Shown here: positions 1 through 34,397 of the stretch, in pieces | How the letters are laid out: each line of letters opens with the position of its first letter | Position numbering within the stretch: the stretch's first letter is position 1 | DNA from: a virus | Taxonomy: Duplodnaviria > Heunggongvirae > Uroviricota > Caudoviricetes | IMG/VR virus record: IMGVR_UViG_2541047966_000009 | Reading direction: 5' to 3' (one strand) | DNA length: 34,397 nucleotides | Notes under the pieces: model-generated | What the model was told of the DNA's origin: nothing | Databases searched by the model: none | The model's input: the letters and a program-made list of their open reading frames with translations, nothing else | Translations under genes and position numbers: made by a program

Positions 1-504
1 GCCTTCCCCCAAACCAAGGTTTTTGACAAACAGCGCAGGCTCAGGAATATCTGCGCCGTTCTGGTCTTTAGCCAGCTTTTCCGCCAGCTTGTTCAGTACC
101 GTAGTCGCAAAGTTTGGATCATTACCGAGAGCGTCAGCCAGCTCTTTAAGCGTATCCAGTGTCTCAGGGGCGCTGCCTGCAAGTGCCGCAAGTGCTTTGG
201 CCACAAACTCCGTCGTCGCCAGCTTTTTGCTGTTATCACCATTTGCAGGTGTAGGTGCTGTTGGTGTGCCGGTGAATGTCGGACTGGCTTTCGTCGCGTA
301 CTGGGTATGCGGGTCAACTGCCGCGATATGTGCAGCCAGGTCTGTTCCGCTTTTTTCGACCTTCTGTTTGAGGTATGACGTTCGGCTGGCCAGTTGTTTA
401 GCCTGGCGGTTAGAAATTCCGTCAGGTCCGCCCAGAACGGGGTCAGAGACCTCAATCTGGTAGATGCCGCTTTCCCACTGCGGGGTTTCGGGTAGATTTG
501 CCAT
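1..504 (-). CDS. tail fibre protein, N-terminal part (gene runs off the window start)
   Basis: Manual minus-strand translation from ATG at ~504: MANLPETPQWESGIYQIEVSDPVLGGPDGISNRQAKQLA..., resembling the conserved N-terminus of P2/Mu-type tail fibres; starts 2 nt after the gpI-like stop; absent from ORF track because no stop lies in the window. Confidence 0.7.
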   Translation of the reverse strand, partial: MANLPETPQWESGIYQIEVSDPVLGGPDGISNRQAKQLASRTSYLKQKVEKSGTDLAAHIAAVDPHTQYATKASPTFTGTPTAPTPANGDNSKKLATTEFVAKALAALAGSAPETLDTLKELADALGNDPNFATTVLNKLAEKLAKDQNGADIPEPALFVKNLGLGEG

Positions 505-506
505 AA

Positions 507-1085
507 TTAACTGCTCCCGTGGTTGTAACTACCGTCATAACAGGTAGTACTGTTGTATCGAATGGCGACAGACTGATATTCCAGACTTGCCAGATGACAG
601 CGAGCCGGAGCAAAGGCAGCAAGCGTCTGACGTAACAGCGCCGCCTGATCGTTAGTGATGGGTTGTTGAAGGATGACGCGATAGACTGCCCAGGCTTGTG
701 CATCACCATGGACGAAAAGCCCGTTGTACGTGTGTCTGCCGTCATAGCCAATCTGCCCCGTACCTTCAATCAGATCCACTTCGCCGAAGCCAAAACGGCG
801 GATAATTTCCCGGATTGACCACGGTGTTCCTTTATAGCGGTGTAGCTCGATAGCGGATTTGATAAGCATGCGGCGTACATCGTCCGATTCCGCCAGTTCC
901 CAGCCATCGCCGAACAGCGAGAACTGCTCGCCAAGCCATGGCAGCGCGGAACTGTCGACAATATCGACGAGACCGACCATCAGTACGCTCAGGTCGATGT
1001 TATCCAGCCGTCCGGCCAGTCTTCCCAGCGTTCTGAGACTGATATCACCCTCAAGCGGTGGCGGGAGTTGTAGCACCTTAGCCAT
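507..1085 (-). CDS. baseplate/tail protein, P2 gpI / Mu gp48-like
   Basis: 192-aa ORF; position between gpJ-like gene and tail fibre; overlaps gpJ-like stop (operon coupling). Confidence 0.65.
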   Translation of the reverse strand: MAKVLQLPPPLEGDISLRTLGRLAGRLDNIDLSVLMVGLVDIVDSSALPWLGEQFSLFGDGWELAESDDVRRMLIKSAIELHRYKGTPWSIREIIRRFGFGEVDLIEGTGQIGYDGRHTYNGLFVHGDAQAWAVYRVILQQPITNDQAALLRQTLAAFAPARCHLASLEYQSVAIRYNSTTCYDGSYNHGSS

Positions 1086-2181
1086 CGGACACCCCGGTCA
1101 TGTTAAGAGTGATCGCCGTACAGTTTGCCCATTCGTTTTCTGCCACCACCCTCAGTGCCGGTGTCACCAGTTCGACCTGGTACACCCCGGAAACGGACAA
1201 CACGCTGATAATCTGGCTGGGAACAATATCGCGCCCCAGCGTGGCGGTACGGGATGCCACCCAGTTCTGTATGGCGCTGTTAGCGTTGTCCTTTACCAAC
1301 CTTGCATCCTGATCACGATAGATCGTAATCCTGGCTTCAATGGTGTAATCCACCTGAACAGGTGTTTTAGCCCGCACGGTATCAGTGAGTGGTCTGACTT
1401 TTTCGTCAGAACAGAAACTCTCTACCAGAGTGAGGATACTGCTGTCCGGCAGACCAGTGCTGAGCAGCGGATACAGCTCGACAGTGCCGGGAGCGGGAGA
1501 AAGAACAGCAACGTCGACAATGCCGGGATGCGCCCCCATAGCATGAAAACGGTATGCACCACGGCTTCCGGCATTGGTGAATGACTCCGGGGCCAGCCTG
1601 ATACGCTCCCGGAGCCGGTCATCGTCTTCCTGCTCTGAACCGCCAGAGCTGGCCGTCAGATTGGTCACCAGCAGGTCAATGTTATCAATCTCATCGAGTA
1701 ACTGACTGACCTGCGCCGGTTGCCAGCCGTTGCCAGCGGTACCCGGCTCGGTACAGGTGGCCGTGACATTGACCAGCAGCAATCCGGCCTTCAGCACCAC
1801 GTCTGTATCGGTGGCAAAAATAATACTGTCGGAAGCGCTGACGCGGGTGCCTGCCGGGATCAGCACATCAATGGCCAGTGCCTCATCCACAGAGAACTGA
1901 AGTGTGGTGGTGGCAGGCTGCGCGGCAAGGCGGTATACACCGACCAGTTCACCGAGGTAATCAATCATCGGCTCACGGGAAAAAGCGACCAGATTCTGCT
2001 TCGCCGCCTCCTGTACTGCCACCCTGACCAGCATTTCGCGATAGGCCCACAGGTCAATCAGCAGACGTTCAGCCTGTGCCGGGTACAGCGTTTTTCCGGT
2101 ATCCGCTTCATACTTCGCAATCATTTCTGCCGTGATTTTATCGGCATCGCGTTCAATAAAATCGGGTTCTGTCAGCGCCAT
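1078..2181 (-). CDS. baseplate wedge protein, P2 gpJ / Mu gp47-like
   Basis: 367-aa ORF; size and synteny (W-J-I-fibre) typical of baseplate J family. Confidence 0.7.
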   Translation of the reverse strand: MALTEPDFIERDADKITAEMIAKYEADTGKTLYPAQAERLLIDLWAYREMLVRVAVQEAAKQNLVAFSREPMIDYLGELVGVYRLAAQPATTTLQFSVDEALAIDVLIPAGTRVSASDSIIFATDTDVVLKAGLLLVNVTATCTEPGTAGNGWQPAQVSQLLDEIDNIDLLVTNLTASSGGSEQEDDDRLRERIRLAPESFTNAGSRGAYRFHAMGAHPGIVDVAVLSPAPGTVELYPLLSTGLPDSSILTLVESFCSDEKVRPLTDTVRAKTPVQVDYTIEARITIYRDQDARLVKDNANSAIQNWVASRTATLGRDIVPSQIISVLSVSGVYQVELVTPALRVVAENEWANCTAITLNMTGVSDG

Positions 2182-2519
2182 AGCAGTTCCTGAGTACGGG
2201 GTTGTCCGTCTGAGCCTTTCCAGCTCACCCGGAGCGTAAGATGTTCGCCGTCGACGGCGGGTTTAACCGACATAAGCTGGCAGCGGGGTTCCCAGCGCCT
2301 GATGGCATCGACGGATTCGCGAACCACATGCGGAATGGCCCGGCCGACAGGCCAGTCGATATAAAGGTGCAGATTGCTGCCGAACTCCGGGCGATGCGGG
2401 TCGCTGCCGCGGGGAGTCCGCAGGATGATCTGGATGGACTGCCGGATATCATCCAGCCCCCGGACGATTTCGCCGGGAGCCTGCAGAGCTGGTTGCCAGA
2501 ATACTGAGGTCGTTTTCAT
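2172..2519 (-). CDS. baseplate protein, P2 gpW / T4 gp25-like
   Basis: 115-aa ORF; size and position upstream of gpJ-like gene. Confidence 0.65.
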   Translation of the reverse strand: MKTTSVFWQPALQAPGEIVRGLDDIRQSIQIILRTPRGSDPHRPEFGSNLHLYIDWPVGRAIPHVVRESVDAIRRWEPRCQLMSVKPAVDGEHLTLRVSWKGSDGQPRTQELLWR

Positions 2520-2575
2520 GGAGGCAGTATTGCCCCCGGGAAGTAAGCGCCGATATTAAAGGCGTTTAAGAAGGT

Positions 2576-3103
2576 TCAATGGGAATGGTGATTAGAGTTC
2601 TGACCATCAGCAAATATGTTACCCGTTGCATGGGCGCTTCCGTTGATTTCCAGATCACCATTGAGTGTCGCGGGGCCGTTGATCGTGGTAACTCCCGTGA
2701 GGTCGAGTTTTTTCCCTTTGAGAGAGATATCAGCGGCAACCTCCACCACGATACGCTCAATACCTCCTCTGACCGTCAGCGTATGGGTCGCGCGGTTATA
2801 ACTGAACTCCGCGCCATCAGCGTATTTCGTACCCCGGACGTTTTTATCACTGAACGGCGGTTTATCGACGTCTGAGTACACCGCGCCCAGAATAACACCA
2901 TCCTCGCCGTTGGCATCGAGCAGCACCTCAACCTGCTCCCCCACGTCAGGGAGCCAGTAATCCTTGTTATCCTGGGTATTGCGCTGTAGCACGTTAAGCC
3001 AGTTTGTGCGCAGATTATCGCATTCAGGCAGACGAACGCGGGCCTGAACCCTGTCGGCATCAACGGCACTGACCGTACCGACCTGACGGGTGACACCAGT
3101 CAT
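2576..3103 (-). CDS. baseplate spike protein, P2 gpV / Mu gp45-like
   Basis: 175-aa ORF; size and synteny between hub and gpW-like genes. Confidence 0.65.
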   Translation of the reverse strand: MTGVTRQVGTVSAVDADRVQARVRLPECDNLRTNWLNVLQRNTQDNKDYWLPDVGEQVEVLLDANGEDGVILGAVYSDVDKPPFSDKNVRGTKYADGAEFSYNRATHTLTVRGGIERIVVEVAADISLKGKKLDLTGVTTINGPATLNGDLEINGSAHATGNIFADGQNSNHHSH

Positions 3104-4254
3104 TTTTTCTTCTCCTTAATCACCGTCGATGTACTGCCATCCGGGTGATAAACCGTGAGTTTCTGAGTTTTTTGTTTTTTCCCTCTTGTGACTGGCCCCC
3201 GTGCCACTTCCAGCTCTGTGGTGTAGCCGCTGTTACGCTCAAACGCATGGCGGGCAGTGATTATCAGCCATGGACCGGATAACTGTCCAAAGCCCACCAG
3301 TTCAATTTTGTTGCCTGCTGTCAGTTGAGGCGTTCCCGTCAGCGTCAGGGAGCCGTTCTGCTGGTATTCGTTATGTCTGGCCAGTGCTGAATCCGCTTTA
3401 ATCCGGGCACTGTCCGGGTCGCTGACACGGCTGTTAACTTTAAGTGAGTCAGCGCTGGTAACCTTACCACCTTTGAGCTTTTTGTCGCTTTCACGGGTAC
3501 CACCATCAGCTTCGTAGACGATCAGTTTTTTACTGCTGCTTTTCTGGTGTTTTACCTTTGCAGATTTATAGACCCGGTTGATGGTGTCACGCAGGGAAAA
3601 GCGGGCCACATCCTGCGGTTTTAACTGCCTGACCGGCTCCTGACTGCGCAGTGTGGCCAGATGAGAAAAAATCAACTGGTCACTGACCACTTTCACTGCA
3701 TAACCATACTCGCTGGCCAGCCGGCGCAGAAAACCCACGTCGGTTTCAGCATACTGGGTCACCCGGTCGATTTTGATGGACTCAATGCTGCCCACCAGTT
3801 TCAGTCGGTGCTTTCTGGCAATCCGCCCCGCAACAGCTGCCAGCGTGGTGTTCTCAAAACCACGGCTGGATTTAGTCCGCAGAGCACTGTTAACCGAGGT
3901 GGCCACCCCACGGATAGCGACAACGGACGCGGGCGAACTCACTTCGATCTCGTCTATTGAGAATGTACCGCAGGACAGCAGTTTCTCGCCCTGATAACCC
4001 ATTTTCAGCGTCAGCGTGTCACCCTTGCCCGGATACCACTTATCCAGCCAGCGACCATCGGTGTCATCCAGCTCCACCTCAATGGTATCGGACTCATTTT
4101 TGATGTTATCGCTCCAGGTCACACGGGTGACATAAGGCGCGATATCAGAGGTGATATTTTTCTGCAGATACCACAGAGTGAACACCGGCGTCAGCACATC
4201 GCTGACGCCGGTTAACGCTGATACGTCTTGCGCAGTACTGTTTATCTCAGCCAT
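3100..4254 (-). CDS. tail/baseplate hub protein, P2 gpD / Mu gp44 (P)-like
   Basis: 384-aa ORF; size and synteny downstream of tape measure module. Confidence 0.65.
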   Translation of the reverse strand: MAEINSTAQDVSALTGVSDVLTPVFTLWYLQKNITSDIAPYVTRVTWSDNIKNESDTIEVELDDTDGRWLDKWYPGKGDTLTLKMGYQGEKLLSCGTFSIDEIEVSSPASVVAIRGVATSVNSALRTKSSRGFENTTLAAVAGRIARKHRLKLVGSIESIKIDRVTQYAETDVGFLRRLASEYGYAVKVVSDQLIFSHLATLRSQEPVRQLKPQDVARFSLRDTINRVYKSAKVKHQKSSSKKLIVYEADGGTRESDKKLKGGKVTSADSLKVNSRVSDPDSARIKADSALARHNEYQQNGSLTLTGTPQLTAGNKIELVGFGQLSGPWLIITARHAFERNSGYTTELEVARGPVTRGKKQKTQKLTVYHPDGSTSTVIKEKKK

Positions 4255-4457
4255 GGGGCAATATCCTCTTCTGTGCGGGCATCTTCAGCCTCAATAACCG
4301 GGATCAGTAACAACACCCCGGAGGGCAGCACCGGCGTAATGGCCACGTGCGGATTGGCTGCAATAATCCGGGGATAGCCCAGCGGGTCACCGTAGTACTG
4401 CCATGCCAGCGAATCCCAGCGCTCTCCGTCACGGGTAATATGTTCAAGAAACATCAC
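4242..4457 (-). CDS. small tail protein, P2 gpX-like (LysM-like)
   Basis: 71-aa ORF overlapping both neighbours; ...GERWDSLAWQYYGDPLGYPRIIAANP... resembles LysM-type tail protein X. Confidence 0.55.
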   Translation of the reverse strand: MMFLEHITRDGERWDSLAWQYYGDPLGYPRIIAANPHVAITPVLPSGVLLLIPVIEAEDARTEEDIAPWLR

Positions 4458-5338
4458 ACACTCCTCGTCAGTATTCTGGCGGCCATTGCACTTAATCCCG
4501 GAGACATGCGGTTGAATGCTGTGCCGGCGGCGTTAAGCTGCCCGGAAACGGTATCCAGAGCACCTGCAATATTTCTTTTGTCCACACCACTCAGCGCCGA
4601 CTGCGCCTGCTGTACATACGTGGCTGCCTCACTGGCTGTTCTGGCCAGACTGATGGCATCGGGCATGGATTCAGAGAGTGCATTAAACGCCGGAACACTT
4701 TTCCCCAGAGCTCCGGATATATTACCCAGTCCGCTCATCAGTCCAGGCACACGGGTCAGCGCGACAACGGGGTTACCCTTCATTTTCTGCGCCACCCGAA
4801 CGGCACTGATAGTGGTCTGGAGTACAGACTGCGCCTGTTTCGCATAGTTGACGCCGTTACGGACGAACTGCGCCACCCCGGAAGGCGATGGAACAGCACC
4901 CGATACAGCTCCGGCACCGGGAACCTGCCTGCGTATTGCCGGCGGTTGCAGAGGATTTTTCGGGTCACCGGTGTATTCCCGGAGAGACACGGTGGCACTG
5001 ACAGCCAGCACGTTACCGGTGCTGTCTGTCTGCTCGCTGGTTGCGGTCACATCGGTAATCACGAACCAGCCGCGATAGTCACCGTTGCCGAAGACCAGCG
5101 CCAGTGCCTGATGGGCCTTCATGGCTGTTCGCACTCTCGCCAGCTCCACGTCGGGCACACAATAATGCTGATGGAAGACCAGGCTTATCTGGATTTCGTC
5201 CAGCCTGTCGCCGACAAACTGCAGGCCGGGTTTACCCTCGATGCGGGCATGCTCCGCATAATCGACGCCGAACGTGGCCTCGAAGCCGTCCCAGTAGGTA
5301 ATCAGTTCAAACTCAATATCACCCAGTACGGCAAACAT
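4454..5338 (-). CDS. tail protein following tape measure (P2 gpU / Mu gp43 DNA-circulation N-domain-like)
   Basis: 294-aa ORF directly after tape measure gene with overlapping stop/start; Ala/Ser/Gly-rich C-terminal half. Confidence 0.5.
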   Translation of the reverse strand: MFAVLGDIEFELITYWDGFEATFGVDYAEHARIEGKPGLQFVGDRLDEIQISLVFHQHYCVPDVELARVRTAMKAHQALALVFGNGDYRGWFVITDVTATSEQTDSTGNVLAVSATVSLREYTGDPKNPLQPPAIRRQVPGAGAVSGAVPSPSGVAQFVRNGVNYAKQAQSVLQTTISAVRVAQKMKGNPVVALTRVPGLMSGLGNISGALGKSVPAFNALSESMPDAISLARTASEAATYVQQAQSALSGVDKRNIAGALDTVSGQLNAAGTAFNRMSPGLSAMAARILTRSV

Positions 5339-7803
5339 CAGCTGTACTCCTTACGTTGTTTCTGAGCCAGCAGACGCTCCAGCATTTTTTCCAGCTCATG
5401 CAGGCTCATATTCAGGGCACCAGTCAGCCCGGCAGGCGCTGCGGTTTCCTTACCATTGAGGAAAAACTGAGGATTAAAGCTGACCTGGATACCGCCAGAC
5501 GCTCCACCGCCAGTTGCCGTTGCACCACGGCCTGAATATCCGGCAGCCATGATTTTCGGCGACGGGATACGGGGAACATCCGGTGTCATTTCAGCGGCCA
5601 GGCGCTGCCCGGCCAGTGCAGCAAGCGGAGTGGTCCGTTGCAGGCCAATGGCGGCACCCTGCGCGATATTGTCACCAAAGCCCATAAACACGCGACTCGG
5701 TGAATGGATGCCCAGCTTTTCGCTGAACCAGTCACTGATGCTGTCACCCATTCCGGTTACGCTGGTTTTGAGTGACGCCCATTTGTTTCTGATGCCATTT
5801 ATCAACCCGTCAATAAGATGACCACCGAAGTCGGTGAATTTCGCCGGCAGATCAACGCCGAGATATTTCAGCGCAGCCGCAAAGGCTTTATAAAGCAGAC
5901 CAGCCGGAGACCAGTTAACCAGCAGTTTACCAATTCCCACGATGCCGCCGTTAAAGGCTTCCTGAATGTCAGCCCAGCGCTGTTTAAACCAGCTACTGAC
6001 TGCGCCCCAGTTGCGGTAGATAAGGTAAGCTGCTGCCGCGACGGCGGTGATAACGAGACCGATGGGATTCATCAGCAGCGCCCGGCCAATCCAGAGAACG
6101 GCACGCCCGGCGCTCATAATTCCGCGAACCAGCCCCCCTGAGAGCACACCACCCAGTGTTCTGGCTCCTCTGGCGACAGCACCAAAGCCTGTCACCAGCC
6201 AGCGGAGTTTACCGCCTTCCCCCAGTGCGAGCGTCAGACGAAGCCAGTTGGCCCGAAGTAAAACAGCATTTTTCCAGACGCTTACAAAGGGGGAAAGAAG
6301 GAGATTCAGCCCAAGCTTGAGACCGATAGTGGCCATCCTGAAAGCGAGTAATGCGCCCACAACCTTTATGGTGCTGCTGACGAGCTGCGGATTTGCCGCT
6401 ATCCATTTGCCAACACTGTCCATTAAAGGAATAAATGTTTCACCCAACTGGAGCAAAGCCGGACGCAAGGATTGCCCGATGCTGATAGCAGAATCATTAA
6501 AGCCGATCTGCATTCTGCGCCAGCGACCTTCAAGCGTATCATTCTGCTTTGCAGCATCCTTATCCAGGGTAGAAATTGCAGCCGGAGCATTCATTTCCTG
6601 CTTACTGGAAAGGTATTTATCCCAGCCCTGTCGCATTGACAGTAAATGGTTGACAGTCTGAATATCGGTAAAGACCTCAGCCAGACCAAATGACTCCATG
6701 AGTTTCTGCTGACCTTCCTGATCGCCTCTTGCTCCTGCAGCTTTCCATTGCTGCAAGAACGCTTTGCCTTTACTGTCGATAAAACGGTTGGCAATCATCA
6801 GTGAAGCTTCGTACTGCGAAAAACCCTGAGCGACGTAATTCTGCATTGACCCCTGGTAATCCACCCCGGCTTTAGCATATTTCTGGATGGTATCTCCGCG
6901 GCCCATTGCTGCCAGCCAGTTGGACATATTGGTGACCGCTTCCTCTGCAGAGCCACTACCTTTACCGACCTCCAGACTGGCAACAATCTGGGTAATCGCA
7001 TCTTTTCCATAAATACCACGAGCAGCGAAGGCTTTAGCCATACCGGGTAATGCTTTTGCCATATCCTTCAGCTCAAATGACCCAAGTTTGGCTCCTGTTG
7101 CCGCAATACCAAACGCCTGTTCAAGTTCTTTCGCATCAGTGATTCTGAGTGCATCGCTGAAGGCATAAGTCATTTTGGCAAGGTCGGTCATATCGGCTTT
7201 GGTTGCTGTAGCGGTCTTTCCAAGCATCTCTGCAAACGTTGCTGCCCGTTCGGGGGCCATACCATCAGCAACTAATTGTCCGACTCCCCCTAACAGAGAC
7301 TCCTGCAGTTGGTTAACCTTCAGCGAGGCCTGTCTGATAGCCTGGCCAATTGCACGTTCCTGTTTTGCATCCAGGTCTCCTGTGACACTGATATCCCGCA
7401 ACTGTGATTCAAACGAGGCATATTGTTTAACCGAGGCCATGACCGGTGCGCCCAGCGTTCTGCCAATAGCATAGGTTTCTGCACCCTGACCATAGAGCGC
7501 CAGGCGGTTAGCCTTCAACGCATCACCGGTGGCTGATACTGCTGACAGACGGCGCTGCTGACGTTCAATTTGCTCCATGGTGCGGCTTACCCGCAGCAAC
7601 TCGCTGTTGAGATGCTGCATCCGGGAAGAACCCAGTTGACCATAACGTTCTGTTGCCCGGGTTAAGGCATTCTGGCGTTCCTGCAGACGGCGGGAGGTAT
7701 CACCAAGGGAATCAAGGGCGCGTCGGGTGCCACTGACGGCTGAGCGGAAGCTGCTCCCGACAATGCCGCCAATAATGACGCCGACTGAAAATTCACTGGC
7801 CAC
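5338..7803 (-). CDS. tail tape measure protein
   Basis: 821-aa ORF, largest in tail module; Ala/Gly/Leu-rich with hydrophobic segments; GTG start preceded by GAGGA. Confidence 0.8.
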   Translation of the reverse strand: MASEFSVGVIIGGIVGSSFRSAVSGTRRALDSLGDTSRRLQERQNALTRATERYGQLGSSRMQHLNSELLRVSRTMEQIERQQRRLSAVSATGDALKANRLALYGQGAETYAIGRTLGAPVMASVKQYASFESQLRDISVTGDLDAKQERAIGQAIRQASLKVNQLQESLLGGVGQLVADGMAPERAATFAEMLGKTATATKADMTDLAKMTYAFSDALRITDAKELEQAFGIAATGAKLGSFELKDMAKALPGMAKAFAARGIYGKDAITQIVASLEVGKGSGSAEEAVTNMSNWLAAMGRGDTIQKYAKAGVDYQGSMQNYVAQGFSQYEASLMIANRFIDSKGKAFLQQWKAAGARGDQEGQQKLMESFGLAEVFTDIQTVNHLLSMRQGWDKYLSSKQEMNAPAAISTLDKDAAKQNDTLEGRWRRMQIGFNDSAISIGQSLRPALLQLGETFIPLMDSVGKWIAANPQLVSSTIKVVGALLAFRMATIGLKLGLNLLLSPFVSVWKNAVLLRANWLRLTLALGEGGKLRWLVTGFGAVARGARTLGGVLSGGLVRGIMSAGRAVLWIGRALLMNPIGLVITAVAAAAYLIYRNWGAVSSWFKQRWADIQEAFNGGIVGIGKLLVNWSPAGLLYKAFAAALKYLGVDLPAKFTDFGGHLIDGLINGIRNKWASLKTSVTGMGDSISDWFSEKLGIHSPSRVFMGFGDNIAQGAAIGLQRTTPLAALAGQRLAAEMTPDVPRIPSPKIMAAGYSGRGATATGGGASGGIQVSFNPQFFLNGKETAAPAGLTGALNMSLHELEKMLERLLAQKQRKEYS

Positions 7804-7896
7804 GGTGGCTATCCTCTGAAAGCAAAAAAAACGGAAGGGAAGTGTCTGAAACCCATGCAGAACAGCCGCGACTGGCGGCTGTTAAGTGATACGTTG

Positions 7897-8154
7897 TTAC
7901 TGATTGTCGCCGAACTCGCTTTTGATTTGCTCTTCAGCCTGCTCCAGCCACATCTCCAGATCGTCAGTATCGAGGGCATCAATCTCCCCCGGTTGAAACC
8001 TGAACCATCTCGCCAGCAGGCCCTGCACCTGCATCAGTGTTTTTGTCGCTCTTGCCCAGCCCAGTGATTTTCTGAAATCGTTTCTGCAGCTCCATATAGT
8101 CGGCAAGATCCATGTTATCGAGGTCTTCCGGGAGGATACCGGTGCTACGGGCAA
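7897..8154 (-). CDS. tail assembly chaperone frameshift extension (P2 E'-like); probably made as a fusion with the upstream chaperone
   Basis: Second open frame overlapping the 3' half of the gpE-like gene and running 82 nt past its stop toward the tape measure gene; acidic C-terminus ...DTDDLEMWLEQAEEQIKSEFGDNQ. Confidence 0.5.
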   Translation of the reverse strand: MPVAPVSSRKTSITWILPTIWSCRNDFRKSLGWARATKTLMQVQGLLARWFRFQPGEIDALDTDDLEMWLEQAEEQIKSEFGDNQ

Positions 8155-8320
8155 TCAGTGGTTCGTCCCAGTCTGCCGGGTCTTTGTTGATTTTGCGCAC
8201 CTGCTTCAGGTCTTTTACTGTCAGGCGTTTCAGTTCAATCTGTTCAATTCTGGTACCTGCAGCAGTGGTGAAAGGATAAGACAGCGTAAAAGTATCGGAC
8301 TGGGTCTGTGACATGATCAT
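7979..8320 (-). CDS. tail assembly chaperone, P2 gpE-like
   Basis: 113-aa ORF immediately upstream of tape measure gene; classic chaperone position with overlapping alternative frame. Confidence 0.65.
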   Translation of the reverse strand: MIMSQTQSDTFTLSYPFTTAAGTRIEQIELKRLTVKDLKQVRKINKDPADWDEPLIARSTGILPEDLDNMDLADYMELQKRFQKITGLGKSDKNTDAGAGPAGEMVQVSTGGD

Positions 8321-8389
8321 ACTCCTTTGTAAATTCAGAGCAGTATGTCTGGCGGTGGACGTGACGGATATTAAAGGGGATTAAGAAGA

Positions 8390-8405
8390 AGGGGCCGGAG
8401 CCCCT
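8390..8405 (-). terminator. possible weak intrinsic terminator/attenuator inside the tail operon
   Basis: GC hairpin AGGGGC-cgga-GCCCCT (6-bp stem) followed on minus strand by UCUUCUUAAU; lies between the 93-aa ORF and the chaperone gene. Confidence 0.25.
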
Positions 8406-8411
8406 GTGATG

Positions 8412-8693
8412 TCAGCAAGTGCGAAAACCCTTGCAGTTACGCAGGAAAGCGATGAGAAGCGCCTTTCCCTCAGATTTGCCGGTGCCGGAGAACCACTGGT
8501 CGGGCGGCTCCCATGCTTCAATCAAATCGGCCAGTTTGCGGGCCTTTGAACGTGTGCAGTCAATCGGGTCATTGGTTTTACGGGTATTAAAGAGGGTCTC
8601 CACCCCCGGAATATCAAGGAGGGTAAACCACGTACCATTTGACATGCCCAGTGACGCACATCGCCCTCCTTTGTCAGTCAGTTCAACACTCAC
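8412..8693 (-). CDS. hypothetical protein between tube and chaperone genes
   Basis: 93-aa ORF starting 3 nt after the tube stop, same strand as operon; no recognisable motif; entirely overlapped by a plus-strand ORF so coding status uncertain. Confidence 0.35.
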   Translation of the reverse strand: MSVELTDKGGRCASLGMSNGTWFTLLDIPGVETLFNTRKTNDPIDCTRSKARKLADLIEAWEPPDQWFSGTGKSEGKALLIAFLRNCKGFRTC

Positions 8694-8695
8694 CG

Positions 8696-9217
8696 TCAGC
8701 CCCCGATATTGATTCGATAGTCAGTCAGTTGATCAACGCCACCGACGCGGAAGATGTTGGCCAGATAGTCCAGTTGCAGCAACTCTTCACCATCCAGTAC
8801 CTGTCTGATATACGTGCAGGTGAAGCTACTGGAGAACTCGGCGTTCTCGTGCTGTTTGAACGTCCCCAGCGGGTTCTTCTTGAACATAATTGTCAGGAAG
8901 GTGACCAGCGGGATTTCGTCGATCAGCCCCTGCGAGCTGTAGCGCTGGACGCTGGAGCGACACTGCAGCGCCAGCGACTTGTACGGGTTCGCGGCAGACA
9001 ACATCGCATCGCGGTAAAAGCTGTTCCATTTGATTTCGCCTTCCAGTTTGTCAAAACCAGCCGGGAGTTCCACCTTACCCACCATCCCCAGTGCCTTGTG
9101 CTCCTGCATAATCATGGAGACATCGGGGAGTTTAACTTCCTCAGCCCGTCCCAGCAGGTTAGTACCATCCAGATAGATGTTGGCATTCGTGATTCGGTTT
9201 ATCTCAATCTTTGACAT
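8696..9217 (-). CDS. tail tube protein, P2 FII / Mu M-like
   Basis: 173-aa ORF directly after sheath gene; C-terminus ...FRVGGVDQLTDYRINIGG resembles FII-family tube proteins. Confidence 0.75.
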   Translation of the reverse strand: MSKIEINRITNANIYLDGTNLLGRAEEVKLPDVSMIMQEHKALGMVGKVELPAGFDKLEGEIKWNSFYRDAMLSAANPYKSLALQCRSSVQRYSSQGLIDEIPLVTFLTIMFKKNPLGTFKQHENAEFSSSFTCTYIRQVLDGEELLQLDYLANIFRVGGVDQLTDYRINIGG

Positions 9218-10644
9218 CAGTTGCCCCCTTTCAGGGTTAACAGGTATTCCGAGGTGATTTCAGTCTCAAACGTCAGTCGCTCCAGCGGCGGTGGTGGCGT
9301 ATATTTGTAGCTCAGCAACAGGTGCCCGGCGGCCAGCTCCGTCTCCGGATTGCGGGCCGGATCAAACCAGCAACGGAAGCCCAGTACCGCACCATCACCA
9401 GTCATTTTGCGACCGTAGGCGTTGACCGACTCCGTCAGTGCATCAATCAGCGCCTGAGTAATCGGCATGTCGATGTACTGCTGGCTGAAGTAACGAATGG
9501 ACTCGTTGATCACATCACCGGTGCGGCGAACGTTCTCAAAGTTACGCATATGGGTGACCGTTGGCCATGCTGCCGTCCGGTTACCCCACAGACGAAGGCC
9601 GCTGCCGTAACTGCTGAATACCGTGGTGATCCCCTGTTCGTTAAGCAGGTTCACCTCGCTCTGCGGATCGTCAATCATTGCCGACAGCTGGCGCTCCACG
9701 CCGGTGATCCCCAGAATTTCCTGATTGGAGGATGACCACCAGTACCCTTTGTCCAGGTCGACTTTGGCACGCAGGCCCGCCGCACGCTGGCTCAGTGGCT
9801 CCAGACGCTCCGTGTTCGTCACCGGGTCATATACCTTCACATGCGGGTAGCACAGGCGGACACGGTCAGAGCTGGTATTAAAGTTAATGGTGCCTTCCGG
9901 GCCACGTCCCGCCAGAGCCTGCGCAAAAGTGGTACCAACCGGCGCATCAATATAGGTTACTGCTCCCAGTTTCTCAGCCATGGCGATAAGCTCAACCGAG
10001 ACGCTGTTCTGGGTGCAGAATACCGGAGCAATCAGGATTTTGGCGAAGTAGCCAAACAGGTTAAAACTGTCGTTAAGCAGCTTCATGCCGGTACGGTTGC
10101 CTGCAGCGTTAACGGTACCGATGATATCAGCCGGGGTGACTTTGGTCGGATCAGCATAGTTATAGCTGGCCTTCACCGTTGCATCTGCAGCAATGCTTTT
10201 ACCCAGGTTAGTAATCACCCCGGTCTGTGCATCAAGCGAGTAGTCCTGACCTTCAACATAAGGCTGACCGTCGCTGTCCGGTTTCAGTACCAGCTGCGCG
10301 ACCACCGGATTAGCCAGCCGGGCTCTGCCTGTCGCCTTGTCGAACGACACATTCTCACTGACCACAGCGGTTTTATGCACAGACGGATCGAGTACGTTAA
10401 TGACCAGAACGGTGCCTGCACCATGGTCATAAATCGCATCCAGCGCCTGCGGAATGGTAAAGCCGGTGAACTGGCTGCCAAATGCCGCAGCGTCTTTCTC
10501 AGACAGGCACTGTACCAGCGTATTGACATCCCCCATCGGGGCGGTACCAATCAGGCCAATAACGGCAGATTTCACCGTTTTAACCGGGCGGGCTCCGTTT
10601 TCCACCTCAATGGTTTCGACGCCATGCAGATAGTTAGCTGCCAT
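9217..10644 (-). CDS. contractile tail sheath protein, P2 FI / Mu L-like
   Basis: 475-aa ORF; N-terminus MAANYLHGVETIEVENGARPVKTVKSAVIGLIGTAP matches the sheath N-terminal pattern (HGV..EV..G.R.I..S.A.IG..TA). Confidence 0.8.
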   Translation of the reverse strand: MAANYLHGVETIEVENGARPVKTVKSAVIGLIGTAPMGDVNTLVQCLSEKDAAAFGSQFTGFTIPQALDAIYDHGAGTVLVINVLDPSVHKTAVVSENVSFDKATGRARLANPVVAQLVLKPDSDGQPYVEGQDYSLDAQTGVITNLGKSIAADATVKASYNYADPTKVTPADIIGTVNAAGNRTGMKLLNDSFNLFGYFAKILIAPVFCTQNSVSVELIAMAEKLGAVTYIDAPVGTTFAQALAGRGPEGTINFNTSSDRVRLCYPHVKVYDPVTNTERLEPLSQRAAGLRAKVDLDKGYWWSSSNQEILGITGVERQLSAMIDDPQSEVNLLNEQGITTVFSSYGSGLRLWGNRTAAWPTVTHMRNFENVRRTGDVINESIRYFSQQYIDMPITQALIDALTESVNAYGRKMTGDGAVLGFRCWFDPARNPETELAAGHLLLSYKYTPPPPLERLTFETEITSEYLLTLKGGN

Positions 10645-10888
10645 GGGAGTCCTCCGTTTTCACTTCGCTGTCACTGCTGCTTCTGCGCTTTGGTGACTGC
10701 ACAGCTGGTGTGACGGCGGGTTTAGTATCTTCTGGTACCGGCGTCAGATGCTTCAGCGCCACCAGTACCTTCACGTAGTCATGCTCCTCCGGCAGGGAAA
10801 CCGTCTTCCCCGGCCAGAGCAGGATTTCGGTTCCGTCCGACAGCGTGACGCCGCTGGCCGGGCCGGAATAGCGGTATTCTTTCATCAC
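10634..10888 (-). CDS. small hypothetical virion-module protein
   Basis: 84-aa ORF overlapping sheath start and upstream gene stop; Ser/Pro-rich C-terminus. Confidence 0.45.
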   Translation of the reverse strand: MMKEYRYSGPASGVTLSDGTEILLWPGKTVSLPEEHDYVKVLVALKHLTPVPEDTKPAVTPAVQSPKRRSSSDSEVKTEDSHGS

Positions 10889-11349
10889 TCGCTTTCCTCA
10901 TAGTTCACTTCGGTTAACAGCGGGCCGGACAGTAAATCGCTGTCTTCGATAAAGACGCTTTCAGTCGCGAAGTCGAGGGCGTATTGCCACAGCCCCCTGA
11001 CTTCACCGATAAACACCTCGCGGGTCAGCCAGATACGGCGGCGGCAGCCGGGCGGGGTGTGGCCGCCGAGAATGCGGCGGACAGCATCCAGGACATTAAT
11101 CGCCCCTTTTTTACCGTTGAGCTGGCGGAAGACCACCGTGACGCAGAACTGGATAGTCTGAGACTGGATCACCGCACCGGTATCATCCGGCCTGTCAAAG
11201 CGCGAACCGGCATAGCTCAGCAGCAACGCGCCAACCGGATGGTTCAGGCGATATTCAGCCGGTTTCTCCGGGAAGTACTCCACCTGCAGTTGCGGCAGCT
11301 TCTCGCGTAACCGGGCCAGTACCGCATCAAGGACGGGCAGAACGTTCAT
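10885..11349 (-). CDS. Mu gp37-like head-tail joining/neck region protein
   Basis: 154-aa ORF; position between head completion gene and sheath. Confidence 0.5.
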   Translation of the reverse strand: MNVLPVLDAVLARLREKLPQLQVEYFPEKPAEYRLNHPVGALLLSYAGSRFDRPDDTGAVIQSQTIQFCVTVVFRQLNGKKGAINVLDAVRRILGGHTPPGCRRRIWLTREVFIGEVRGLWQYALDFATESVFIEDSDLLSGPLLTEVNYEESE

Positions 11350-11795
11350 CAGTATTTCTCCAGTAAACCGTCACGACCGCCGAAAGTGGCCGGGCGGCTG
11401 CGTACACGAAACTCGCCAGGCTCAGGCACATCTTTCTGAGTGGACGGCAGCCCCAGCGTGAGCCTGTTATCACGTAACTCCCTGAGTTGCCGCAGCGCTT
11501 CTTTGTGGTCATCCTTCACCGTATCCGGGAGGTCACCTTCCGGGCGGCGGGCGTAGAGCCGGTAACGGACCAGCGTGATGGCAATGTCCCGCAGAACAGT
11601 CGGTATCTCTGCCAGTGGCAGGATATAGCGTCCGCGCAGATGGGCATCAATCAGCTCGTCGGCATAGCGGATACAGCTGTCCACCACACGGGTATTCACT
11701 GTTGCAGGCGAGTCGAAGTCCATCTCTTCACTGGTGAGCTCGATCAGCGTTCGTTCCGGCACCTGCGCAAGCAAATCCTCCAGGGTGCAGTACAT
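11349..11795 (-). CDS. Mu gp36-like head-tail connector region protein
   Basis: Start placed at internal ATG (MYCTLEDLLAQVPERTLIEL...) 1 nt after the upstream TGA stop; the ORF-track start at 11957 is TTG and overlaps the upstream gene. Confidence 0.5.
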   Translation of the reverse strand: MYCTLEDLLAQVPERTLIELTSEEMDFDSPATVNTRVVDSCIRYADELIDAHLRGRYILPLAEIPTVLRDIAITLVRYRLYARRPEGDLPDTVKDDHKEALRQLRELRDNRLTLGLPSTQKDVPEPGEFRVRSRPATFGGRDGLLEKY

Positions 11796-11796
11796 G

Positions 11797-12135
11797 TCAC
11801 ACCCCGCGCAGGATACGAATGACGTCGCCTTCACCCCCGGCTTCATCAAGTGCAATACCACAGGATTTACCGTCGCCGGACTGCGGCACGGCTCTGGCCT
11901 GAGCATCTGACTGAACAGCCACACCACGGCTGACAGCGGCCCCGGCCTCGACAGCAATAATGCCCAGAACGCTCACCGGCGTGCTGTCGCCGGTAACAGC
12001 ATCCACTTCGGCAACCCCGAGCGCTGCGGCACCGGCTTTACAGGGGGTATTATCTGCCCCGACAAAACGCTGCTGTGCCAGTGCGGCCCCTGCCGTTACG
12101 GTTGTGATCAGAATGACCTGCTGAGTGGTTCCCAT
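11797..12135 (-). CDS. Ala/Gly/Val-rich small head protein downstream of major capsid gene (possible decoration protein)
   Basis: 112-aa ORF, low-complexity A/G/V composition, starts 9 nt after the capsid stop. Confidence 0.5.
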   Translation of the reverse strand: MGTTQQVILITTVTAGAALAQQRFVGADNTPCKAGAAALGVAEVDAVTGDSTPVSVLGIIAVEAGAAVSRGVAVQSDAQARAVPQSGDGKSCGIALDEAGGEGDVIRILRGV

Positions 12136-12144
12136 AACGCCTCC

Positions 12145-13098
12145 TTATTTACTGATACCGGTAATGAGATACCCGGCATCGCCACCAACCACGGCGACTT
12201 TGTAGATATCGGTATAACGGCAGTACTTCACCTTGCCGCCGGCTCCGTCGTACTTGTCGGCAACAGGCATCCCCTTACGGCGCAGGGTGTAGCCGAAGGA
12301 CGGCTCGTTCTCGTCCGCGCTGTCCGCCCCCGGCTGCGGCTTGCCGACGTAGTGCAGCATCAGATTGTCTCCCCAGATATCCGTCGGCACGCTGTCCTTA
12401 TCCATTGCCGCTTTCATGGACGGCAGGGAGACAGGAGCACCGATGACGATCTCTTCGATCTGAAAGAGGTCCTGCAGGATCTCCGTGGTGATGCGCTTGC
12501 GTTCGTTGGCTCCGATGGCTGCCTGAATTGCCGGGTGGAACTTCAGCAGCGCCATCACGCTGGCCCCCATGGTCATCAGGTTAGGACGCAGCCCCGTGGT
12601 CGTACGGACCGCTTCCATACCGGCTTCAATTACCCCGATGGGGTCCCCCTTACCACCGGCCCAGCGGTCGCCGGCTGTCAGTTTTTTAACGTGCCCGGTA
12701 CGGTAGACCTTTTCATCCTGAGCCAGACGGGCGGCGATAAGTTCACGGCGCAGATTCACGCCATTCGTGGCGCGACGGATGGCCTTGCTCTCCTCGTTAA
12801 ACATGGACTCCGCCTGTTCGCGATAGTCCACTGGCGCAGCCAGATCGTGCTCACCCAGCACCAGATCAAGCGTGCCGGTTTTCTCACGGACCAGAACATT
12901 GCTGTCCGCCCCGACGGCACGCTCGGTGTCATATTCCACAAAGGCGGTTTTCCCGAAGGTCGGCACACGCACGCCTTCCTTGTCCGTCAGCACGACGGGG
13001 AAAATACGTTCGCCAATGAATGCGGCATTTTTATAGCCTCGGGCGATACTGGTCAGTACCGGATCAACGACACGTTTACCTTTTAAGTAATCAGACAT
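12145..13098 (-). CDS. major capsid protein, Mu gpT-like
   Basis: 317-aa ORF immediately after the protease/scaffold gene; size and synteny match the Mu major head subunit. Confidence 0.75.
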   Translation of the reverse strand: MSDYLKGKRVVDPVLTSIARGYKNAAFIGERIFPVVLTDKEGVRVPTFGKTAFVEYDTERAVGADSNVLVREKTGTLDLVLGEHDLAAPVDYREQAESMFNEESKAIRRATNGVNLRRELIAARLAQDEKVYRTGHVKKLTAGDRWAGGKGDPIGVIEAGMEAVRTTTGLRPNLMTMGASVMALLKFHPAIQAAIGANERKRITTEILQDLFQIEEIVIGAPVSLPSMKAAMDKDSVPTDIWGDNLMLHYVGKPQPGADSADENEPSFGYTLRRKGMPVADKYDGAGGKVKYCRYTDIYKVAVVGGDAGYLITGISK

Positions 13099-13112
13099 GC
13101 TCTCTCCTTAAA

Positions 13113-14228
13113 TTACAGGCAGCGTGCGACAGCAGCCTCATAGCTGATGCCTTCTTTTTTGGACAGGGCCACTGCTTTCTGATGCAGGGCCAGACGCTCA
13201 GGATCGGCTTCCGCAAACTCCGCCACATCCACCTTCACCACGTCGCCGACACGATCCTTTGTGGCCTGTTCGGCGAAGTTCATCACCGGCTCCCCGTCGG
13301 AGAGCAATGAACGGAAGGCGGTGGCCAGCGGTGTGCGGCTTTCCCCCTCAGCAAACTCCACCGGCTTGTCGCCACCGGCGACGGCATCCAGCAGGGCAAC
13401 CACCACAGAGGAGGCGCGGGGAGCCAGACGCCCCTCTGCGACCAGTTTTTCTGCAAAGGCCACATTGTCCTTATGCAGTTGCTCCTGTCTGACCTGTGCA
13501 TCACGCGCATCGCGATCAGCAGCCTGCTGCTTCAGGCGGCGGTTCTCCTCCTGAAGGGCTTCAATCTCTTCTTTTGTCATCGATGATTCCTCGTTACTTG
13601 CGGAAGACGGCCCCGGGCCTGTCTCACTGAATTGTGCACCTGCTGCATCCTGCGACAGTGTGTCGCGGTACGCCTCTTCGCGCAGACTGTTGAGCTGCCA
13701 TTCCGGCAGGACTTTTTCTGCCTCGTCCAGACTGAAGCGGGCGATCAGAAAATCGCGCAGCTTTCCCCACAGGGAGGCATTCGTGATGGCCTGCCAGTCG
13801 GCGAACTCCACCACACCTTCTTCCTGCTCACTGAAGGACACCTGTTTCAGCCCTTTGACGGAAGGTGGCTGTGCCCCGAGAAAGCCCACATGGCGAAGGT
13901 AGAGCACGCCGGGCTTCGGATTGGACGGTGAATCCGGGAGGTAGAAAGAGGCGGACACTTTTTTGAATCGTCCGTCGGTGACCATCTCAGCAAACTGCGG
14001 GTCCAACTGGGCAGGCTCTGCCATCAGATCGACGCCGCTGAGCGACAGGGCTTTCACCCAGCCCCACGCCGGGTCTTCCGTTCTGGGATGACCAATCACG
14101 AGTGGTGCTTCATGGACGGACGGGTCATAGGCTTTCACGCAGGCGGCAAGATCGTCTGGCGTGAACGGCAGTTTTTTGCCGTGCATATCGGTATGAGTAC
14201 CGGCTTTAAAAATGTGAATGGCTGACAT
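13113..14228 (-). CDS. head maturation protease / scaffold, Mu gpI-like
   Basis: 371-aa ORF; acidic, coiled-coil-like C-terminal half (EEIEALQEENRRLKQQAADRDARDAQVRQEQL) typical of scaffold; preceded by 214-bp gap. Confidence 0.65.
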   Translation of the reverse strand: MSAIHIFKAGTHTDMHGKKLPFTPDDLAACVKAYDPSVHEAPLVIGHPRTEDPAWGWVKALSLSGVDLMAEPAQLDPQFAEMVTDGRFKKVSASFYLPDSPSNPKPGVLYLRHVGFLGAQPPSVKGLKQVSFSEQEEGVVEFADWQAITNASLWGKLRDFLIARFSLDEAEKVLPEWQLNSLREEAYRDTLSQDAAGAQFSETGPGPSSASNEESSMTKEEIEALQEENRRLKQQAADRDARDAQVRQEQLHKDNVAFAEKLVAEGRLAPRASSVVVALLDAVAGGDKPVEFAEGESRTPLATAFRSLLSDGEPVMNFAEQATKDRVGDVVKVDVAEFAEADPERLALHQKAVALSKKEGISYEAAVARCL

Positions 14229-14442
14229 TTTGCTGTCCCGCGTTATGTTGTCGGAGACAGTTTGTGAGAAATGCAGGCCCGGCGATTTTAATCTGCTTTA
14301 GAAAACATCAGGGGAGAAGGACAGGGAAAGCAATGCGGTGAACCGGAGGCGGTTATAAAACAGAGGCTGTAAAGCCTTTATAAAGGTAATACAGCCCCTC
14401 ATTCGCTGGCAATGATAAATCACCCGCCTGAAGAGAGAAAAC
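14229..14442 (-). promoter_or_regulatory. intergenic gap inside head operon; candidate internal late promoter
   Basis: Only sizeable non-coding gap in the head gene run; contains nested palindromes (CCTTTATAAAGG; GGCTGTA...TACAGCC); Mu has a late promoter upstream of gene I. Confidence 0.3.
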
Positions 14443-14901
14443 TCAGCGACGGGCCGCTGATTCAAGATGGCGGACAATGGTATCGAGGATGGGGATTACC
14501 ACTTCAGGCTGTAGTTCTCCATCCCCCGTCACCGGCAGGAACGGGCGGGCCGGAAGTTCAACAGACTCATTACGCCCCGTTTTACCCCCGAACTGGTGAA
14601 TGGCACCGTAAACAACGTTGGTCCCCACAACAGCCTGCCGGTCGTCATGGTCGGTTGATACTGACCCCATCAGACGCCCGGTATCCTGCAGTGTCTGCCC
14701 GTCACGTTCTTCCGCTGCCAGCGAGGGCATCCACCCCGGACGCCCCTCATCAAGAAAGTTAAACTGTGTTTCCGCCAGCAGGGTTCCGGCGATTTTGCGC
14801 ATCGCGGGCTCCAGGTCTGTGGCAGCAAGATCCAGCGCACGGAGGCTCCGGCGCAGGGATTTATCGTTAATGGTGATACTGACCAGGTTATCGGAAGCCA
14901 T
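14443..14901 (-). CDS. virion morphogenesis protein, Mu gpG-like
   Basis: 152-aa ORF between F-like and I-like genes. Confidence 0.6.
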   Translation of the reverse strand: MASDNLVSITINDKSLRRSLRALDLAATDLEPAMRKIAGTLLAETQFNFLDEGRPGWMPSLAAEERDGQTLQDTGRLMGSVSTDHDDRQAVVGTNVVYGAIHQFGGKTGRNESVELPARPFLPVTGDGELQPEVVIPILDTIVRHLESAARR

Positions 14902-14903
14902 TG

Positions 14904-15725
14904 TTATCCTCTCAGTTCCTGTTGTGCCAGTGGCTGAAGCGTACCCTGATAGCGGGCCAGGTCGGGACGGTATGCTGCCCCCGGTGCATAAGACCAGCCG
15001 ACGTCGGTGGTCACCTTCGTGGTGCCGGTATTAAAGGTGGCCACGTTCCGCATTTCGCCGGTTTTCTCTGAGACCAGTTTCAGTTCCTGGCCCATGGCAG
15101 AGCCGGAGCTGATAACCTTCAGGCCACGGGCACGGACATCCGCCGCACTCAGGGCAATCACACTACAGCGGCAGCGCCAGCCGTTCGGCGGGTAAAATGC
15201 CTGCCAGAACGGGTCATCCCAGCGCAGCACCAGACCATGCAGCGCCAGATGGCTCCTGCGGGTATGGCTGTCGTTGATGCCGGTATACATCCAGTACGGC
15301 CTGTCGTCGACGTTTTCCATCTGTTCCGCCCAACGACCGGCGCTGTAGAGTACGGACATATTGGTGCGAAAGATGGTATCGAGCCGCCACGGACTGCCCT
15401 GCTGAATGGTGACCGGCTCACCCGTTACCGGGTCAGTCGTGTCACGCGGTCCCCACCATCCCTTGCGCTTCAGCGCCGGCTCCAGCTCCTGTCGGAACCA
15501 GCGTTCGGTTTTTCCTTCATCGACAGCCTGCTGCAGTGCCCCACGAATATCTTCCAGGATATCCAGGCGGGTCACTTTAGCGACGGTAAAGGCGCGGGCA
15601 TGGGCTTCCTGCCACATTTCTTCCCAGTCCCAGGTAATCTGATACCCTTTGGACTTCAGGTAGCTGATTGCCCGCTTCGGGGGAAGCGTCATGCAGTACG
15701 CCAGTTCAGCCGTTGTCACGCTCAT
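14904..15725 (-). CDS. head morphogenesis protein, Mu gpF-like
   Basis: ORF after portal; start chosen at ATG (MSVTTAELAY...) preceded by GGGGG; ORF-track start at 15752 is TTG; start uncertain (alternative ATG ~15692). Confidence 0.6.
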   Translation of the reverse strand: MSVTTAELAYCMTLPPKRAISYLKSKGYQITWDWEEMWQEAHARAFTVAKVTRLDILEDIRGALQQAVDEGKTERWFRQELEPALKRKGWWGPRDTTDPVTGEPVTIQQGSPWRLDTIFRTNMSVLYSAGRWAEQMENVDDRPYWMYTGINDSHTRRSHLALHGLVLRWDDPFWQAFYPPNGWRCRCSVIALSAADVRARGLKVISSGSAMGQELKLVSEKTGEMRNVATFNTGTTKVTTDVGWSYAPGAAYRPDLARYQGTLQPLAQQELRG

Positions 15726-17199
15726 GCAGACGCCCCCAGATATTTGCCACAAAGAGAATGCGGGCCAACCGTTCCTGCAGATCGTCCGTGTTCATCTGAG
15801 GGTAGAGCTCCGCCAGTTCGCCCAGCAGCTCAGACGGGTTAACCCCATTTTCGACCCGCTTAAACAGAGGTGCCAGGACGGGTTCCAGCGTGCTATTTAA
15901 CACACCTCCGTTCATCAGAATGTCCAGCGCGTCGTCAAGCTGCTGTTGTGCATCATGATCGGCGCTTATCGCCTCGGCAAATTCCGCAGGCACTGCCCCG
16001 TCCGCAACCGGTGCATCAGAGAGGTCAATATCCCCCTCCTGCAGCTGGTACTCCCGCATGAAGTACTGCGGGGTCAGGCGCAGTCCCGCGCGGGTGAGTT
16101 TTTCGTCGCGGGTGGCGCGGGTGTCATCAATGGTCTCCTGTTCCCACATGGCCCAGACCGGACACGGCACATCGCCGAAGTTCAGGGTGACCACCGTTCT
16201 GATAACCTGATTCACTGCTGCCTGAATGATGTCCGCATCCGCATCGCGGATATCAGCCGTTACCTCCAGCCCGGCCTGTGCAGAGGCCTTGTTACTGTTC
16301 GCTTCCGTGGTCTGATTCTGACCAAGTAATGCAATGGAGATCTCACTGCGTGACAGTGTGATCAGCTCGCGGAATACCTCGCTGCTGTCCGCCTTACCAT
16401 CCGCGGCTTTGAGTTCGATGCTGCTGTCATCGGGGATGGCGGCCACCGCGTCCTCCACCATCTGCTCCATGGAGTCCAGCAGTTTTTCAATCTCTGCATC
16501 ATTTGCACCCCTCGGGTGCTTACCGATCACCCACGGGGAGCCAAACTTTTCGGCAAAGCGGAGCCAGAATTTCATCCCGCCTTTCTTGAAGGCGACCGGC
16601 CAGAAGCACATGGACAGGTCCGGGAAACCGTAAGGATTGTCATACGAGGCATCCTGTGCCGGCACCACGAATTTTGACGGTGACAGCAGCTCACCCTCCA
16701 CACCCGCATCACGTGCCCGGAAGCGCAGGCAGTTGTCCGTATCAAACTGAAACCACTCAGGCGGTTTACCGACAATATCCGTCACTGCCCACGCCCTGAC
16801 CGAACGGCCCCACATGATTTCACAGGGCTGATACCCGTAGAGCACGGCATCACTCATCTCACCGATGATGCGGGACAGATCCAGATCGTCGAGCATGTCG
16901 CGGATGAAACGGAAGACCCGGGCAGAAGCGTGACCGCGCTCCAGTCCACGCTCCAGTGATTTGAGCGCTGCTTTACGTCTGCGGATACAGCCCCCAACCA
17001 GCGGGTCGGTGCGCAGTTCGCGGTAGATACGGATATCCCGTCCCTGAGCCTTGAGAATGGGATCAGGATTGGGCAGATACATGCCCAGTCCGTAAAAGTC
17101 GATCGCGCGGCTGCGGGAGGCAATCTGCGCGGTCAGTGATTTCTGAGGCTCAGAAAAAGCAACAAATTCATCGGGTGAAACCCAGATACCCCTCGCCAT
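15706..17199 (-). CDS. portal protein, Mu gpH (gp29)-like
   Basis: 497-aa ORF directly after large terminase with overlapping stop/start; size and position. Confidence 0.75.
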   Translation of the reverse strand: MARGIWVSPDEFVAFSEPQKSLTAQIASRSRAIDFYGLGMYLPNPDPILKAQGRDIRIYRELRTDPLVGGCIRRRKAALKSLERGLERGHASARVFRFIRDMLDDLDLSRIIGEMSDAVLYGYQPCEIMWGRSVRAWAVTDIVGKPPEWFQFDTDNCLRFRARDAGVEGELLSPSKFVVPAQDASYDNPYGFPDLSMCFWPVAFKKGGMKFWLRFAEKFGSPWVIGKHPRGANDAEIEKLLDSMEQMVEDAVAAIPDDSSIELKAADGKADSSEVFRELITLSRSEISIALLGQNQTTEANSNKASAQAGLEVTADIRDADADIIQAAVNQVIRTVVTLNFGDVPCPVWAMWEQETIDDTRATRDEKLTRAGLRLTPQYFMREYQLQEGDIDLSDAPVADGAVPAEFAEAISADHDAQQQLDDALDILMNGGVLNSTLEPVLAPLFKRVENGVNPSELLGELAELYPQMNTDDLQERLARILFVANIWGRLHERDNG

Positions 17200-18794
17200 C
17201 AGAATCCCTCCAGCATACGGGCTGCCTGACGACGACAGCGTGAGCTTGCCTTCACCGGCCCTTTGTTAATTTCACGGCTGGCGAAATACGCCAGCGCCAG
17301 TGCGATGGCTGAATCCCCGTGGCGTTTACCACCATCAGCCTTTGCTTTTGAGCGTTGCTCCGGCACGCGGGGGACACCGTTCACCACCTGAACGGCCCGC
17401 AGGTCATCCAGTGTGTCTTCATCCTTTGGTAAGTCCACCAGGTTACCGTCTTCCAGTGCAGCTTTGACCGGAGGCATATGCTCCCGGTACCAGCCTTCGG
17501 TTGGCATCACCTGCTGAACCCGGCTGGAGCCGTAGCGCTGCATGGCGTATTCAGCCAGATAGGCACCATTACCACGGGCATCAAACGCTGCACCCAGCAG
17601 ACCGGGCAGGCCATCCATCAGATACCAGGTAATTTGCTCCTGCTGTCTGAACGGCACGTTACGCAGCTCCAGTACGAATGGCACGCGTCGTACCAGGTTC
17701 TTCTCCTGCAGCAGGGGATAGTCCACCGACAAATCACCGCTACGGCCAAAGTCGCGCCCCAGGAAAGAGCGGGCATCAGTGGGGAGTGCCTCCAGCAATG
17801 GTTTCAGATACTCATCAAGCCAGTCCTGCGTCTCGCGGAAGCGAACCTCATCAGACAGCAGTTCATAACCTTCCTTGCAGGTCAGACGCAATACCGGCGT
17901 ATCAGCGGACATGCGGGACTCTATCAGGGCACGGGACAGCCAGGCACCGCCACCGTTGGCCGGAATACAGTCAAGCTCTTCGGATGCGCCGGCACCGTAG
18001 AATTTGTACACCGATGCCATCCAGGCCTGCTCGGATGCCTCCGACCATTCCTTCCCGGTGCGCAGACAGACACGCCGGAACAGCCCCTCAGATACGGCTT
18101 CCCGGAAAGTGATGCGATGTATGCTGCCTCCCTGACGTCCGGCACGGATATCCCCGATAAGCGTATTGAACGGATTGTCGTCACCGTTATGGGTGGAGAT
18201 AACGCGTACCTTTCCCCCCCAGATAAGCATCGCCAGCGCCGCTTTCAGCAGTTCGTCCAGTTGCTCATGGAACGCCGCTTCGTCGATAACAATAATACCC
18301 TGACGGCCACGCAGGTTAGACGGGCGGCTGGAGAGCGCAACAATACGAAAGCCGGAGTCAGGAAATTTGATGGTGTAAGTCCTGATGTGTTTGTCGTCGT
18401 CGTCCTCTTCCCAGAATCCTTCTTCAATTTCACTGGCCGCATAGTTGAATGCCCGTGCCCACATCGCACACGCCTGAATGTATTCGACGGTCATGTCCTG
18501 GTTATAAGCGATGTAATACACATTCATCCCGCCTGCTGGCGCAGAAGAGGCGGCGGTCAGTACGTTATCGGATGCCTCAGCCCATGTAATACCGGTACGA
18601 CGGCTCTTTTCTATCACCTTAAGCGGAGAGGTGTCTGCCACCCAGCGCTGCTGGTAAGGCAACAGAACGGGAGGGGCATCCAGCGCCGAGGTATCAGGCA
18701 AAACGGGAGCAAGGTTATTCCTCCCGTCCATGGGACTCATCCCTTCGGGGCCGCCGCCAGCGGCGTTTAAAATCACTCCGGATGATTTTGTCAT
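17199..18794 (-). CDS. terminase large subunit
   Basis: 531-aa ORF; ...GRQGIIVIDEAAF... Walker-B-like ATPase segment and acidic nuclease-type segments; follows small-subunit-like gene. Confidence 0.8.
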   Translation of the reverse strand: MTKSSGVILNAAGGGPEGMSPMDGRNNLAPVLPDTSALDAPPVLLPYQQRWVADTSPLKVIEKSRRTGITWAEASDNVLTAASSAPAGGMNVYYIAYNQDMTVEYIQACAMWARAFNYAASEIEEGFWEEDDDDKHIRTYTIKFPDSGFRIVALSSRPSNLRGRQGIIVIDEAAFHEQLDELLKAALAMLIWGGKVRVISTHNGDDNPFNTLIGDIRAGRQGGSIHRITFREAVSEGLFRRVCLRTGKEWSEASEQAWMASVYKFYGAGASEELDCIPANGGGAWLSRALIESRMSADTPVLRLTCKEGYELLSDEVRFRETQDWLDEYLKPLLEALPTDARSFLGRDFGRSGDLSVDYPLLQEKNLVRRVPFVLELRNVPFRQQEQITWYLMDGLPGLLGAAFDARGNGAYLAEYAMQRYGSSRVQQVMPTEGWYREHMPPVKAALEDGNLVDLPKDEDTLDDLRAVQVVNGVPRVPEQRSKAKADGGKRHGDSAIALALAYFASREINKGPVKASSRCRRQAARMLEGF

Positions 18795-19336
18795 GTGGCA
18801 ATCCCCAGAATCTCGCGACGAAGCGCCTGTACTGCGTCGCTTGACAGTCCCCCCTTACGGGCAATTTTCTCGGCGTTGCTGGCTGCCTGCTGCGCTCTGG
18901 CCCGTACTTCAGACTGGAACTTTTTGAGGTTGACGGACGCGCGGGACAGCGTAGCCACATTCTTCGCCACCTTCGACAGCAGGGCCACGCGTTCTTTAGG
19001 ATCGACTTCGCCTTCTTCCGCCTCCTGCAACTGGACAATACTCTCGAACAGCTCGGTCTGAATAAGGGCTATCACAGCCTCCGAACGCGCATCCTGATCG
19101 TCTGCTGCGCCTTCGGTCAGCATGCGGGCCGCTTCTGTTGCCGCACGGATAGCACCATAGCGGCGCTCAATCTTCTGTCCATAGCGATGGATAGCGGATT
19201 TGCTGATGACGTACCCCCGCTCACGCAGCAGGGACTCCAGCTCGTTATACCCGCTGAAGCCGGATTCAGTCAGCGCCCGTTCAAGCCAGCGGCGCACGTC
19301 TTCCGGCAGCTTTTCTATTGTGCTGCGTCTGGCCAT
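18791..19336 (-). CDS. terminase small subunit-like protein, Mu gp27-like
   Basis: 181-aa ORF overlapping the large terminase start; basic N-terminus with coiled-coil C-terminal half. Confidence 0.55.
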   Translation of the reverse strand: MARRSTIEKLPEDVRRWLERALTESGFSGYNELESLLRERGYVISKSAIHRYGQKIERRYGAIRAATEAARMLTEGAADDQDARSEAVIALIQTELFESIVQLQEAEEGEVDPKERVALLSKVAKNVATLSRASVNLKKFQSEVRARAQQAASNAEKIARKGGLSSDAVQALRREILGIAT

Positions 19337-19647
19337 TATTCACTCCAGTACTTTTCCGGGCGGGCAATACCCGGACCACATTCCACGGTGTATTCCACCA
19401 GGTCTACGCCGAGGCGGGTCAGGTCAGCAAACCAGTCGCCAGAAGGTTTTTTCTCCAGCTCAACCATTTTACGGTCAGCCAGATAATCCAGTTCGCGGCG
19501 CAGTTCCAGCGGTGTGGTGTCCGGGTAGATGGCACGGGACACATCCAGCAGCAGCGTCTCGCTGGCGGTGTAAGGGCGGGTCTTGTTCAGGGCAACCAGC
19601 AGACTCCAGCGCAGGGATTCGCGGCGTACCCGGGTAATATCGACCAT
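19336..19647 (-). CDS. hypothetical protein
   Basis: 103-aa ORF in operon register between lysis and packaging genes. Confidence 0.45.
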   Translation of the reverse strand: MVDITRVRRESLRWSLLVALNKTRPYTASETLLLDVSRAIYPDTTPLELRRELDYLADRKMVELEKKPSGDWFADLTRLGVDLVEYTVECGPGIARPEKYWSE

Positions 19648-19973
19648 TATTGACCTCCGGTATTGCGGTACTGCTGTACCACTTCCAGTTTGTTATAAAG
19701 CGCGTCCAGTTTGGCCTCAATGACTGTCTGGCCACGGATATAATCCTCTCGACGGACATAATTCAGCGGTAAATCCGCTTTAAATCGCATAAATTCTTTT
19801 TCCAGCTCGCCCCAGTTGGAGGCGGATTGTTGCAGGGCCTGTTCAAGGGAGGCGAATCGTGCCGCCTGGCGTTCTTCTGTTTTACTGAACAACCATTTGG
19901 CGAGCCCTCCCACAAACCCCATGAAGGTGAGCAGAAAACTCACCACCGTCCAGAATTCAACCTGCAGTGTCAT
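19647..19973 (-). CDS. small membrane protein (one N-terminal TM helix), lysis-cassette associated
   Basis: 108-aa ORF; hydrophobic FWTVVSFLLTFMGFVGGLAKWLF then coiled-coil-like region; directly after spanin genes. Confidence 0.5.
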   Translation of the reverse strand: MTLQVEFWTVVSFLLTFMGFVGGLAKWLFSKTEERQAARFASLEQALQQSASNWGELEKEFMRFKADLPLNYVRREDYIRGQTVIEAKLDALYNKLEVVQQYRNTGGQ

Positions 19974-20620
19974 TTCTGTAATCCTTCCCGTTCATCCAGT
20001 AACGCGTTTATCTGGTTCCGCCAGCGACGACATTGTCCTGCGTTGTCGATGATGTTGGCGAGAACGTCACGCTGGGAGACACCCGAATCGCGTAACCGGG
20101 TGTCAGTGGTTTCAGGTTGCCCGGTCGCTGTGCCAGAGCGGGTGCCAGCGGCGGCAACTGAGTCTGAATGACCGGTGTCGACGGATGCATTGTCATATCC
20201 GAGTGCGGCGTTGTACTGGCGCACGAAACCGCGAGTAAACACGCACTCAATGGGATGGCTCTTACCTTTTTCATCAATCCAGCGCTGTGTGACATCGTTA
20301 ATTTGCCCCTGTAGTTGTTTATTCCGGCTCTCCAGTTGAGCAATCTGCTCAAGATAACCGGCTTCAGCCCGCTGCCCGGCGGCCACCTGCTCCTGATACC
20401 GTCTGGCCCAGGCCCGCAGCGCAGCATTCTCAAGCGTTGCCTGCTCCGTTTTGTACGCGTCAAATGCTGACTGCAACTGACTGAGCGCGGTATCACCGTC
20501 ACGCTTTGCAGAGTCATGACCACTTCTGTATCCCATGGCATACAGGCCGACCAGAAAGGCATTGATAAGAATGGCCAGCAGAATGCCGCGCCACGGCAGC
20601 TTTTTAACCAGATGCCACAC
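19970..20620 (-). CDS. i-spanin (Rz-like inner-membrane spanin)
   Basis: N-terminal TM helix (WRGILLAILINAFLVGLYAMGY) then long coiled-coil-like periplasmic domain; start set at GTG preceded by GGGAGG; ORF-track start at 20722 lies deep inside the endolysin gene; start uncertain. Confidence 0.6.
   Translation of the reverse strand: MWHLVKKLPWRGILLAILINAFLVGLYAMGYRSGHDSAKRDGDTALSQLQSAFDAYKTEQATLENAALRAWARRYQEQVAAGQRAEAGYLEQIAQLESRNKQLQGQINDVTQRWIDEKGKSHPIECVFTRGFVRQYNAALGYDNASVDTGHSDSVAAAGTRSGTATGQPETTDTRLRDSGVSQRDVLANIIDNAGQCRRWRNQINALLDEREGLQK
20008..20274 (-). CDS. o-spanin (Rz1-like outer-membrane lipoprotein), embedded in +1 frame within i-spanin gene
   Basis: Internal ATG of the alternative-frame ORF gives MKKVRAIPLSAC...: short signal peptide with lipobox L-S-A-C, then proline-rich mature region (TPHSDMTMHPSTPVIQTQLPPLAPALAQRPGNLKPLTP); wholly inside i-spanin. 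Confidence 0.6.
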   Translation of the reverse strand: MKKVRAIPLSACLLAVSCASTTPHSDMTMHPSTPVIQTQLPPLAPALAQRPGNLKPLTPGYAIRVSPSVTFSPTSSTTQDNVVAGGTR

Positions 20621-21338
20621 AACTGCTGCCTCCCCATGTGAGATATCGCGGTGCCAGTTCGCGCAGGATGCGCTGCGGATAATGGCGGTTCTCCCGCCAG
20701 CTGGCCGCATTGCGTCCGGCATTCACCGTGGCGACATGTCCGAACCAGCGGGTGCTGTCCAGACCTTTCTGTGATGCAAGCCGCCTGTCCCGTTGTACCC
20801 AGCCCAGACCACCGTTATAGCCCGACAGTGTCATGGCCATACGCTCGCAGTCGTTGGCGGCGCTTACGCGCTGCCACAGCCAGCGGTCATAGCTGACCAG
20901 CGCCCGGATAGCCCATGCAGGATTAAACGGCTCACGACTGCTCAGCATCGGTATCAACTGGCTTATCCAGTCGGCAGTGGCAGGCATGAACTGCGCCAGT
21001 CCCTGAGCGCCAGCCGGCGAGACCGCATCAGGTCGCCAGCCGCTTTCCTGATGCAGTTGCGCGGCGAAATCGGCCACCGGCGCAGACAGTCCCCATTCAA
21101 GCCGGGCATTACGGATCACATCATCGCGATACTGCAGCGCAGCCTGCGGAGGCTGCGCTGCGCGGGCCTGACTGAAGAAGCCGCCACACCAGAGCAGCCA
21201 GACAATCACCAGGTTGCCAGCAAGCTGCCACCAGAAGCTGTATTTATCGTTACGTGGTTCTCCGTGCCTGATGGCGGTTACGCCCAGACCAAAGGCGAAC
21301 AGAATAATGAGGGTGATTTGAGGCCAGTTCATGGTCAC
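20604..21338 (-). CDS. endolysin: lytic transglycosylase (SLT domain) with N-terminal membrane/SAR-like segments
   Basis: SLT catalytic region ...AAQLHQESGWRPDAVSPAGAQGLAQFMPATA...; N-terminus has two hydrophobic stretches; sits between holin-like and spanin genes. Confidence 0.75.
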   Translation of the reverse strand: MTMNWPQITLIILFAFGLGVTAIRHGEPRNDKYSFWWQLAGNLVIVWLLWCGGFFSQARAAQPPQAALQYRDDVIRNARLEWGLSAPVADFAAQLHQESGWRPDAVSPAGAQGLAQFMPATADWISQLIPMLSSREPFNPAWAIRALVSYDRWLWQRVSAANDCERMAMTLSGYNGGLGWVQRDRRLASQKGLDSTRWFGHVATVNAGRNAASWRENRHYPQRILRELAPRYLTWGGSSCVASG

Positions 21339-21685
21339 AGTCCTGTTGCCACAGCCAGACAGACCGCTGCAACAATCAGTGCACGGCGGATTAACGCAGC
21401 AGAAAATACAAGGTGAAGGCCGGTCTGCACAGGGAAACGCCCTTCAGCCATCAGTCTGTCGTCATGTTTCAGGTACTGACCGGGACGGGCTTTGGGGAAG
21501 AGCGAACGGTCAAGCCAGTAACCCAGCACTGCTGCCAGCGTGATGAGTGCCAGCTTGTAGATCACAACAGGCAACTGCTGTGGCGAGACCAGAGCGATGG
21601 TGCCCAGCAGCAGCACTGAGGTCAGCAGCCAGCCGCTGAGGCGAGGTTTTTTAACAGGGGGAATGAATTTTTTCAGGTTTTTCAT
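21335..21685 (-). CDS. putative holin/pinholin (3 predicted TM segments)
   Basis: Start at ATG (MKNLKKF...) preceded by strong SD GAGGAG; three hydrophobic segments; first gene of lysis cassette, overlapping endolysin start. Confidence 0.5.
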   Translation of the reverse strand: MKNLKKFIPPVKKPRLSGWLLTSVLLLGTIALVSPQQLPVVIYKLALITLAAVLGYWLDRSLFPKARPGQYLKHDDRLMAEGRFPVQTGLHLVFSAALIRRALIVAAVCLAVATGL

Positions 21686-21932
21686 GTGTGTCTCCTCGTT
21701 TGGTGGAGACAGCATCACAAATGTGGCGGGATACGGATTTTAAACAGCGTTAATAGTGAAGATGTAAACGTGCACTGCATGATGGCTTTGAAAGAACGAC
21801 CAGCCCGGTACCCGAACACCGGGCTGGCCATCGCCCCACAGGAATGCGCTGTGAGCCGACCAAGGTTCAGTCAGTCTCGCGAGACCAGACTAGCCTGCCA
21901 TATTTTTTATAATTGTAAAAGGCTTACAGATT
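21686..21932. promoter_or_regulatory. divergent intergenic region: candidate late-operon promoter (leftward) and dam promoter (rightward)
   Basis: 247-bp non-coding gap between divergent holin and methyltransferase genes; contains perfect 10-bp inverted repeat CCAGCCCGGT-n8-ACCGGGCTGG at ~21800-21827 and AT-rich TTTTTTATAATTGTAAAAGG before dam. Confidence 0.4.
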
Positions 21933-22703
21933 ATGAAAATGCAGACATTACCCATCGTTCCATGGATTGGTGGCAAACGCCGCCTTGCAAAACACATCCT
22001 GCCGCTGTTTCCGGCGCATGAATGTTATGTGGAGCCGTTTTGTGGGGCAGCAGCGCTCTATTTTCTTAAGGTACCCGGCAAGATCGAAGTCATTAATGAT
22101 ATCAACGGTGAGCTGGTGAACCTGTATCGGGTGGTAAAACATCATCTGGAAGAATTTGTACGCCAGTTCAAATGGGCGCTGGTCAGCCGGCAGATCTACA
22201 AATGGCTGCAGATCACCCCGGAAGAAACACTGACGGATATCCAGCGTGCAGCACGGTTCTACTACCTTCAGAAGCAGGCGTTTGGGGGCAAGGTGGCGGA
22301 GCACAGCTTTGGTACCTCCACCATATCCCCGCCACGCTTCAACCTGCTGCGTATTGAAGAAGAACTGTCAGCGGCACACCTGCGGCTTTCCAGAACGGTC
22401 ATAGAACACATGGACTGGCAACAGTGCATAGAACGATATGATCGCCCGCATACGTTGTTCTACTGTGACCCTCCATACTGGGGAACGGAAGGTTATGGTG
22501 TGGAGTTCGGACTAGAAAATTATGATCATATGGCAGATTTAGCACGCAGGATCAAAGGGAAGATGATTATATCGGTGAACGATATCCCGGAAATGCGGCA
22601 GGCATTCAACGGTCTAAATATTCAGTCGGTTGATATCAGCTACAACCTCAAGATCACTGGCAAATCCAGTCGCAAGAAGGAACTCATTATCCTCAACTTT
22701 TGA
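21933..22703 (+). CDS. DNA N6-adenine methyltransferase, Dam-like, apparently orphan
   Basis: 256-aa ORF; SAM-binding motif EPFCGAAALYF near N-terminus and catalytic DPPY (FYCDPPYWGTEGYG) near C-terminus; no adjacent restriction endonuclease candidate. Confidence 0.8.
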   Translation: MKMQTLPIVPWIGGKRRLAKHILPLFPAHECYVEPFCGAAALYFLKVPGKIEVINDINGELVNLYRVVKHHLEEFVRQFKWALVSRQIYKWLQITPEETLTDIQRAARFYYLQKQAFGGKVAEHSFGTSTISPPRFNLLRIEEELSAAHLRLSRTVIEHMDWQQCIERYDRPHTLFYCDPPYWGTEGYGVEFGLENYDHMADLARRIKGKMIISVNDIPEMRQAFNGLNIQSVDISYNLKITGKSSRKKELIILNF

Positions 22704-23898
22704 CCGAATAGTAAGACTTCATGCAGTGAATCAAGTACTGCATGAAGTCAAGGGCTGGTTTTGTGTACCAAAAATAAACAGTGATAGCGGTAATAATTCC
22801 CATAACTAGAACACCACGTATAATCCAGAACGTACGTTTCTGCGTGTCTAGTCGCGCAGAAATACTGCTAAATACACCAGCCACGTCATCTTTAATGAAG
22901 GAATATTCCTTATTAATCTGTTTTTCTTTGTATTCAATTTCTTCGCCTAAGGCCTTTATAGATTGCATCTGGTTCGAAAGTGCCAGCCAGATTAACGTTG
23001 CAGCAAAAATGCATCCCAGAAGAATTATTGTGTTTGTTATCCCTTGGCCTGACCATTTCGTAGCCACTTTGAATTGGGTAGCTACGATAACAGAGGCAAC
23101 AGGAATGCCAAGTATATGGTTCTGGATATCTGAAAACGCTTTGTGGATTTTACCCATTTCTTCGACTTTTGCAGCACGCAGTTGATCCATTACTTTGTCA
23201 TAAGAGAATCCAGAAGAGTAGATACGATACCCTTTCAGAAACTTTTCATGCAGACGCTGAATATTGTCCAGTAAATAAGCGAATACTAGAGGTGAATCAA
23301 TTCCATCACTAACTGCTTGAATACTTTCAATCAGAATATCTAGCTTCTGATCCTTATGGGTATCATCATTGAAACAAGCTATAAGGTTATCAAGATACTC
23401 CCTTTGCAAATTTTGTACATTTTCTGCAGCGAAGTGCGGTAATAGCTTGATAACTTCTTTTTTCAGAAAAACTAACTGACAAGTTGAGTTATCAAAGTAG
23501 GCCGCGGCCTCTTTTAGCAGGTTAACGAACTCGAGAATCTTCCGGTAGTTGCTGATGAAAACGGGGATATCTTCATCATCATTACGAAATTTTGTTTCTA
23601 GGATGAAGTAATTAGCTGGCTCAAGGCACTGATGCTTTGGAGCATTTAGCAATTTTTCATGGGTGGAAAACACAAGTCCCAGTCCACTCCGTGGTGACGT
23701 CACACGTAGGATGATCGTGTTACCTGGAGCGATAGTGCCTGTATCAATAGAAAGACCATATTCACGAGGATCATCAAGCAAAGTATCAACCAGATCACAA
23801 TCGGACTGATCTAAGAGCAACAGCGAACCGACACGAAACCCCTCTTGGAATTCCATACGACGATACAGAGCTGTCAGCATCTCAAATGAAATCGCCAC
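22693..23898 (-). CDS. membrane protein of unknown function (large N-terminal soluble domain, two C-terminal TM helices); candidate effector
   Basis: 401-aa ORF, AT-rich; GTG start 2 nt after NdpA-like stop (coupled), internal ATG 18 nt later; hydrophobic ITNTIILLGCIFAATLIWLAL and TFWIIRGVLVMGIITAITVYFWY near C-terminus; no recognisable catalytic motif. Confidence 0.6.
   Translation of the reverse strand: MAISFEMLTALYRRMEFQEGFRVGSLLLLDQSDCDLVDTLLDDPREYGLSIDTGTIAPGNTIILRVTSPRSGLGLVFSTHEKLLNAPKHQCLEPANYFILETKFRNDDEDIPVFISNYRKILEFVNLLKEAAAYFDNSTCQLVFLKKEVIKLLPHFAAENVQNLQREYLDNLIACFNDDTHKDQKLDILIESIQAVSDGIDSPLVFAYLLDNIQRLHEKFLKGYRIYSSGFSYDKVMDQLRAAKVEEMGKIHKAFSDIQNHILGIPVASVIVATQFKVATKWSGQGITNTIILLGCIFAATLIWLALSNQMQSIKALGEEIEYKEKQINKEYSFIKDDVAGVFSSISARLDTQKRTFWIIRGVLVMGIITAITVYFWYTKPALDFMQYLIHCMKSYYSVKS
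22715..22749. other. perfect 13-bp inverted repeat (hairpin) at the convergent dam / membrane-protein gene ends
   Basis: GACTTCATGCAGT-gaatcaagt-ACTGCATGAAGTC, starting ~12 nt after the dam stop and overlapping the last codons of the minus-strand 401-aa gene; no adjacent U-tract. Confidence 0.4.
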
Positions 23899-23900
23899 GA

Positions 23901-24908
23901 TTAAACCTCAGTCATCCACATTTCCCTAAATTCTTCAGGTACATTACGTAGGGTGATAATATTTGTTTCCGGATCATAATCAATATAGCCTTCAGTTTTC
24001 CCTTCCCGGTCAAACTTAAGTTCCCAATATTTAGACTTGCCTTTAAAAGATACCAGAGCCCGAATGACTCGACCATCAGGAACGAAGCCATCCGATAACT
24101 CCAACTCTTCAGCAGCAAGTTTACCAGATAACTCCTCGGGAGCCTGGGGCCAAATGGCATTAACAAGGGTTTCAAGACTAAGTGGTTCACCAGCCTTACT
24201 TAGTGCATGTAAGTGTTCAAACGCATTCTTAAGAAATGCATCTTTTTCAGCGCCGTCAAGTCCTTTCTCTGCCGCAAATGCTTTTAAAACGTCACGTAAC
24301 TTTTCAGACTCTCGTTTGGCGATTAAGACATCATTACAGCCTAGGAACTGTTTAAAATAGTTTGAAACATTACCTTGCCCCTTAAGAAAACTGATATAGC
24401 GCTCTGCGCCACTTTCCCACGCGGTTAAGTCAATGCGCCCAGCCATACGCAGCTTAGCAATATCAAGATAGGTACTATCTTGGATGTTAAAATCATCTGT
24501 GACAGTGGACCCAATGGTAGCGCTTACAATAGCTATCAACAGGTGTTCATTGTGTCCTATCACGATATTTGCAAAAAGAACATAACCACCAGTAGCCATG
24601 TTTTCTCGCTGAGAACGTTCCGTCAGGTGATGCATCATTCGGCAGGAACTTTGGTAGAAATCATCAACACCTTCGAGAAAGTCCCCAGCCATTCGTTCCA
24701 TAGGATAGTTATCCGTATCGCCTTCAAAATAGCCATAACCTTTACCTGTGCGTCCTGCATATTTTGCACAAATATCGTTTATAAGGCGCTGAGAGGCTTC
24801 AGTAACTAGACCTTCTTCAGGACTCAATCTCTCAGAAGCGTCTCCATTTTGTTGTTTGTCTAAAATGTGAACTACAACGTGTTTAACTTCAATGGTCTGC
24901 TCAGACAT
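23901..24908 (-). CDS. divergent NdpA/YejK-family nucleoid-associated protein homologue
   Basis: 335-aa ORF (same length as E. coli YejK); recalled family similarity in ...GGYVLFANIV..., ...STYLDIAKLRMAGRIDLTAWESGAERYISFLKGQGNVSNYFKQFLG... and C-terminal ...YDPETNIITLRNVPEEFRE; SD AAGGTGG 8 nt upstream; AT-rich. Confidence 0.6.
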   Translation of the reverse strand: MSEQTIEVKHVVVHILDKQQNGDASERLSPEEGLVTEASQRLINDICAKYAGRTGKGYGYFEGDTDNYPMERMAGDFLEGVDDFYQSSCRMMHHLTERSQRENMATGGYVLFANIVIGHNEHLLIAIVSATIGSTVTDDFNIQDSTYLDIAKLRMAGRIDLTAWESGAERYISFLKGQGNVSNYFKQFLGCNDVLIAKRESEKLRDVLKAFAAEKGLDGAEKDAFLKNAFEHLHALSKAGEPLSLETLVNAIWPQAPEELSGKLAAEELELSDGFVPDGRVIRALVSFKGKSKYWELKFDREGKTEGYIDYDPETNIITLRNVPEEFREMWMTEV

Positions 24909-24978
24909 TGGCTATCCACCTTATTTTTTATTGCTTAATGGCAAATAATTTCTGCTATATGTTCTCGTTAGGAACACA

Positions 24979-25386
24979 TTAACCCACATTTTTTAACCGC
25001 TCAATCGTTGCGGATAATTCCTTCAGTTGTTTTTCCATCTCAATCACACGCTGTTTTTCTTCAGCGCCTCGCATGAGATCTCGCCGAACCTCAGGATCTA
25101 ACTGGTTTAGAAGTTCAAGCATTTTAAGGTCTGACGGGCTGAATTGATGTTGTGTTGGTACAGCAACAATTTCTTTAGATGGAATATGTTCTTTACCGGT
25201 AAGTAGCCAATCGATCGATACACCCAAATGGGCACTTAGCGCAACAAGAGCCTCTGCGTTTGGTTCTCTCTCTCCACGCAAATAGTTTTGAAGTGAGCGA
25301 TATGGAATTTTTGATAAGTCAGATAATGCCTTTATTGTCATGCCATTAGCATCCATCACTTCACGCAATCTCTCTTTTGTACTCAT
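24979..25386 (-). CDS. prophage repressor, XRE-family HTH
   Basis: Start at ATG MSTKERLREVMDANGMTIKALSDLSKIPYRSLQNYLRGEREPNAEALVALSAHLGVSIDWLL (HTH at N-terminus), coiled-coil C-terminus; divergent from Ner-like gene; ORF-track TTG start at 25482 unlikely. Confidence 0.7.
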   Translation of the reverse strand: MSTKERLREVMDANGMTIKALSDLSKIPYRSLQNYLRGEREPNAEALVALSAHLGVSIDWLLTGKEHIPSKEIVAVPTQHQFSPSDLKMLELLNQLDPEVRRDLMRGAEEKQRVIEMEKQLKELSATIERLKNVG

Positions 25387-25402
25387 TTGAACATATCTCA
25401 AT

Positions 25403-25430
25403 TTGACACACTCATTTGGGTGTGTACAAT
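25403..25430 (+). promoter_or_regulatory. candidate sigma70 early promoter with overlapping operator-like inverted repeat
   Basis: TTGACA-16 nt-TACAAT about 40 nt upstream of the Ner-like start; inverted repeat ACACAC-n8-GTGTGT (~25406-25425) overlaps spacer and -10. Confidence 0.5.
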
Positions 25431-25468
25431 AGACCCAATAGAGTACATCATAACCTAACAGGAACACG

Positions 25469-25699
25469 GTGCATATGAACAAACAACAAGTTCGGGCACG
25501 GCTGGTTGAACGAGGCAGTAGCTTGCGCCAGTTCGCGCTTAACGCGGGCTATGAACCACGAACAGTCACCCAGGCAGTCAGTCGCTGGGCTGGTAAAAGT
25601 GAACTACCTCGCGGTCGTTTGACTTATCGGATTTTGCGAGATCTATCGGTTGCAATAGGTAAAGAAGTTACCCCCGGTATCCTTAAGGAGGCGTCATGA
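25469..25699 (+). CDS. ner: Ner-like DNA-binding regulator (Mu Ner/Nlp family)
   Basis: 76-aa ORF; ...RARLVERGSSLRQFALNAGYEPRTVTQAVSRWAG... resembles Ner-family HTH; first gene of rightward early operon; GTG start with AGGA 6 nt upstream (ATG 2 codons later). Confidence 0.65.
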   Translation: MHMNKQQVRARLVERGSSLRQFALNAGYEPRTVTQAVSRWAGKSELPRGRLTYRILRDLSVAIGKEVTPGILKEAS

Positions 25700-26004
25700 A
25701 TAAACCAAATACATCAAGCTCAGGTACCCGTATTTTGCGCGTTCTTAAGGCCTTACGTGGCCACGCTTTGAACGGTGTTTCTAACGGGGAACTAGCGGTT
25801 GCACTGCACGAATCACCGGCAAACATCAACCGGGCACTTAACACGCTCATTGAAGAAGGGTTGGCTCTGAAACTAGAAAACGGGCGTTTCGCACCAGGCA
25901 TCCAGTTGCTGCAGATCGCCATGGCCCACAGTAACGAGATGGCACGTGCACAGGATCGCATTAACGAAATCAACCAACGTGTTATTTCAGGTAGTCGTTT
26001 GTAA
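25696..26004 (+). CDS. small winged-helix transcriptional regulator (IclR-type N-terminal HTH-like)
   Basis: 102-aa ORF overlapping Ner-like stop (ATGA); RILRVLKALRGHALNGVSNGELAVALHESPANINRALNTLIEEGLA pattern. Confidence 0.5.
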   Translation: MNKPNTSSSGTRILRVLKALRGHALNGVSNGELAVALHESPANINRALNTLIEEGLALKLENGRFAPGIQLLQIAMAHSNEMARAQDRINEINQRVISGSRL

Positions 26005-26014
26005 GGAGTAATCA

Positions 26015-26926
26015 ATGGGACGCACCAAATCACCGGTTAGCACTGAACTGAACGTCGAGGTACCGCTGTCGGATGATCTCAATGTCAGTCTAAACGCCAT
26101 GACACAGCATCGCATGGAAATCATGCAACAGTTCGGCGATGGTCTGCCCTATGAGCGCGATCGTGTTGCCCATGAGGCACGCTTTTATATGGCACAGAGC
26201 GCTGAGGCCATGCTGGAGGCAGGTAAGCGGCTGATAATCCTTAAGGAAAATGAACCACACGGGGAGTTTATAAAGATTCTTGAAAGTGAGTTGGGGCTGG
26301 CATACCGGACATCTGTGAGAATGATGCAAGCATCGACAAAATACTTATCCCCGGCGCTGAAACCAAATGTGCCAACGTTGGCACATTTGGGAAAAGCCAA
26401 ACTTTTCGAATTAATGACAGAAGACGACGAAGAGCTTGCCGAACTGGCCGACGGCGGCACAGTTGCCGGCCTGACGCTTGACGACGTTGATCGCATGTCA
26501 GTACGCGAACTTCGCCAGGCCCTGCGCGAAGCGCGCGAAACCAACGCAGCACAACAGCGCGTACTCGCCGATAAAAATGAAAAAATTGATTCTCTCTCTA
26601 CCAGACTGGAAAAGAAATCCCGTATTCAGCCGCCTGAGCCTGATGAGGAGGTTAAGAAGCTGCGGGCGGAAGTGACAGCATTAGCGGTTGAGGCGGAATC
26701 TGCTATCGCCGTTCGACTGTCCAGCGCTTTTGAGACACTGTGCGCATATTGTGCTGAAAACATGATTGATACCCCCAGAGACTTCATGGCAGGCCTGGTC
26801 TGTCAACTGGAAAGCACAGCGCGTAGCCTGCGCTCCACATTTGACCTGCCGGACGAGCCAACAGGCAATGCAGCGCCTTCATGGCTGACTGAGCCGACGC
26901 CACAGATTAACGGGCTGGAGGCATAA
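26015..26926 (+). CDS. conserved hypothetical early protein
   Basis: 303-aa ORF between regulators and transposase; acidic, coiled-coil-like middle; no catalytic motif recognised. Confidence 0.5.
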   Translation: MGRTKSPVSTELNVEVPLSDDLNVSLNAMTQHRMEIMQQFGDGLPYERDRVAHEARFYMAQSAEAMLEAGKRLIILKENEPHGEFIKILESELGLAYRTSVRMMQASTKYLSPALKPNVPTLAHLGKAKLFELMTEDDEELAELADGGTVAGLTLDDVDRMSVRELRQALREARETNAAQQRVLADKNEKIDSLSTRLEKKSRIQPPEPDEEVKKLRAEVTALAVEAESAIAVRLSSAFETLCAYCAENMIDTPRDFMAGLVCQLESTARSLRSTFDLPDEPTGNAAPSWLTEPTPQINGLEA

Positions 26927-26929
26927 CCA

Positions 26930-28699
26930 ATGAATGCTGCCCTGACTGAACGACTGGTTTATGTCGCCCGCGCGGCACGTGACGCGGGGCATGGTAAACG
27001 CGGTGCAATATACGACGCTGCCTGTGCTGAACTTGGCATGTCCCGCGCCACTCTGCTGCGCAGGCTGAAGGAGGTCTCTGTGACTGATAAACGCAAAAAA
27101 CGCGCCGATGCCGGGCGCAGCGCCCTGACCCGCGACGAAGCCGCGCTGATATCTGCCACACTGCGTGAGGCCACCCGCAAGAACGGTAAGCGTCTCTATT
27201 CCATCGCGGATGCAGTGGAAACCCTGCGGGCTAACGGCTTTATCTCCGCAGGCAGAACAGATGAAACCACCGGTGAGTTTTTCCCGTTGTCCGAAGATGC
27301 CATCAGCCGAGCCCTGCGTAACTATGGCCTGCACCCGGAACAACTGGATGCCCCTGCACCACATACTGAAGTGGCCAGTCTGCATCCCAATCATGTCTGG
27401 CAGATTGATGCCTCGCTCTGCACGCTTTACTACCTGAGTAATGGACACAAAGGACTGCAGGTGATGGACAGCGCGAAGTTCTACAAGAACAAGCCCGCTA
27501 ACCTTGCCCGTATCGCCAGTGACCGCGTGTGGAGTTACGAGATTACCGACCATGCCAGCGGCTGGATTTACGTTGAGTATGTGACGGGTGCGGAATCCGG
27601 TGAGAACCTGTGTTCTGTGCTTATCAACGCCATGCAGGAGCGTGGCGGCGCAGACGTGCTGCACGGCGTGCCGAAAATACTCTATCTCGACCCCGGCTCG
27701 GCAAACACCGCGGGTATGACGAAAAACATGTGCCGCTCACTGGGCATCGACCTGATAGCACACAAGCCGCATAACGCCCGCGCCACCGGACAGGTGGAAA
27801 AGGCGCGTGACATTATCGAACGCAAGCTGGAGCCGGGTCTGAAGTTCCGGCCGGTTCACAGTCTGGAAGAACTCAACGCGCTGGCCGCGAAATGGCGCAG
27901 CCACTTTAACGCCACGGCTGTTCACAGCCGCCACGGTAAAACCCGCACGGATATCTGGCTGAAGATTACTGCTGAGCAGCTGAAAAAAGCGCCTTCCGTT
28001 GAGGTATGCCGTGAACTGGCTGTGGCGACACCAGAACTCCGCAAAGTCACGCCAAAACTTCGTGTCTCGTTCCGGGGCACTGAATTTGACGTATCAACGG
28101 TACCGGGCGTACTGGTCGGTGAAAAACTGATGATTACCCGTAACCCGTGGCGCAGCGATGTGGCACAGGTGGTTCTGACCGGTGAGGACGGCCACGAGGC
28201 GTTCTTCCTGGTCGAAGAGGTCAGAAAGAACGAGTTTGGCTTTGCTGAAAGCGCGGCGGTATTTGGCGAAAGTTACAAAGCCCTGCCGGAAACCCCGGCG
28301 CAGATGGCGGCAAAAGAAACCGAAGCGCTGGTCACCGGTACAGACAACGCCGCAGATGCAGCTGCCGCACGCAAGGCGAAGGCGCTGCCGTTCGGCGGGC
28401 GGCTTGACCCATATAAACATATTGATGACGCCACACTTCCGGCCTGTATACCGAAGCGAGGTCAGGCCTCTGACGTACGCGGGCTGCGCACTGAACAACG
28501 TCCCATGACTCATGTGGAGGCCGCGAAAGCCCTGCGCGATAAGTTCAGCGCCGACGGCCTTACCTGGACGCCGGAACATTACCGCCAGTTAACGGCACAG
28601 TATCCGGACGGCGTACCGGAAGCCGCACTGGATGAAGTCATGGCCACGCTGACCACGCCGGCCCGCAGCAGCGTTATCAGCATTGTTAACGGCAACTGA
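26930..28699 (+). CDS. DDE transposase, Mu A-like
   Basis: 589-aa ORF; candidate DDE triad in ...HVWQIDAS..., ...ILYLDPGSANTAG..., ...ATGQVEKARDIIE...; directly upstream of AAA+ B-like gene. Confidence 0.8.
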   Translation: MNAALTERLVYVARAARDAGHGKRGAIYDAACAELGMSRATLLRRLKEVSVTDKRKKRADAGRSALTRDEAALISATLREATRKNGKRLYSIADAVETLRANGFISAGRTDETTGEFFPLSEDAISRALRNYGLHPEQLDAPAPHTEVASLHPNHVWQIDASLCTLYYLSNGHKGLQVMDSAKFYKNKPANLARIASDRVWSYEITDHASGWIYVEYVTGAESGENLCSVLINAMQERGGADVLHGVPKILYLDPGSANTAGMTKNMCRSLGIDLIAHKPHNARATGQVEKARDIIERKLEPGLKFRPVHSLEELNALAAKWRSHFNATAVHSRHGKTRTDIWLKITAEQLKKAPSVEVCRELAVATPELRKVTPKLRVSFRGTEFDVSTVPGVLVGEKLMITRNPWRSDVAQVVLTGEDGHEAFFLVEEVRKNEFGFAESAAVFGESYKALPETPAQMAAKETEALVTGTDNAADAAAARKAKALPFGGRLDPYKHIDDATLPACIPKRGQASDVRGLRTEQRPMTHVEAAKALRDKFSADGLTWTPEHYRQLTAQYPDGVPEAALDEVMATLTTPARSSVISIVNGN

Positions 28700-28709
28700 G
28701 GAGGGAAAC

Positions 28710-29876
28710 ATGCTGGTACTGAAGCAGCAACTGAAAGAGGCCCGTATTCCACAGGCGGTGGTGGCGAGAGCTGTCGATGTTTCTGAGGCCACGCTGGCCC
28801 AGATTGTGAATCATAACGCGTGGCCCCGCACCAGCCCCGGAGAAGTGCGCCGGCGTCTTGCGTCCTGGCTGGAAAGTCAGGGGATTGATACAGCGAAGAG
28901 TTTTGATGCTGTACAGGGCGCGGCCACGCCCCGTACAGCGGGTACCACAGATAAAACGAGCCTCAGTGAGGAAGAGAATATGTTACTCAAAAAACAGGTG
29001 TTATTTCCAGCAACCAAAAAAGCGTTTGGTCTTTTCCGTGACCCGTTCGCCGACGAAGCCATGCAGGGTTCTGATGATGTGTTCACCACACCAGACATTC
29101 GCTACGTGCGTGAGGCGTTGTACCAGACAGCCCGTCATGGTGGGTTTATGGCCGTCATCGGTGAGTCCGGTGCGGGTAAATCCACGCTGCGCCGTGACCT
29201 GACTGAACGTATCAACCGCGAGAATGCGCCGGTAATTGTTATCGAGCCATACATCATTGCCATGGAAGACAACGATGTGAAAGGGAAAACCCTGAAGGCA
29301 GCAGCTATTGCCGAAGCCATTATCAGTACCATCGCGCCACTGGAAAGCATCAGACGCAGTCAGGACGCCCGCTTTCGCCAGTTGCATCGCGTCCTGAAAG
29401 ACAGCAGCCAGGCGGGGTTCAGCCACGTTCTGGTGATTGAGGAGGCCCACAGTCTGCCCATTCCGACACTGAAACACCTCAAACGCTTTTTTGAGCTGGA
29501 GTCCGGTTTCAAAAAACTGCTGTCCATCGTGCTGATTGGCCAGCCGGAACTGGCGACAAAACTGTCTGAACGCAACATGGAAGTCCGCGAAGTCGTTCAG
29601 CGCTGTGAGGTGGTCGAACTTCTGCCTCTGGACAATCACCTTGAAGAATTTCTGACGTTCAAACTGCAACGGGCCGGTAAACAACTGACGGACATTATGG
29701 ACGCCAGCGCAGTGGATGCCATACGTACCCGCCTGAGCAATCCGGGAAGTCATCGTAAAAATATGGTCAGCCTGCTGTATCCGCTGGCCGTCAGTAACCT
29801 GGTAATAGCCGCCATGAATCTGGCCGCTGAAATCGGGGTTCCACAGGTCAACGCTGACGTTGTCAAAGGGGTTTAA
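28710..29876 (+). CDS. DNA transposition AAA+ ATPase, Mu B-like
   Basis: Walker A GESGAGKST and Walker B LVIEEAHS; N-terminal HTH-like region; ATG preceded by GAGGAGGG that overlaps the A stop. Confidence 0.8.
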   Translation: MLVLKQQLKEARIPQAVVARAVDVSEATLAQIVNHNAWPRTSPGEVRRRLASWLESQGIDTAKSFDAVQGAATPRTAGTTDKTSLSEEENMLLKKQVLFPATKKAFGLFRDPFADEAMQGSDDVFTTPDIRYVREALYQTARHGGFMAVIGESGAGKSTLRRDLTERINRENAPVIVIEPYIIAMEDNDVKGKTLKAAAIAEAIISTIAPLESIRRSQDARFRQLHRVLKDSSQAGFSHVLVIEEAHSLPIPTLKHLKRFFELESGFKKLLSIVLIGQPELATKLSERNMEVREVVQRCEVVELLPLDNHLEEFLTFKLQRAGKQLTDIMDASAVDAIRTRLSNPGSHRKNMVSLLYPLAVSNLVIAAMNLAAEIGVPQVNADVVKGV

Positions 29877-29878
29877 TA

Positions 29879-30148
29879 ATGAAATCCACCACAGGTATCA
29901 ACCAGCAAATCAGTAAAGTGCAGTCAGCCATTATGGCGCTTAAGGCGACGAACACGGATGTACAAAGCATCACCATCAGGGGTAACAAACCTGTCATCCG
30001 CGTTTCCAGGAGTGCGCATTGCATGCGCATGCTTGAGCAGGGAAAGGCCTGTTATCTGTATACCGGACATGACCACAGGGGATATTTCCGTCAGGGCGTT
30101 TTCGAACTGCACGGCTGTCGCGTCGTGTGGCCGGAATCTTTGTGGTAA
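29879..30148 (+). CDS. hypothetical small early protein
   Basis: 89-aa ORF starting 3 nt after B stop. Confidence 0.45.
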   Translation: MKSTTGINQQISKVQSAIMALKATNTDVQSITIRGNKPVIRVSRSAHCMRMLEQGKACYLYTGHDHRGYFRQGVFELHGCRVVWPESLW

Positions 30149-30175
30149 TCAGCACAACTGGAGAAATCATAAAAA

Positions 30176-30706
30176 ATGGCAAAAAGTACAAAAGGTGCAA
30201 AACGTATCAAGGCCGCAGCAGCACTCTGGGTGCCGGGGACACGTGAAGAGGTCATTGAGGGCATCAGACTGCTCGGTGACGCACACCGTGAACTGGTCAG
30301 GGCTGAAACAGAAATGAATGACGCCATTGGCGATATCACCGCACGTTATGCCCCGCTCACCGAGAGCCTGAAAAAACGCATGGCCGAACTGCAGTCCGGT
30401 ATTCAGACATGGTGTGAGGCACACCGTGATGAACTGACCGGCAACGGGAAGGTGAAGTTCGCTAACCTCACCACCGGCGAGGTGCAGTGGCGAAACCGTC
30501 CGCCATCAGTCAGTATCCGTGGGGCGGATAATGTTATTGAATTACTGAGACGTCTGGGGCTTGAGCGCTTTATCCGTGTAAAGGAGGAAATAAATAAAGA
30601 CGCTATCCTGAATGAAAAGGACGCCGTGAAAAATATTCCCGGTATTACCATAAAAAGTGATATTGAGGATTTTTCAATAATTCCTTTTGAGCAGGATGTG
30701 CAGTAA
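30176..30706 (+). CDS. gam: host-nuclease inhibitor Gam (Mu Gam family)
   Basis: 176-aa ORF (Mu Gam ~174 aa); basic N-terminus and coiled-coil-like core; position after A/B as in Mu. Confidence 0.7.
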   Translation: MAKSTKGAKRIKAAAALWVPGTREEVIEGIRLLGDAHRELVRAETEMNDAIGDITARYAPLTESLKKRMAELQSGIQTWCEAHRDELTGNGKVKFANLTTGEVQWRNRPPSVSIRGADNVIELLRRLGLERFIRVKEEINKDAILNEKDAVKNIPGITIKSDIEDFSIIPFEQDVQ

Positions 30707-30803
30707 ACACACCACGTTAATTATTTAATAAAAACATTTTCTTTTTTATTCCGGCGTCAGCGCCGTGGGCTTCTGCACGCCGGAAACAGAGGAGAATTAA
30801 ATT

Positions 30804-30998
30804 ATGATATTTAAATGTATTCAGTGCGAGAGGGATATAACAGCCCTGCGTTTTCACAGCGCCATCGCCGTGATGTCCGGTAAGTACCACGTACCTGCAG
30901 TACGTGTCACCCTGGTCTGTCCGTACTGCAGCCAGCATTTTTCGGCGGACGTGCCCGTCATGGAATTCTCCCGCCCTGACAGGGAGGACGCGCAATGA
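30804..30998 (+). CDS. small zinc-ribbon-like protein
   Basis: 64-aa ORF with two CxxC pairs (CIQC ... CPYC); SD GAGGAG upstream. Confidence 0.45.
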   Translation: MIFKCIQCERDITALRFHSAIAVMSGKYHVPAVRVTLVCPYCSQHFSADVPVMEFSRPDREDAQ

Positions 30999-31267
30999 TT
31001 ACCCCACAGGAAGCACGACAGCGCACCCGAACTCTTGTTGAACACTATGTCAACGAGTGTGAATGCCGCGACCTCACCGATGTGAAGCACGTCCTGACGG
31101 CGCTAATCAGCATGGCCACGCAGGCCATTGTGGCAACCAACGGAAAGGAGGCTGCCCTGCAGGTACTGATGAACACACTCACCCACACGGCAGAGCACGA
31201 GGTGCCGTACCGGGTGGAAACCACTGCAGAAGGCGGCCTGAACATCACCGTCGACCGGAAACACTGA
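30995..31267 (+). CDS. hypothetical small early protein
   Basis: 90-aa ORF overlapping previous stop (ATGA). Confidence 0.45.
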   Translation: MITPQEARQRTRTLVEHYVNECECRDLTDVKHVLTALISMATQAIVATNGKEAALQVLMNTLTHTAEHEVPYRVETTAEGGLNITVDRKH

Positions 31268-31276
31268 GGGCGCGGC

Positions 31277-31579
31277 ATGACACGGAACACCGAACTCACC
31301 CGCACCGCCCTCTACCGTCTGGCCCTGCAGCGTTTCGGGCCGGACGCACAGGCCCTGAAACTGACAGAAGAGGCCGCTGAACTGGCGGCCAGTGCCGCCC
31401 GCAACCTGAACGGACAGGGCAGCGAAAGTGACCTCGCGGCAGAGCTGGCAGACGTGGAAATCATGACAGAGCAGCTGCGCCTTCAGGGAATGGACCGGCT
31501 GATTGACTTCCACAAACAGAAAAAACTGGAACGCCTTGCCGCACGGTTGGGCGTCACATACACCGGAGAAATCATATGA
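31277..31579 (+). CDS. MazG-like nucleotide pyrophosphohydrolase domain protein (tentative)
   Basis: 100-aa ORF; paired helix motifs LTEEAAELAASA and DLAAELADVEIMTEQL resemble the EExxE / ELADV signature of small MazG-like proteins. Confidence 0.45.
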   Translation: MTRNTELTRTALYRLALQRFGPDAQALKLTEEAAELAASAARNLNGQGSESDLAAELADVEIMTEQLRLQGMDRLIDFHKQKKLERLAARLGVTYTGEII

Positions 31580-31959
31580 ACCGCACCGAACAGACGCCAC
31601 AACTGACGCCGGAAGATGCTGTACAGCGTATTCGGGTACTGGAAGACGAAAACGAATACCTGCGCAAGAGATTTGAAGAGGTGGACCTGTACTTCGGGCG
31701 CAATCTGGTCGTCATGAAAGCTGCAGTGATTGAGTGGCGGGCCACCGGTGATGCCAGGAACGGCATGGCGTGGATTTACAACACCCTGTGTGGGCCGGGC
31801 GAACTGCCGCCGCAAGAGGAGAAAGAGGCACAGGAATACTTCAACAGGGAAACTGAAGTTATCGACAGAAAACTGGCTGCCCTGTACCACTGGTTCAGGA
31901 AATACCACAGGACACACGCCGCACCTGACCAGACCACCACAGGAGGTACCAGTGACTGA
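31576..31959 (+). CDS. hypothetical early protein
   Basis: 127-aa ORF overlapping previous stop. Confidence 0.45.
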   Translation: MNRTEQTPQLTPEDAVQRIRVLEDENEYLRKRFEEVDLYFGRNLVVMKAAVIEWRATGDARNGMAWIYNTLCGPGELPPQEEKEAQEYFNRETEVIDRKLAALYHWFRKYHRTHAAPDQTTTGGTSD

Positions 31960-32167
31960 CACCATTATGGAAATTGTGGTATGGGCTTTCCTGCTTACTG
32001 GTATAGCCGTGTGCATCTGCGCCGGATTCGCCCTGGTTGCCCTGCTGACCCACGTGGTGACGCAGTGGTTATGGGAAAAGCTTAAAGCAGCATACAGCCT
32101 GAAAGAGCTGTCCGACGCTGTTCGGGCATGGGAACAGCAAAAAAATACCGGAGATACTGAACAATGA
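31952..32167 (+). CDS. small membrane protein (single TM)
   Basis: GTG start 5 nt after AGGAGG; hydrophobic EIVVWAFLLTGIAVCICAGFALVALL; ORF-track start at 31730 overlaps the upstream gene in another frame. Confidence 0.4.
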   Translation: MTDTIMEIVVWAFLLTGIAVCICAGFALVALLTHVVTQWLWEKLKAAYSLKELSDAVRAWEQQKNTGDTEQ

Positions 32168-32847
32168 CAGACCAGGATAAGCACATTGAGAAACTGAAAA
32201 AGTTGCTGGCGCTGGCAGCATCCGGCAACCCGCATGAGGCTGCTCTGGCACTGCGCCGCGCCCGTAAACTGATGGATGTTCACGGCATCACACATTCCGA
32301 CATCGCCATGAGTGATATTGATGAAACCATCAGTCACTACTGGCCGACAGGCAGCCTCCGTCCGCCGCGCTACATGCTGGGCCTGATGAACATCATCCGC
32401 GAGGCATTTGGTGTTAACTCCATCATTCACCCCGGCACATATCCGGGTGTGGGGTTCTACGGCAACCGGGAACGGGCCGCACTGGCCGCGTACACCTGGG
32501 AAGTGCTGGCCCGTCAGCTGAAAAAGGCGCGTCAGCAGTATATCAGTGCACAGAACAAAAGAATAAAAACCGCCACCCGCACCAGCCGTGGAGACCAGTT
32601 TGCTGAAGGCTGGGTGCTGGCCGTTATCAGTGAAATACAGTCCTTCGCCCTGACCGATGACGAACGTGAACTGATGCAGCAGTGGCTGGAACATAAATAC
32701 CCGCAGACGCAAACCACCAGGGCGCGTAAACCGGGAAGAAGTCGCAATGGCGACGCCTCGCGCTATGCGGGGTTTCGAGAAGGGCAGAACGTCAGACTGC
32801 ACCGACCGGTCAGTGGGCGGGAACAGCAGAAACTGGAGGCCAGATGA
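32164..32847 (+). CDS. conserved phage protein with DUF2786-like N-terminal domain
   Basis: 227-aa ORF; N-terminus HIEKLKKLLALAASGNPHEAALALRRARKLMDVHGI matches the pattern recalled for DUF2786. Confidence 0.5.
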   Translation: MTDQDKHIEKLKKLLALAASGNPHEAALALRRARKLMDVHGITHSDIAMSDIDETISHYWPTGSLRPPRYMLGLMNIIREAFGVNSIIHPGTYPGVGFYGNRERAALAAYTWEVLARQLKKARQQYISAQNKRIKTATRTSRGDQFAEGWVLAVISEIQSFALTDDERELMQQWLEHKYPQTQTTRARKPGRSRNGDASRYAGFREGQNVRLHRPVSGREQQKLEAR

Positions 32848-33074
32848 TTACGTTATCAGGTAACAGCCGGAAATTAAAAGCCTGCCGAATATCTGCCAGA
32901 TACCTTTTTGCCCGCGCCTTTTTTAAGAACGTCAGGCCGGGGATCACAATTGGTGTTATTGCCGGACGCGAACAGGTTGAAAAATACATGTCAGGTGCAT
33001 GGTGGAATAAAGACCCTGTCATTGCTGCCCGTAATATTCATATCAGTTGGGGGGATATTCAGAATGACGACTGA
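32844..33074 (+). CDS. hypothetical small protein
   Basis: 76-aa ORF overlapping neighbours. Confidence 0.35.
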   Translation: MITLSGNSRKLKACRISARYLFARAFFKNVRPGITIGVIAGREQVEKYMSGAWWNKDPVIAARNIHISWGDIQNDD

Positions 33075-33279
33075 ATCTGTTGTATGTGCCCTGTTCTGGT
33101 ATTGTTTTGTCGGTTGGTGTACTGCTGAACTGCACCGCCGTTCAGGGTTTTATTCACGTTACAGTGGTGCCGGTTACTGGATTAGCTGGTCGGTGATGTT
33201 CCTGTGCTGGCCTGTGGCACTTCCTTTATATGTCGATTATATCGGTGATGCAGGCAGAAGGAGCAACGATGATGACTAA
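33064..33279 (+). CDS. small membrane protein (two hydrophobic segments)
   Basis: ATG MTTESVVCALFWYCFVGWCTAEL...WISWSVMFLCWPVALPLYV; ORF-track start at 32908 overlaps the upstream gene. Confidence 0.4.
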   Translation: MTTESVVCALFWYCFVGWCTAELHRRSGFYSRYSGAGYWISWSVMFLCWPVALPLYVDYIGDAGRRSNDDD

Positions 33280-33721
33280 ACAACGTCTTATCCAGCTCAT
33301 TCATATTGCCCGTAATGAACTGGGTATGGATGAAGACACCTACCGCCAGATGTTACAGGGGCTGACCGGTAAAGCCTCAACCAAAGGAATGGATACCACA
33401 CAACTAAACTGCGTGCTGGAATCCATGAAAAGGAAAGGCTTTCGCGTTAGGCCTGCAGGAAAAGCCAGCTCCGGTTTACCGCTGGATAACCATCCGCAAT
33501 CCAGGAAAATCCGTGCGCTATGGCTTGAAATGGCTGCTGCCGGCATTGTTCGTGACCGTTCAGAAAATGCATTAGCGCGGTGGATCAAGCGGGAAACGGG
33601 CATCAGCGCCCTGCGCTGGCTCAATACTGAACAGGCAAGCAGTGTTATTGAGAAACTGAAGAAGTGGCAGCGCAGAGCTGCGGGAGTAAAACATGAGCGA
33701 CCTGAATCAGTTTCGAAGTAA
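33269..33721 (+). CDS. GemA / Mu gp16-like regulatory protein
   Basis: Start ATG preceded by AGGAG; ...YRQMLQGLTGKASTKGMDTTQLNCVLESMKRKGF... resembles GemA-family proteins; precedes Mor-like gene as in Mu. Confidence 0.55.
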   Translation: MMTKQRLIQLIHIARNELGMDEDTYRQMLQGLTGKASTKGMDTTQLNCVLESMKRKGFRVRPAGKASSGLPLDNHPQSRKIRALWLEMAAAGIVRDRSENALARWIKRETGISALRWLNTEQASSVIEKLKKWQRRAAGVKHERPESVSK

Positions 33722-34082
33722 AGGGCCGGAACTCCTGGTGGAACTGGCACAGCATACCTCTGAGACCGTTCGCGAGATTATTGATATTGAGCCCGCAATT
33801 GCCGACCAGATTGGTCAGGCCGTCGCGAACCGCATGATGCAGGTCTGGGGCGGGCAAAACGTTTATTTCCCGATGGGCATGGTATGGAAGGTCAGTCAGC
33901 GCGACCGGGAAATCTTCAGGGAGTTTAACGGACGTAATCACCATGAACTGGCCCGCAAATTTGGTGTTTCGCTTCAGTGGGTCTACAGCGTGGTTAAGCG
34001 GGTAAGAAAAGAAGAACTGGATCGGATGCAGGGCAAGCTATTTGCTGATGAACCCGATGTAGATACGGAGAAAAAAGAGTAA
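33693..34082 (+). CDS. mor: Mor/C-family transcriptional activator (middle/late gene activator)
   Basis: 129-aa ORF (Mu Mor is 129 aa); C-terminal ...GGQNVYFPMG...REFNGRNHHELARKFGVSLQWVYSVVKR... resembles the Mor/C HTH region. Confidence 0.7.
   Translation: MSDLNQFRSKGPELLVELAQHTSETVREIIDIEPAIADQIGQAVANRMMQVWGGQNVYFPMGMVWKVSQRDREIFREFNGRNHHELARKFGVSLQWVYSVVKRVRKEELDRMQGKLFADEPDVDTEKKE

Positions 34083-34397
<315 letters not shown>

Follow-up and report, generated by a model that had tools for sequence, protein, structure and literature searches.

[quoted passage not shown] Frameshifts of -1, -2 or +1 are used in the chaperones of different tailed phages (PMC5009743). The locus was analysed within a stretch of 34,397 nt (IMG/VR record IMGVR_UViG_2541047966_000009), referred to here as the window.

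The prophage and its tail chaperone gene

The window region was 100% identical to a prophage of E. coli MS20655 and was matched, at an identity of at least 80%, in 642 of the 5426 complete E. coli genomes (~12%). The nearest phage records were PhiKM, which is classified in Bcepmuvirus, KP12 and Phi06_2974 B. Since the annotation of the MS20655 prophage combines a Mu-like early region (a transposase-type integrase, Gam and Mor) with a P2-like tail, the window was identified as an E. coli prophage of the transposable, BcepMu-like kind.

A contractile-tail module was encoded on the minus strand of the window. The sheath gene (10644..9217, minus strand; Pfam Phage_sheath_1) was followed by an FII-like tail tube gene upstream of the chaperone gene (8696..9217, minus strand; Pfam PF04985 Phage_tube, E = 2.1e-53), and a small ORF to which no function was assigned (8693..8412, minus strand) lay between the tube and chaperone genes. 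The tape measure gene (5338..7803, minus strand; Pfam PF10145 PhageMin_Tail, named 'phage tail tape measure protein' by PGAP) adjoined the chaperone gene downstream. Two overlapping ORFs were thus located between the tube and tape measure genes, as in the lambda G/GT paradigm.

The first of these ORFs (7979..8320, minus strand; frame 0) extended from the ATG at 8320, with codon starts congruent to 1 mod 3, to the TGA at 7981..7979 and encoded 113 aa. The translation start is more likely the ATG at 8314, which stands behind AGGAG, gives a protein of 111 aa and was also chosen by PGAP, whose CDS in the 100%-identical E. coli MS20655 lies at 8314..7979. The protein matched Pfam PF10109 (Phage_TAC_7, 'Phage tail assembly chaperone proteins, E, or 41 or 14') over residues 10-84 with an E value of 1.5e-22 and 79.8 bits, the cut-off being 25. 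PF10109 was the sole Pfam family found in the chaperone protein, and PF23746 (Gp41_Mu) was not matched. Within the PF10109 domain 81% of the single-change codon differences were synonymous in frame 0. The gene product was identified, by this family match, as a tail assembly chaperone; the initial annotation had called it gpE-like, which was borne out by the PF10109 match and by the position between the tube and tape measure genes. By analogy, the tape measure protein is the expected binding partner of the chaperone, and the tube protein is the expected partner of the extension described below.

The +1-frame extension and its selection

The three minus-strand frames were recomputed over the overlap. 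The second frame, with codon starts congruent to 0 mod 3, was open from 8154, directly after a TGA at 8157..8155, down to the TAA at 7899..7897. It overlapped the chaperone ORF by 173 nt and extended 82 nt beyond the chaperone stop, the same continuation as had been reported from the sequence earlier. On the minus strand, codon starts of the class 0 mod 3 follow those of the class 1 mod 3 at a distance of one base, therefore the second frame is +1 (equal to -2) relative to the chaperone. The arithmetic of the initial annotation, which had placed the extension in this register, was right, and no -1 geometry appeared on recalculation. The point at which the extension frame opens, which had been left to be located, was found at 8154; it lies upstream of the shift site proposed below, and no stop closes the frame before that site.

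The extension that would be read after a shift (7897..8076, minus strand) is F-RKSLGWARATKTLMQVQGLLARWFRFQPGEIDALDTDDLEMWLEQAEEQIKSEFGDNQ, terminated by the TAA at 7899..7897, and would be the analogue of P2 E'. Its core (7918..8019, minus strand; LLARWFRFQPGEIDALDTDDLEMWLEQAEEQIKS) resembles P2 GpE (E'). The window peptide itself matched Pfam PF06528 (Phage_P2_GpE) weakly, with E = 0.0084 and 16 bits, below the cut-off of 23. Homologous extensions in the +1 frame gave better matches: 17 of 29 diverse ones were recognized by PF06528 at an E value of 0.01 or better, the best being 8.3e-8. A close homologue of the extension ORF in another E. coli genome was named 'GpE family phage tail protein' by PGAP. 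Judging by these matches, the extension is probably homologous to P2 E' at the family level. No match was returned by an NCBIfam search with either the fusion or the extension, and no solved structure for the extension was found in the search.

The chaperone gene was compared in a wider set of 188 loci carrying a homologous chaperone, which were gathered from IMG/VR, GTDB genomes and GenBank phages. Seven extension peptides served to build an HMM, with which these loci were searched for the E'-like domain. It was found in the +1 frame in 177 of the 188 loci, a count that overstates the number of independent events because the compared sequences are related, and it always occupied the same open frame as the TTC at the proposed site. 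The hosts of these +1-type loci were Enterobacterales, Burkholderiales and Pseudomonas, and uncultured viral contigs were also represented. Three loci (a Vibrio phage, a Pasteurella phage and a Volucribacter prophage) carried the domain in the -1 frame. Four carried it in frame 0, namely L083 and L105, which had 1-nt deletions, L087, a decayed copy, and L190, a weak match. As a conserved E'-like domain was present in the +1 frame in so large a part of the set, the overlap of the two ORFs was judged to be far beyond chance.

The substitution pattern was measured in 46 unique close relatives. In the chaperone domain, down to 8077, the entropies at frame-0 codon positions 1/2/3 were 0.34/0.24/0.92. 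They changed to 0.70/0.26/0.44 over 8068..8024 and to 0.39/0.02/0.02 over 8023..8003. Hence, from 8068 on, entropy was highest at frame-0 position 1, where the +1 frame has its wobble position. The synonymous fraction of the single-change codon differences behaved likewise. In frame 0, the +1 frame and the -1 frame, respectively, it was 0.81, 0.12 and 0.08 in the domain, 0.30, 0.56 and 0.12 over 8073..8024, 0.03, 0.97 and 0.06 over 8023..7982, and 0.20, 0.52 and 0.13 beyond the stop (7981..7900). It follows from the entropies and the synonymous fractions that selection on the +1 frame sets in immediately behind CGA TTT CAG (8080..8072), and this pattern indicates that the extension is under purifying selection in the +1 frame. 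A site slightly further downstream in the window's own lineage is conceivable on these data.

It was also observed that frame 0 retained some synonymous excess (30%) in 8073..8024.

The proposed shift site and its alternatives

The proposed +1 shift site is UUU_C at 8074..8077 on the minus strand, consisting of TTT at 8077..8075 and C at 8074 in the context CGA TTT CAG. It lies at the C-terminal edge of the PF10109 chaperone domain. In the 46 unique close relatives the eight bases CGATTTCA were invariant, including two synonymous positions, while 67 of 71 third positions varied in the same comparison. Across the clade the site was read from the chaperone protein alignment, at the codon for the Phe that ends the PF10109 domain. 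This codon was TTT in all 177 of the +1-type loci, and the next base was C in 176 of them and T in one. When only distinct 21-nt contexts were counted, among them those of GC-rich hosts, all 60 had TTT, with C as the next base in 59 and T in the remaining one. The flanking codons were not constrained in this way: thirteen kinds preceded TTT (CGA, TCC, GTG, GCC, ACC, ACG, TCT, GCG, GCA, CGG, TGG, TTT and AAA), and the amino acid after the site Phe was Gln, Arg, Leu or His, or Tyr in the single TTT_T case. Two conserved Phe columns of the same gene served as controls and used both codons, with TTC in 33 of 49 and in 8 of 26 contexts. In GC-rich loci the pooled Phe usage was ~25% TTT.

The limits of the two frames also confined the site. 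The +1 frame opened as little as 3 codons upstream of TTT, and frame 0 was closed as little as 7 codons downstream, a stop 7-8 codons after TTT being found in several independent lineages. The interval permitted in common was therefore -3 to +7 codons around TTT. In some loci, L154 and L155 among them, both limits occurred together and left a 31-nt interval, in which TTT_C was the sole place for tRNA re-pairing. Even between lineages whose DNA differs greatly, the +1-frame peptide was conserved from just after the Phe, including a Trp at 2-6 residues and a Leu at ~12 residues from it. The site is thus of the UUU_Y type, in which a frame-0 UUU is followed by a pyrimidine and the synonymous positions are conserved. 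UUU_Ynn has been described as a sequence on which bacterial ribosomes shift +1 with particular ease, even where there is no stop codon (PMC5009743). By comparison of loci, which assumes positional homology across the clade, we infer that the programmed shift site is probably UUU_C at 8077..8074. A search for slippery or +1 shifty sites had been recommended with the initial annotation, which had noted that no canonical heptamer was evident; an in-phase X_XXY_YYZ heptamer was likewise not seen by eye, without a pattern scan, in the overlap, and it was the forward type of site, the conserved UUU_C, that came to light.

We proposed that most ribosomes would stay in frame 0 and produce the 111-aa chaperone, while a minority would pause with tRNA-Phe on UUU 8077..8075. 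The tRNA-Phe would then slip +1, from UUU 8077..8075 to UUC 8076..8074, and reading would resume at AGA (8073..8071) and run to the TAA at 7899..7897. The predicted fusion, join(8314..8075, 8073..7897), would have 138 aa and read MSQTQ...ELQKRF-RKSLGWARATKTLMQVQGLLARWFRFQPGEIDALDTDDLEMWLEQAEEQIKSEFGDNQ, that is, the chaperone domain through the Phe followed by an E'-like tail of 58 residues. A slip of -2 from UUU would land on GAU, which allows no re-pairing, therefore a -2 shift at this site was ruled out. If the products act like G and GT of lambda (PMC5009743), the N-terminal domain common to both would form a coat on the tape measure protein, and the tube protein would be brought in by the extension; the virion would contain neither the chaperone nor the fusion. 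We consider it quite probable that a +1 slip of tRNA-Phe on UUU_C would yield such a 138-aa E+E' fusion in the BcepMu-like prophage. The ribosomal nature of the shift, its +1 direction on UUU_C, its efficiency and the roles of both products are all parts of the model that we infer.

No +1 stimulator, such as a slow A-site codon, a stop codon, a Shine-Dalgarno-like element or an RNA structure, was found at the site. The 98 nt downstream (8072..7975) folded no better than shuffled sequences (z = +1.08), Rfam gave no match in 7700..8500, and no Shine-Dalgarno-like sequence upstream of the site was conserved across the contexts compared. The frame-0 A-site codon was CAG, CAA, CGC, CGG or CTG across the clade. 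CAG, the frame-0 A-site codon of the window, is not slow in E. coli, and AGA, the A-site codon of its +1 frame, is rare in E. coli; this combination is the opposite of the conditions that favour a forward shift. The efficiency of the shift may be low, which would fit the few percent typical of such chaperones, although this agreement does not count as evidence. The predicted KRF-RKSLGW junction was absent from the 5.8 billion proteins searched with the predicted fusion. The search did return 138-aa 'fusions' with junctions at homopolymer runs, including the A5 and GGG runs of the overlap.

Several other readings of the overlap were weighed against a slip on UUU_C. Just before the frame-0 stop the window has a G5 run (7986..7990, minus strand; ACC GGG GGA GAT TGA) that resembles the -2 site of phage Mu. 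In Mu the verified -2 shift takes place towards the end of gp41, on the five G's of CGG GGG CGA, and leads into the same relative frame; in the window a GGG is available for re-pairing both to GGA, two bases back, and to GGG, one base forward, and the product of a -2 (or +1) shift here would read ...VSTGG-EIDALDTDD.... In many close relatives, however, a GTT TAG closes frame 0 already 5 codons before the run, and a ribosome in this frame therefore cannot get as far as G5. Relatives from Salmonella, Brenneria, Burkholderia and Pseudomonas lack the run and nevertheless keep the +1 extension. Moreover, even ahead of the run 97% of the changes are synonymous in the +1 frame, and a shift at G5 would omit from the product the conserved LLARWFRF part of the E' domain, a peptide that is kept in the +1 frame through synonymous changes, e.g. 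AGG to CGC (Arg). The G5 run was rejected as a Mu-like -2 site on the strength of the upstream frame-0 stops in many relatives and the early onset of +1-frame selection; it is probably not the shift site, and we regard this reading as highly improbable. In the window's lineage another place in the overlap could also serve for a +1 or -2 shift, namely the A5 run (8040..8044, minus strand; GAC AAA AAC), where AAA can re-pair one base forward on AAA, or GCA GGG C/G (8023..8020), where GGG_G is present in most close relatives. The junctions of the database 'fusion' proteins fall exactly at these A5 and GGG runs, but the proteins look like the result of 1-nt homopolymer indels in assemblies. The five-A run, which had earlier been pointed to as a slip candidate, proved not to be conserved even in relatives of ~90% identity: AAC CAG GGC, GAC GAA AAC and others stand in its place in relatives ~88-90% identical in regional DNA, and it was rejected as a programmed site. 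GGG_G at 8023 was rejected too, the window itself having GGG_C there and the run being missing from a Salmonella relative. Selection on the +1 frame sets in before either run is reached, and in distant relatives the frame-0 stop comes well ahead of the corresponding positions. A shift in this part of the overlap was thus considered very unlikely.

The extension might also be produced with no frameshift, as a separate small 'GpE family' protein. PGAP annotates a 46-aa CDS of its own from the Met of ...TLMQAQG... in E. coli strain 1435, and phiE255 gp16, Komp CDS0016 and Valp1_47 are annotated as separate small CDSs. The candidate start Met is not conserved, however, M, I, T, W, R, L and other residues being found at this place in relatives, and on this ground independent initiation was rejected. 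The second ORF, without a conserved start and conserved as an extension, follows the lambda G/GT paradigm in this respect. Coding-type conservation of the +1 frame begins at TTT_C, upstream of any candidate start; independent initiation leaves the invariant TTT_C unexplained, and the homologous P2 E' is, according to its annotation, made solely as the E+E' fusion. We give separate translation of the extension little chance. A canonical -1 shift would enter the third frame, which is open from 8033 to 7809, ends next to the tape measure start and spans the chaperone stop (7809..8033, minus strand; its peptide includes RLMPSILTIWRCGW). This frame is open for 75 codons across the stop, and G_GGA would permit a single-tRNA -1 slip. 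However, Cys, Trp, Arg and Ser are abundant in its peptide, for which Pfam gave no match; the part of the frame beyond the stop measures 5 to 206 nt in most close relatives and 1220 nt in a single outlier; of the single-change codon differences no more than 6-13% are synonymous in this frame; and no in-phase X_XXY_YYZ heptamer was seen by eye for such a reading. From these features the -1-frame ORF is taken to be a chance one, outside the chaperone system, and a -1 shift was assigned next to no probability. That the -1 frame, too, is open across the chaperone stop had not been mentioned in the initial annotation.

Comparison with known chaperone frameshifts

The proposed +1 slip of tRNA-Phe on UUU_C was compared with the known systems. 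In the lambda G/GT paradigm, as given in papers quoting Xu et al. 2004, the classical slip site for a -1 shift is X_XXY_YYZ; such a slip site was not seen by eye in the overlap, where UUU_C is conserved instead. One of the closest is the E/E+E' system of P2. Both have a PF10109 chaperone; the PF06528 extension of P2 has a probable counterpart at the family level, although the score of the window's own extension, 16 bits, lies below the PF06528 cut-off of 23; and both pairs of ORFs hold the same place between the tube (FII in P2) and tape measure (T in P2) genes. The fusion has 138 aa in the window and 142 aa in P2. The verified -1 site of P2, GGT TTT TTG (T_TTT_TTG; NC_001895), is at a Phe at the same edge of PF10109, within ~3 profile positions. 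The direction differs, P2 slipping -1 on U6, whereas the extension of the window is in the +1 frame and is preceded by UUU_C, with neither U6 nor an X_XXY_YYZ heptamer. A P2-type shift on T_TTT_TTG does not fit the window, where the site reads CGA TTT CAG. The frame-0 tail after the site is also longer, with 31 codons in the window vs 7 in P2.

Mu gp41 is likewise the chaperone of a transposable myovirus, with an extension in the same +1/-2 relative frame. Its -2 frameshift has been verified, according to Xu, Hendrix and Duda 2004 as cited in AF083977 and PMC3498833, and its efficiency is 2.2% (PMC3498833). In Mu a low-level recoding event takes place between the tube and tape measure genes, as the one predicted for the window would. 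The proteins differ: Mu gp41 belongs to PF23746 Gp41_Mu (8.1e-34) and matches PF10109 weakly, with 23.8 bits, below the cut-off, and the Mu extension is, by eye, unrelated in sequence to the E' domain. The sites differ as well, since Mu shifts on the G5 run CGG_GGG_CGA near the stop, while the G5 of the window is not the conserved site. A Mu-type G run placed for -2 re-pairing was not found, the G5 of the window lying downstream of the conserved +1 coding region.

Forward shifts are known from other chaperones. The annotated chaperone frameshifts of the SEA-PHAGES genomes comprise 350 forward and 2368 backward ones (PMC10885494), and the chaperone of the archaeal myovirus HSTV-2 probably uses +1 (PMC5009743). 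The remark in the initial annotation that the register is not the canonical -1 therefore stands as geometry, but not if taken to mean an unprecedented one, since Mu uses -2 and forward shifts are annotated in hundreds of actinophage chaperones. The other forward-shift chaperones belong to other protein families and hosts, and their sites are mostly annotators' guesses. Beyond phages, the influenza PA-X cassette is UCC_UUU_CGU (PMC5009743), and many Burkholderia-type relatives of the window read TCC TTT CGC. At the site of the window no stimulator of the kind of a rare A-site codon, a stop codon or a Shine-Dalgarno-like element is evident. Both +1 chaperone frameshifts and UUU_Y slippage are thus already known.

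Within the same phage group, BcepMu (AY539836) has gp41 as the homologous chaperone and gp42 as the homologous +1-frame ORF. The BcepMu record, however, describes gp42 as the lambda G analogue and gp43 as the slippage-derived T analogue, and so places the shift between gp42 and gp43 rather than between gp41 and gp42. A counterpart of BcepMu gp43 would not fit into the window, where the tape measure gene starts only 94 nt after the extension stop.

Annotation and meaning for the clade

A joined annotation of both ORFs was present in none of the records inspected, i.e. PGAP for two E. coli genomes, KP12, PhiKM, phiE255, vB_E274, Komp_PAO1_1 and Bise; in these the extension was either unannotated or a separate small gene. 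No paper on a +1 shift in this phage group was found in a literature search that did not include Summer et al. 2004 and Xu et al. 2004. It is well supported by the comparative data that the feature is the conserved tail-chaperone frameshift in its rarer forward form, not annotated before in the inspected records, and the current annotation likely needs correction for the extension.

For the clade as a whole, whose hosts include E. coli (~12% of complete genomes), Salmonella, Burkholderia, Pseudomonas and Ralstonia, we favour on balance the view that BcepMu-like and related phages and prophages with P2-type tails make E+E' by a stimulator-free +1 slip on an invariant UUU_C, at approximately the Phe codon used by P2. 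P2 and this clade would then obtain the same fusion from homologous chaperones by opposite slips at about the same codon. Because P2 slips -1 and the clade would slip +1 at about the same Phe codon, the direction of a programmed frameshift would, if this is true, have been switched in evolution at a homologous site, with the protein product unchanged. The clade would also allow the comparative study of a +1 site reduced to a minimum, at which no stimulator is obvious. As the two ORFs are unjoined in the inspected records, an essential tail protein, the fusion, would be missing from the annotation of a very common prophage group, and it could be recovered by a simple rule, namely TTT_C at the conserved Phe that ends the PF10109 domain.

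Prophage and the surroundings of the chaperone-extension pair

The window is essentially a whole transposable prophage of the BcepMu-like kind. Its genes include one of DDE transposase type, ExeA/MuB-like, Gam and Mor genes, head genes similar to those of Mu, and the genes of a P2-like tail. In E. coli MS20655 (L193, 1072500-1109700), the annotation marks a frameshift in torS, which adjoins the prophage; at the opposite end, a gene for a 4Fe-4S protein is truncated.

A 93-aa ORF was located on the minus strand between the chaperone and tube genes (8412-8693). It matched the Pfam family DUF7739 below threshold, with a score of 25.8 bits versus the Pfam cut-off of 27. Its counterpart was found in the same place in the PhiKM, KP12 and E. 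coli genomes, where it was annotated as 'hypothetical protein', whereas P2 has no counterpart.

Between the chaperone start and the small ORF (8693..8412), the minus strand has a hairpin that resembles a terminator (8390-8405); its sequence is AGGGGC-TCCG-GCCCCT, and TCTTCTTAAT comes after it. This hairpin lies within what was expected to be a single late tail operon. Immediately 3' of the extension stop, the same strand has an inverted repeat with GC-rich arms of 9 bp (7861-7883), which reads AACAGCCGC-cagtc-GCGGCTGTT. A T8 run (about 7824..7831) was present downstream of it and upstream of the tape measure start at 7803; the terminator scan made no terminator call at this repeat.

In-frame fusions and a distant relative

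In some assemblies, 1-nt deletions resulted in in-frame fusions of the chaperone and the extension. Such fusions were found in two of the collected loci, L083 (about 1500-1540) and L105 (about 1110-1125), and among the database proteins matched by the predicted fusion (P0001-P0010). The single base was lost in the G run in L083, P0003 and P0004, and in the A5 run in P0001; L105 lacks a base ~15 nt before the TTT. These sequences could be either sequencing errors or true constitutive-fusion mutants; P0002 is encoded by an E. coli genome that is complete at NCBI (ECZU08).

In a distant relative (L190, about 1110-1135), the chaperone end reads CAT TTT TTA GCC TGA. The T6 run at the domain end, which resembles that of P2, suggests that this locus is of the −1 type. 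No convincing E' domain was detected in it by the extension HMM.

Shift site and frame-0 tail in BcepMu and other relatives

At the aligned Phe, TCC TTT CGC was found in many Burkholderia-type relatives (L148-L160, L174-L181 and other IMG/VR loci). It is identical, except for the final base, to the +1 frameshift cassette of influenza A PA-X, UCC_UUU_CGU (PMC5009743).

In the reference record of BcepMu (AY539836, NC_005882, collected as L090 and L195; locus 1201-1962), gp42 is labelled as the counterpart of lambda G, and gp43 as the corresponding T analogue, derived by slippage. Unlike these labels, the comparison points to gp41 and gp42 as the E/E' pair, which would be joined via TTT_C. The annotations of phiE255 and vB_E274 place a minus-strand gene in the 'gp43' region.

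In L055 (2 loci), a CAG was changed to TAG at the position aligned to about 8048 of the window, so that frame 0 ended as ...GMGESN*, 13 codons downstream of the TTT, while the +1 frame was unbroken. This early stop with the +1 frame kept is consistent with the frame-0 tail past the shift site being dispensable.

Follow-up and report, generated by a model that had tools for sequence, protein, structure and literature searches.

Two genes on the minus strand lie between a prophage repressor gene and a Dam-type methyltransferase gene in the window, the whole 34,397-nucleotide stretch of viral DNA (IMG/VR record IMGVR_UViG_2541047966_000009) that was analysed. Gene A (positions 23901-24908) starts with ATG and encodes 335 amino acids, and gene B (22693-23898) starts with GTG and encodes 401 amino acids. 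The TAA stop codon of gene A (23901-23903) is separated from the GTG of gene B by 2 nt, a stop-start gap that suggests translational coupling of the two genes. Shine-Dalgarno sequences could be read on the minus strand for both: AAGGTGG for gene A (24916-24922), 7 nt 5′ of its ATG, and GAGG for gene B (23906-23909), within the last codons of gene A. An earlier, sequence-only reading of this DNA had described two coupled minus-strand genes of these lengths, the second with two C-terminal transmembrane (TM) helices, and the open reading frame coordinates, the 2-nt gap, the hydropathy profile and an AF2 model all agree with it. Identical coding sequences are found in Escherichia coli MS20655, where RefSeq labels the products “nucleoid-associated protein” (gene A, WP_021576853.1) and “hypothetical protein” (gene B, WP_001007984.1). 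A literature search with these accessions returned no match.

The repressor gene (24979-25386, minus strand; RefSeq WP_000104669.1) encodes an HTH_3/CI-type protein (Pfam HTH_3, E = 3.4e-12; Phage_CI_repr, E = 3e-6), which is most likely 135 amino acids long, as given by the RefSeq start, and not the 167 amino acids of the maximal open reading frame. It leads the leftward immunity transcript and is conserved as part of the prophage backbone. Its stop codon and the start of gene A are separated by a 70-nt spacer (24909-24978, minus strand), the first 20 nt of which (24959-24978) belong to the backbone and the last 50 nt to the leader of the cassette described below. No terminator was found between the repressor gene and gene A in the terminator and promoter scan (RNA fold of the spacer, z = -0.42), nor was there a convincing independent promoter for gene A within the spacer. 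A 9/12 promoter-like site in the 3′-end of the repressor gene (25043-25014) was rejected as occurring at background frequency. A shared motif, GTGTTCCT, present upstream of the repressor gene and just past its stop codon, was likewise dismissed as not significant (three matches, reached in 6 of 100 shuffles). A repeat scan of the immunity region gave nothing convincing, and scanning the window for Rfam families and for tRNAs gave no match.

On the other side, the Dam-type DNA adenine methyltransferase gene (21933-22703, plus strand; Pfam MethyltransfD12, E = 7e-28; TIGR00571 dam) converges on gene B with an 11-bp overlap and bounds the slot as a backbone gene. The reported location of the pair between the repressor and Dam genes was thus correct. 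The two genes had also been described as more AT-rich than the prophage, and this holds against the window as a whole: GC contents are 0.425 for gene A and 0.405 for gene B (GC3 0.345 and 0.391), compared with a window mean of 0.543 and with 0.585 (GC3 0.636) for the transposase gene. The repressor gene, however, is equally AT-rich (0.417), and low GC content alone therefore cannot delimit the cargo.

A replaceable cassette that moves between elements

The limits of the cargo were given by comparison with sister prophages. A repressor-anchored scan of species-representative genomes yielded only six true sisters; the other ~70 loci held HTH proteins that are not related and were set aside. In a blastn comparison with the sister prophage of E. 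coli CFSAN051542 (L002), nucleotide identity is 86% on the Dam side up to position 22684 and 82% on the repressor side from 24959 rightwards, and between these points the sister carries 615 bp of unrelated DNA with a lipoprotein gene. The cassette is accordingly a 2,274-bp segment (22685-24958, minus strand) that contains exactly genes A and B. Across the sister prophages, whose transposases are ~93% identical, the slot holds a lipoprotein gene, a pair of genes for proteins of 297 and 145 amino acids, or nothing, and the A/B pair is absent from most of them. Every version of the cargo at this slot is AT-rich (GC 0.40-0.44). The A/B cassette is a discrete, replaceable unit in an otherwise conserved prophage backbone, and was found in 19 of 5,426 complete E. 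coli genomes. Whether homologous prophages carry different cargo here had been proposed as a check with the sequence-only reading, and they do. The same prophage with other cargo, or with none, offers natural cassette-swap controls, and the two uncharacterised alternative cargoes could themselves have exclusion or defence functions.

The pair is also found well beyond this prophage. An NA37 open reading frame lies directly upstream of the gene B homologue in 37 of 40 IMG/VR loci; the three exceptions are truncated or partial matches, and the NA37 gene precedes the membrane protein gene in every locus that could be judged. Pairs occur in the slot between Q and holin of lambdoid prophages in Salmonella and Morganella, in Sinorhizobium phage phi2LM21, in an Acinetobacter prophage, and in a Paraburkholderia non-phage island, where the pair adjoins a Mrr-type nuclease gene. 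The identities of A and B drop in parallel across loci. The spacing of 2 nt recurs in loci L007 and L010 and in the E. coli system DS-1, and the two genes overlap by 8-14 nt in other homologues. A and B move together among mobile elements that are not otherwise related.

These observations bear on the idea that the pair serves the lytic cycle of a Mu-like phage, for example by aiding transposition or lysis. Its position between the early (transposase) module and the lysis and late modules would suit such a role. The pair is, however, absent or exchanged for other cargo in sister prophages whose transposases are ~93% identical, is shared with lambdoid phages and a non-phage island, and has a base composition foreign to the backbone. 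We consider a core lytic function hardly credible. Since the slot is replaced or empty in sister prophages, the reading of A and B as core genes of all related prophages, named beforehand as an outcome that would count against an accessory module, is ruled out, and with it the core phage gene interpretation is effectively refuted.

The two encoded proteins

Gene A encodes a YejK/NdpA-like nucleoid-associated protein (NAP), the proposed sensor, in which a full-length NA37 domain (Pfam, E = 6e-81) spans residues 12-327 without an N-terminal extension. It matches phrog_3767 (E = 8e-117), and its residues 4-330 align end to end with residues 4-329 of the YejK structure 9be2_A (E = 6.7e-30). Chromosomal E. 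coli YejK/NdpA has the same domain and the same length, but gene A is AT-rich, lies in a prophage cassette, is always coupled to a membrane partner, and scores 186.5 bits against the NCBIfam YejK model, below the equivalog cutoff of 341. It also matches NF053868 (DS1_1_antiphage, E = 1.6e-17), and in BLASTP it shares 23% identity with DS-1A (E = 7e-9).

Gene B, the proposed effector, matches phrog_5023 (E = 1.9e-142) and was modelled by AF2 with a pLDDT of 81. Residues 1-222 (23233-23898, minus strand) form a cytoplasmic alpha/beta and helical domain according to the AF2 secondary structure, and residues 1-262 are mildly acidic (pI 5.1; 39 acidic and 28 basic residues, net charge -11). Residues 223-277 (23068-23232, minus strand) form a long juxtamembrane helix, where conservation within the family is highest (GY..F.SGFSYDK...AKVEEMGKIHK.FSDIQN.ILGIPVA). 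Invariant columns in the family are G223, Y224, F231, S232, Y233, K235, K250, D257, I258, Q259, P266, A268, T274 and K277, and the juxtamembrane motif is partly common to DS-1B. TM helix 1 covers residues ~286-309 (22972-23043, minus strand; Kyte-Doolittle 19-residue windows up to 2.33; AF2 helix 285-331) and TM helix 2 covers residues ~357-378 (22765-22830, minus strand; windows 1.9-1.95; AF2 helix 333-378). In the model a large part of the protein lies in a cytoplasmic domain, and almost nothing projects into the periplasm. Because neither the PDB nor BFVD yielded a significant structural relative, any pore or channel activity of gene B is pure inference. Structure prediction, proposed with the sequence-only reading, gave a confident model of gene B.

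Pfam recognised NA37 in gene A, and gave nothing significant for gene B at E up to 1. PADLOC-DB v2 recognised neither protein, apart from a weak match of gene B to Kiwa KwaA (E = 8e-5). This identity was rejected, as the match was reproduced by only 2 of 43 family members; it is probably compositional and lies in the TM region. The match of gene B to NF053869 (DS1_2_antiphage, E = 3e-21), by comparison, was shared by 43 of 43 aligned family members. Gene B is 23% identical to DS-1B over residues 74-355 in BLASTP (E = 6e-10), and hhalign aligned the two families over 352 columns, nearly their full length (probability 99.1%, E = 9e-19). Judged by these profile and pairwise alignments, both A and B are remote homologues of DS-1A and DS-1B. 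The family comprises 1,287 representatives when clustered at 50% identity, labelled only “hypothetical” or “phage-related membrane protein”.

A different role for gene A would be that of a regulatory or “stealth” NAP that coats or silences AT-rich prophage or host DNA, with gene B tethering that DNA to the membrane. The pair would then maintain the prophage or tune the host transcriptome and have no part in defence. NAPs encoded by mobile elements have been documented, the plasmid-borne NdpA-like Pnd of pCAR1 being an example, and gene A is a complete YejK-like DNA-binding protein encoded in an AT-rich region adjoining the repressor gene. Such a role is nevertheless very unlikely, given that gene A is strictly linked to a conserved membrane protein in elements that are otherwise unrelated, that the pair is lacking from most sister prophages that are otherwise the same phage, and that the homologous pair DS-1, cloned by itself into MG1655, blocked phages.

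A proposed anti-phage function

DS-1 is an E. coli system from the DefensePredictor study (bioRxiv January 2025, Science April 2026) that was shown to block phages (PMC13092281). In MG1655 carrying the cloned genes, -log EOP was 7.6 for Bas1, 2.7 for Bas26, and 1.7 for T3 and Bas3 (PMC13092281). It consists of DS-1A (WP_000355468.1) and DS-1B (WP_000150292.1), represented by NCBIfam models NF053868 and NF053869. Type II PANGU from uropathogenic E. coli (UPEC) pairs the YejK-like Pag2A with Pag2B, which has an N-terminal acidic domain and a C-terminal TM region (10.64898/2026.04.06.716658). Both genes are required, defence is by abortive infection, the system responds to degradation of the host genome by the phage, the trigger in T4 is EndoII activity after entry, and T4 escapes via denA (10.64898/2026.04.06.716658). 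Upon infection Pag2A departs from the nucleoid and binds the Pag2B N-domain with a KD of 19 nM; the NAP is an activator and not an antitoxin, and the single genes and the pair are all non-toxic (10.64898/2026.04.06.716658). Type II PANGU is the best available model for how the A/B pair would work.

We think it probable that genes A and B form a two-gene, abortive-infection-type anti-phage cassette of the NAP sensor and membrane effector class, which a BcepMu-like transposable E. coli prophage carries as an accessory at the 3′-end of its repressor transcript. The sequence-only reading had proposed an accessory module of the lysogen, placed as rexAB is in lambda and made up of a nucleoid-binding sensor and a membrane effector, and the swappable slot, the mobility of the pair as a unit and the remote homology to DS-1 support it. 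The defence phenotype is inferred from the literature on relatives. From the gene layout alone, a lysogen would read A and B through from the repressor promoter and translate the coupled pair. By analogy with PANGU, the gene A protein would reside on the host nucleoid and come off it once host DNA is degraded or remodelled by a superinfecting phage. It could then bind the N-terminal domain of gene B, which is cytoplasmic and mildly acidic and is proposed to be a NAP-binding module equivalent to the “DMK” domain of Pag2B (10.64898/2026.04.06.716658). The juxtamembrane helix and two-helix hairpin of gene B might in turn switch to an active state, probably oligomeric and putatively ion-conducting. 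Through this putative membrane-permeabilising activity, membrane potential would collapse and the infection would be aborted.

The position in the immunity operon is also typical of sie/imm-type genes, which raises the alternative of superinfection exclusion at entry, where the membrane protein blocks DNA injection, the NAP binds incoming DNA, and the cell survives. Gene B is a predicted inner-membrane protein, and the lipoprotein found as alternative cargo at the slot is a common type of exclusion protein. We regard entry exclusion as quite unlikely, however, since the related type II PANGU acts by abortive infection after entry of the phage and the gene B model places its mass in the cytoplasm, with next to none in the periplasm. 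A tightly coupled operon with a potentially toxic membrane protein could also suggest toxin-antitoxin-like addiction, with gene A as antidote to gene B and the prophage stabilised as a result. This is highly improbable: the PANGU genes are non-toxic and their NAP activates, and a prophage that transposes has no need of addiction as plasmids do.

It is also conceivable, if rather unlikely, that the pair is more than a copy of DS-1 or type II PANGU and forms a lineage of its own. Its effector would be a new kind of membrane channel gated by the NAP, in which a long-helix hairpin of the CorA/ClyA type is combined with the conserved juxtamembrane helix. Deployed from a Mu-like immunity operon, the system would kill cells whose chromosome a competitor destroys and remain silent during the phage's own replicative transposition. 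Such silence during its own chromosome-shredding transposition would imply self/non-self discrimination or a shut-off at induction.

If the pair is indeed an anti-phage cassette, the “nucleoid protein as infection sensor” class of defence would extend to a large unannotated sister family. The pair is typical prophage cargo, located in the repressor operon in Mu-like phages and, among lambdoid phages, in the Q-holin moron slot. Annotation of defence systems would be affected, as PADLOC v2 and RefSeq miss the pair, and the cassette would be relevant to host-range prediction for phage therapy in E. coli, given its occurrence in complete genomes.

Comparison with described systems

In phage lambda, rexA and rexB are co-transcribed with and located just after cI, and encode a soluble sensor and a membrane protein that abort infections by other phages and so protect the lysogen. 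The A/B pair similarly lies directly downstream of a repressor gene on the same strand, across a terminator-free gap of 70 nt. The proteins themselves differ: RexB has four TM helices to the two of gene B and lacks the large cytoplasmic domain seen in gene B, and RexA, unlike gene A, does not belong to the NA37 proteins. Neither Pfam (E up to 1) nor PADLOC, libraries that hold Rex models, gave a Rex-type match for A or B.

DS-1 is more similar. Its NAP gene comes first, the two genes are likewise 2 nt apart, and the protein lengths are 391 and 404 amino acids compared with 335 and 401 for A and B. DS-1B and gene B both have a soluble N-terminal part, a conserved “Y..F/Y..FS..K” juxtamembrane helix and C-terminal hydrophobic helices, and a close relative of DS-1 is likewise found as a prophage moron, flanked by Q and holin. 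Identity to the A/B pair is only 18-23%, however, and in word-seeded sequence searches the other family was absent from the best 120 of 166 matches and from all 69 matches. DS-1A, unlike gene A, carries a ~40-residue N-terminal CxxC...CxxC zinc-ribbon-like extension (residues 1-40), and the defence phenotype was measured for DS-1 itself only. Because the equivalog cutoffs are missed (63.5 bits against 330 for gene A and 75.9 against 315 for gene B), the A/B pair is a sister family and not DS-1 itself.

Type II PANGU, compared by architecture only, likewise is a bicistronic pair of a YejK-like NAP and an effector with a soluble N-terminal domain and a C-terminal TM region. The Pag2B N-domain is strongly acidic and DNA-mimicking (DMK), whereas the acidity of the gene B N-domain is modest, and PANGU loci were chosen by defence-island linkage, whereas the A/B pair lies in a prophage immunity operon. 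As PANGU is likened here by description only, the A/B pair could belong to the same family as type II PANGU, to the DS-1 family or to a third. The trigger may differ between families, because the phage ranges of DS-1 and PANGU-Ecu differ. The statement in the sequence-only reading that no described defence system is built on an NdpA-like protein no longer stands, as DS-1 and PANGU (April 2026; 10.64898/2026.04.06.716658) describe exactly such a class. The A/B pair is best placed as a divergent candidate member of this class, and hence as a kind of system that has already been described.

Layout of the prophage and its immunity region

A transposable, BcepMu-like prophage of E. coli makes up the window. 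Its late and lysis genes are read leftward, while a DDE transposase (26930–28699, + strand), an ExeA-type ATPase, Gam and Mor are read rightward, with an HTH repressor occupying the point of divergence. E. coli MS20655 is 100% identical to the window over the studied region, and its torS gene is interrupted by the prophage. In this genome torS is annotated as frameshifted or partial, and the right prophage end is found in comparison locus L001 (31746–34650). At the left prophage end, outside the window or at its edge, a Gin-like recombinase adjoins duplicated or partial tail-fibre genes (L091:2523–3095), which suggests, by analogy with Mu, an invertible host-range segment.

The repressor (24979–25386, − strand) has a RefSeq start at 25386 that gives a protein of 135 aa. 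This start is more plausible than that of the maximal ORF (167 aa, TTG start, 24979–25482), which traverses the divergent early-promoter region. A TTGACA-16-TACAAT site is located in that region, at 25403–25430 on the plus strand.

Two minus-strand genes, A and B, lie between the repressor and the plus-strand Dam gene (21933–22703). Gene A (23901–24908, 335 aa) has an ATG start with AAGGTGG 7 nt upstream. Its stop is separated by 2 nt from the GTG start of gene B (22693–23898, 401 aa), which is preceded by GAGG within the last codons of gene A. In RefSeq, which annotates identical CDSs, gene A is labelled “nucleoid-associated protein” and gene B “hypothetical protein.” Gene B and Dam are convergent and overlap by 11 bp (22693–22703), and a search for intrinsic terminators revealed none for these two genes. 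The GC content is 0.425 for gene A (GC3 0.345) and 0.405 for gene B (GC3 0.391), as against a window mean of 0.543 and 0.585 for the transposase (GC3 0.636). The AT-rich, two-gene minus-strand block that the sequence-only reading had placed between the repressor and Dam is confirmed by the ORF positions and GC values, with minor corrections. Composition alone is insufficient to mark these genes as cargo, since the repressor gene is equally AT-rich (0.417).

An exchangeable slot behind the repressor

Cassette boundaries were defined by blastn of the window against a sister prophage carried by E. coli CFSAN051542. Homology ends at window position 22684 and restarts at 24959, 20 nt past the repressor stop, and the 2274-bp two-gene block is replaced in CFSAN051542 by 615 bp coding for a 177-aa lipoprotein. 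The last 19 nt of Dam (22685–22703) fall in cassette-specific DNA, so that the cassette supplies the Dam C-terminus.

The prophage lineage is present in 63 of 5426 complete E. coli genomes. Nineteen of the 63 carry the pair of a nucleoid-associated protein (NAP) and a membrane protein, and all 19 positions in the chromosome differ, as would be expected of a transposable phage and consistent with Mu-like random transposition. The slot holds the lipoprotein in about 20 of the 63 genomes and, in about 24, an overlapping pair encoding a 297-aa protein and a 145-aa membrane protein. Other species were compared through prophages with an about 93% identical transposase. The same NAP pair occupies the slot in Mixta tenebrionis (97% and 94% identity), the lipoprotein is found in Apirhabdus, Pantoea stewartii, and Pseudocitrobacter, a 297 + 153-aa pair in Limnobaculum, and the slot is empty in Lelliottia. 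All slot versions are AT-rich, with a GC content of 0.40–0.44. Genes A and B are a swappable cassette, not core phage genes. The slot cargo varies or is absent, which does away with one outcome that the sequence-only reading had named as refuting its own proposal, namely that every related prophage would carry both genes as part of a conserved core. The slot comparison all but rules out a lytic-cycle role for the two genes, which we regard as extremely improbable.

The lipoprotein cargo (143–177 aa, AT-rich) is encoded at L002:6252–6785 in CFSAN051542, at 6447–6980 in comparison loci L011 and L012, and at 6375–6806 in L015. It has a signal peptide and a lipobox (…LSGC/LAGC), returned no Pfam, PADLOC or NCBIfam match, and is plausibly a superinfection-exclusion protein. 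In the pair cargo, a 297-aa soluble protein overlaps a multi-helix membrane protein of 145–153 aa (L095:4004–4897 and 3607–4044 in E. coli Ecol_448, WP_016238310.1 and WP_016238311.1; L014:6387–7280 and 7216–7677 in Limnobaculum). This is another soluble and membrane pair in the immunity operon, likewise without matches in Pfam, PADLOC or NCBIfam, and is a candidate defence or exclusion system. A second variable slot lies on the other side of Dam, between holin and Dam. It is empty in the window (30 bp, 21759–21788), and in sister prophages it contains either three small hypothetical genes or a DUF2441 protein, in some cases accompanied by an IS21-type insertion sequence (L002:4323–5289, L011:7733–10942, L095:1274–2596).

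The two proteins and their linkage

Gene A encodes a full-length NA37/YejK-type nucleoid-associated protein. Pfam NA37 covers residues 12–327 (E = 6e-81), phrog_3767 matches at E = 8e-117, and the alignment with 9be2_A, a solved YejK structure, spans the protein from end to end. A housekeeping YejK orthologue is ruled out by the score of 186.5 bits against the NCBIfam YejK model, below the cutoff of 341. Gene B matches phrog_5023 (E = 1.9e-142), whereas neither Pfam nor a sequence search of the PDB yielded a relative. It contains two strongly hydrophobic segments, at about residues 286–309 and 357–378. An AlphaFold2 model built with 43 homologues (mean pLDDT 81) predicts an alpha/beta domain at the N-terminus (residues 1 to about 165) and, after a helical region, one long helix (230–274) and two helices (285–331 and 333–378) that hold both hydrophobic segments. 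The juxtamembrane stretch 223–277 is the best-conserved part of the family, with G223, Y224, F231, S232, Y233, K235, K250, D257, I258, Q259, P266, A268, T274, and K277 invariant.

Homologues of gene B formed 166 clusters at 90% identity in a word-seeded search. A profile search of 1.84 billion representatives matched 1287 proteins at E ≤ 1e-3, of which 399 reached E ≤ 1e-30; almost all are 380–430 aa long. In every context examined, a same-strand NA37 gene lies directly upstream of the gene B homologue. These contexts include lambdoid prophages of Salmonella and Morganella, where the pair sits between antiterminator Q and holin, a non-phage island in Paraburkholderia, where it adjoins an Mrr-type nuclease, Sinorhizobium phage phi2LM21, and an Acinetobacter prophage. 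An NA37 ORF is immediately upstream in 37 of 40 IMG/VR loci; the three exceptions are one truncation at a contig end and two partial matches, which would adjoin the NA37 ORF if extended to their true starts. About 16 of the IMG/VR loci have Mu-like backbones and the rest belong to other phages. From locus to locus, identity to the window pair declines in step for A and B (97/94, 67/52, 47/37, 44/38, 37/32, and 24/22%), which fits co-inheritance of the two genes.

Comparison with described NAP-based defence systems

The DefensePredictor study described DS-1, a two-gene unit of E. coli in which WP_000355468.1 (391 aa, YejK domain) lies 2 nt ahead of WP_000150292.1 (404 aa), and which when cloned in MG1655 gave −log EOP values of 7.6 for Bas1, 2.7 for Bas26, 1.7 for Bas3 and T3, 1.0 for T5, and 0.9 for T7 (PMC13092281). 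A close DS-1 relative in Klebsiella also occupies the Q–holin position of a lambdoid prophage. In NCBIfam release 20, DS1_1_antiphage (“nucleoid-associated anti-phage protein”) matches gene A weakly (1.6e-17, 63.5 bits, far under the equivalog cutoff of 330), as does DS1_2_antiphage gene B (3e-21, 75.9 bits, far under the cutoff of 315), and all 43 aligned gene B family members match the latter. Compared with the DS-1 proteins (Table S8 of PMC13092281), gene A shares 23% identity with DS-1A (E = 7e-9) and gene B 23% with DS-1B over residues 74–355 (E = 6e-10). Profile–profile comparison of the gene B and DS-1B families gave 99.1% probability (E = 9e-19) over 352 columns, nearly the full length. 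The families also differ: gene A has no counterpart of the N-terminal CxxC…CxxC extension, some 40 residues long, of DS-1A, and neither word-seeded search listed the other family (among the best 120 of 166 for gene B and all 69 for DS-1).

PANGU systems pair YejK-like NAP sensors with effectors (bioRxiv 10.64898/2026.04.06.716658). Type II comprises Pag2A and the transmembrane Pag2B, whose N-terminal domain, termed “DMK,” is acidic and whose TM domain is C-terminal; both genes are needed and the phenotype is abortive. T4 escapes through denA (endonuclease II) mutation, Pag2A-GFP departs the nucleoid upon infection, and Pag2A binds the Pag2B N-domain with a KD of 19 nM (10.64898/2026.04.06.716658). 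Genes A and B match type II PANGU in architecture. Acidity in the first 262 residues of gene B is no more than mild (pI 5.1, net charge about −11), and DS-1B is similar.

The functional idea of the sequence-only reading, a putative sensor–effector module, is supported and anticipated a class since described twice, so its remark that it knew of no defence system based on an NdpA-like protein no longer applies. Genes A and B are probably a defence pair of this NAP-sensor and membrane-effector class; we are less confident of the mechanistic details. In the lysogen, the cassette would be transcribed by read-through from the repressor promoter, because the repressor–gene A spacer is short (70 nt, only 50 of them belonging to the cassette) and showed neither a hairpin resembling a terminator (fold z = −0.42) nor a promoter exceeding background, and the alternative cargoes are equally tight behind the repressor. 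Gene A may bind the nucleoid, given its full-length YejK homology. By analogy with PANGU, it would be released when a superinfecting phage degrades host DNA and would then bind the cytoplasmic N-domain of gene B, whose juxtamembrane helix and TM hairpin might adopt a membrane-permeabilising state, aborting the infection. A distinct NAP-gated channel, kept silent by the transposable prophage during its own chromosome-disrupting replication, has an outside chance.

Strict pairing, cassette behaviour, and a validated homologue weigh against three other roles. Superinfection exclusion at the level of entry is unlikely in their light, and a regulatory or “stealth” NAP with a membrane tether is decidedly so; the same evidence makes an addiction module very improbable.

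In functional terms the arrangement parallels lambda cI-rexA-rexB, as first proposed from sequence, and Pfam and PADLOC detected no homology to Rex proteins. It is new that the pair sits within the immunity operon in Mu-like prophages and that its slot has a range of alternative cargoes (the lipoprotein and the 297 + 145-aa pair). Overall the novelty is modest: what current defence annotators have overlooked, with no PADLOC v2 call for the gene A/B pair and “hypothetical” in RefSeq, is a large sister family of DS-1.

Follow-up and report, generated by a model that had tools for sequence, protein, structure and literature searches.

The analysed window, a stretch of 34,397 nucleotides, belongs to a Mu-like E. 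coli prophage, in which a prophage repressor gene is directly followed, on the same strand, by the gene of an NA37/YejK-family nucleoid-associated protein (NAP) and then by that of a 401-aa membrane protein (Table 1, with RefSeq coordinates for the repressor). The region of the last two genes forms a low-GC island, with a GC content of 0.38-0.44 against 0.55-0.60 in the flanks. The 401-aa protein corresponds to RefSeq WP_001007984.1, labelled 'hypothetical protein', and is matched by PHROG phrog_5023 (E 2e-142). A search of 1.84 billion proteins with its family profile retrieved 1316 cluster representatives at E<=1e-3; the phrog_5023 clade comprises about 1300 clusters at 50% identity.

Table 1. 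Features of the NA37 and membrane-protein gene pair, their junction and the neighbouring repressor, in the order of transcription.
Feature	Coordinates	Strand	Details
HTH (CI/Cro-type) prophage repressor	24979..25386	minus	Pfam HTH_3 E 3e-12, Phage_CI_repr E 3e-6
NA37/YejK-family nucleoid-associated protein, 335 aa, candidate sensor (DS-1A/Pag2A-like)	23901..24908	minus	RefSeq WP_021576853.1
Gene junction	23899..23909	minus	GAGG 23909-23906, NA37 stop TAA 23903-23901, 2-nt spacer 23900-23899
401-aa DS-1B/Pag2B-like membrane protein	22693..23898	minus	open reading frame, GTG start
N-terminal cytoplasmic alpha/beta domain, aa 1-212	23263..23898	minus	candidate NAP-binding ('DMK'-like) module
Most conserved block, aa 232-280	23059..23205	minus	FSYDK...HKxFSDIQNxILGIPVAxVIVATQxK; includes weakly hydrophobic helix 262-280
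Strong transmembrane helix, aa 287-309	22972..23040	minus	Kyte-Doolittle 2.33
Charged helical hairpin, aa 310-355	22834..22971	minus	between both strong transmembrane helices
Strong transmembrane helix, aa 356-378	22765..22833	minus	Kyte-Doolittle 1.95

The open reading frame of the 401-aa protein is real, and the translation of the two genes is probably coupled, as an earlier sequence-only reading of this DNA had proposed. The GTG start codon was read from the sequence at 23898-23896, with a GAGG Shine-Dalgarno site 7 nt 5' of it; from the positions of the stop codon, the spacer and the GTG it follows that the gap of 2 nt after the NdpA-like stop, claimed in that reading, is exact, and that the ribosome-binding site lies inside the 3' end of the NA37 gene. 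The GTG is favoured over an ATG at codon 7, since F5 and L8 are near-invariant in the family alignment. The same arrangement is found in other species: of 55 loci of the 401-aa family, which span Gamma-, Beta-, Alpha- and Deltaproteobacteria and beyond, 50 have an NA37 gene directly upstream in the same orientation, and in 47 of these 50 pairs the two genes overlap by 1-32 nt or lie no more than 2 nt apart. The pairwise distances of the NA37 and the membrane proteins are also correlated (r = 0.94, Mantel p = 0.001).

The 335-aa partner is covered over its whole length by Pfam NA37 (E 6e-81), and its alignment to the solved YejK chain 9be2_A runs from one end to the other (E 7e-30). E. coli YejK (NdpA; PDB 9be2) is a chromosomal nucleoid-associated protein (Schumacher et al., NAR 2024, PMC11229321), with which the partner shares an equal length, an overall acidic character and an alignment that spans the N-domain, the C-domain and the C-terminal dimerisation arm. 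However, the partner is a paralog and not the housekeeping gene, as its score with the NCBIfam YejK model, 186 bits, lies under the 341-bit cutoff, and it differs from YejK by a near-universal coupling to a membrane-protein gene. The residues R173, R176 and K177, which line the pore of YejK and are important in DNA binding (PMC11229321), correspond in the alignment to Q, a gap and N; because of these replacements, the DNA binding of the partner may differ from that of YejK.

The hydropathy of the 401-aa protein was calculated on the Kyte-Doolittle scale with a 19-residue window, and the transmembrane assignments are those of hydropathy alone. Its hydrophobic segments are kept in all 53 family members sampled, with a family mean of 2.22 for segment 287-309 (hydrophobic in 53/53) and of 2.02 for segment 356-378, while segment 262-280, which shows the highest conservation in the family alignment, reaches 1.62, with a family mean of 1.21. 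The rough sums on the Hessa scale are -2.35, +1.13 and +6.34 kcal/mol for 287-309, 356-378 and 262-280, respectively. The previous description of a soluble part of about 280 aa followed by two transmembrane helices at the extreme C-terminus is thus retained for the two strong segments, but has to be corrected in its other details: the soluble part comprises about 260 aa, the two helices are not adjacent, being separated by a 46-aa charged stretch (8 K/R and 8 D/E) and followed by a 23-aa tail, and a third, weak segment (262-280) precedes them. In the hairpin between the strong helices E320, R349 and Q353 are invariant by the family alignment, and an invariant polar ladder of Q275, K277, N289, N309 and Q310 lies in and around the membrane segments.

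Structure prediction, one of the checks that had been suggested for this protein, gave an AF2 model with a confident N-terminal domain and then three long helices, among them 284-331 and 333-378. The confidently modelled fold of the N-terminal domain has no solved structural relative, the nearest folds being alpha/beta units of the LAGLIDADG/WhiA type, with a weak likeness; the full-length model gave none below E 0.3 in Foldseek against the PDB, and the sequence and profile search of the PDB gave no match. A SoxE_N identity was dropped as a noise-level Pfam match. Residues 1-260 carry a net charge of -11 with a pI of 5.0 (family mean -7.6 +/- 3.5), and with 39 D/E against 28 K/R this part is only moderately acidic.

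The pair is accessory, mobile and swappable cargo. It is present in 19 of 645 E. coli genomes with a related prophage, the slot being filled elsewhere by other cargo, for which no significant match to NA37-like or known defence genes was obtained with Pfam and PADLOC. In the Mu-like prophages of such distant hosts as Chitinimonas, Jeongeupia, Rhodoferax and Alishewanella the pair occupies an equal position; lambdoid prophages carry it at the Q-holin moron site, in one or the other orientation; and its surroundings in Paraburkholderia include a Mrr-type nuclease and a MazE gene. It is thus found on unrelated prophage types as well as on a non-prophage island. A megablast search of a phage collection with the pair gave no match, and tblastn found there distant relatives only, in six records, which include Klebsiella phage Kp4865-4, Sinorhizobium phi2LM21, contigs of Acinetobacter phage MD-2021a and gut phage contigs. 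As for the expression in the window, the 70-nt gap from the repressor to the NA37 gene holds no terminator-like site, and a weak promoter-like site is found at 25043..25014 on the minus strand, so read-through from the repressor into the pair in lysogens would be possible.

The closest characterised relative is DS-1, an E. coli operon of an NA37 protein and a 404-aa membrane protein that blocks phages, found by DefensePredictor under the working id D390, with DS-1A being WP_000355468.1 and DS-1B WP_000150292.1 (DeWeirdt, Mahoney & Laub, Science 2026, PMC13092281). DS-1 was cloned with its native promoter and is marked as replicated; in the screen it gave -log EOP values of 7.6 for Bas1, 2.7 for Bas26, 1.7 for Bas3, 1.7 for T3 and 1.0 for T5, and the main text holds no study of its mechanism (PMC13092281). 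The corresponding NCBIfam models, NF053868 and NF053869, recognise both proteins of the pair. DS1_2_antiphage (NF053869) matches the 401-aa protein at 75.9 bits (E 3e-21, aa 74-366, model positions 31-329 of 337), far under its equivalog cutoff of 315 bits, and DS1_1_antiphage matches the 335-aa partner at 63.5 bits (E 1.6e-17, aa 33-258), far under the cutoff of 330 bits. The former model matches 53 of the 53 sampled relatives of the 401-aa protein as well, at best with E 3e-29, none of them being near the cutoff of 315 bits. In BLASTP, the 401-aa protein aligns with DS-1B at 23% identity over 302 aa (E 6e-10) and the partner with DS-1A at about 23% identity (E 7e-9); conversely, DS-1B obtains 54.9 bits from the HMM of the 401-aa family, in an alignment that takes in the FSYDK and IPxA motifs, the counterparts of the conserved-block motifs in DS-1B being FSVNK and SNQTKALTIPGA. 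Judged by these comparisons, both proteins of the pair are homologues of DS-1, not equivalogs, and since the identity is 23% and the scores lie far under the cutoffs, the assignment of function is a far extrapolation.

The likeness extends to the layout and the anatomy. In both systems the NA37-domain gene comes first and a transmembrane partner of about 400 aa second, tightly coupled by the same 2-nt gap (221777/221780 in DS-1, 23901/23898 here), and in both membrane proteins a soluble N-terminal part precedes hydrophobic helices that are split by a charged stretch. However, DS-1A, with 391 aa, bears a Cys-rich zinc-ribbon-like N-terminal extension (MDITCLECG...CDKCG) before the NA37 domain at aa 42-382, while the partner studied here begins with MSEQTIEVKH and has the NA37 domain from aa 12; moreover, in distinction from DS-1, the pair is prophage-borne and belongs to the clade phrog_5023. 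The pair is not represented by a model in PADLOC v2, and WP_001007984 and WP_021576853 were not found among the DefensePredictor table entries listed.

A second point of comparison is the type II PANGU system, composed of a YejK-like sensor Pag2A and a transmembrane effector Pag2B, with an acidic N-terminal DMK domain and a C-terminal transmembrane domain, and found in E. coli and across phyla (bioRxiv 10.64898/2026.04.06.716658, April 2026). It acts by abortive infection triggered by phage-induced degradation of the host genome; both genes are needed and neither construct is toxic alone, T4 denA mutants evade the system, Pag2A exits the nucleoid upon infection, and its affinity for the DMK domain corresponds to a KD of 19 nM (bioRxiv 10.64898/2026.04.06.716658). 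PANGU candidates were chosen via linkage to defence islands, and their operons are bicistronic, with neighbouring genes <40 bp apart (bioRxiv 10.64898/2026.04.06.716658). The pair in the window, with its YejK-like NAP and 2-nt gap, agrees with this operon structure, and the two strong and one weak hydrophobic helix in the C-terminal region of its membrane protein agree with the transmembrane domain of Pag2B; in place of a defence island, the pair occupies a cargo slot in a prophage immunity region. By architecture, as compared through the published description of Pag2B, the pair would fit type II PANGU. By the same analogy the NAP sensor is probably bound by the N-terminal domain, a role absent from the earlier sequence-only reading, with DNA mimicry as a candidate mode of that binding.

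Taken together, the homology comparisons support the pair as a divergent (~23% identity), distant relative of DS-1 and type II PANGU and, with it, the defence-effector reading. Accordingly worded, the 401-aa protein is likely to be the membrane-embedded effector of a two-gene prophage abortive-infection system of the DS-1/type II PANGU kind. The former proposal of an abortive-infection effector acting with the NdpA-like partner, made from the layout of the protein, is thereby supported by the DS-1 homology of both genes, the Pag2B-like architecture and the conservation of the pairing and of the close junction across the family, and no homology to a structural or lysis protein, which would have spoken for another role, was detected with Pfam, PHROGs and Foldseek.

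The mechanism may be pictured as follows. The YejK-like partner would be a dimeric clamp on the host chromosome, as is known for YejK; an infecting phage that degrades or remodels the nucleoid would free the NAP, as was shown for Pag1A and Pag2A of PANGU; and the freed NAP would bind the acidic N-terminal domain of the 401-aa protein, as was shown for the DMK domain of Pag2B. The long three-helix stalk might then relay the binding to the three membrane-embedded segments, which would impair the inner membrane, be it through a pore, a leak or depolarisation, and so halt phage production in the infected cell. In a lysogen, expression of the pair would probably start in the immunity region of the Mu-like prophage, and the pair would protect the host together with the prophage against other phages. 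A more far-reaching version, in which the phrog_5023 clade is a distinct type of NAP-gated membrane effector and more than an orthologue of DS-1B/Pag2B, is regarded as rather doubtful. Within it, the N-terminal domain may act as a receptor that specifically recognises NA37 as a closed clamp, and not as a DNA mimic, the continuous three-helix stalk with the invariant polar ladder may assemble into a novel type of oligomeric gated pore, and the sensor, which lacks the R173/R176/K177 patch of YejK, may read a signal other than the bulk loss of the nucleoid, for example, replication intermediates of Mu-type or other phages. From its place behind the repressor the pair may, in this version, also influence whether its own prophage enters lysis or lysogeny, as RexA does.

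An unlikely alternative, but one with several parallels in its favour, is a Rex-like variant, in which the NA37 protein directly detects a DNA structure or a protein-DNA complex made by the phage, in place of the loss of the host nucleoid, and then gates its membrane partner, which would be an ion channel. According to the RexAB literature, such systems (lambda RexA/RexB, RexABpp of P. putida, Sbash, CarolAnn) consist of a non-specific DNA-binding dimeric sensor and an inner-membrane effector, are encoded just downstream of a prophage repressor, are expressed in the lysogen and cause abortive infection via membrane damage, lambda RexA being proposed there as a direct sensor of the kind just described. 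The order of a repressor, a DNA-binding protein and a membrane protein on one strand, here the repressor, NA37 and the 401-aa gene, mirrors in position lambda cI-rexA-rexB and P. putida RexABpp, and the YejK N-domain (PMC11229321) and RexA have each been likened to RdgC and to a kinetochore fold of the Cenp-N/Chl4 type. The phage spectra point in the same direction: DS-1 protects against Bas1, Bas3, T3 and T7 (PMC13092281), and PANGU-Ecu gives no protection against T1 and T5, though both degrade host DNA (bioRxiv 10.64898/2026.04.06.716658), from which it follows that the trigger is not simply DNA degradation in every member. However, RexB is a small protein with four transmembrane segments that lacks a large cytoplasmic domain, while the 401-aa protein has a 260-aa cytoplasmic part and 2-3 such segments; the RexA and RexB families gave no match to the pair in Pfam and PHROGs, and the pair is not a member of the RexAB family.

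A function in the life cycle of the element itself, whereby NA37 regulates or assists the mobile element (silencing, transposition-replication, lysis-lysogeny bias) and the membrane protein is its anchor or regulator and not an immune effector, is considered improbable. The NA37 paralog NdpA2 reportedly controls the transfer of the ICE PAPI-1 of P. aeruginosa, lambda RexA also biases the lysis-lysogeny switch, and the immunity-proximal position of the pair is constant across the Mu-like prophages of distant hosts. Yet the prophage backbone is for the most part found with unrelated cargo in this slot (the pair being present in the 19/645 genomes given above), the pair moves among unrelated prophage types and to an island outside prophages, and its homologues DS-1 and PANGU are protective when cloned alone, free of a prophage.

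Still less probable is that the 401-aa protein acts alone in lysis or superinfection exclusion, as a holin, an antiholin or an injection blocker, with an incidental link to NA37. Its gene adjoins the lysis cassette (a holin at 21335..21718 and a SLT endolysin), lambdoid prophages place the pair beside a holin, and some homologues are annotated as 'phage-related membrane protein'. Nevertheless, no holin, spanin or Sie family was matched in Pfam and PHROGs, and a holin, an endolysin, a lipoprotein and a membrane protein are encoded elsewhere in the prophage. In lambdoid prophages of Citrobacter and Salmonella the lysis genes and the pair lie on opposite strands; a 260-aa cytoplasmic domain is not holin-like, and the near-universal coupling and the co-divergence of the two proteins argue against an incidental link.

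It is barely credible that the C-terminal module is a KwaA-type membrane sensor in a relative of Kiwa: PADLOC KwaA does match aa 262-394 (E 8e-5), but the KwaA identity was dropped because only 2 of the 53 family members reproduce the match, the partner gives no KwaB/DUF4868 signal in Pfam and PADLOC, Foldseek finds no PDB entry below E 0.3, and the order of the genes is reversed with respect to kwaA-kwaB. The likeness to Kiwa consists in a membrane protein accompanied by a cytoplasmic partner acting on DNA, the latter role being that of KwaB, and the pair is not a member of the Kiwa family.

The immunity based on nucleoid-associated proteins was first described in 2025-2026, as DS-1 and PANGU (PMC13092281; bioRxiv 10.64898/2026.04.06.716658), and for its membrane-effector type the key question is how the transmembrane partner acts and how the NAP switches it on. 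The pair described here, on the preferred reading as a DS-1/type II PANGU relative, would be a natural, prophage-borne and strongly diverged example of this type in the form of a clean two-gene cassette, which offers a confident N-terminal model and a short list of invariant residues of the membrane module to mutate, as well as a testable likeness to lambda RexAB in structure and position. Such systems would be carried as exchangeable cargo in the immunity regions of Mu-like prophages and at the Q-holin sites of lambdoid ones, a cargo that is missed by searches based on defence islands. Several hundred database entries labelled 'hypothetical' or 'phage-related membrane protein', together with their 'nucleoid-associated protein' neighbours, could be relabelled as a candidate defence pair.

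The 401-aa ORF proposed by the sequence-only reading was found in the ORF listing at the same coordinates, and its neighbour, a 335-aa ORF, matches over its whole length the Pfam family NA37 of 37-kDa nucleoid-associated proteins, YejK/NdpA (E 6e-81). In the sequence as read, the TAA stop of the NA37 gene occupies 23903-23901 and is followed by two bases and by the GTG of the 401-aa gene (23898-23896), the 2-nt distance claimed earlier being exact. A GAGG is located 7 nt 5' of the GTG, within the 3' end of the NA37 gene, and this arrangement of stop, GAGG and GTG is as required for translational coupling. The GTG is the likely start of the protein, in preference to an ATG at codon 7, because F5 and L8 are almost invariant among the homologues.

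Coordinates of the gene pair and of the features around it in the window
Feature	Coordinates	Strand	Basis or remark
Orphan Dam-type N6-adenine methyltransferase	21933-22703	+	Pfam MethyltransfD12, E 7e-28; PADLOC MTase_II, E 4e-115
401-aa gene	22693-23898	-	ORF listing, GTG start
NA37/YejK-family gene, 335 aa	23901-24908	-	Pfam NA37; directly upstream of the 401-aa gene
HTH repressor, start ambiguous	24979-25482	-	Mechanical ORF: TTG 25482, 167 aa; RefSeq: 24979..25386, 135 aa
Swappable cargo slot, holin-repressor interval	21719-24978		Compare L065:2699-5225, L066:2699-4997 and L067:2687-5651 (loci of other genomes)
Gam-family host-nuclease inhibitor gene	about 30176-30706		L064 (strain MS20655) 32176-32706

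The relation of the pair to a known defence system was indicated above all by NCBIfam models. The 401-aa protein matches NCBIfam NF053869 DS1_2_antiphage (E 3e-21, aa 74-366) and the NA37 neighbour, which also matches NCBIfam YejK, matches the nucleoid-associated anti-phage protein model NF053868 DS1_1_antiphage (E 1.6e-17), both far under the equivalog cutoffs; DS1_2 was matched by all 53 sampled relatives of the 401-aa protein, with the best E of 3e-29. DS-1 is the discovered system 1 of DefensePredictor, the E. coli transcription unit D390, with a 2-nt gene spacing, in which the NA37 domain of DS-1A (WP_000355468.1, 391 aa) is preceded by a Cys-rich N-terminus, and DS-1B (WP_000150292.1, 404 aa) is annotated as hypothetical (DeWeirdt, Mahoney & Laub, Science 2026, PMC13092281). 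The unit counts as one of 42 validated systems, cloned in MG1655 under the native promoter, with the screen-sheet -log EOP values of 7.6 for Bas1, 2.7 for Bas26, 1.7 for Bas3 and T3, 1.0 for T5 and 0.9 for T7 (PMC13092281). By BLASTP, the 401-aa protein shares 23% identity with DS-1B (E 6e-10) and the window NA37 protein 23% with DS-1A (E 7e-9), while the family HMM gives DS-1B 54.9 bits, with the motifs DTHxxQKL, FSYDK and IPxA aligned; gene order and junction are alike as well. On these NCBIfam, BLASTP and family-HMM matches, both window genes are, at the level of sequence, distant homologues of this validated two-gene system. A PADLOC match to KwaA was dismissed, being found in only 2 of the 53 relatives.

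The second known system of this design is PANGU, a YejK-like nucleoid-associated protein (PagA) with an effector (PagB), described in a preprint of April 2026 (bioRxiv 10.64898/2026.04.06.716658). According to the same preprint, Pag2B of type II begins with an acidic domain, called DNA-mimicking (DMK), and ends in a TM domain; the E. coli type II system lowers T4 plating by 3-4 log and needs both genes, neither of which is toxic, with kinetics of abortive infection; T4 denA (EndoII) mutants, in which host DNA is no longer degraded, escape; GFP-Pag2A moves off the nucleoid upon infection; and the DMK domain binds Pag2A with a KD of 19 nM, the way in which Pag2A engages and activates Pag2B being still to be determined, as its authors state. 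The window pair, compared by architecture, has all the architectural elements of type II, namely the NA37 gene, the 2-nt junction, and a partner protein whose N-terminal part is acidic and whose C-terminal part is a membrane module. The DS-1 homology and the type II PANGU architecture support the earlier reading of the 401-aa protein as a defence effector, and the pair is best placed, as a divergent representative carried by a prophage, in the DS-1/type II PANGU kind.

The anatomy of the protein was assessed from hydropathy, a family alignment of 53 sequences (29-87% identity to the query) and structure prediction. The earlier description, of about 280 soluble residues and then two helices at the extreme C-terminus, holds approximately: the strong hydrophobic segments are at aa 287-309 (2.33) and aa 356-378 (1.95; Kyte-Doolittle, 19-residue window), but a charged stretch of 46 residues separates them and a 23-residue tail follows the second. 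A third, weaker segment is present at aa 262-280 (1.62), the rough Hessa-scale sums for the three being -2.35, +1.13 and +6.34 kcal/mol, respectively. Conservation is highest at aa 231-277 (FSYDK...HKxFSDIQNxILGIPVAxVIVATQxK), a block that continues into the weak hydrophobic helix; the polar residues N309, Q310, E320, R349 and Q353 are also invariant, and N289 almost so. AlphaFold2 with the family alignment (mean pLDDT 82.7) predicts an alpha/beta domain that ends near aa 155, then short helices as far as aa 211 and three long helices (213-275, 284-331 and 333-378), and aa 1-215 modelled separately reach a pLDDT of 93.9 and a pTM of 0.88. The acidity of the N-terminal domain is only moderate (aa 1-260, net charge -11, pI 5.0; family mean -7.6).

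Among 1.84 billion cluster representatives, 1316 relatives were found by a profile search at E<=1e-3. With one genome scanned per species, 55 loci were found in Gamma-, Beta-, Alpha- and Deltaproteobacteria and in single Acidobacteriota and CPR bins. At 50 of the 55, the next gene upstream is a co-directional NA37 gene; in 47 of these pairs the two genes either overlap, by 1-32 nt, or are at most 2 nt apart. The five others comprise three truncated Cupriavidus copies, one contig-end copy and one weak fragment. In the Cupriavidus copies (L042, L043 and L044, match 6001-6606), the match is confined to the C-terminal half (aa 191-392, 44% identity) and an NA37 neighbour is missing; these copies may represent decayed genes or a membrane module that works by itself. 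The pairwise distances of the two proteins correlate with r = 0.94 (Mantel p = 0.001, 46 loci), much of which shared descent alone would yield. In Citrobacter, Salmonella and Morganella, the relatives belong to lambdoid prophages, where the Q antiterminator lies on one side of them and the holin on the other, and they are encoded on one strand or the other; in a Paraburkholderia, genes for an Mrr-type nuclease and MazE are close to them.

The window itself is a Mu-like prophage of E. coli, with the late genes (tail, head, terminase, lysis) directed leftward and the early genes (ner-like, DUF3102, DDE transposase, ExeA/B-like, Gam, Mor) rightward. The two groups are separated by the minus-strand genes for the HTH repressor, the NA37 protein and the 401-aa protein, followed by the convergent Dam-type methylase, whose 3' end overlaps that of the 401-aa gene by 11 nt; the methylase also occurs in relatives without the pair, such as EC958. 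A local GC dip to 0.46 was noted at 30501-31000. In strain MS20655, the Mor end adjoins a short fragment of a gene and a torS pseudogene with a frameshift (L064:36245-39149; window ~34100-34397 and beyond), and because of this junction a transposition of the prophage into or beside torS is suggested.

The GC content of the pair together with the repressor is 0.38-0.44, an island of low GC between flanks of 0.55-0.60. Between the repressor and NA37 genes no terminator-like site was found, and the repressor gene has a weak promoter-like site in its 3' end; expression of the pair in lysogens appears plausible from the sequence. The repressor varies among otherwise close prophages, yet the pair keeps ~80% identity; no match to the repressor was found in two of the compared loci (L003 and L004). 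Of 5426 complete E. coli genomes, 645 have the related prophage backbone, but the pair is present, identical or nearly so, in only 19. Other strains hold unrelated, uncharacterised cargo in the holin-repressor slot, including a 328-aa ORF with a 4-nt overlap with the repressor stop; Pfam and PADLOC gave nothing significant for these genes except one DUF2441 protein, two P-loop-like proteins having weak AAA_30 matches below the cutoff. These genes may be further uncharacterised prophage defence cargo. The pair behaves as a mobile accessory cassette and not as a core phage gene, which argues against a lysis role of the 401-aa protein.

Lambda cI-rexA-rexB and P. putida RexABpp have the same gene order, with a DNA-binding protein after the repressor and then a membrane protein. 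The YejK N-domain was reported to be similar to RdgC and to kinetochore Cenp-N/Chl4-type folds (PMC11229321), and the same resemblance has been reported for RexA; the fold link between the two is weak, and no sequence similarity of the pair to RexA or RexB was found with Pfam or PHROGs. Rex is treated as an analogy for how the system may work, not as its family.

What is observed at this locus is the coupled gene pair, its DS-1 homology, the domain layout and the accessory, prophage-borne distribution. The YejK dimer is a DNA clamp (Schumacher et al., NAR 2024, PMC11229321), and the destruction of host DNA by phage nucleases releases PANGU NAPs from the nucleoid, after which they bind the acidic domain of the effector (bioRxiv 10.64898/2026.04.06.716658). 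By this model, the NA37 paralog would act as sensor and dock on the N-terminal domain of the 401-aa protein, the three-helix stalk would relay the binding to the membrane segments, and these would harm the inner membrane and abort the infection, the last step being a proposal for every member. In place of the basic patch R173/R176/K177, pore residues needed by YejK for DNA binding (PMC11229321), the window NA37 protein has Q, a gap and N (aa ~170-180), while the R276/R280/K284 region is roughly kept and the dimerisation arm aligns, as do the basic residues of the C-domain; judged from this alignment, the replacement may mean an altered DNA binding or an altered signal. The value of the pair is in the action proposed for the membrane effector, in an N-terminal fold without a match and in the prophage cargo-slot context.

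Follow-up and report, generated by a model that had tools for sequence, protein, structure and literature searches.

The methyltransferase gene and its setting

The window analysed here, a stretch of 34,397 nucleotides recorded as IMG/VR virus IMGVR_UViG_2541047966_000009, is 100% identical to the chromosome of E. coli MS20655. It carries Mu-like early genes for a transposase, Gam and Mor (33693-34082) together with a late operon on the minus strand, and is by its sequence an E. coli prophage of the transposable, BcepMu-like kind. Two relatives, KP12 and PhiKM, were obtained as phage isolates, and PhiKM has been placed in Bcepmuvirus. The methyltransferase gene lies on the plus strand and, as originally predicted, diverges from the late operon, which begins with the holin gene (Table 1).

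Table 1. Features at the methyltransferase locus (positions in the window)
Feature	Position	Strand	Basis or remark
Holin, first gene of the minus-strand lysis/late operon	21335-21685	-	PF13272 E=1e-40; RefSeq annotation
Conserved 18-mer TTTAAACAGCGTTAATAG, between holin and leader	21739-21756		Unique in the window
Conserved structured 5' leader RNA, about 140-145 nt	21789-21932	+	Covariance model, 159 bits in the window
Leader hairpin 1, 10-bp stem, 8-nt loop	21800-21827	+	Inverted repeat; covariation
Leader hairpin 2, CACAG / CUGUG	21837-21853	+	Mutually exclusive with the Shine-Dalgarno-occluding helix
Anti-Shine-Dalgarno strand CUGUGAGCC	21849-21857	+	Pairs with 21921-21929
Leader hairpin 3, holding the perfect palindrome GTCTCGCGAGAC (21874-21885)	21863-21896	+	Stem covaries
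Shine-Dalgarno side of the occluding helix GGCUUACAG	21921-21929	+	3 nt upstream of ATG
D12/alpha-class DNA methyltransferase CDS, orphan	21933-22703	+	ATG-to-TGA ORF, 256 aa, RefSeq annotation
Motif I, SAM-binding loop, F36-C-G-A-A40	22038-22052	+	Sequence; aligned with E. coli Dam FVGAG
Motif IV, catalytic, D179-P-P-Y182	22467-22478	+	Sequence; invariant in clade alignments and in Dam
401-aa cargo protein, C-terminal membrane region	22693-23898	-	Convergent with methyltransferase, 11-bp overlap
NdpA/YejK-like nucleoid-associated protein	23901-24908	-	PF04245 E=6e-81
HTH (cI-type) repressor, edge of cargo slot	24979-25386	-	PF01381, PF07022; RefSeq annotation

The encoded protein is identical to RefSeq WP_000783856.1 and matches the Pfam family of D12 class N6-adenine DNA methyltransferases, PF02086, over residues 11-234 (E=7e-28; 98.4 bits, the cut-off being 22). 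Among enzymes of solved structure in the PDB, DpnM, E. coli Dam and M.CbeI matched it at E values of 1e-14 to 5e-17. Its motifs follow the alpha order, with motif I preceding a target-recognition region (approximately residues 66-160) and then DPPY. The DPPY motif that had been predicted is indeed present. Motif I is present too but does not have the FxGxG form predicted for it: it reads FxGxA, a variant in which the final Gly is replaced by Ala, the corresponding residues being FAGGA in relatives. Values of dN/dS against orthologs range from 0.04 to 0.14, and this strong purifying selection shows that the ORF is more than a chance reading frame. On the evidence of its sequence, the window holds an intact, selectively maintained gene for a D12/alpha-class DNA amino-methyltransferase, with catalysis as a predicted property. 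The gene is present in about 10% of complete E. coli genomes, its carriers including the pandemic ST131 clone.

Sequence comparison also shows that the gene is already catalogued rather than new, a point outside the original prediction. Its ortholog is M.EcoMIV (EC958_1101, WP_000783854.1) from prophage Phi2 of the E. coli ST131 strain EC958, with 88% identity overall and only 2 differences within the first 180 residues, the stretch that contains the target-recognition region; the C-terminal 70 residues have diverged, and the window allele is a mosaic. Phi2 belongs to the same BcepMu-like prophage family and also has the leader described below (138-bit model match), but its flanking cargo differs from that of the window, consisting of three small upstream ORFs without the pair of genes for the 401-aa and NdpA-like proteins. 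M.EcoMIV has been described as a putative orphan D12 methyltransferase without a characterised homolog above 65% identity, transcribed significantly below dam, and with no motif assignable to it by SMRT sequencing (Forde et al. 2015, PMC4659465). The low transcript level refers to mid-log EC958 and does not prove lytic-phase expression. Other members of the clade are phage B3 ORF48, VP882 gp37 and phiE125 gp27.

The two genes on the far side of the methyltransferase are distantly related to the anti-phage pair that NCBIfam names DS1. The 401-aa protein, which has no Pfam match and no recognisable nuclease, gives a weak match to KwaA (8e-5) and a match to NF053869 DS1_2 anti-phage (3e-21) that falls below the cut-off, as does the match of the NdpA-like protein to NF053868 DS1_1 (1.6e-17); the NdpA-like gene is always paired with the 401-aa gene. 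Domain searches recognised no nuclease domain in the adjacent genes or in the alternative neighbours found in relatives, and when neighbours were clustered across 20 enterobacterial and 68 other loci, only a Com-like regulator and the holin recurred, with no conserved nuclease partner. By this comparison the methyltransferase is solitary and has no cognate nuclease next to it, in agreement with the original prediction on both counts.

A structured leader RNA upstream of the gene

The methyltransferase gene itself is ordinary, and the more notable part of the locus is the leader RNA that precedes it, which the original prediction did not include. Of 69 other loci, 34 have a match to the leader covariance model (E<0.01) ahead of the methyltransferase or com, and the leader travels with the methyltransferase even where the upstream gene differs; outside the enterobacterial clade it begins directly after the stop codon of a same-strand upstream late gene. 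Rfam 15 gave no match at E<=5 to positions 21600-22050, and in 16 diverse loci there was no Rfam gathering-score match near the leader motif. The leader model itself did not match phage Chuche or the Mu com-mom region, and its match to Moraxella phage Mcat5 was at noise level (11.4 bits, E=0.78). A motif named 'D12-methyl' was reportedly described by Weinberg and colleagues in 2017; the main text of that paper makes no mention of it.

Conservation and pairing both point to a conserved RNA structure. At approximately 88% identity against a dS of about 0.8, the leader has evolved several-fold more slowly than synonymous sites. Its helices are paired in 92.9% and 88.5% of cells, as opposed to 28-45% with slid partners, and compensatory changes occur in 30 of the 32 pairs, though part of the covariation statistics comes from a model-fitted alignment and leans towards that structure. 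The G-U pairs are consistent with the plus strand only. Hairpin 1 covaries heavily among 55 sequences, one of its pairs being GC in 21, CG in 16, UA in 4 and AU in 3, and the stem of hairpin 3 covaries as well (GUCAUC/GAUGAC in Xenorhabdus, for example). We rejected the palindrome within hairpin 3, GTCTCGCGAGAC, as an operator; it occurs as a single copy in the window and covaries like an RNA stem.

Hairpin 2 lies outside the model structure and covaries independently, with 89% of cells paired compared with 5-50% for slid partners and with variant forms including CACUG/CAGUG, GCAG/CUGC and CACAU/AUGUG. Among 55 matches to the hairpin-2 pattern in IMG/VR, 52 have this methyltransferase about 98 nt downstream. 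The CUGUG strand is common to two helices, either forming the local hairpin or joining a long-range helix of 9 bp in which the Shine-Dalgarno sequence is buried, and the long-range helix has compensatory variants of its own, such as CUGCAAGCC/GGCUUGCAG and CUGCAAACC/GGUUUGUAG. Judged by covariation, then, two helices of the leader exclude each other, and one of them ties up the Shine-Dalgarno region by base pairing. Predicted folding energies are -49.8 and -50.5 kcal/mol for closed structures and -43.2 kcal/mol with the Shine-Dalgarno-to-AUG region open, so that the closed form of the initiation region is the more stable by about 7 kcal/mol, and in these models the leader appears to hide the ribosome-binding site of the methyltransferase.

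Reading the intergenic region as a simple promoter and terminator was rejected. A scan for consensus sites found no sigma-70 site for the plus strand in the right place, and a TATAAT at 21910-21915 was discarded as a promoter element, not being conserved in relatives. The 18-mer TTTAAACAGCGTTAATAG is found in KP12-type phages both beside the holin and beside the methyltransferase leader, and is a candidate for a shared element of divergent promoters.

We tentatively suggest, with the balance tipped slightly against it, that the leader is a previously undescribed RNA switch of approximately 140 nt that controls the methyltransferase and is widespread, moving with the clade whether or not Com is present. 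The cassette occurs in unrelated phage types (Mu-like phages, the lambdoid phiE125 and the linear-plasmid prophage VP882) in Beta- and Gammaproteobacteria. Because the cassette is self-contained, its effector may be the methyltransferase itself, which would then regulate its own translation, or a metabolite present in all cells, SAM or SAH for example. The leader is a candidate new cis-regulatory RNA that would time phage DNA modification without Com, and it could explain the silence of such prophage methyltransferases in methylome studies; if the switch is real and its effector is SAM or SAH, it would represent a new riboswitch class.

Com, Mom and the proposed role

In phage Mu, as worked out by Hattman, Kahmann and co-workers (summarised in PMC3299994), com-mom is a late DNA-modification function gated at translation, in which a stem sequesters the start signals of the modification gene. 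Members of the present clade are often placed behind a gene for the translational regulator Com or within late operons, and outside the enterobacterial clade a Com-type zinc-ribbon ORF abuts the methyltransferase in 25 of 68 loci, which suggests a Mom-like role in anti-restriction. One parallel is Pseudomonas phage B3, a transposable Mu-like phage whose ORF48 methyltransferase is 66% identical to the window protein and whose ORF47 matches the Com family PF10122 (E=4e-22); this gene pair has been described as a Com homolog and a DNA adenine methyltransferase (Braid et al. 2004, as cited in PMC3299994). A weak match to the leader motif (E=0.1) precedes com in B3 as well. In B3, com overlaps the methyltransferase start and the module sits inside a same-strand tail operon, whereas in the window the gene is divergent and Com is absent. 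Neither tblastn with the B3 and Mu Com proteins nor a CxxC...CxxC scan revealed a Com in the window, and an HMM built from 18 Com-like ORFs of relatives reached a best E value of 0.15; a 64-aa zinc-ribbon ORF at 30804-30998 was rejected as Com, as it is not PF10122. Since the window lacks Com, the analogy with com-mom control is indirect. Mu also differs in that Mom is not a methyltransferase and in having Com and Dam/OxyR/C control; what we infer for the window locus is the shared pattern of late, translationally gated DNA modification in a transposable phage.

Replacement of mom has precedent, as Mu-like prophages are known in which Dam-fold methyltransferases stand in its place behind com, and B3 ORF48 was named there as a case not yet assayed (Drozdz 2012, PMC3299994). 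We lean, modestly, towards an explanation of this kind, in which a solitary D12 methyltransferase, carried with its leader as a cassette in a BcepMu-like prophage, is an analogue of Mom for lytic anti-restriction. The enzyme would be the functional counterpart of Mu Mom, essentially silent in the lysogen and produced during lytic growth, when replicating phage DNA would be methylated before packaging and the progeny would resist restriction in the next host. The leader would gate expression post-transcriptionally, its default low-energy folds closing the translation-initiation region. Since phages of unrelated types exchange the cassette, its trigger is probably either the methyltransferase itself or some signal common to all hosts.

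Modified base, target site and alternative explanations

Among DPPY-bearing D12 enzymes the majority modify N6-adenine, and N6-adenine is most likely the base modified here. The label 'Dam-like' given in the original prediction is apt in that the protein is a D12-class amino-methyltransferase: E. coli Dam, DpnM and T4 Dam share its D12 alpha-class architecture and can be aligned with it from end to end at 25-26% identity, the T4 Dam match being marginal (E about 7e-4). Taken to mean GATC specificity, the label overstates the evidence and is not supported by the sequence. Residues K9, N120, L122 and R124 of E. coli Dam are reportedly, from the 2006 work of Horton et al., those that contact GATC, and they align with P10, G118, K120 and A122 of the window protein. 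The signature [FY]-N-G-L-x-R-x-N, which reads YNGLCRYN in Dam and FNGLYRVN in DpnM, is FGGKVAEH in the window protein. We therefore regard annotation of such genes as 'Dam / methyl-directed repair methylase' as misleading, given these differences from the Dam specificity residues and the equal closeness of an N4-cytosine enzyme.

A true Dam paralogue that methylates GATC, completing Dam methylation of fast-replicating or transposing phage DNA, is nevertheless the first alternative to weigh, though we judge it unlikely. The purpose of such an enzyme could be to avoid nicking by MutH and cleavage by methylation-sensitive enzymes or to tune Dam-sensitive transposition (compare the Dam proteins of P1, T4 and 933W). 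This alternative draws on a TIGR00571 'dam family' score just above the cut-off (116.9 bits against 114.85), on the GATC enzymes DpnM and E. coli Dam being the best solved relatives, and on a hairpin, F117-F136, equal in length to its Dam counterpart. The EC958 methylome has no extra m6A motif, as expected if host Dam masks the site, and the same holds for a lysogen of S. Typhimurium CFSAN001921, whose prophage is assumed to encode this methyltransferase. The substituted contact residues, including Pro in place of K9, argue against it, however, as do an identity to E. coli Dam of only 26%, a score of 69.2 bits against the 441 required for the Dam equivalog NF008152, and the N4-cytosine enzyme M.CbeI (GGCC; PDB 7M6B) being about as close as Dam. 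Further against it are the depletion of GATC in the phage, where it is the most depleted palindromic 4-mer of the window (83 observed against 155 expected, O/E 0.54), and the REBASE listing of M.EcoMIV as a putative type IIA enzyme with an asymmetric site (per Forde et al. 2015, PMC4659465). Depletion of GATC may alternatively explain why a phage would carry a GATC methylase, and although motif-frequency analysis brings out the depletion, the target site cannot be fixed from it. On balance, the target sequence is probably not canonical GATC. Literature searches by accession and by VP882, phiE125, B3 and M.EcoMIV found no determined site; the site of one clade member, once determined, would annotate thousands of genes.

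Somewhat less probable still is a relaxed or non-specific m6A enzyme of the Hia5/Hin1523/Nma1821 type, coating phage DNA for broad, Mom-like anti-restriction. Those enzymes, which we liken to the window protein on their published description, are Dam-fold proteins with DPPY, motif I (FxGxG) and a divergent target-recognition region, encoded behind com at the mom position of Mu-like prophages and silent in the lysogen (Drozdz 2012, PMC3299994), and the present clade is likewise com-coupled and lacks the Dam specificity residues. A search based on Com for a Pasteurellaceae proxy turned up nothing beyond the Mcat phages of Moraxella and phage Chuche. The latter was set aside, its Com being paired with an unrelated beta-class methyltransferase, and the com-linked D12-like protein of Mcat5, a possible proxy for the Hia5 family, aligns with the window protein over 93 residues at just 28% identity. 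The target-recognition region, moreover, can be aligned with that of Dam from one end to the other and is strongly conserved across the clade, which suggests a defined site.

An improbable alternative to the lytic anti-restriction role is that of a lysogenic-conversion gene (moron), expressed from the prophage for epigenetic regulation of the host or to 'vaccinate' its chromosome against restriction. The gene does sit among variable cargo, with the late operon on one side and the repressor on the other, and its 771 bp contain 7 GATC sites, unlike the GATC-poor phage backbone, which suggests a separate ancestry. In Burkholderia phage phi1026b, transcription of the homolog has been recorded in a lysogen (RPKM 21,563; PMC2920897), which fits a lysogenic-conversion role at least in phi1026b. 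Against this, the M.EcoMIV transcript lies far below that of dam and no motif was seen in EC958 (PMC4659465), folding predictions leave the initiation region closed, and in most relatives the cassette lies inside late operons or behind com. Methylation of cytosine at N4 rather than of adenine is distinctly improbable: M.CbeI is a D12 alpha-class enzyme with DPPY, about as close to the window protein as Dam, and its hairpin FSGTVDSGGYS resembles the window sequence FGGKVAEHSFG, but most DPPY-bearing D12 enzymes are adenine enzymes, and no specific evidence favours cytosine.

It is hardly credible that the methyltransferase supplies the modification activity for a defence or restriction unit with the adjacent genes for the 401-aa and NdpA-like proteins, for although the genes overlap and the pair resembles the DS1 anti-phage pair, the pair accompanies the methyltransferase in just 4 of 20 enterobacterial loci, many other neighbours take its place, it lacks a nuclease domain, and the convergent orientation indicates that this is not one operon. 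The offence/defence locus originally proposed for the methyltransferase and its neighbours is weakly supported, by the distant DS1 likeness of the pair, and a site of interchangeable cargo describes the slot better than a single offence/defence unit does.

An orphan methyltransferase in a transposable prophage

The gene called in the original prediction is indeed a 256-codon ORF, running from ATG to TGA across exactly the interval listed in the table below, and its product matches the D12 class of N6-adenine DNA methyltransferases (Pfam PF02086, E=7e-28, residues 11-234). The protein also passes the NCBIfam model TIGR00571 (116.9 bits against a cut-off of 114.85), matches PADLOC's REBASE-derived type II methyltransferase model (E=4e-115), and finds the solved structures of DpnM, E. 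coli Dam and 7M6B at E values from 5e-17 to 1e-14. The DPPY motif first read from the sequence is present, but the FxGxG motif is not, motif I being FxGxA (F-C-G-A-A). With dN/dS of 0.04-0.14 against eight orthologs, this is a working gene. The window allele is a mosaic: codons 1-185 lie nearest the EC958/PhiKM type (dN 0.011), and the C-terminal 70 codons nearest the C483/Mixta type (dN 0.03, vs 0.26 to EC958).

The element carrying the gene is a BcepMu-like transposable prophage, and the 5 kb round the methyltransferase matches the E. coli MS20655 chromosome at 100% identity; RefSeq names the protein there "DNA adenine methylase" (WP_000783856.1). Near relatives have been isolated as phages, namely Klebsiella phage KP12 and Escherichia phage PhiKM, the latter classified in Bcepmuvirus. 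As the prophage layout has the late operon on the minus strand and the methyltransferase on the plus strand, the claim of divergent transcription is correct. The host gene torS (33407-36150 in locus L001, 38680-41423 in locus L004) adjoins the right end of the prophage in MS20655 and is annotated as frameshifted there; since torS is also frameshifted in EC958, where the site has no prophage, the defect is not due to insertion.

Prophage Phi2 of EC958, an ST131 E. coli, belongs to the same phage family, and its methyltransferase (WP_000783854.1) shares 88% overall identity with the window protein, with only two differences in the first 180 residues, target-recognition region included. This ortholog is M.EcoMIV (EC958_1101), and the window gene is thus already catalogued. 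Forde et al. 2015 (PMC4659465) predict M.EcoMIV to be an orphan D12 methyltransferase of type II, with no homolog above 65% identity that has a known site; they found its mid-log transcription significantly lower than that of dam and could link no SMRT motif to the enzyme. The methyltransferase and its leader occur in 556 of 5,426 complete E. coli genomes, and homologs across Enterobacterales number several thousand, with at least 90% identity throughout among the matches listed. The enzyme is an ordinary object: a known, widespread prophage orphan.

Features of the window around the methyltransferase and its leader RNA
Feature	Position	Strand	Basis or remark
Late operon: holin, transglycosylase, spanin-like genes, DUF3486 small terminase, Mu-type head genes, P2-type tail genes	21685 down to 1	-	
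Conserved 18-mer TTTAAACAGCGTTAATAG	21739-21756		single-copy in window
Leader	21789-21932	+	
Hairpin 1	21800-21827		
Local hairpin (hairpin 2), CACAG/CUGUG	21837-21853	+	independent covariation; absent from covariance model
Long-range helix, 9 bp	CUGUGAGCC 21849-21857 with GGCUUACAG 21921-21929	+	covariation
Methyltransferase, between late operon and cargo genes	21933-22703	+	
Motif I, FxGxA		+	methyltransferase sequence and alignment
DPPY	residues 179-182	+	sequence
Two-gene cargo cassette, beyond methyltransferase	22693-24908	-	
cI-type repressor, beyond methyltransferase	24979-25386	-	
Early operon: DDE transposase, ExeA/B-like ATPase, Gam, Mor-family activator (last)		+	
64-aa zinc-ribbon ORF, early operon	30804-30998	+	

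Exchangeable neighbours and the link to Com

Among 80 loci surveyed (one genome per species, with ORFs called round each methyltransferase), the only recurring upstream families are the holin, in enterobacterial phages, and a small zinc-ribbon ORF, while at least eight unrelated families alternate downstream. The cargo slot between methyltransferase and repressor is swappable, with other unknown genes in relatives; in the window it holds a two-gene cassette of a membrane-anchored 401-aa protein, which has no Pfam match and a weak KwaA-like membrane region, and an NdpA/YejK-like protein (PF04245). No nuclease domain was found in either protein, nor in the alternative cargo genes (DUF2441, P-loop proteins, small unknowns). 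With nuclease-free neighbours and no conserved partner besides the holin and zinc-ribbon ORF, the description of the gene as an orphan lacking an adjacent cognate restriction gene is upheld. The suggested tie to the neighbouring operon holds only in part. Because the 401-aa and NdpA-like proteins match both components of the DS1 anti-phage system (NCBIfam DS1_2, 3e-21, and DS1_1, 1.6e-17; both sub-cut-off), "candidate defence cassette" is a reasonable label; but the two, although always paired, are present in just four enterobacterial loci out of 20, namely those of the window, E. coli C483, Mixta and Brenneria, and the pair is one of several slot cassettes, not a partner of the methyltransferase.

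Homologs at 64-67% identity are encoded by Pseudomonas phage B3 (ORF48), Vibrio phage VP882 (gp37), Curvibacter phage TJ1 and Burkholderia phages phiE125 and phi1026b (gp27/gp26), among others. B3 ORF47, which overlaps the methyltransferase gene, is a bona fide Com (PF10122, E=4e-22), and of 68 loci from outside the enterobacterial clade, 25 have a Com-type ORF (IRCGxC...IKCPRC) abutting the methyltransferase. In Mu, Com activates translation of mom. It is also paired with an unrelated beta-class methyltransferase in Escherichia phage Chuche and with a remote D12-like protein in Moraxella phage Mcat5, and since it is coupled to such diverse enzymes, Com-linked DNA-modification genes behave as interchangeable cassettes. 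In Mu-like prophages of Haemophilus and Neisseria, Dam-fold methyltransferases that are lysogen-silent and almost non-specific replace mom behind com, and B3 ORF48 has been named as an uncharacterised case (Drozdz et al. 2012, PMC3299994). Because these genes swap as cassettes, we infer by analogy that the window methyltransferase may be a functional analogue of Mom. No Com was found in the window; its 64-aa early-operon ORF, a CxxC-N30-CxxC zinc ribbon distinct from Pfam Com, is a conceivable candidate for a trans-acting factor for the leader. Upstream of the com and beta-class methyltransferase module of Chuche (L149 2300-2490) lie four GATC sites in about 50 bp, recalling Mu's Dam/OxyR-controlled mom promoter, and the leader motif is absent from that region.

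Target specificity

The label "Dam-like" is only partly supported: the window protein is 26% identical to the E. coli enzyme, scores 69 bits on the Dam equivalog model against a cut-off of 441, and lacks the hairpin signature [FY]-N-G-L-x-R-x-N common to the two aligned GATC enzymes, Dam (YNGLCRYN) and DpnM (FNGLYRVN). Its hairpin reads F-G-G-K-V-A-E-H, and Pro occupies the position of Dam K9. Dam residues R124, N120, L122 and K9 reportedly read GATC. The clade profile is about equally distant from DpnM (5e-19), Dam (1e-18) and 7M6B (7e-17), and T4 Dam is a marginal match.

The balance of our expectation falls on another defined site. GATC itself, which the DpnM and Dam structure matches would favour and the missing hairpin signature argues against, is an unlikely target, and a relaxed or non-specific activity, as described for the com-linked Dam-fold enzymes, is somewhat less likely still. 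Since DPPY also occurs in M.CbeI (7M6B), an N4-cytosine methyltransferase of the alpha class, this motif alone is no proof of adenine specificity; N4-cytosine modification is nevertheless improbable.

Among palindromic 4-mers, GATC is the one most under-represented across the window (1-34397), with 83 sites observed where 155 are expected; the early-operon end (28-34 kb) has hardly any, its 2-kb bins holding 0, 0, 2 and 1 sites. Counter-selection of GATC has reportedly been seen in enterobacterial phages, and the depletion does not suggest that the phage depends on its own GATC methylation. With 7 GATC sites in the 771 bp of the methyltransferase gene and a cargo region that is GATC-rich too, the contrast with the GATC-poor early-operon end suggests a different ancestry for this part of the element.

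A conserved leader with alternative helices

About 145 nt before the ATG move with the methyltransferase despite differing upstream genes (the holin in the window, DUF2441 in KP12, and further ORFs in PhiKM and EC958); alleles with a synonymous divergence of ~0.8 share ~88% identity in this leader. Across 19 enterobacterial sequences, RNAalifold finds several helices with compensatory changes in 12 pairs, 92.9% of cells being paired vs 28-44% with slid partners, and the G-U pairs are consistent with the plus strand only. A covariance model was built from 18 of the enterobacterial leaders; it recovers the motif in 34 of 69 additional loci (E<0.01), or in ~50 when hits up to E<1 are counted, with VP882, phiE125 and, as a weak hit, B3 among them. 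The motif is always on the gene's strand, with its 3' end at the start codon of com in loci that have com and of the methyltransferase in the rest. In a 55-sequence alignment, which was fitted to the model and favours its structure, 88.5% of cells are paired vs 34-45% slid, with double changes in 30 of 32 pairs. The leader has no match in Rfam 15, and the model does not match Mu com-mom.

Two of the leader helices share the strand CUGUG (21849-21853). The long-range helix masks the GG of the Shine-Dalgarno sequence, terminates 3 nt before the ATG and covaries as CUGCAAGCC/GGCUUGCAG, CUGCAAACC/GGUUUGUAG and, in Paraburkholderia, AGUGAAUU/AAUUCAUU; the local hairpin covaries as CACUG/CAGUG, GCAG/CUGC and CACAU/AUGUG, with 89% of cells paired vs 5-50% slid. 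The two states of the window leader are nearly isoenergetic by prediction (-49.8 and -50.5 kcal/mol), and opening the Shine-Dalgarno-to-AUG region is predicted to cost ~7 kcal/mol. This candidate switch was missed by the original prediction and is the part worth pursuing.

In the prophage, the gene would be kept essentially off by low transcription, as published for the ortholog, and a closed initiation region; in the lytic cycle, opening of the leader would let the enzyme modify phage DNA ahead of packaging and shield progeny from restriction. As counter-evidence, the phi1026b homolog is transcribed in the lysogen (PMC2920897). Phages of Mu-like, lambdoid and linear-plasmid types all carry the leader together with the gene, and because of this spread, and because the methyltransferase is the sole protein of the Com-less cassette, the effector would most simply be the methyltransferase itself, a universal small molecule or a host factor. 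Outside the enterobacterial clade, the leader starts directly past the stop codon of a same-strand upstream late gene and thus lies inside a late polycistronic mRNA, a location that fits late, translationally gated expression.

In relatives outside this clade (loci L033, L028, L076, L085, L005 and others), the first 10 nt of the leader, immediately after that stop codon, form a purine-rich Shine-Dalgarno-like run, AGAGAGGGCGAC, possibly a site of ribosome standby or coupling. When IMG/VR was scanned with an exact pattern for the hairpin-2 region, 55 loci were recovered; 52 of them have this methyltransferase ~98 nt downstream, and two look like deletion remnants. In E. coli A24 (NZ_CP028751.1 1877706-1877896) and IMG/VR loci L134 and L147, the leader survives with the first few dozen nucleotides of the methyltransferase gene but no intact copy, apparently as a remnant of the cassette after deletion. 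The conserved 18-mer is duplicated in KP12-type phages, which have a DUF2441 gene inserted, one copy beside the holin and one beside the leader (KP12 locus L002, ~4720-4759 and 5680-5700); it is a possible shared promoter or activator element and a candidate part of divergent Mor-dependent promoters. Hairpin 1 is followed on the minus strand by a U-rich tract and could also keep cargo and repressor transcripts of the minus strand from running into the lysis operon.

Follow-up and report, generated by a model that had tools for sequence, protein, structure and literature searches.

In phage lambda the cI-rexA-rexB genes end at a terminator and represent the layout of a moron or lysogenic-conversion cassette, in which accessory genes follow the repressor. 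Mapping of 3' ends in E. coli has shown that 3'-end stem-loops lacking a U-tract protect mRNAs after Rho-dependent termination. The type II PANGU system, described from E. coli, consists of the nucleoid-associated sensor Pag2A and the membrane effector Pag2B (bioRxiv 10.64898/2026.04.06.716658). A locus that bears comparison with each of these, as well as with the intrinsic terminators found between convergent genes, is present in an E. coli prophage (IMG/VR record IMGVR_UViG_2541047966_000009), the whole analysed stretch of which (34,397 nucleotides) is called the window below. At a junction of two convergent genes the window contains a perfect inverted repeat (22715-22749), and on the best reading this would be an ordinary terminator-like stem-loop, of non-canonical form, at the edge between dam and a swapped-in defence cassette.

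The window has a Mu-like layout of the BcepMu type. The late genes run leftward from the holin (about 21685-21718) and encode an SLT lysin, a Mu gp27-like protein and the head and tail proteins, while the early genes run rightward from 25475 and encode a Ner-like protein, an IclR-like HTH protein, a DUF3102 protein, a DDE transposase and a B-like ATPase. Between these two sets lie dam, the cargo and the repressor. The dam gene (21933-22703, + strand) is part of the backbone and codes for a D12-class DNA adenine methyltransferase (Pfam MethyltransfD12, E = 7e-28). The prophage repressor (HTH_3/Phage_CI_repr; 24979-25386, - strand, using the RefSeq start) is immediately upstream of the cargo and co-directional with it. 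The first cargo gene (23901-24908, - strand) encodes a Pag2A-like nucleoid-associated protein of the NA37/YejK type (E = 6e-81), and the second (22693-23898, - strand) a 401-aa protein with a soluble N-terminal part, C-terminal membrane helices and a variable tail of 23 aa.

The GC content is 0.38-0.44 across 22501-25500 against 0.51-0.60 for the rest of the window. Homology to prophages with other cargo stops at 22606-22703, within the last 100 nt of dam, and resumes at 24959, 20 nt after the repressor stop; therefore the exchangeable cassette spans about 22704-24958 (2.25 kb) and the repeat is on the cargo side of the boundary. This bears out the original prediction that AT-rich cargo meets dam at the repeat. 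Among 5426 complete E. coli genomes the dam/repressor backbone is present in 556, only 19 of these have this cargo, and a search of phage databases returned no deposited phage with this cassette, the matches being to the backbone only. The right-hand boundary of the cassette is the stretch of backbone behind the repressor stop (24959-24978, - strand). It holds a small inverted repeat, TGTTC-n7-GAACA (24961-24977, - strand), which directly follows the stop codon and is conserved among prophages that differ in their cargo. The cargo genes begin 35-70 nt behind the repressor stop, the start codon in sister prophages being at 35-40 nt, and this 5-bp inverted repeat is all that intervenes. In the window the cassette starts about 50 nt after the backbone sequence behind the repressor stop, in the same direction. 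The cassette has its own ribosome-binding site and no evident promoter of its own, and we infer that the cargo is part of, or close behind, a leftward lysogenic transcript shared with the repressor.

Cargo occurs at two hotspots in this prophage family, as judged from the window and the loci L004, L032-L034, L038, L041, L046 and L129. At the first, where the window has its cassette, dam and the repressor face each other with their 3' ends; at the second (about 21758-21789), which is empty in the window, the flanking ends are the 5' ends of dam and of the holin gene. In Serratia, Klebsiella and other hosts the same module of NA37 and membrane-protein genes is found at the second. In one further contig (L029; Logan contig SRR6049603_9463) the cassette is accompanied by repressor fragments and the last 26 codons of dam, with unrelated genes for 633-aa and 127-aa proteins as neighbours; this may be a decayed prophage, or a cassette that was carried away together with parts of its flanking sequence.

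Homologues of the 401-aa protein are numerous, and their genes are nearly always preceded by an NA37 gene. The membrane part of the 401-aa protein has a weak match to KwaA of the Kiwa system (E = 8e-5), and its overall architecture is that of an abortive-infection membrane effector and matches Pag2B. The C-terminal tails of the homologues past the last membrane helix are highly variable. One of these proteins (P0021) carries at its C-terminus a tandem duplication (AWVQSFFAWVQSFFA), which fits a freely changing tail.

The arms of the inverted repeat, GACTTCATGCAGT (22715-22727) and ACTGCATGAAGTC (22737-22749) on the + strand, are complementary at 13 of 13 positions and enclose a spacer of 9 nt (22728-22736) that forms the loop; in RNA of the - strand the left arm becomes the 3' arm and the right arm the 5' arm. 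The original prediction of a perfect 13-bp repeat with an n9 spacer is thus exact, and its judgement that such a repeat is unlikely by chance also stands: it is the longest perfect inverted repeat of the window (loops of 3-20 nt scanned), and arms of at least 13 bp arise in only 1% of 200 dinucleotide-preserving shuffles of the whole window. The folding-energy check that accompanied the prediction gave a stable hairpin on both strands, with -24.9 kcal/mol (z = -4.8) on the + strand and -22.1 kcal/mol (z = -3.8) on the - strand, the 13-bp core of the stem having energies of -20.4 and -19.0 kcal/mol, respectively. Six of the 13 pairs are G-C (46% GC), and the loop is 9 nt on the - strand and 7 nt on the + strand if a closing G-U pair forms. 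Since this loop exceeds the 8-nt limit of the consensus terminator scan, the element was not listed by that scan. A scan of 21300-25800 against Rfam on both strands, with E-values up to 1, gave no match.

The prediction had further stated that no U-tract adjoins the stem. This is correct for the + strand, where the 3' flank is AAGGGCUG, with 1 U in 8 and a U-run only 9 nt further on. It does not hold for the - strand, where the stem is directly followed by UUACUAUU, with 5 U in 8, albeit interrupted; the U-rich tail on this strand (UUACUAUUCGG, 22704-22714) is inside the 401-aa reading frame. The placement of the repeat at the convergent dam/cargo junction, in the last codons of the 401-aa gene, is also as foreseen. 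The two reading frames overlap by 11 nt, the dam stop codon precedes the start of the stem by 12 nt, and the repeat spans codons D384-S395 of 401, with the right arm encoding D384-F-M-Q, so that the stem is coding over its entire length. On the - strand the 401-aa gene continues for 18 nt beyond the stem before its stop codon. Termination at the hairpin would hence produce an mRNA without a stop codon, which weakens the case for a role in the leftward direction, and ribosomes translating the 401-aa gene should melt the stem and suppress termination.

Three other perfect inverted repeats of 12 bp, with loops of 4-5 nt, are present in the window (4184-4212, 21134-21161 and 26363-26390). Repeats of this kind are expected at 0.025 per window in shuffles, and all three are apparently inside coding regions.

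To place the repeat in context, 80 related viral contigs were fetched with the Dam protein and the sequence after the dam stop was inspected. Twelve other junction types with a convergent cargo gene were recognized, comprising close enterobacterial backbones and the loci L003 and L004, and in 12 of 12 a hairpin of 7-14 perfect bp starts 5-34 nt after the dam stop. These hairpins are all different and have no sequence in common. Several of them show canonical U-tracts on one or both strands, as in L041 (ACCGGAAAGCA/TGCTTTCCGGT, with TTTTGTT on the - strand), L053 (GCAGGCCGC/GCGGCCTGC, followed by TTTGTT on the + strand) and the bidirectional hairpin of L043 (AAAAGGGGGA/TCCCCCTTTT, with an A-tract and a U-tract on both sides). 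In others, namely L046 (14 bp) and L051 (12 bp), long perfect stems have no U-tract and the cargo stop codon is inside the stem. Where no convergent reading frame of at least 60 aa is nearby (L040), a long stem followed by TTTTTT constitutes a canonical + strand terminator, and where a co-directional gene follows dam (L048) the hairpin is absent. The cassette in the window ends in a hairpin at a site where every other convergent cassette ends in a hairpin of its own. Judged from these sequences, the repeat is the local version of a general junction feature that comes with the cassette and not with the backbone, and the window is the extreme case among the junctions in that the entire stem is coding. 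A terminator for the convergent genes, the first of the functions originally proposed, is favoured by this recurrence, with the qualification that the element is not a canonical one.

The fate of the hairpin can also be followed within the family of the 401-aa gene itself. Distant homologues nearly always end in a GC-rich hairpin that overlaps the stop codon or directly follows it (e.g. TGA-CGGCCAATATGGCCGTC and TAA-TGGGCCATAAGGCCCATTTTT). Among close relatives at this position, likewise convergent with dam, the copies from Mixta, E. coli AREA_C483 and several metagenome contigs (91-95% aa identity) have intact arms and one change in the loop; a single change creates a G-U pair on the - strand in L160, and in L029 one pair is G-U and another is mismatched. 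The Yersinia-type copies, at 87% identity, differ by 2-3 changes, which are mismatches on the - strand and all G-U on the + strand, where 13 of 13 pairs are kept (-19.8 and -23.7 kcal/mol). The Brenneria copy (82% identity) forms a 9-bp hairpin, ACTACATGC/GCATGTAGT, with a compensatory change from U-A to A-U. The changed base in the 3' arm is the first base of a codon that reads TAG (stop) in Brenneria and AAG (Lys) in E. coli, and the Brenneria gene ends inside the stem, which is followed by UGUUUUUCU, non-coding there. The same UGUUUUUCU follows the stem on the - strand in the Pectobacterium relatives, where it is likewise non-coding; the hairpin of these copies, with 4 mismatches on the - strand, is partly or largely decayed. 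In the Serratia, Klebsiella and L129 groups, whose module is at the second hotspot, the repeat is absent. Across the family, relatives with a convergent dam retain the hairpin (-11 to -24 kcal/mol), whereas loss of dam or a different location of the module goes with its decay or absence.

Some of these relatives show further rearrangements. In the Pectobacterium-type loci L007 and L122-L125 dam is deleted but for its last few codons, the gene for the membrane protein immediately precedes the holin, and the hairpin of the junction is decayed. The L129-L131 copies, whose protein is 46% identical to the 401-aa protein, have an independent hairpin of 10-11 bp (AAGUGAUGUC..GGCAUCACUU) from 44 to 19 nt before the stop, in the region coding for the tail, which makes them the second example in this family of a 3' hairpin within coding sequence.

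From the TAG codon in the 3' arm and the U-run behind it in Brenneria and Pectobacterium, we infer that the hairpin descended from an intrinsic terminator of the leftward transcript. In the lineage of E. coli, Mixta and Yersinia the TAG would have changed to AAG, with the paired base on the other arm changing to match; in the same lineage the reading frame would have become 7 codons longer, running into dam, and the U-run would have decayed to UUACUAUU. In its present form the hairpin is probably a weak, translation-sensitive terminator of the leftward transcript. It may also, or instead, act as a 3'-end stem-loop of the dam mRNA, positioned 12 nt after the stop, where it would block 3'-to-5' exonucleases after termination further downstream; for this mRNA, without a U-tract, it would be a protecting 3'-end stem-loop rather than a terminator proper. 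Either role might limit convergent read-through. On the - strand, polymerase reading through would transcribe dam in antisense and then enter the holin and lysis genes in the sense orientation, and it therefore makes biological sense for the cassette to be closed by a hairpin. On balance we lean, with moderate confidence, towards a current function at the RNA level, as a terminator or a 3'-end stem-loop on one or both strands.

A second and much stronger terminator-like hairpin of 16 bp is present on the - strand at 21795-21832 (-30 kcal/mol, z = -4.4, followed by CUUUC). Its position, with the dam start on one side and the holin gene on the other, would let it halt leftward transcription ahead of the lysis genes, and it may do most of the insulating. 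Further on, the Shine-Dalgarno sequence of the holin is in the 3' arm of a hairpin, GUCUCC..GGAGAC (21689-21711, - strand). Hairpins with unrelated sequences, CUCCUGAU..AUCAGGAG and UGCCUUCAU..AUGGAGGCA, occupy the same place at the holin in L032 (4775-4811) and L129 (2748-2771), which suggests that a translational lock on the first lysis gene has been conserved. Together, the 21795-21832 hairpin and the one at the holin of the window suggest several layers of insulation of the lysis genes.

The principal alternative to a current RNA-level function is that the repeat is a functionless remnant, an ancestral terminator that was absorbed into the fast-evolving tail after the stop-codon change and now drifts neutrally, its perfection in E. 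coli reflecting no more than the young age of the copies. The decay of the U-tract, the high variability of the protein tail across the family and the possibility that the 21795-21832 hairpin could insulate by itself all agree with such drift, as does the decay of the stem with divergence, with the 2-3 mismatches on the - strand in the Yersinia-type copies rising to 4 in Pectobacterium. Moreover, the conservation of the arms is no better than the average of the gene: among 8 close relatives 6 of the 26 arm columns vary, and the gene-wide mean for equivalent windows is 6.04. When compared with the rest of the tail, where 21 of 46 columns vary, the difference is not significant (Fisher p = 0.077), and the constraint on the arms is apparently weak. 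Against neutral drift, the loop is the most variable part among the relatives, with 8 of 9 columns varying as opposed to 6 of 26 in the arms, and the compensatory change kept a pair across the loss of the stop codon. The changes in the Yersinia-type arms all preserve + strand pairing through G-U, and the hairpin is retained in every lineage with a convergent dam. Over 12 distinct sequences standard pairs occupy 87.8% of the cells, a share that drops to 28-40% if the partner is shifted by 1-3 columns. Both sides have changed in 2 of the 13 pairs, one of which couples the AAG/TAG codon to its partner base, and the covariation score of 0.183 (0.113 +/- 0.018 in shuffles) was reached by 1 of 500 shuffles. 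This covariation appears to support the structure, although the evolutionary events behind it number one or two and the sequences are related. Counting wobble pairs to identify the acting strand showed no preference, with 128 Watson-Crick and 9 G-U pairs on the - strand versus 128 and 10 on the + strand. We consider a purely neutral remnant less likely than a current function, and the terminator-like stem-loop remains the preferred reading.

A role at the level of DNA, either as a palindromic binding site for a protein of the phage or cassette or as a recombination site in cassette exchange, had also been put forward in the original prediction. Its attraction is that a perfect palindrome marks the exact edge of an exchangeable cassette, and that other cassettes too have long perfect repeats without U-tracts (the 14-bp and 12-bp stems of L046 and L051). 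The hairpins of the different cassettes, however, share no sequence, so that no backbone protein could recognize all of them, and relatives tolerate changes of the G-U type that break the palindrome in DNA. A search of the window for half-sites with up to 3 mismatches found neither a second copy nor any other paired half-site, which speaks against the proposed protein-binding site; 19 half-site matches were counted where 9.7 +/- 3.4 would be expected by chance, and 4 of them are self-matches. Of 5426 E. coli genomes, 19 contain the repeat, each at a single place and invariably within this cassette. The idea of a recombination site at the cargo boundary fares no better, as the module at the second hotspot lacks the repeat and no recombinase gene is beside the cassette. 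The alignment of related prophages that had been suggested as a check placed the cargo breakpoints not at the repeat but scattered over the final 100 nt of dam, a pattern consistent with exchange by homologous recombination in the flanking backbone genes. We accordingly regard a DNA-level site as quite improbable.

Several more specific identities were considered for the repeat and dropped. A dispersed palindromic repeat of the REP/BIME kind is out, given the single place per genome and the lack of a second copy in the window. The repeat has no GATC and is not a Dam target; it does not fit the LexA box CTGT-N8-ACAG; and a strong gyrase site was discarded on reading its sequence. For a cruciform or SbcCD-type palindrome the arms are short and the spacer long, as judged by general knowledge. 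An attC-like or att-like site was rejected because no core is shared across the 12 cassette types and no recombinase gene adjoins, and a palindromic operator because there are no paired copies and relatives tolerate transitions that keep G-U on one strand only.

Least probable of all, to a degree that we consider remote, is a translated gate on a toxic effector, in which closely following ribosomes would melt the stem and yield the full membrane effector while lagging translation would let transcripts that outrun the ribosome end before the stop, giving a non-stop message whose tmRNA-tagged protein is degraded: the stem does end 18 nt before the stop with UUACUAUU after it, the product has the architecture of an abortive-infection effector, and the unrelated tail-coding hairpin of L129-L131 at -44 to -19 is the sole hint of recurrence, but most family members have the hairpin at the stop codon or behind it, conservation of the tail is weak, and a neutral shift of the stop codon is a simpler explanation of the layout. 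If true, such a gate would keep a potentially toxic effector low in the lysogen and at the same time stop read-through towards the lysis genes.

Taken alone, the repeat matters little, being another terminator-like stem-loop at the 3' edge of phage cargo. Of wider use is that the dam stop together with the hairpin precisely delimits a hotspot for defence genes and other cargo in Mu-like enterobacterial prophages. The case also illustrates how one change of a stop codon might bring a terminator inside a reading frame without loss of the base pair.

In comparison with the described systems, the likeness to type II PANGU concerns the cargo and not the repeat: the cassette encodes a YejK/NA37-family protein followed by a protein with a soluble N-terminus and C-terminal membrane helices, and it is a candidate member on the basis of this architecture. 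The repeat itself is best compared with the intrinsic terminators at convergent junctions, including bidirectional ones. Its stem is longer and AT-richer than theirs and wholly coding, its loop has 9 nt, the + strand lacks a U-tract and the one on the - strand is interrupted. With respect to the stop codon, the hairpin is placed as an intrinsic terminator would be for dam and, in the Brenneria relative, for the cargo gene (TAG in the 3' arm), and is not so placed for the 401-aa gene of the window. It shares with these terminators a stable stem-loop between convergent gene ends and an A-rich run on one side that gives a U-rich tail on the - strand, and among the sister junctions there are canonical forms. 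The resemblance to the U-less 3'-end stem-loops of E. coli mRNAs, with a putative Rho dependence, consists in a strong stem-loop of the dam mRNA soon after the stop, the lack of a U-tract, and the untranslated antisense region that follows. Finally, while the backbone here is that of a BcepMu-type transposable phage and the cassette abuts a convergent dam, unlike in lambda, the locus has in common with the lambda rex region a defence-type cassette that is downstream of the repressor, co-directional with it and closed by a hairpin before a backbone gene, and it is like a moron in that the cassette is exchangeable between related phages and of lower GC content.

Follow-up and report, generated by a model that had tools for sequence, protein, structure and literature searches.

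For years, YejK has been regarded as an abundant nucleoid protein of unclear role. Two studies from 2026 now link YejK-like proteins to phage defense, and the locus analyzed here would be a natural setting of such a system. The YejK protein dimerizes into a clamp whose pore is basic, and DNA binding is impaired when either R173/R176/K177 or R276/R280/K284 are mutated (NAR 2024, PMC11229321). The first of the two systems, DS-1 (WP_000355468.1 and WP_000150292.1), was validated in the DefensePredictor study and consists of a YejK-domain protein of 391 aa followed by a 404-aa membrane protein, and in E. coli it protects by 7.6 logs against the phage Bas1, by 2.7 logs against Bas26, and by 1.7 logs against Bas3 and T3 (Science 2026, PMC13092281). 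The second is type II PANGU, a bicistronic system formed by the YejK-like nucleoid-associated protein (NAP) Pag2A and the transmembrane effector Pag2B, with a representative from E. coli named PANGU-Ecu (preprint, bioRxiv 10.64898/2026.04.06.716658). In this system, the N-terminal domain of Pag2B is acidic and mimics DNA, and its C-terminal domain is transmembrane; both genes are required for defense against T4, and escape occurs through the loss of denA (EndoII) (10.64898/2026.04.06.716658). Upon infection, a Pag2A-GFP fusion leaves the nucleoid, and Pag2A has been shown to bind the N-terminal domain of Pag2B with a Kd of 19 nM; the logic put forward is that the NAP, once off the degraded nucleoid, engages the membrane effector and the infection is aborted, and its authors state that the way in which Pag2A engages Pag2B is still to be settled (10.64898/2026.04.06.716658). 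The same work describes a DNA-binding-defective NAP, Pag1A-KRK, which triggers toxicity without any phage (10.64898/2026.04.06.716658).

A pair of this kind is present in the stretch of viral DNA studied here, which is 34,397 nt long in full and is called the window (IMG/VR virus record IMGVR_UViG_2541047966_000009). By analogy with the systems above, its NAP gene and the gene that follows it, coding for a 401-aa membrane protein, probably form a cassette of two genes that acts against phages by abortive infection and belongs to the NAP-sensor class; it would be expressed in the lysogen, as cargo of a Mu-like prophage. The pair would thus be a diverged addition to the class described in 2026 and not a new kind of system; what is newly noted is the prophage context, the word "prophage" appearing 0 times in the PANGU preprint (10.64898/2026.04.06.716658). 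The two genes and their parts are arranged as follows.

23901..24908, minus strand: YejK/NA37-family NAP gene, 335 aa, ATG start; proposed sensor, PagA-like/DS1_1-like.
24916..24922, minus strand: Shine-Dalgarno sequence AAGGTGG, 7 nt 5' of the ATG of the NAP gene, read in the sequence.
22693..23898, minus strand: partner gene, 401 aa, with a GTG start 2 nt past the NAP stop codon and GAGG 8 nt upstream; proposed membrane effector, PagB-like/DS1_2-like.
23119..23898, minus strand: acidic, predicted cytoplasmic N-terminal domain of the partner, aa 1–260 (alpha/beta region and start of a long helix).
22693..23118, minus strand: basic C-terminal membrane module of the partner, aa 261–401, including FSDIQNxILGIPVA.

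A preliminary description of this DNA had taken the frame at 23901–24908 for a 335-aa, strongly diverged, phage-borne paralogue of NdpA/YejK lying in AT-rich mobile DNA. The open reading frame has been confirmed, on the minus strand and with exactly the length of YejK from E. coli K-12. Its assignment to the NdpA/YejK family, against which that description would have counted the lack of any NdpA/NA37 profile match, is clear from the Pfam model NA37 (PF04245), which matches with an E-value of 6e-81 and 272.8 bits (cutoff 24.6) over residues 12–327 of the protein and positions 1–324 of the 325 of the profile, that is, at full length. In a phmmer search against the PDB, YejK itself (9be2) was the sole match (E 6.7e-30). 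The divergence is equally evident: a BLASTP alignment with K-12 YejK shows 28% identity over 334 columns (E 4e-34), and the NCBIfam equivalog model for YejK (NF001557) gives 186.5 bits, under its cutoff of 341, whereas K-12 YejK reaches 554.5. By these scores the protein is a diverged YejK paralogue rather than an orthologue. The term paralogue is also borne out by distribution, since a chromosomal yejK is found in one copy in each of 5426 complete E. coli genomes (5426/5426) and the copy of the window in 19 of them. As for the surroundings, the NAP gene has a GC content of 0.425 versus 0.543 for the window, and the mobile DNA is, by its gene content, a Mu-like prophage. A phage-borne NAP family of this type had already been catalogued as phrog_3767 ("nucleoid associated protein"; PHROGs category DNA metabolism), PGAP names the product "nucleoid-associated protein," and none of the PADLOC (2023) models matches it.

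The partner gene, which lies downstream of the NAP gene, was overlooked in the preliminary description. No Pfam family matches its product, and phrog_5023 ("unknown function") matches it over the full length. With a cutoff of E ≤ 1e-3, a profile built from 16 homologues recovers 1258 representative clusters; among its best 150 matches, the full-length proteins are about 380–460 aa long, mostly 390–410. The protein has an acidic and a basic part. Residues 1–260 have a net charge of −11 and a pI of 5.0, and every one of the 16 aligned homologues likewise has an acidic N-terminal domain (net −5 to −15); residues 261–401 have a pI of 9.25 and contain three hydrophobic segments (262–280, 285–311, and 356–378). 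The AF2 model (mean pLDDT 83.6) consists of an alpha/beta N-terminal region, a helix of 60 residues, and three more long helices. The mean number of Lys and Arg residues is about 9 in the 312–355 loop, 0.2 in the 281–284 turn, and 1.3 in the C-terminal tail, positive-inside counts that suggest an N-in topology with three helices. Conservation across the family peaks in FSDIQNxILGIPVA, where the membrane module begins, and the columns S256–A268 there are invariant. A structural search with this putative effector fold returned no informative match, so that the membrane damage ascribed to the partner is proposed by analogy with the described systems.

Both proteins of the window can be aligned with those of DS-1. 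The two NAPs match by BLASTP with an E-value of 7e-9, and the NCBIfam model DS1_1 (NF053868) recognizes the NAP of the window with an E-value of 1.6e-17 and 63.5 bits, far under its equivalog cutoff of 330. The membrane proteins match with an E-value of 6e-10 by BLASTP and with a probability of 95% (E 2.5e-8) by hhalign, and the model DS1_2_antiphage (NF053869) recognizes the partner with an E-value of 3e-21 and 75.9 bits, again far under the equivalog cutoff (315). Taken at the level of these alignments, the two window proteins are distant homologues of a validated defense system. The order of the genes, first the NAP and then the membrane protein, is the same, and so is the tight spacing (2 nt here; 2–3 nt in DS-1, 221777/221780). 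In contrast, each protein shares only about 23% identity with its DS-1 counterpart and stays far below the equivalog cutoff, and the NAP of DS-1 carries an N-terminal zinc ribbon (CxxC…CxxC) with NA37 at 42–382, whereas that of the window lacks the ribbon and enters NA37 at residue 12. In addition, a NAP 40% identical to the one described here was scored as a "predicted novel defense gene" by DefensePredictor.

The resemblance to type II PANGU is one of architecture. In both cases, a bicistronic unit found in E. coli encodes a YejK-like NAP together with a transmembrane protein, and the partner in the window has an N-terminal domain that is acidic by net charge and three hydrophobic C-terminal helices. 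The window pair fits type II PANGU in this sense, membership in its "cluster 2" being proposed from architecture, and type II PANGU is most likely the appropriate functional model for it. A point of difference is that E. coli harbors at least two diverged versions, one in Mu-like and one in lambdoid prophages (344/392 aa), and either or neither of them may be PANGU-Ecu.

The association of a membrane protein with a DNA-binding protein also recalls Kiwa (KwaA/KwaB) in its overall layout. According to a Kiwa-like reading, the polarity would be reversed: the membrane protein would sense the attachment of a phage or a perturbation of the envelope and free or activate the NAP, which would then clamp the invading phage DNA and stop its replication or its late transcription while leaving the cell alive. 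The membrane module does show a weak match to the PADLOC model of KwaA (E 8.1e-5, residues 262–394), and the open question of how Pag2A engages Pag2B leaves room for such an order of events. Against it, the KwaA match is seen in only 2 of 16 members of the family and is not accompanied by a structural match, and we consider this polarity quite improbable. Membership in Kiwa as such was rejected on the same two observations, together with the lack of any KwaB/DUF4868 match on the NAP.

The coupling of the two genes is nearly constant. In GTDB, with one genome per species, 36 of the 39 loci encoding a relative of the 401-aa protein have an NA37 gene as their immediate upstream neighbor, in the same orientation; the remaining three, all from Cupriavidus, were considered as an alternative architecture and rejected, as they are 208-aa C-terminal remnants. 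The same arrangement appears in 50 of 52 viral contigs of IMG/VR, the other two being cut by the contig ends, which brings the overall count to 86 of 91 related loci. The hosts include Enterobacterales, Aeromonas, Shewanella, Acinetobacter, Pseudomonas, and many Burkholderiales, and the pair is also present in the Sinorhizobium phage phi2LM21. Furthermore, the pairwise identities of the NAPs and of their partners are strongly correlated (r 0.94 over 69 non-identical pairs; Mantel test, 0/2000 permutations), a correlation which argues that both genes are inherited and diverge together, as one unit. These data bear directly on the possibility that the NAP acts as a stand-alone nucleoid protein, coating, silencing, or reorganizing the DNA of the prophage, of the host or of incoming elements, in the manner of a xenogeneic silencer or a topology modulator, and that the membrane protein is unrelated to it. 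Proteins of the YejK family bind DNA non-specifically and modulate topoisomerases, the gene lies in AT-rich DNA beside a repressor, and PHROGs places its family in DNA metabolism, all of which would suit such a role. Nevertheless, a same-strand coupling at 2 nt that is almost obligate, with correlated divergence, across phage types and bacterial classes is hard to reconcile with an unrelated neighbor; the homologous DS-1 pair confers phage defense; and the phage can do without the cassette, since only 19 of the 637 genomes with this prophage family contain it. We therefore assign the stand-alone role a very low probability. The preliminary description had proposed that the protein could silence or sense incoming DNA, or remodel the host nucleoid. 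The sensing part is retained in the model favored here, with the loss of host DNA and not incoming DNA as the signal; silencing or remodeling by the NAP alone is disfavored by its near-constant coupling to a membrane protein and by the DS-1 homology.

The proposed abortive-infection mechanism follows the logic of type II PANGU. In the lysogen, the NAP would sit on chromosomal DNA as a YejK-type dimeric clamp, from which it would be released once a superinfecting phage breaks down the chromosome of the host. The free NAP would then bind the acidic, DNA-mimicking cytoplasmic N-terminal domain of the membrane protein, and the C-terminal helices of the latter would compromise the inner membrane, so that the infected cell would no longer support phage growth. 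Phages of the Mu type replicate by transposition into the intact host chromosome. Since the carrier needs this chromosome for its own replication, the sensor should be compatible with it, and a transposable carrier phage would not be expected to trip it.

How far the NAP keeps the features of a DNA clamp can be judged by comparison with YejK. Both proteins share the fold family, the length, the overall acidity (pI 4.9 in both), a conserved core, and the dimer interface of the C-domain. At this interface, 11 of 12 positions have an identical or similar hydrophobic residue in the NAP and across 69 paired NAPs (positions scored: F285, G287, L292, I294, F296, W307, L314, I316, P320, L323, L327, and one more), and dimerization is likely because the interface is kept to this extent. 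The pore is a different matter. Of the six residues whose mutation impairs YejK, only R280, equivalent to R283 of the window protein, is conserved, i.e., one of the three of the C-domain set, and the N-domain triad R173/R176/K177 aligns to a gap, G179, and N180. The basic residues common to both proteins are K18, K56, R158, R170, K176, and R283; the clade of paired NAPs has conserved basic residues of its own (R98, R154, K186, K291, and R301) and an invariant cysteine, C191. The neighboring basic residues K176, K186, R280, K289, and K291 could substitute for those lost from the pore. DNA binding by the NAP is plausible but not assured, because the N-domain triad is absent and R283 is all that is kept of the C-domain pore set. 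Besides these losses and gains and the low identity, the two proteins differ in genomic status, YejK being encoded by a stand-alone core gene and the NAP of the window by an accessory gene coupled to that of an effector.

The loss of the triad, together with the clade's own basic residues and its invariant cysteine, means that the NAP may read a different signal, for example DNA ends, the supercoiling state, or a phage product. Likewise, with about 1250 clusters and neither a Pfam model nor a structural relative, the partner may represent a gated membrane effector of a new type, organized around the invariant FSDIQNxILGIPVA. The joint proposal that the NAP reads a signal other than bulk DNA, that the partner is such an effector, and that carriage by this phage is a specific adaptation is unlikely when its parts are taken together; if true, the prophage would guard the chromosome that it needs as a substrate for replication. 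The points of most interest in this locus are the way in which its effector would act, the changed DNA-binding surface, and the occurrence in a natural lysogen. Such a lysogen lends itself to studying how a sensor bound to the nucleoid switches on an effector in the membrane, which is the step that the PANGU authors leave open for type II.

E. coli MS20655 carries a prophage to which the window is 100% identical. The genes of this prophage encode an HTH repressor of the CI type, ner-like and IclR-like HTH proteins, a DUF3102 protein, a DDE transposase of 589 aa, a MuB-like ExeA ATPase, Gam, and Mor; further genes are those for lysis (holin, SLT, and spanin), the head, and a contractile tail, the tail-fiber region adjoining a serine-recombinase gene. 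The early operon runs rightward to the prophage end, which adjoins a frameshifted torS, and the late genes run leftward, a gene order that we read as a Mu-like layout of the BcepMu type. The cassette lies between the following features.

24979..25386, minus strand: prophage repressor gene (HTH_3/CI-type), directly upstream of the NAP gene, with a 70-nt spacer.
22693..25482, no strand: low-GC island (about 0.41–0.43) with the repressor, NAP, and membrane-protein genes, in a prophage of 0.54.
21933..22703, plus strand: phage D12-class DNA adenine methylase (Dam) gene, convergent with the partner gene and overlapping it by 11 nt at its 3' end; boundary of the cargo slot.

The spacer between the repressor and the NAP genes contains no terminator-like site and no significant fold (z −0.83), and a promoter scan gave 10 sites against 7.6 ± 3.1 in shuffled sequences, i.e., no better than these; the cassette is possibly co-transcribed with the repressor. 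In phage lambda, the two-gene exclusion module RexAB lies directly downstream of the repressor gene, on the same strand, and produces abortive infection in lysogens by means of one soluble DNA-binding protein and one membrane protein. The window pair is alike in its position after the repressor and in the pairing of a soluble DNA-binding protein with a membrane protein; RexA, to our knowledge, is not an NA37 protein.

The region occupied by the cassette varies from one prophage to another. The prophage family is present in 637 of the 5426 complete E. coli genomes. A sister prophage in ST131 has no genes at all between the repressor and Dam, and in IAI39, SF-088, AHB1, and the Klebsiella phage KP12 the stretch from the repressor to the holin contains other, unrelated and unannotated genes. 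The content of this stretch thus differs among sister prophages, and therefore the NAP gene occupies a variable cargo slot. Known defense genes were sought in the slots of IAI39, SF-088, ST131, and AHB1 with PADLOC, which gave no matches; only DUF2441 and a weak Flk-like N-terminus were recognized there. From its variability, we infer that the slot may be a defense hotspot, and, as it holds several other uncharacterized cassettes, it is a place in which further defense systems could be sought. Carriage by a prophage is also a possible explanation for the patchy distribution of the pair in E. coli.

A second version of the cassette is carried in E. coli by lambdoid prophages. This 344/392-aa pair, 50% and 38% identical to the window proteins, respectively, is present in 16 complete genomes and sits between the antiterminator gene Q and the holin gene, on the strand opposite to Q and to the late genes (lysis and terminase). 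The location of both versions invites a further interpretation, namely that the pair serves the phage life cycle or acts as an addiction module, either coupling the state of the host chromosome to the timing of lysis or to superinfection exclusion at the membrane, or stabilizing the prophage in the manner of a toxin–antitoxin (TA) system. In the Mu-like phages the pair is indeed flanked by the immunity region and the lysis genes, in the lambdoid ones by Q and the holin gene, and its membrane protein is small and helical. Yet neither phage family has the pair as a conserved component, its orientation in the lambdoid prophages runs against that of the flanking Q and late genes, and the PANGU constructs have been reported to be non-toxic, unlike classical TA systems (10.64898/2026.04.06.716658). 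A life-cycle or addiction role is thus highly improbable. With the pair present in both Mu-like and lambdoid prophages, the cassette evidently moves among the cargo slots of different temperate phages; about 20 of the viral contigs that carry it are Mu-like, with MuA and DUF3102 genes nearby.

The pair of NAP and membrane partner has a distant sub-clade on IMG/VR contigs (L091-L104), in which the partner shares 19-27% identity with that of the window, and the NAP is equally close to chromosomal YejK and to the window NAP. Judged from these sequence comparisons, the paired NAPs may therefore not form a single clade apart from YejK, which agrees with the claim that PANGU, the defence class formed by a NAP and an effector (bioRxiv 10.64898/2026.04.06.716658), is polyphyletic in origin.

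Shortened copies of both proteins were also found. For example, P0140 is a copy of the window NAP truncated to 198 aa (99% identity, 44% coverage), and its record on at least 1000 contigs of Salmonella Typhi suggests that this lineage has a degraded cassette copy as a fixed feature. Truncated partners likewise exist in Salmonella and E. coli (P0007, 362 aa; P0026, 255 aa). Another example is an ORF of Cupriavidus which encodes nothing of the partner family beyond its C-terminal membrane module; no NA37 gene was found near it, and it is probably a remnant:

L031-L033 (Cupriavidus loci), 6001-6618: 208-aa ORF, C-terminal membrane module only.

Within the prophage, the pair lies in a stretch of variable cargo between the holin and repressor genes:

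Window, 21686-24978: cargo slot, holin to repressor.
Sister loci, equivalent slot: L042, 1329-3501; L043, 1552-4155; L044, 1329-2651; L045, 3662-4952.

The prophage family is present in 637 E. coli genomes, and in the sister prophages the equivalent slot is occupied by different small cassettes, for which both PADLOC and Pfam annotations are absent. In IAI39 and SF-088, the slot encodes a protein of 328 aa, whose gene shares 4 nt with that of the repressor and whose N-terminus is weakly Flk-like (E 3e-12), and then a 193- or 203-aa protein; in AHB1 it contains a 297- and 145-aa protein pair. These genes are candidates for uncharacterised cargo or defence functions.

An adenine methylase gene is convergent with that of the partner, whose 3' end it overlaps by 11 nt:

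Window, 21933-22703, plus strand: D12-class DNA adenine methylase (PADLOC MTase_II, E 3.7e-115).

In the Sinorhizobium phage phi2LM21, an adenine methyltransferase gene (L105, 2882-3718) is also convergent and just downstream of the pair, and Dam homologues lie close to it at several further loci. The methylase beside the pair is possibly more than the usual phage Dam. Of possible interest too is a nuclease inhibitor of the same prophage, because the cassette has been proposed to respond to DNA degradation:

Window, 30176-30706, plus strand: Mu Gam-like host-nuclease inhibitor gene.

Finally, in strain MS20655, the left end of the prophage adjoins a truncated 4Fe-4S protein gene, and the right end, just after Mor, adjoins torS, annotated as frameshifted:

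Window, 34083-34397, and compared locus L001, 31646-34550: region of the prophage right end.

The record coordinates of matching prophages in 19 genomes, whose assemblies may start at different points, are very different, as expected for random transposition.

What the first reader, a model, noticed from the sequence alone, without database searches (positions are those of the whole stretch)
24909..25468. Immunity region: repressor with overlapping early promoter and operator, and cargo operon in the repressor transcription unit
A near-consensus promoter (TTGACA-16-TACAAT) faces the Ner-like gene and is overlapped by the ACACAC/GTGTGT inverted repeat, a plausible repressor operator. The repressor gene ends about 70 bp before the NdpA-like gene on the same strand with no obvious terminator between, so the cargo is likely expressed with the repressor in lysogens.
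Basis: partly seen in the sequence, partly recalled or inferred. Interest (0 to 1): 0.45.

Follow-up and report, generated by a model that had tools for sequence, protein, structure and literature searches.

The report
Prophage switch with defence cargo
This is the lysis/lysogeny switch of a Mu-like (BcepMu-type) E. coli prophage: a repressor gene facing a strong early promoter that carries the repressor's binding sites, followed with no terminator by a two-gene anti-phage cassette. The layout is already familiar from phage lambda's cI-rexAB.

Summary
TTGACA-16-TACAAT (25403-25430) is the only 11/12 sigma-70 match in the 34-kb window, and it is conserved in all relatives. The repressor (24979-25386, minus strand) ends 70 bp before the NdpA-like gene, with no terminator between them.

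It encloses the likely operator, a 12-bp palindrome ACYC-N4-GRGT. The only two exact copies in the window are O1 (25410-21, in the promoter spacer) and O2 (25433-44, over +1). A degenerate O3 covers the repressor ATG, and a fourth site lies inside the repressor gene (25222-33).

Relatives with a different repressor DNA-binding domain carry a different palindrome at the same four positions. That is the strongest evidence that these are operators.

The site after the repressor is a cargo slot holding at least five alternative cargos, 23-122 nt from the stop codon. Here the cargo is a YejK-like nucleoid protein plus a membrane partner. Both are remote homologues of an experimentally validated E. 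coli defence pair (DefensePredictor DS-1) and match type II PANGU architecture.

Co-transcription with the repressor is likely but inferred. This is a new member of a known kind and of moderate interest.

The parts
25403..25408 (+). -35 hexamer TTGACA of the early promoter Pe
   Evidence: Conserved as TTGACA, TTGACC or TTGACT in all relatives.
25425..25430 (+). -10 hexamer TACAAT of Pe; predicted start near 25437
   Evidence: Reads TACAAT, TAAAAT, TAATAT or TATCAT in relatives.
25410..25421 (.). Operator O1, ACTCATTTGGGT (ACYC-N4-GRGT), inside the Pe spacer.
   Evidence: One of only two exact motif matches in the window. Sits at -29.5 from the repressor ATG in all homoimmune relatives. Heteroimmune relatives have TTATTCA-N3-TGAATAA at the same place.
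25433..25444 (.). Operator O2, ACCCAATAGAGT. It lies exactly between the Pe -10 and the candidate Pc -10, with 2 nt on each side, and covers about -4 to +8 of both promoters.
   Evidence: Second exact match in the window. An exact match at -52.5 from the repressor ATG in every listed relative with the YRSLQNYLRGER recognition helix except L108 (-54.5); L123/L124, listed without hits, keep only the ACYC half.
25381..25392 (.). Degenerate operator O3, ACTCATTTGAAC (one good half-site), over the repressor start codon and about -50 from the Pe start
   Evidence: Direct repeat ACTCATTTG with O1. Heteroimmune relatives have a 2-mismatch copy of their own palindrome at the same position, -1.
25222..25233 (.). 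Intragenic operator O4, ACCCAAATGGGC (1 mismatch in this allele), 188 bp from O1, in codons 52-55 of the repressor gene
   Evidence: An exact match at +158.5 in L005, L008, L095, L096, L101, L103, L108, L109, L110 and L116. Heteroimmune L009/L010 carry their own palindrome (1 mismatch) at +145.
25447..25452 (-). Candidate -10 (TATGAT) of the repressor promoter Pc; predicted start near 25440. The -35 is poor.
   Evidence: A TAnnnT element is kept at this position in seven diverged lineages: TATGAT, TATCAT, TATTGT, TATTAT, TAGACT, TAATAT. It falls below the scan threshold. Inference only.
24979..25386 (-). Immunity repressor, 135 aa: an N-terminal HTH_3/CI-type domain, a linker and a C-terminal helical domain. 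There is no S24 peptidase domain.
   Evidence: Pfam HTH_3 2e-12 and Phage_CI_repr 1.7e-6. PHROG 'transcriptional repressor'. Alignment A3 shows the N-terminal domain swapped in heteroimmune relatives while the C-terminal half is shared.
24960..24976 (-). Conserved palindrome / weak stem-loop TGTTC-N7-GAACA, immediately after the repressor stop codon. It marks the right-hand boundary of the cargo slot.
   Evidence: Unique in the window. The stem is invariant and the loop variable across relatives, whatever the cargo. Folding energy is -2.9 to -10.7 kcal/mol with no U tract.
24909..24978 (-). 70-nt repressor-cargo junction. About 25 nt are shared with relatives that carry other cargos. About 45 nt are cargo-specific leader ending in a strong Shine-Dalgarno sequence, AAGGTGGA.
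23901..24908 (-). Cargo gene 1: YejK/NdpA-family nucleoid-associated protein (Pag2A-like sensor)
   Evidence: Pfam NA37 6e-81. PDB 9be2 YejK 6.7e-30 over the full length. PHROG 3767. 23% identity, E = 7e-9, to the NAP of validated DS-1.
22693..23898 (-). Cargo gene 2: 401-aa partner with an acidic soluble N-terminal domain and a C-terminal membrane region. Its start lies 2 nt after the stop of gene 1.
   Evidence: Hydropathy and charge. AF2 model with pLDDT 82. 23% identity, E = 6e-10, to the DS-1 partner WP_000150292.1. Always adjacent to an NA37 gene in other genomes. PHROG 5023.
25475..25699 (+). First early gene: a small HTH protein in the Ner/Cro position
   Evidence: PHROG 8503. HTH_35 only E = 0.007. 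Nearly identical in heteroimmune relatives.
21933..22703 (+). Convergent dam-type methyltransferase gene, the left-hand boundary of the cargo slot. It overlaps the 3' end of cargo gene 2 by 11 bp.
   Evidence: Pfam MethyltransfD12. Same position in relatives that carry other cargos.

Best explanation
The region is the immunity switch of a BcepMu-type transposable prophage of E. coli.

Repression of the early operon. A 135-aa repressor has a CI-like helix-turn-helix domain and a helical C-terminal domain. It most likely binds as a dimer to 12-bp palindromes ACYC-N4-GRGT. O1 lies in the spacer of the strong early promoter Pe, and O2 lies over its start site. Occupancy of the two sites should shut off the rightward operon: Ner-position protein, IclR-type HTH protein, DUF3102 protein, transposase, and the ExeA-like B protein.

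Control of the repressor's own promoter. O2 sits symmetrically between the Pe -10 and a conserved -10-like element on the other strand, the candidate repressor promoter Pc. The same bound dimer would therefore limit repressor synthesis. Two weaker sites, O3 over the repressor ATG and O4 188 bp away inside the repressor gene, would add cooperativity or looping and further autoregulation.

The cargo. The repressor transcript meets no terminator. It probably continues through a 70-nt junction into a two-gene cassette. That cassette encodes a YejK-like nucleoid protein and a partner with an acidic N-terminal domain and a C-terminal membrane anchor. The architecture is that of type II PANGU and DefensePredictor DS-1. 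In those systems the nucleoid protein leaves the chromosome when an infecting phage degrades it, and then engages the effector to abort infection. The lysogen would thus make a superinfection defence whenever it makes repressor, as lambda does with cI-rexA-rexB.

What is shown and what is inferred. Shown in silico: the promoter; the positions, conservation and domain-linked switching of the operators; the absence of a terminator; cargo identity by homology; and the variability of the slot. Inferred: binding, looping, the position of Pc, read-through, and defence activity of this allele.
For: Promoter. It is unique in the window and conserved in relatives.

Operators.
- The only two exact motif copies in 34 kb lie 23 bp apart on Pe.
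- The positions -52.5 and -29.5 recur in the relatives that share the identical recognition helix, from E. coli, Mixta, Pantoea, Lelliottia, Klebsiella phage KP12 and IMG/VR contigs. O2 is exact in all of these that were scanned for it (shifted 2 bp in L108); O1 is degenerate in four. L123/L124 keep only the ACYC half.
- L008 has three exact copies against 0.38 expected.
- Heteroimmune relatives have a different N-terminal HTH but the same C-terminal domain and the same Ner-position protein. They carry TTATTCA-N3-TGAATAA at -53, -30, -1 and +145. That is five hits against 0.23 expected, reached in 0 of 200 shuffles. They carry no ACYC-N4-GRGT copies.
- The intragenic site keeps its specified bases while its N4 centre and flanking synonymous sites vary.

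Junction.
- No terminator-like site.
- Folding no better than shuffles.
- The hairpin is weak and lacks a U tract.
- The promoter-like hexamers in the window's leader are not conserved in L003/L005.
- Other cargos start 23-41 nt after the stop codon.
- Relatives L006 and L009 also lack terminators.
- In Salmonella, Morganella and Paraburkholderia the same cassette has an upstream region of 300 bp or more. The Salmonella and Morganella copies contain promoter-like hexamers, and the Morganella copies also a terminator-like hairpin.

Cargo.
- NA37 6e-81 and YejK structure 9be2 6.7e-30.
- Partner architecture.
- Remote homology of both proteins to the validated DS-1 pair.
- The PANGU type II description.

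Precedent. Abortive-infection genes that share the repressor promoter are known: rexAB and bstA.
Against: - There are no transcript, footprint or phenotype data.
- The repressor promoter is not identified with confidence: the -35 is poor and the candidate falls below the scan threshold.
- If O2 covers the Pc start, a fully repressed prophage would also throttle the cargo.
- A conserved palindrome directly after the repressor stop codon could attenuate or process the transcript.
- A 9/12 promoter-like site (TTGAGA-18-AATTAT, 25043 to 25014, minus strand) lies in the 3' end of the repressor gene and could drive the cargo on its own. Matches of this quality occur at chance frequency, and it is absent from the L004/KP12 allele.
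- O4 has one mismatch in this window and is lost (at least 2 mismatches) in the HLN-allele relatives.
- One-mismatch copies of the motif occur at chance frequency (39 found, 38 expected).
- In the most distant relatives (L123, L124) only the ACYC half-site is kept.
- Identity to the validated defence pair is only 23%.
Confidence: 0.7

Rival explanations
1. The cargo is an autonomous moron. It would be transcribed from its own promoter, either in the 3' end of the repressor gene or in the junction, and not from the repressor promoter. Its position next to the repressor would then reflect a recombination hotspot only.
For: - A promoter-like site, TTGAGA-18-AATTAT (9/12), lies at 25043 to 25014 on the cargo strand. 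The same sequence is present in L009, which shares this C-terminal allele.
- In other prophages the same cassette has its own upstream region, with promoter-like hexamers in the Salmonella and Morganella copies.
- Lambda itself has an internal promoter for rexB (my own knowledge).
- The 297-aa cargo type has a 122-nt gap with a perfect TTGACA just after the stem-loop.
Against: - Matches of 9/12 occur at chance frequency (8 found, 8.0 expected).
- The -10 is destroyed in the L004/KP12 allele.
- The -10-like hexamers in the window's leader are not conserved in L003/L005.
- Gaps of 23-41 nt for other cargos leave no room for a promoter outside the repressor gene.
- Even with an extra promoter, read-through from the repressor promoter would still occur, because there is no terminator.
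Confidence: 0.2
2. The conserved TGTTC-N7-GAACA element after the repressor stop codon uncouples the two units. It would act as an attenuator, an RNase processing site, or a protein-bound roadblock. Cargo expression would then be low or conditional rather than constitutive in lysogens.
For: - The element is invariant in its stem and variable in its loop across relatives, regardless of cargo and immunity type.
- It is unique in the window.
- Its local fold is better than shuffles in the window, L008 and L009 (z = -4.2, -2.5 and -3.4).
Against: - There is no U tract.
- The stem is only 5-6 bp and is AT-rich. In three relatives the energy is -2.9 kcal/mol, and two of these are indistinguishable from shuffles.
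- In several relatives the cargo ribosome-binding site follows within 15-20 nt.
- No compensatory changes were seen, so an RNA role is unproven.
Confidence: 0.2
3. The NA37 protein and its membrane partner are not a defence system here. They would instead serve the prophage or the host, for example as a nucleoid protein that modulates transposition or prophage and host gene expression, as NdpA2 does for the PAPI-1 element.
For: - YejK-family proteins are general DNA-binding clamps.
- An NdpA paralogue regulates transfer of a genomic island (title and abstract of PMC8565334).
- PADLOC 2023 has no model for the NAP.
- Identity to the validated system is low.
Against: - The pair travels as a unit among unrelated prophage types, at classical moron sites. 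In Paraburkholderia an Mrr-type restriction gene lies about 2.6 kb downstream.
- Both members are homologous to a pair that was experimentally defensive.
- The architecture equals type II PANGU, where both genes were needed for protection.
Confidence: 0.15
4. The palindromes on Pe are not repressor operators. They could be chance symmetry, sites for the Ner-position protein, or an RNA structure in the leader of the repressor mRNA.
For:
- One-mismatch motif copies occur at chance level.
- The repeat would also form a hairpin in a Pc-derived leader.
Against: - The palindrome sequence switches together with the repressor's N-terminal domain, while the Ner-position protein stays about 98% identical.
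- The exact copies cluster only at the switch.
- A fourth copy sits inside the repressor gene in both immunity types.
Confidence: 0.07

Closest known systems
Phage lambda immunity region (cI-rexA-rexB transcribed from PRM; OR1-OR3 between divergent PR and PRM)
   Same: - A CI-type HTH repressor is transcribed divergently from the early lytic promoter.
- Three closely spaced palindromic operators (23 and 29 bp apart, against 24 and 23 bp in lambda) overlap that promoter.
- The repressor gene is followed on the same strand, without a terminator, by a cytoplasmic non-specific DNA-binding protein and then a membrane protein that together exclude other phages.
- The literature links both RexA and the YejK N-domain to the RdgC / kinetochore Cenp-N fold.
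   Different: - The phage is a transposable BcepMu type, not lambdoid.
- The repressor has no S24 autocleavage domain.
- The geometry does not allow lambda-style activation of the repressor promoter from the middle operator.
- A fourth operator lies inside the repressor gene instead of a distant OL.
- The cargo proteins show no sequence match to RexA or RexB, and the membrane partner is 401 aa with a large soluble domain, not a 144-aa four-helix protein.
Type II PANGU (Pag2A YejK-like NAP + Pag2B; bioRxiv 10.64898/2026.04.06.716658) and DefensePredictor DS-1/D390 (WP_000355468.1 + WP_000150292.1; PMC13092281)
   Same: - A bicistronic pair with a YejK-family protein first.
- A partner of about 400 aa with an acidic soluble N-terminal part and a C-terminal membrane region (262-401 here, 269-404 in DS-1).
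- Both proteins align with the DS-1 pair (E = 7e-9 and 6e-10).
   Different: - Identity is only 23%.
- The NAP here lacks the N-terminal zinc ribbon of the DS-1 protein.
- Neither paper's main text contains the word 'prophage', so neither reports the prophage or repressor-operon location.
- Activity of this allele is untested.
BstA of Salmonella prophage BTP1 and its homologues (PMC8585504)
   Same: An abortive-infection gene lies directly downstream of the prophage repressor and presumably shares its promoter. The authors describe that position as a mosaic hotspot.
   Different: BstA is a single unrelated protein with a cognate anti-BstA DNA element. The host phages are lambdoid or P22-like. 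No self-immunity element was looked for here.
Phage Mu c-ner switch (O1-O3, Pe and Pc) and phage BcepMu
   Same: - A transposable phage whose repressor gene faces an early operon: a small HTH protein, then a DDE transposase, then an ATPase.
- Operators overlap both the early promoter and the repressor promoter.
- Gene order and 83-92% nucleotide identity to phages classed or annotated as BcepMu-like.
   Different: - The repressor has a lambda-CI-type HTH rather than Mu c's MuA-like winged helix (my own knowledge).
- The switch lies in the middle of the genome, next to dam and the lysis genes, not at the left end.
- A cargo slot lies behind the repressor.
- Membership of the Ner family is weak.
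Auxiliary operators within coding sequence (lac O2 in lacZ, gal OI in galE; distal operator OD of phage TP901-1 CI)
   Same: A weaker extra operator 145-190 bp from the main cluster, inside a gene, suits looping by an oligomeric repressor (my own knowledge of these systems).
   Different: Here the site lies within the repressor's own coding sequence and therefore within the repressor-cargo transcription unit. Looping is not shown.

Membership tests
CI/Cro-type phage immunity switch | HTH (Xre/CI) repressor gene transcribed divergently from the early lytic operon | tested here: met
   HTH_3 2e-12, Phage_CI_repr 1.7e-6 and PHROG 'transcriptional repressor'. Divergent arrangement.
CI/Cro-type phage immunity switch | Several palindromic operators overlapping the early promoter, specific to the repressor's DNA-binding domain | tested here: met
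   In silico only. Exact copies occur only at Pe. Positions are conserved, and the sequence switches with the HTH domain.
CI/Cro-type phage immunity switch | RecA-dependent autocleavage domain (Peptidase_S24) in the repressor | tested here: not met
   No S24 hit. Residues 85-135 are a conserved helical segment. Induction must work some other way.
CI/Cro-type phage immunity switch | Physical binding of the repressor to the operators and repression of the early promoter | not testable with these tools
   Needs EMSA or footprinting and reporter assays.
Mu-type c/ner early region | Ner-family (HTH_35) protein as the first early gene | tested here: inconclusive
   PF13693 E = 0.007, 16.7 bits against a cut-off of 25. 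PHROG 8503 has no function.
Mu-type c/ner early region | DDE transposase and an ATPase partner downstream in the early operon | tested here: met
   A 589-aa ORF at 26930-28699, whose counterparts in relatives are annotated as transposase or DDE-type integrase/transposase/recombinase, followed by a 397-aa ORF whose counterpart in phage PhiKM is annotated 'Eha protein'. ExeA/ATPase character is my reading of the sequence; it was not scanned.
Bcepmuvirus-like phage | Nucleotide similarity and synteny with classified members | tested here: met
   91.6% identity over 332 nt to Escherichia phage PhiKM (Bcepmuvirus). 83% over the switch to Klebsiella phage KP12 and phage Phi06_2974 B. Same gene order.
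Type II PANGU defence system | YejK/NdpA-family nucleoid-associated protein as the first gene | tested here: met
   NA37 6e-81 and PDB 9be2 6.7e-30 over the full length.
Type II PANGU defence system | Two-gene operon with less than 40 bp between the genes | tested here: met
   The start of the partner lies 2 nt after the NAP stop codon. The pair is adjacent in all contexts examined.
Type II PANGU defence system | Partner with an acidic N-terminal DNA-mimic ('DMK') domain and a C-terminal transmembrane region | tested here: inconclusive
   N-terminal residues 1-260 have pI 5.0 and net charge -11. Hydrophobic helices lie at about 262-380. The model has pLDDT 82 with long C-terminal helices.
Type II PANGU defence system | Protection against phages that requires both genes | not testable with these tools
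   Reported for PANGU-Ecu and, for a remote homologue, DS-1. Not tested for this allele.
DefensePredictor DS-1 (D390) | Homology of both proteins to WP_000355468.1 and WP_000150292.1 | tested here: met
   BLASTP E = 7e-9 (23% over 196 aa) and E = 6e-10 (23% over 302 aa). This is a remote relationship.
Lambda Rex exclusion system | RexA and RexB homologues | tested here: not met
   Neither protein matched a Rex family in PADLOC or Pfam. Only position, operon logic and a literature-level fold link via RdgC are shared.
Kiwa defence system | KwaA membrane protein plus KwaB (DUF4868) | tested here: not met
   The weak KwaA hit (E = 8e-5) covers the hydrophobic region only. The partner gene is NA37, not DUF4868.
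Intrinsic terminator between repressor and cargo | GC-rich stem followed by a U tract | tested here: not met
   No site in 24909-24978. The hairpin at 24960-76 has a 5-bp AT-rich core stem with no U tract.

The most novel reading that the evidence does not exclude
BcepMu-type phages keep a dedicated, recombination-delimited defence slot inside the repressor transcription unit. The invariant TGTTC-N7-GAACA element after the repressor stop codon would be its functional docking, processing or control signal. The intragenic operator O4, with O3, would make repressor bound within its own gene throttle transcription into the cargo. The level of the abortive-infection system would then be tied homeostatically to the repressor level, and so to the lysogenic state.
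Probability: 0.15. Interest if true: 0.6.

Novelty: new member of a known kind. Interest (0 to 1): 0.4.

Why it matters
- It gives a concrete, testable operator map (four sites and two promoters) for a group of transposable prophages. Some part of this locus is found in about 12% of complete E. coli genomes, and I found no description of this group's switch in the literature I searched.
- It shows that the repressor's DNA-binding domain and its operators are exchanged as one module, while the C-terminal domain, the Ner-position gene and the cargo are exchanged independently.
- It places a recently recognised class of defence, nucleoid-protein sensors with a membrane effector, inside a prophage repressor operon. 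That adds a natural expression context which neither source paper mentions. It also extends the rule from lambda rexAB and BTP1 bstA, that defence rides on the repressor promoter, to Mu-like phages.
- Practically, lysogens such as the probiotic strain M-17 may owe part of their phage resistance to this cassette.

Tried and rejected
- Kiwa: the KwaA hit is weak and confined to hydrophobic helices, and the partner gene is not DUF4868.
- Rex homology by sequence: neither cargo protein matched a Rex family in Pfam or PADLOC. Rex is kept only as an analogy.
- Foldseek of the partner model against the PDB: nothing below E = 0.26.
- Rfam and tRNA scans of the whole window: nothing.
- One-mismatch operator copies across the window: chance level, so not used.
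- TGTTC-N7-GAACA elsewhere in the window: no other copy.
- Lambda-like activation geometry for the repressor promoter: a start placed 42 bp from O1 would fall inside the ORF, so this was rejected.
- Leaderless repressor mRNA: there is no acceptable -10 at the right distance.
- Alternative Pc with -10 TATTGT (25432 to 25427): not conserved in the heteroimmune relatives.
- Internal promoter TTGAGA-18-AATTAT: not conserved in the L004/KP12 allele. Kept only as a rival.
- PANGU supplementary sequences: not held.
- The window's RefSeq protein ids in the DefensePredictor tables: not found, and the files are truncated.
- The other cargo types (the 177-aa and 143-aa lipoproteins and the 297 + 153-aa pair): no significant Pfam or PADLOC hits.
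Full report
WHAT THE WINDOW IS. The window is a BcepMu-type transposable prophage of E. coli. Positions 21700-26100 are 100% identical to E. coli MS20655. The switch is 83% identical to Klebsiella phage KP12 and Escherichia phage Phi06_2974 B. The neighbouring early genes are 92% identical to Escherichia phage PhiKM, which is classed as Bcepmuvirus.

The local gene order is as follows:
- tail, head and lysis genes on the minus strand, up to 21718;
- a dam-type methylase at 21933-22703 (+);
- two cargo genes on the minus strand, 22693-23898 and 23901-24908;
- the repressor at 24979-25386 (-);
- the early operon on the plus strand: a 74-aa HTH protein (25475-25699), an IclR-type HTH protein, a DUF3102 protein, a transposase and an ExeA-like protein.

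Cargo and repressor form an AT-rich island of 36-46% G+C in a backbone of 55-63%.

THE OBSERVATION. TTGACA-16-TACAAT at 25403-25430 is real. It is the only match of at least 11/12 in the window on either strand, against 0.26 expected. It is conserved in every relative.

The ACACAC/GTGTGT repeat is present. However, a perfect 6-nt inverted repeat turns up in 27% of shuffles of the intergenic region. Its outer bases also differ in close relatives.

The repressor stop codon and the NA37 start codon are 70 bp apart on the same strand. No terminator-like site lies between them. The junction folds no better than shuffles (z = -0.42).

THE OPERATORS. Aligning relatives showed that the conserved core is a 12-bp palindrome, ACYC-N4-GRGT. 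The whole window has exactly two exact copies:
- O1 (25410-25421) lies in the Pe spacer;
- O2 (25433-25444) lies just after the -10.

I collected relatives from genomes, E. coli and IMG/VR. Those whose repressor keeps the recognition helix YRSLQNYLRGER, apart from the two most distant (below), have an exact copy of O2 at -52.5 from the repressor ATG; in L108 it is shifted by 2 bp. Most have an exact copy of O1 at -29.5.

The half-site tolerates C or T at its third position on either arm. The window is a hybrid, ACTC...GGGT. I therefore do not count the L008 (ACTC/GAGT) versus L005 (ACCC/GGGT) difference as compensatory change.

The decisive evidence comes from heteroimmune relatives: L009, L010, L092 and L111-L122. 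They share the C-terminal half of the repressor and a nearly identical Ner-position protein. Their N-terminal domain is a different, Phage_CI_repr-type domain. They have no ACYC-N4-GRGT copies. Instead they carry TTATTCA-N3-TGAATAA at -53, -30 and -1 from the ATG, with a further copy at +145 inside the gene. That is five hits against 0.23 expected, reached in 0 of 200 shuffles.

So the positions are the same, and the sequence changes with the DNA-binding domain.

Two further sites follow from this comparison.
- O3 (25381-25392, ACTCATTTGAAC) has one good half-site and lies over the repressor ATG. It corresponds to the -1 site of the other immunity type.
- O4 (25222-25233) lies in codons 52-55 of the repressor gene, 188 bp from O1. 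It has one mismatch here, because Ala (GCC) replaces Thr (ACC). It is exact in L005, L008, L095, L096, L101, L103, L108, L109, L110 and L116. In those loci the specified bases are kept while the N4 centre (ATTT, AATT, GTTT) and the flanking synonymous positions vary.

A one-mismatch copy of a 14-specified-base palindrome inside a 411-bp gene, as in L010, has a chance expectation of about 7e-5. O4 is degraded in the HLN allele (L004, KP12, L098), so it is not indispensable.

In the most distant relatives (L123, L124) only the ACYC half of each site is kept.

THE REPRESSOR PROMOTER. No minus-strand promoter reaches the scan threshold. A TAnnnT element is conserved on the repressor strand in seven lineages: TATGAT here at 25452 to 25447, and TATCAT, TATTGT, TATTAT, TAGACT and TAATAT elsewhere.

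O2 then lies exactly between the two -10 hexamers, with 2 nt on each side. It covers about -4 to +8 of both Pe (start near 25437) and Pc (start near 25440).

I infer the following, without proof. Filling O1 silences Pe and removes its competition with Pc. Filling O2, O3 and O4 limits repressor synthesis. Because the Ner-position protein is shared by both immunity types, its target should lie in the shared DNA around the Pc -10.

THE JUNCTION AND THE CARGO SLOT. The palindrome TGTTC-N7-GAACA (24960-24976) follows directly after the repressor stop codon. It is unique in the window. It is kept in nearly all relatives, with an invariant stem and a variable loop. As RNA it is weak, at -2.9 to -10.7 kcal/mol, and has no U tract. 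Its role is unexplained.

Sequence homology between relatives with different cargos ends just beyond this element. The other boundary of the slot is the convergent dam gene.

The following occupants of the slot were found:
- the NA37 + 401-aa pair (gap 70 nt);
- a 175-178-aa lipoprotein (gap 23-41 nt);
- a 143-146-aa lipoprotein;
- small membrane proteins of 128-151 aa;
- a 297 + ~150-aa pair (gap 122 nt);
- nothing (L008).

Cargo type is not tied to immunity type.

The 45 nt of cargo-specific leader in the window contain no promoter that is conserved in L003 or L005. The same NA37-partner cassette also occurs in other settings:
- in a lambdoid Salmonella prophage, between Q and the lysis genes;
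- in Morganella prophages;
- in a Paraburkholderia island.

In all three it has an upstream region of 300 bp or more. The Salmonella and Morganella copies show promoter-like hexamers, and the Morganella copies also a terminator-like hairpin. This contrast is the best in-silico argument that, in this phage, the cassette relies on the repressor promoter.

THE CARGO. Gene 1 is a full-length YejK/NdpA homologue: NA37 6e-81, and the YejK structure 9be2 at 6.7e-30.

Gene 2 starts 2 nt after the stop of gene 1. It has an acidic soluble N-terminal part (pI 5.0) and hydrophobic helices from about residue 262. Its family has about 166 members, mostly in Enterobacterales, and was next to an NA37 gene in every context examined.

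Two 2026 papers bear on this pair.
- The PANGU preprint defines type II systems as a YejK-like sensor plus a partner with an N-terminal acidic DNA-mimic domain and a C-terminal membrane domain. Both genes are needed for abortive protection against T4, and the sensor leaves the nucleoid on infection.
- DefensePredictor validated DS-1, a nucleoid-associated protein plus a 404-aa protein with a membrane region at 269-404.

Both window proteins align with the DS-1 pair at 23% identity (E = 7e-9 and 6e-10). So the cargo is a remote member of this class. Its activity is untested.

Kiwa and Rex membership fail. The Rex parallel is one of position and logic. There is also a literature-level fold link, because both RexA and the YejK N-domain resemble RdgC and Cenp-N.

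COMPARISON AND VERDICT. Defence genes that share the repressor promoter are established for lambda rexAB and BTP1 bstA. The switch architecture is of the CI/Cro kind, but it lacks an autocleavage domain and is set in a Mu-like genome.

The finding is therefore a new member of a known kind. It has some specific points of interest:
- a four-site operator map that includes an intragenic site;
- modular exchange of the DNA-binding domain together with its operators;
- a conserved element that bounds the cargo slot;
- a nucleoid-sensor defence cassette in a repressor operon.

Co-transcription, binding and defence all remain to be shown experimentally.

Noticed in passing
window 21801-21828: A strong GC-rich inverted repeat, CCAGCCCGG-N10-CCGGGCTGG, lies between the dam upstream region and the holin gene. 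On the minus strand it is followed by TCGTTCTTTC. It is a likely terminator that would stop read-through from the repressor-cargo unit (antisense through dam) before the lysis and late genes. The scan missed it because its loop is longer than 8 nt.
   Followed up: partly
L009 5387-6677; L092 2107-3397; L111-L115: A different two-gene cargo occupies the same slot in about 23 E. coli genomes and several IMG/VR contigs: a 297-aa protein plus a membrane protein of about 150 aa. It has no significant Pfam or PADLOC hit. Its sizes and order recall RexA/RexB. A perfect TTGACA follows the stem-loop in its 122-nt leader.
   Followed up: partly
L001 5455-5988; L004 2549-3076; L006 5447-5980; L010 5375-5806: The commonest cargo behind this repressor family is a lipoprotein of 143-178 aa (N-terminus MTMRKLFLPL...SGC) with no family match. 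It is a candidate superinfection-exclusion protein.
   Followed up: no
window 24979-25180 and relatives (alignment A3): The repressor's C-terminal half (residues about 85-135, predicted helical) is shared by repressors with two unrelated N-terminal HTH domains. 62 of 5426 complete E. coli genomes carry one or the other type.
   Followed up: yes
window 22500-25500: Cargo and repressor form an AT-rich island of 36-46% G+C in a backbone of 55-63%. H-NS silencing could therefore also affect their expression.
   Followed up: no
window 22693-22703: The 3' ends of the convergent dam gene and the 401-aa cargo gene overlap by 11 bp. Transcripts of each would be antisense to the other.
   Followed up: no
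L008 5001-5930: In the Lelliottia relative there is no dam gene and no cargo. The holin and lysis genes follow the repressor on the same strand after about 200 nt, so something there must stop repressor transcripts.
   Followed up: no
window 24960-24976, 25389-25393, 25462-25466, 25476-25480: GAACA/TGTTC pentamers are over-represented around the switch: about 6 in 620 bp against about 1.2 expected. GAAC also recurs as the degenerate right half of weak operators (O3 here, O1 of L108, and the intragenic site of L098).
   Followed up: partly
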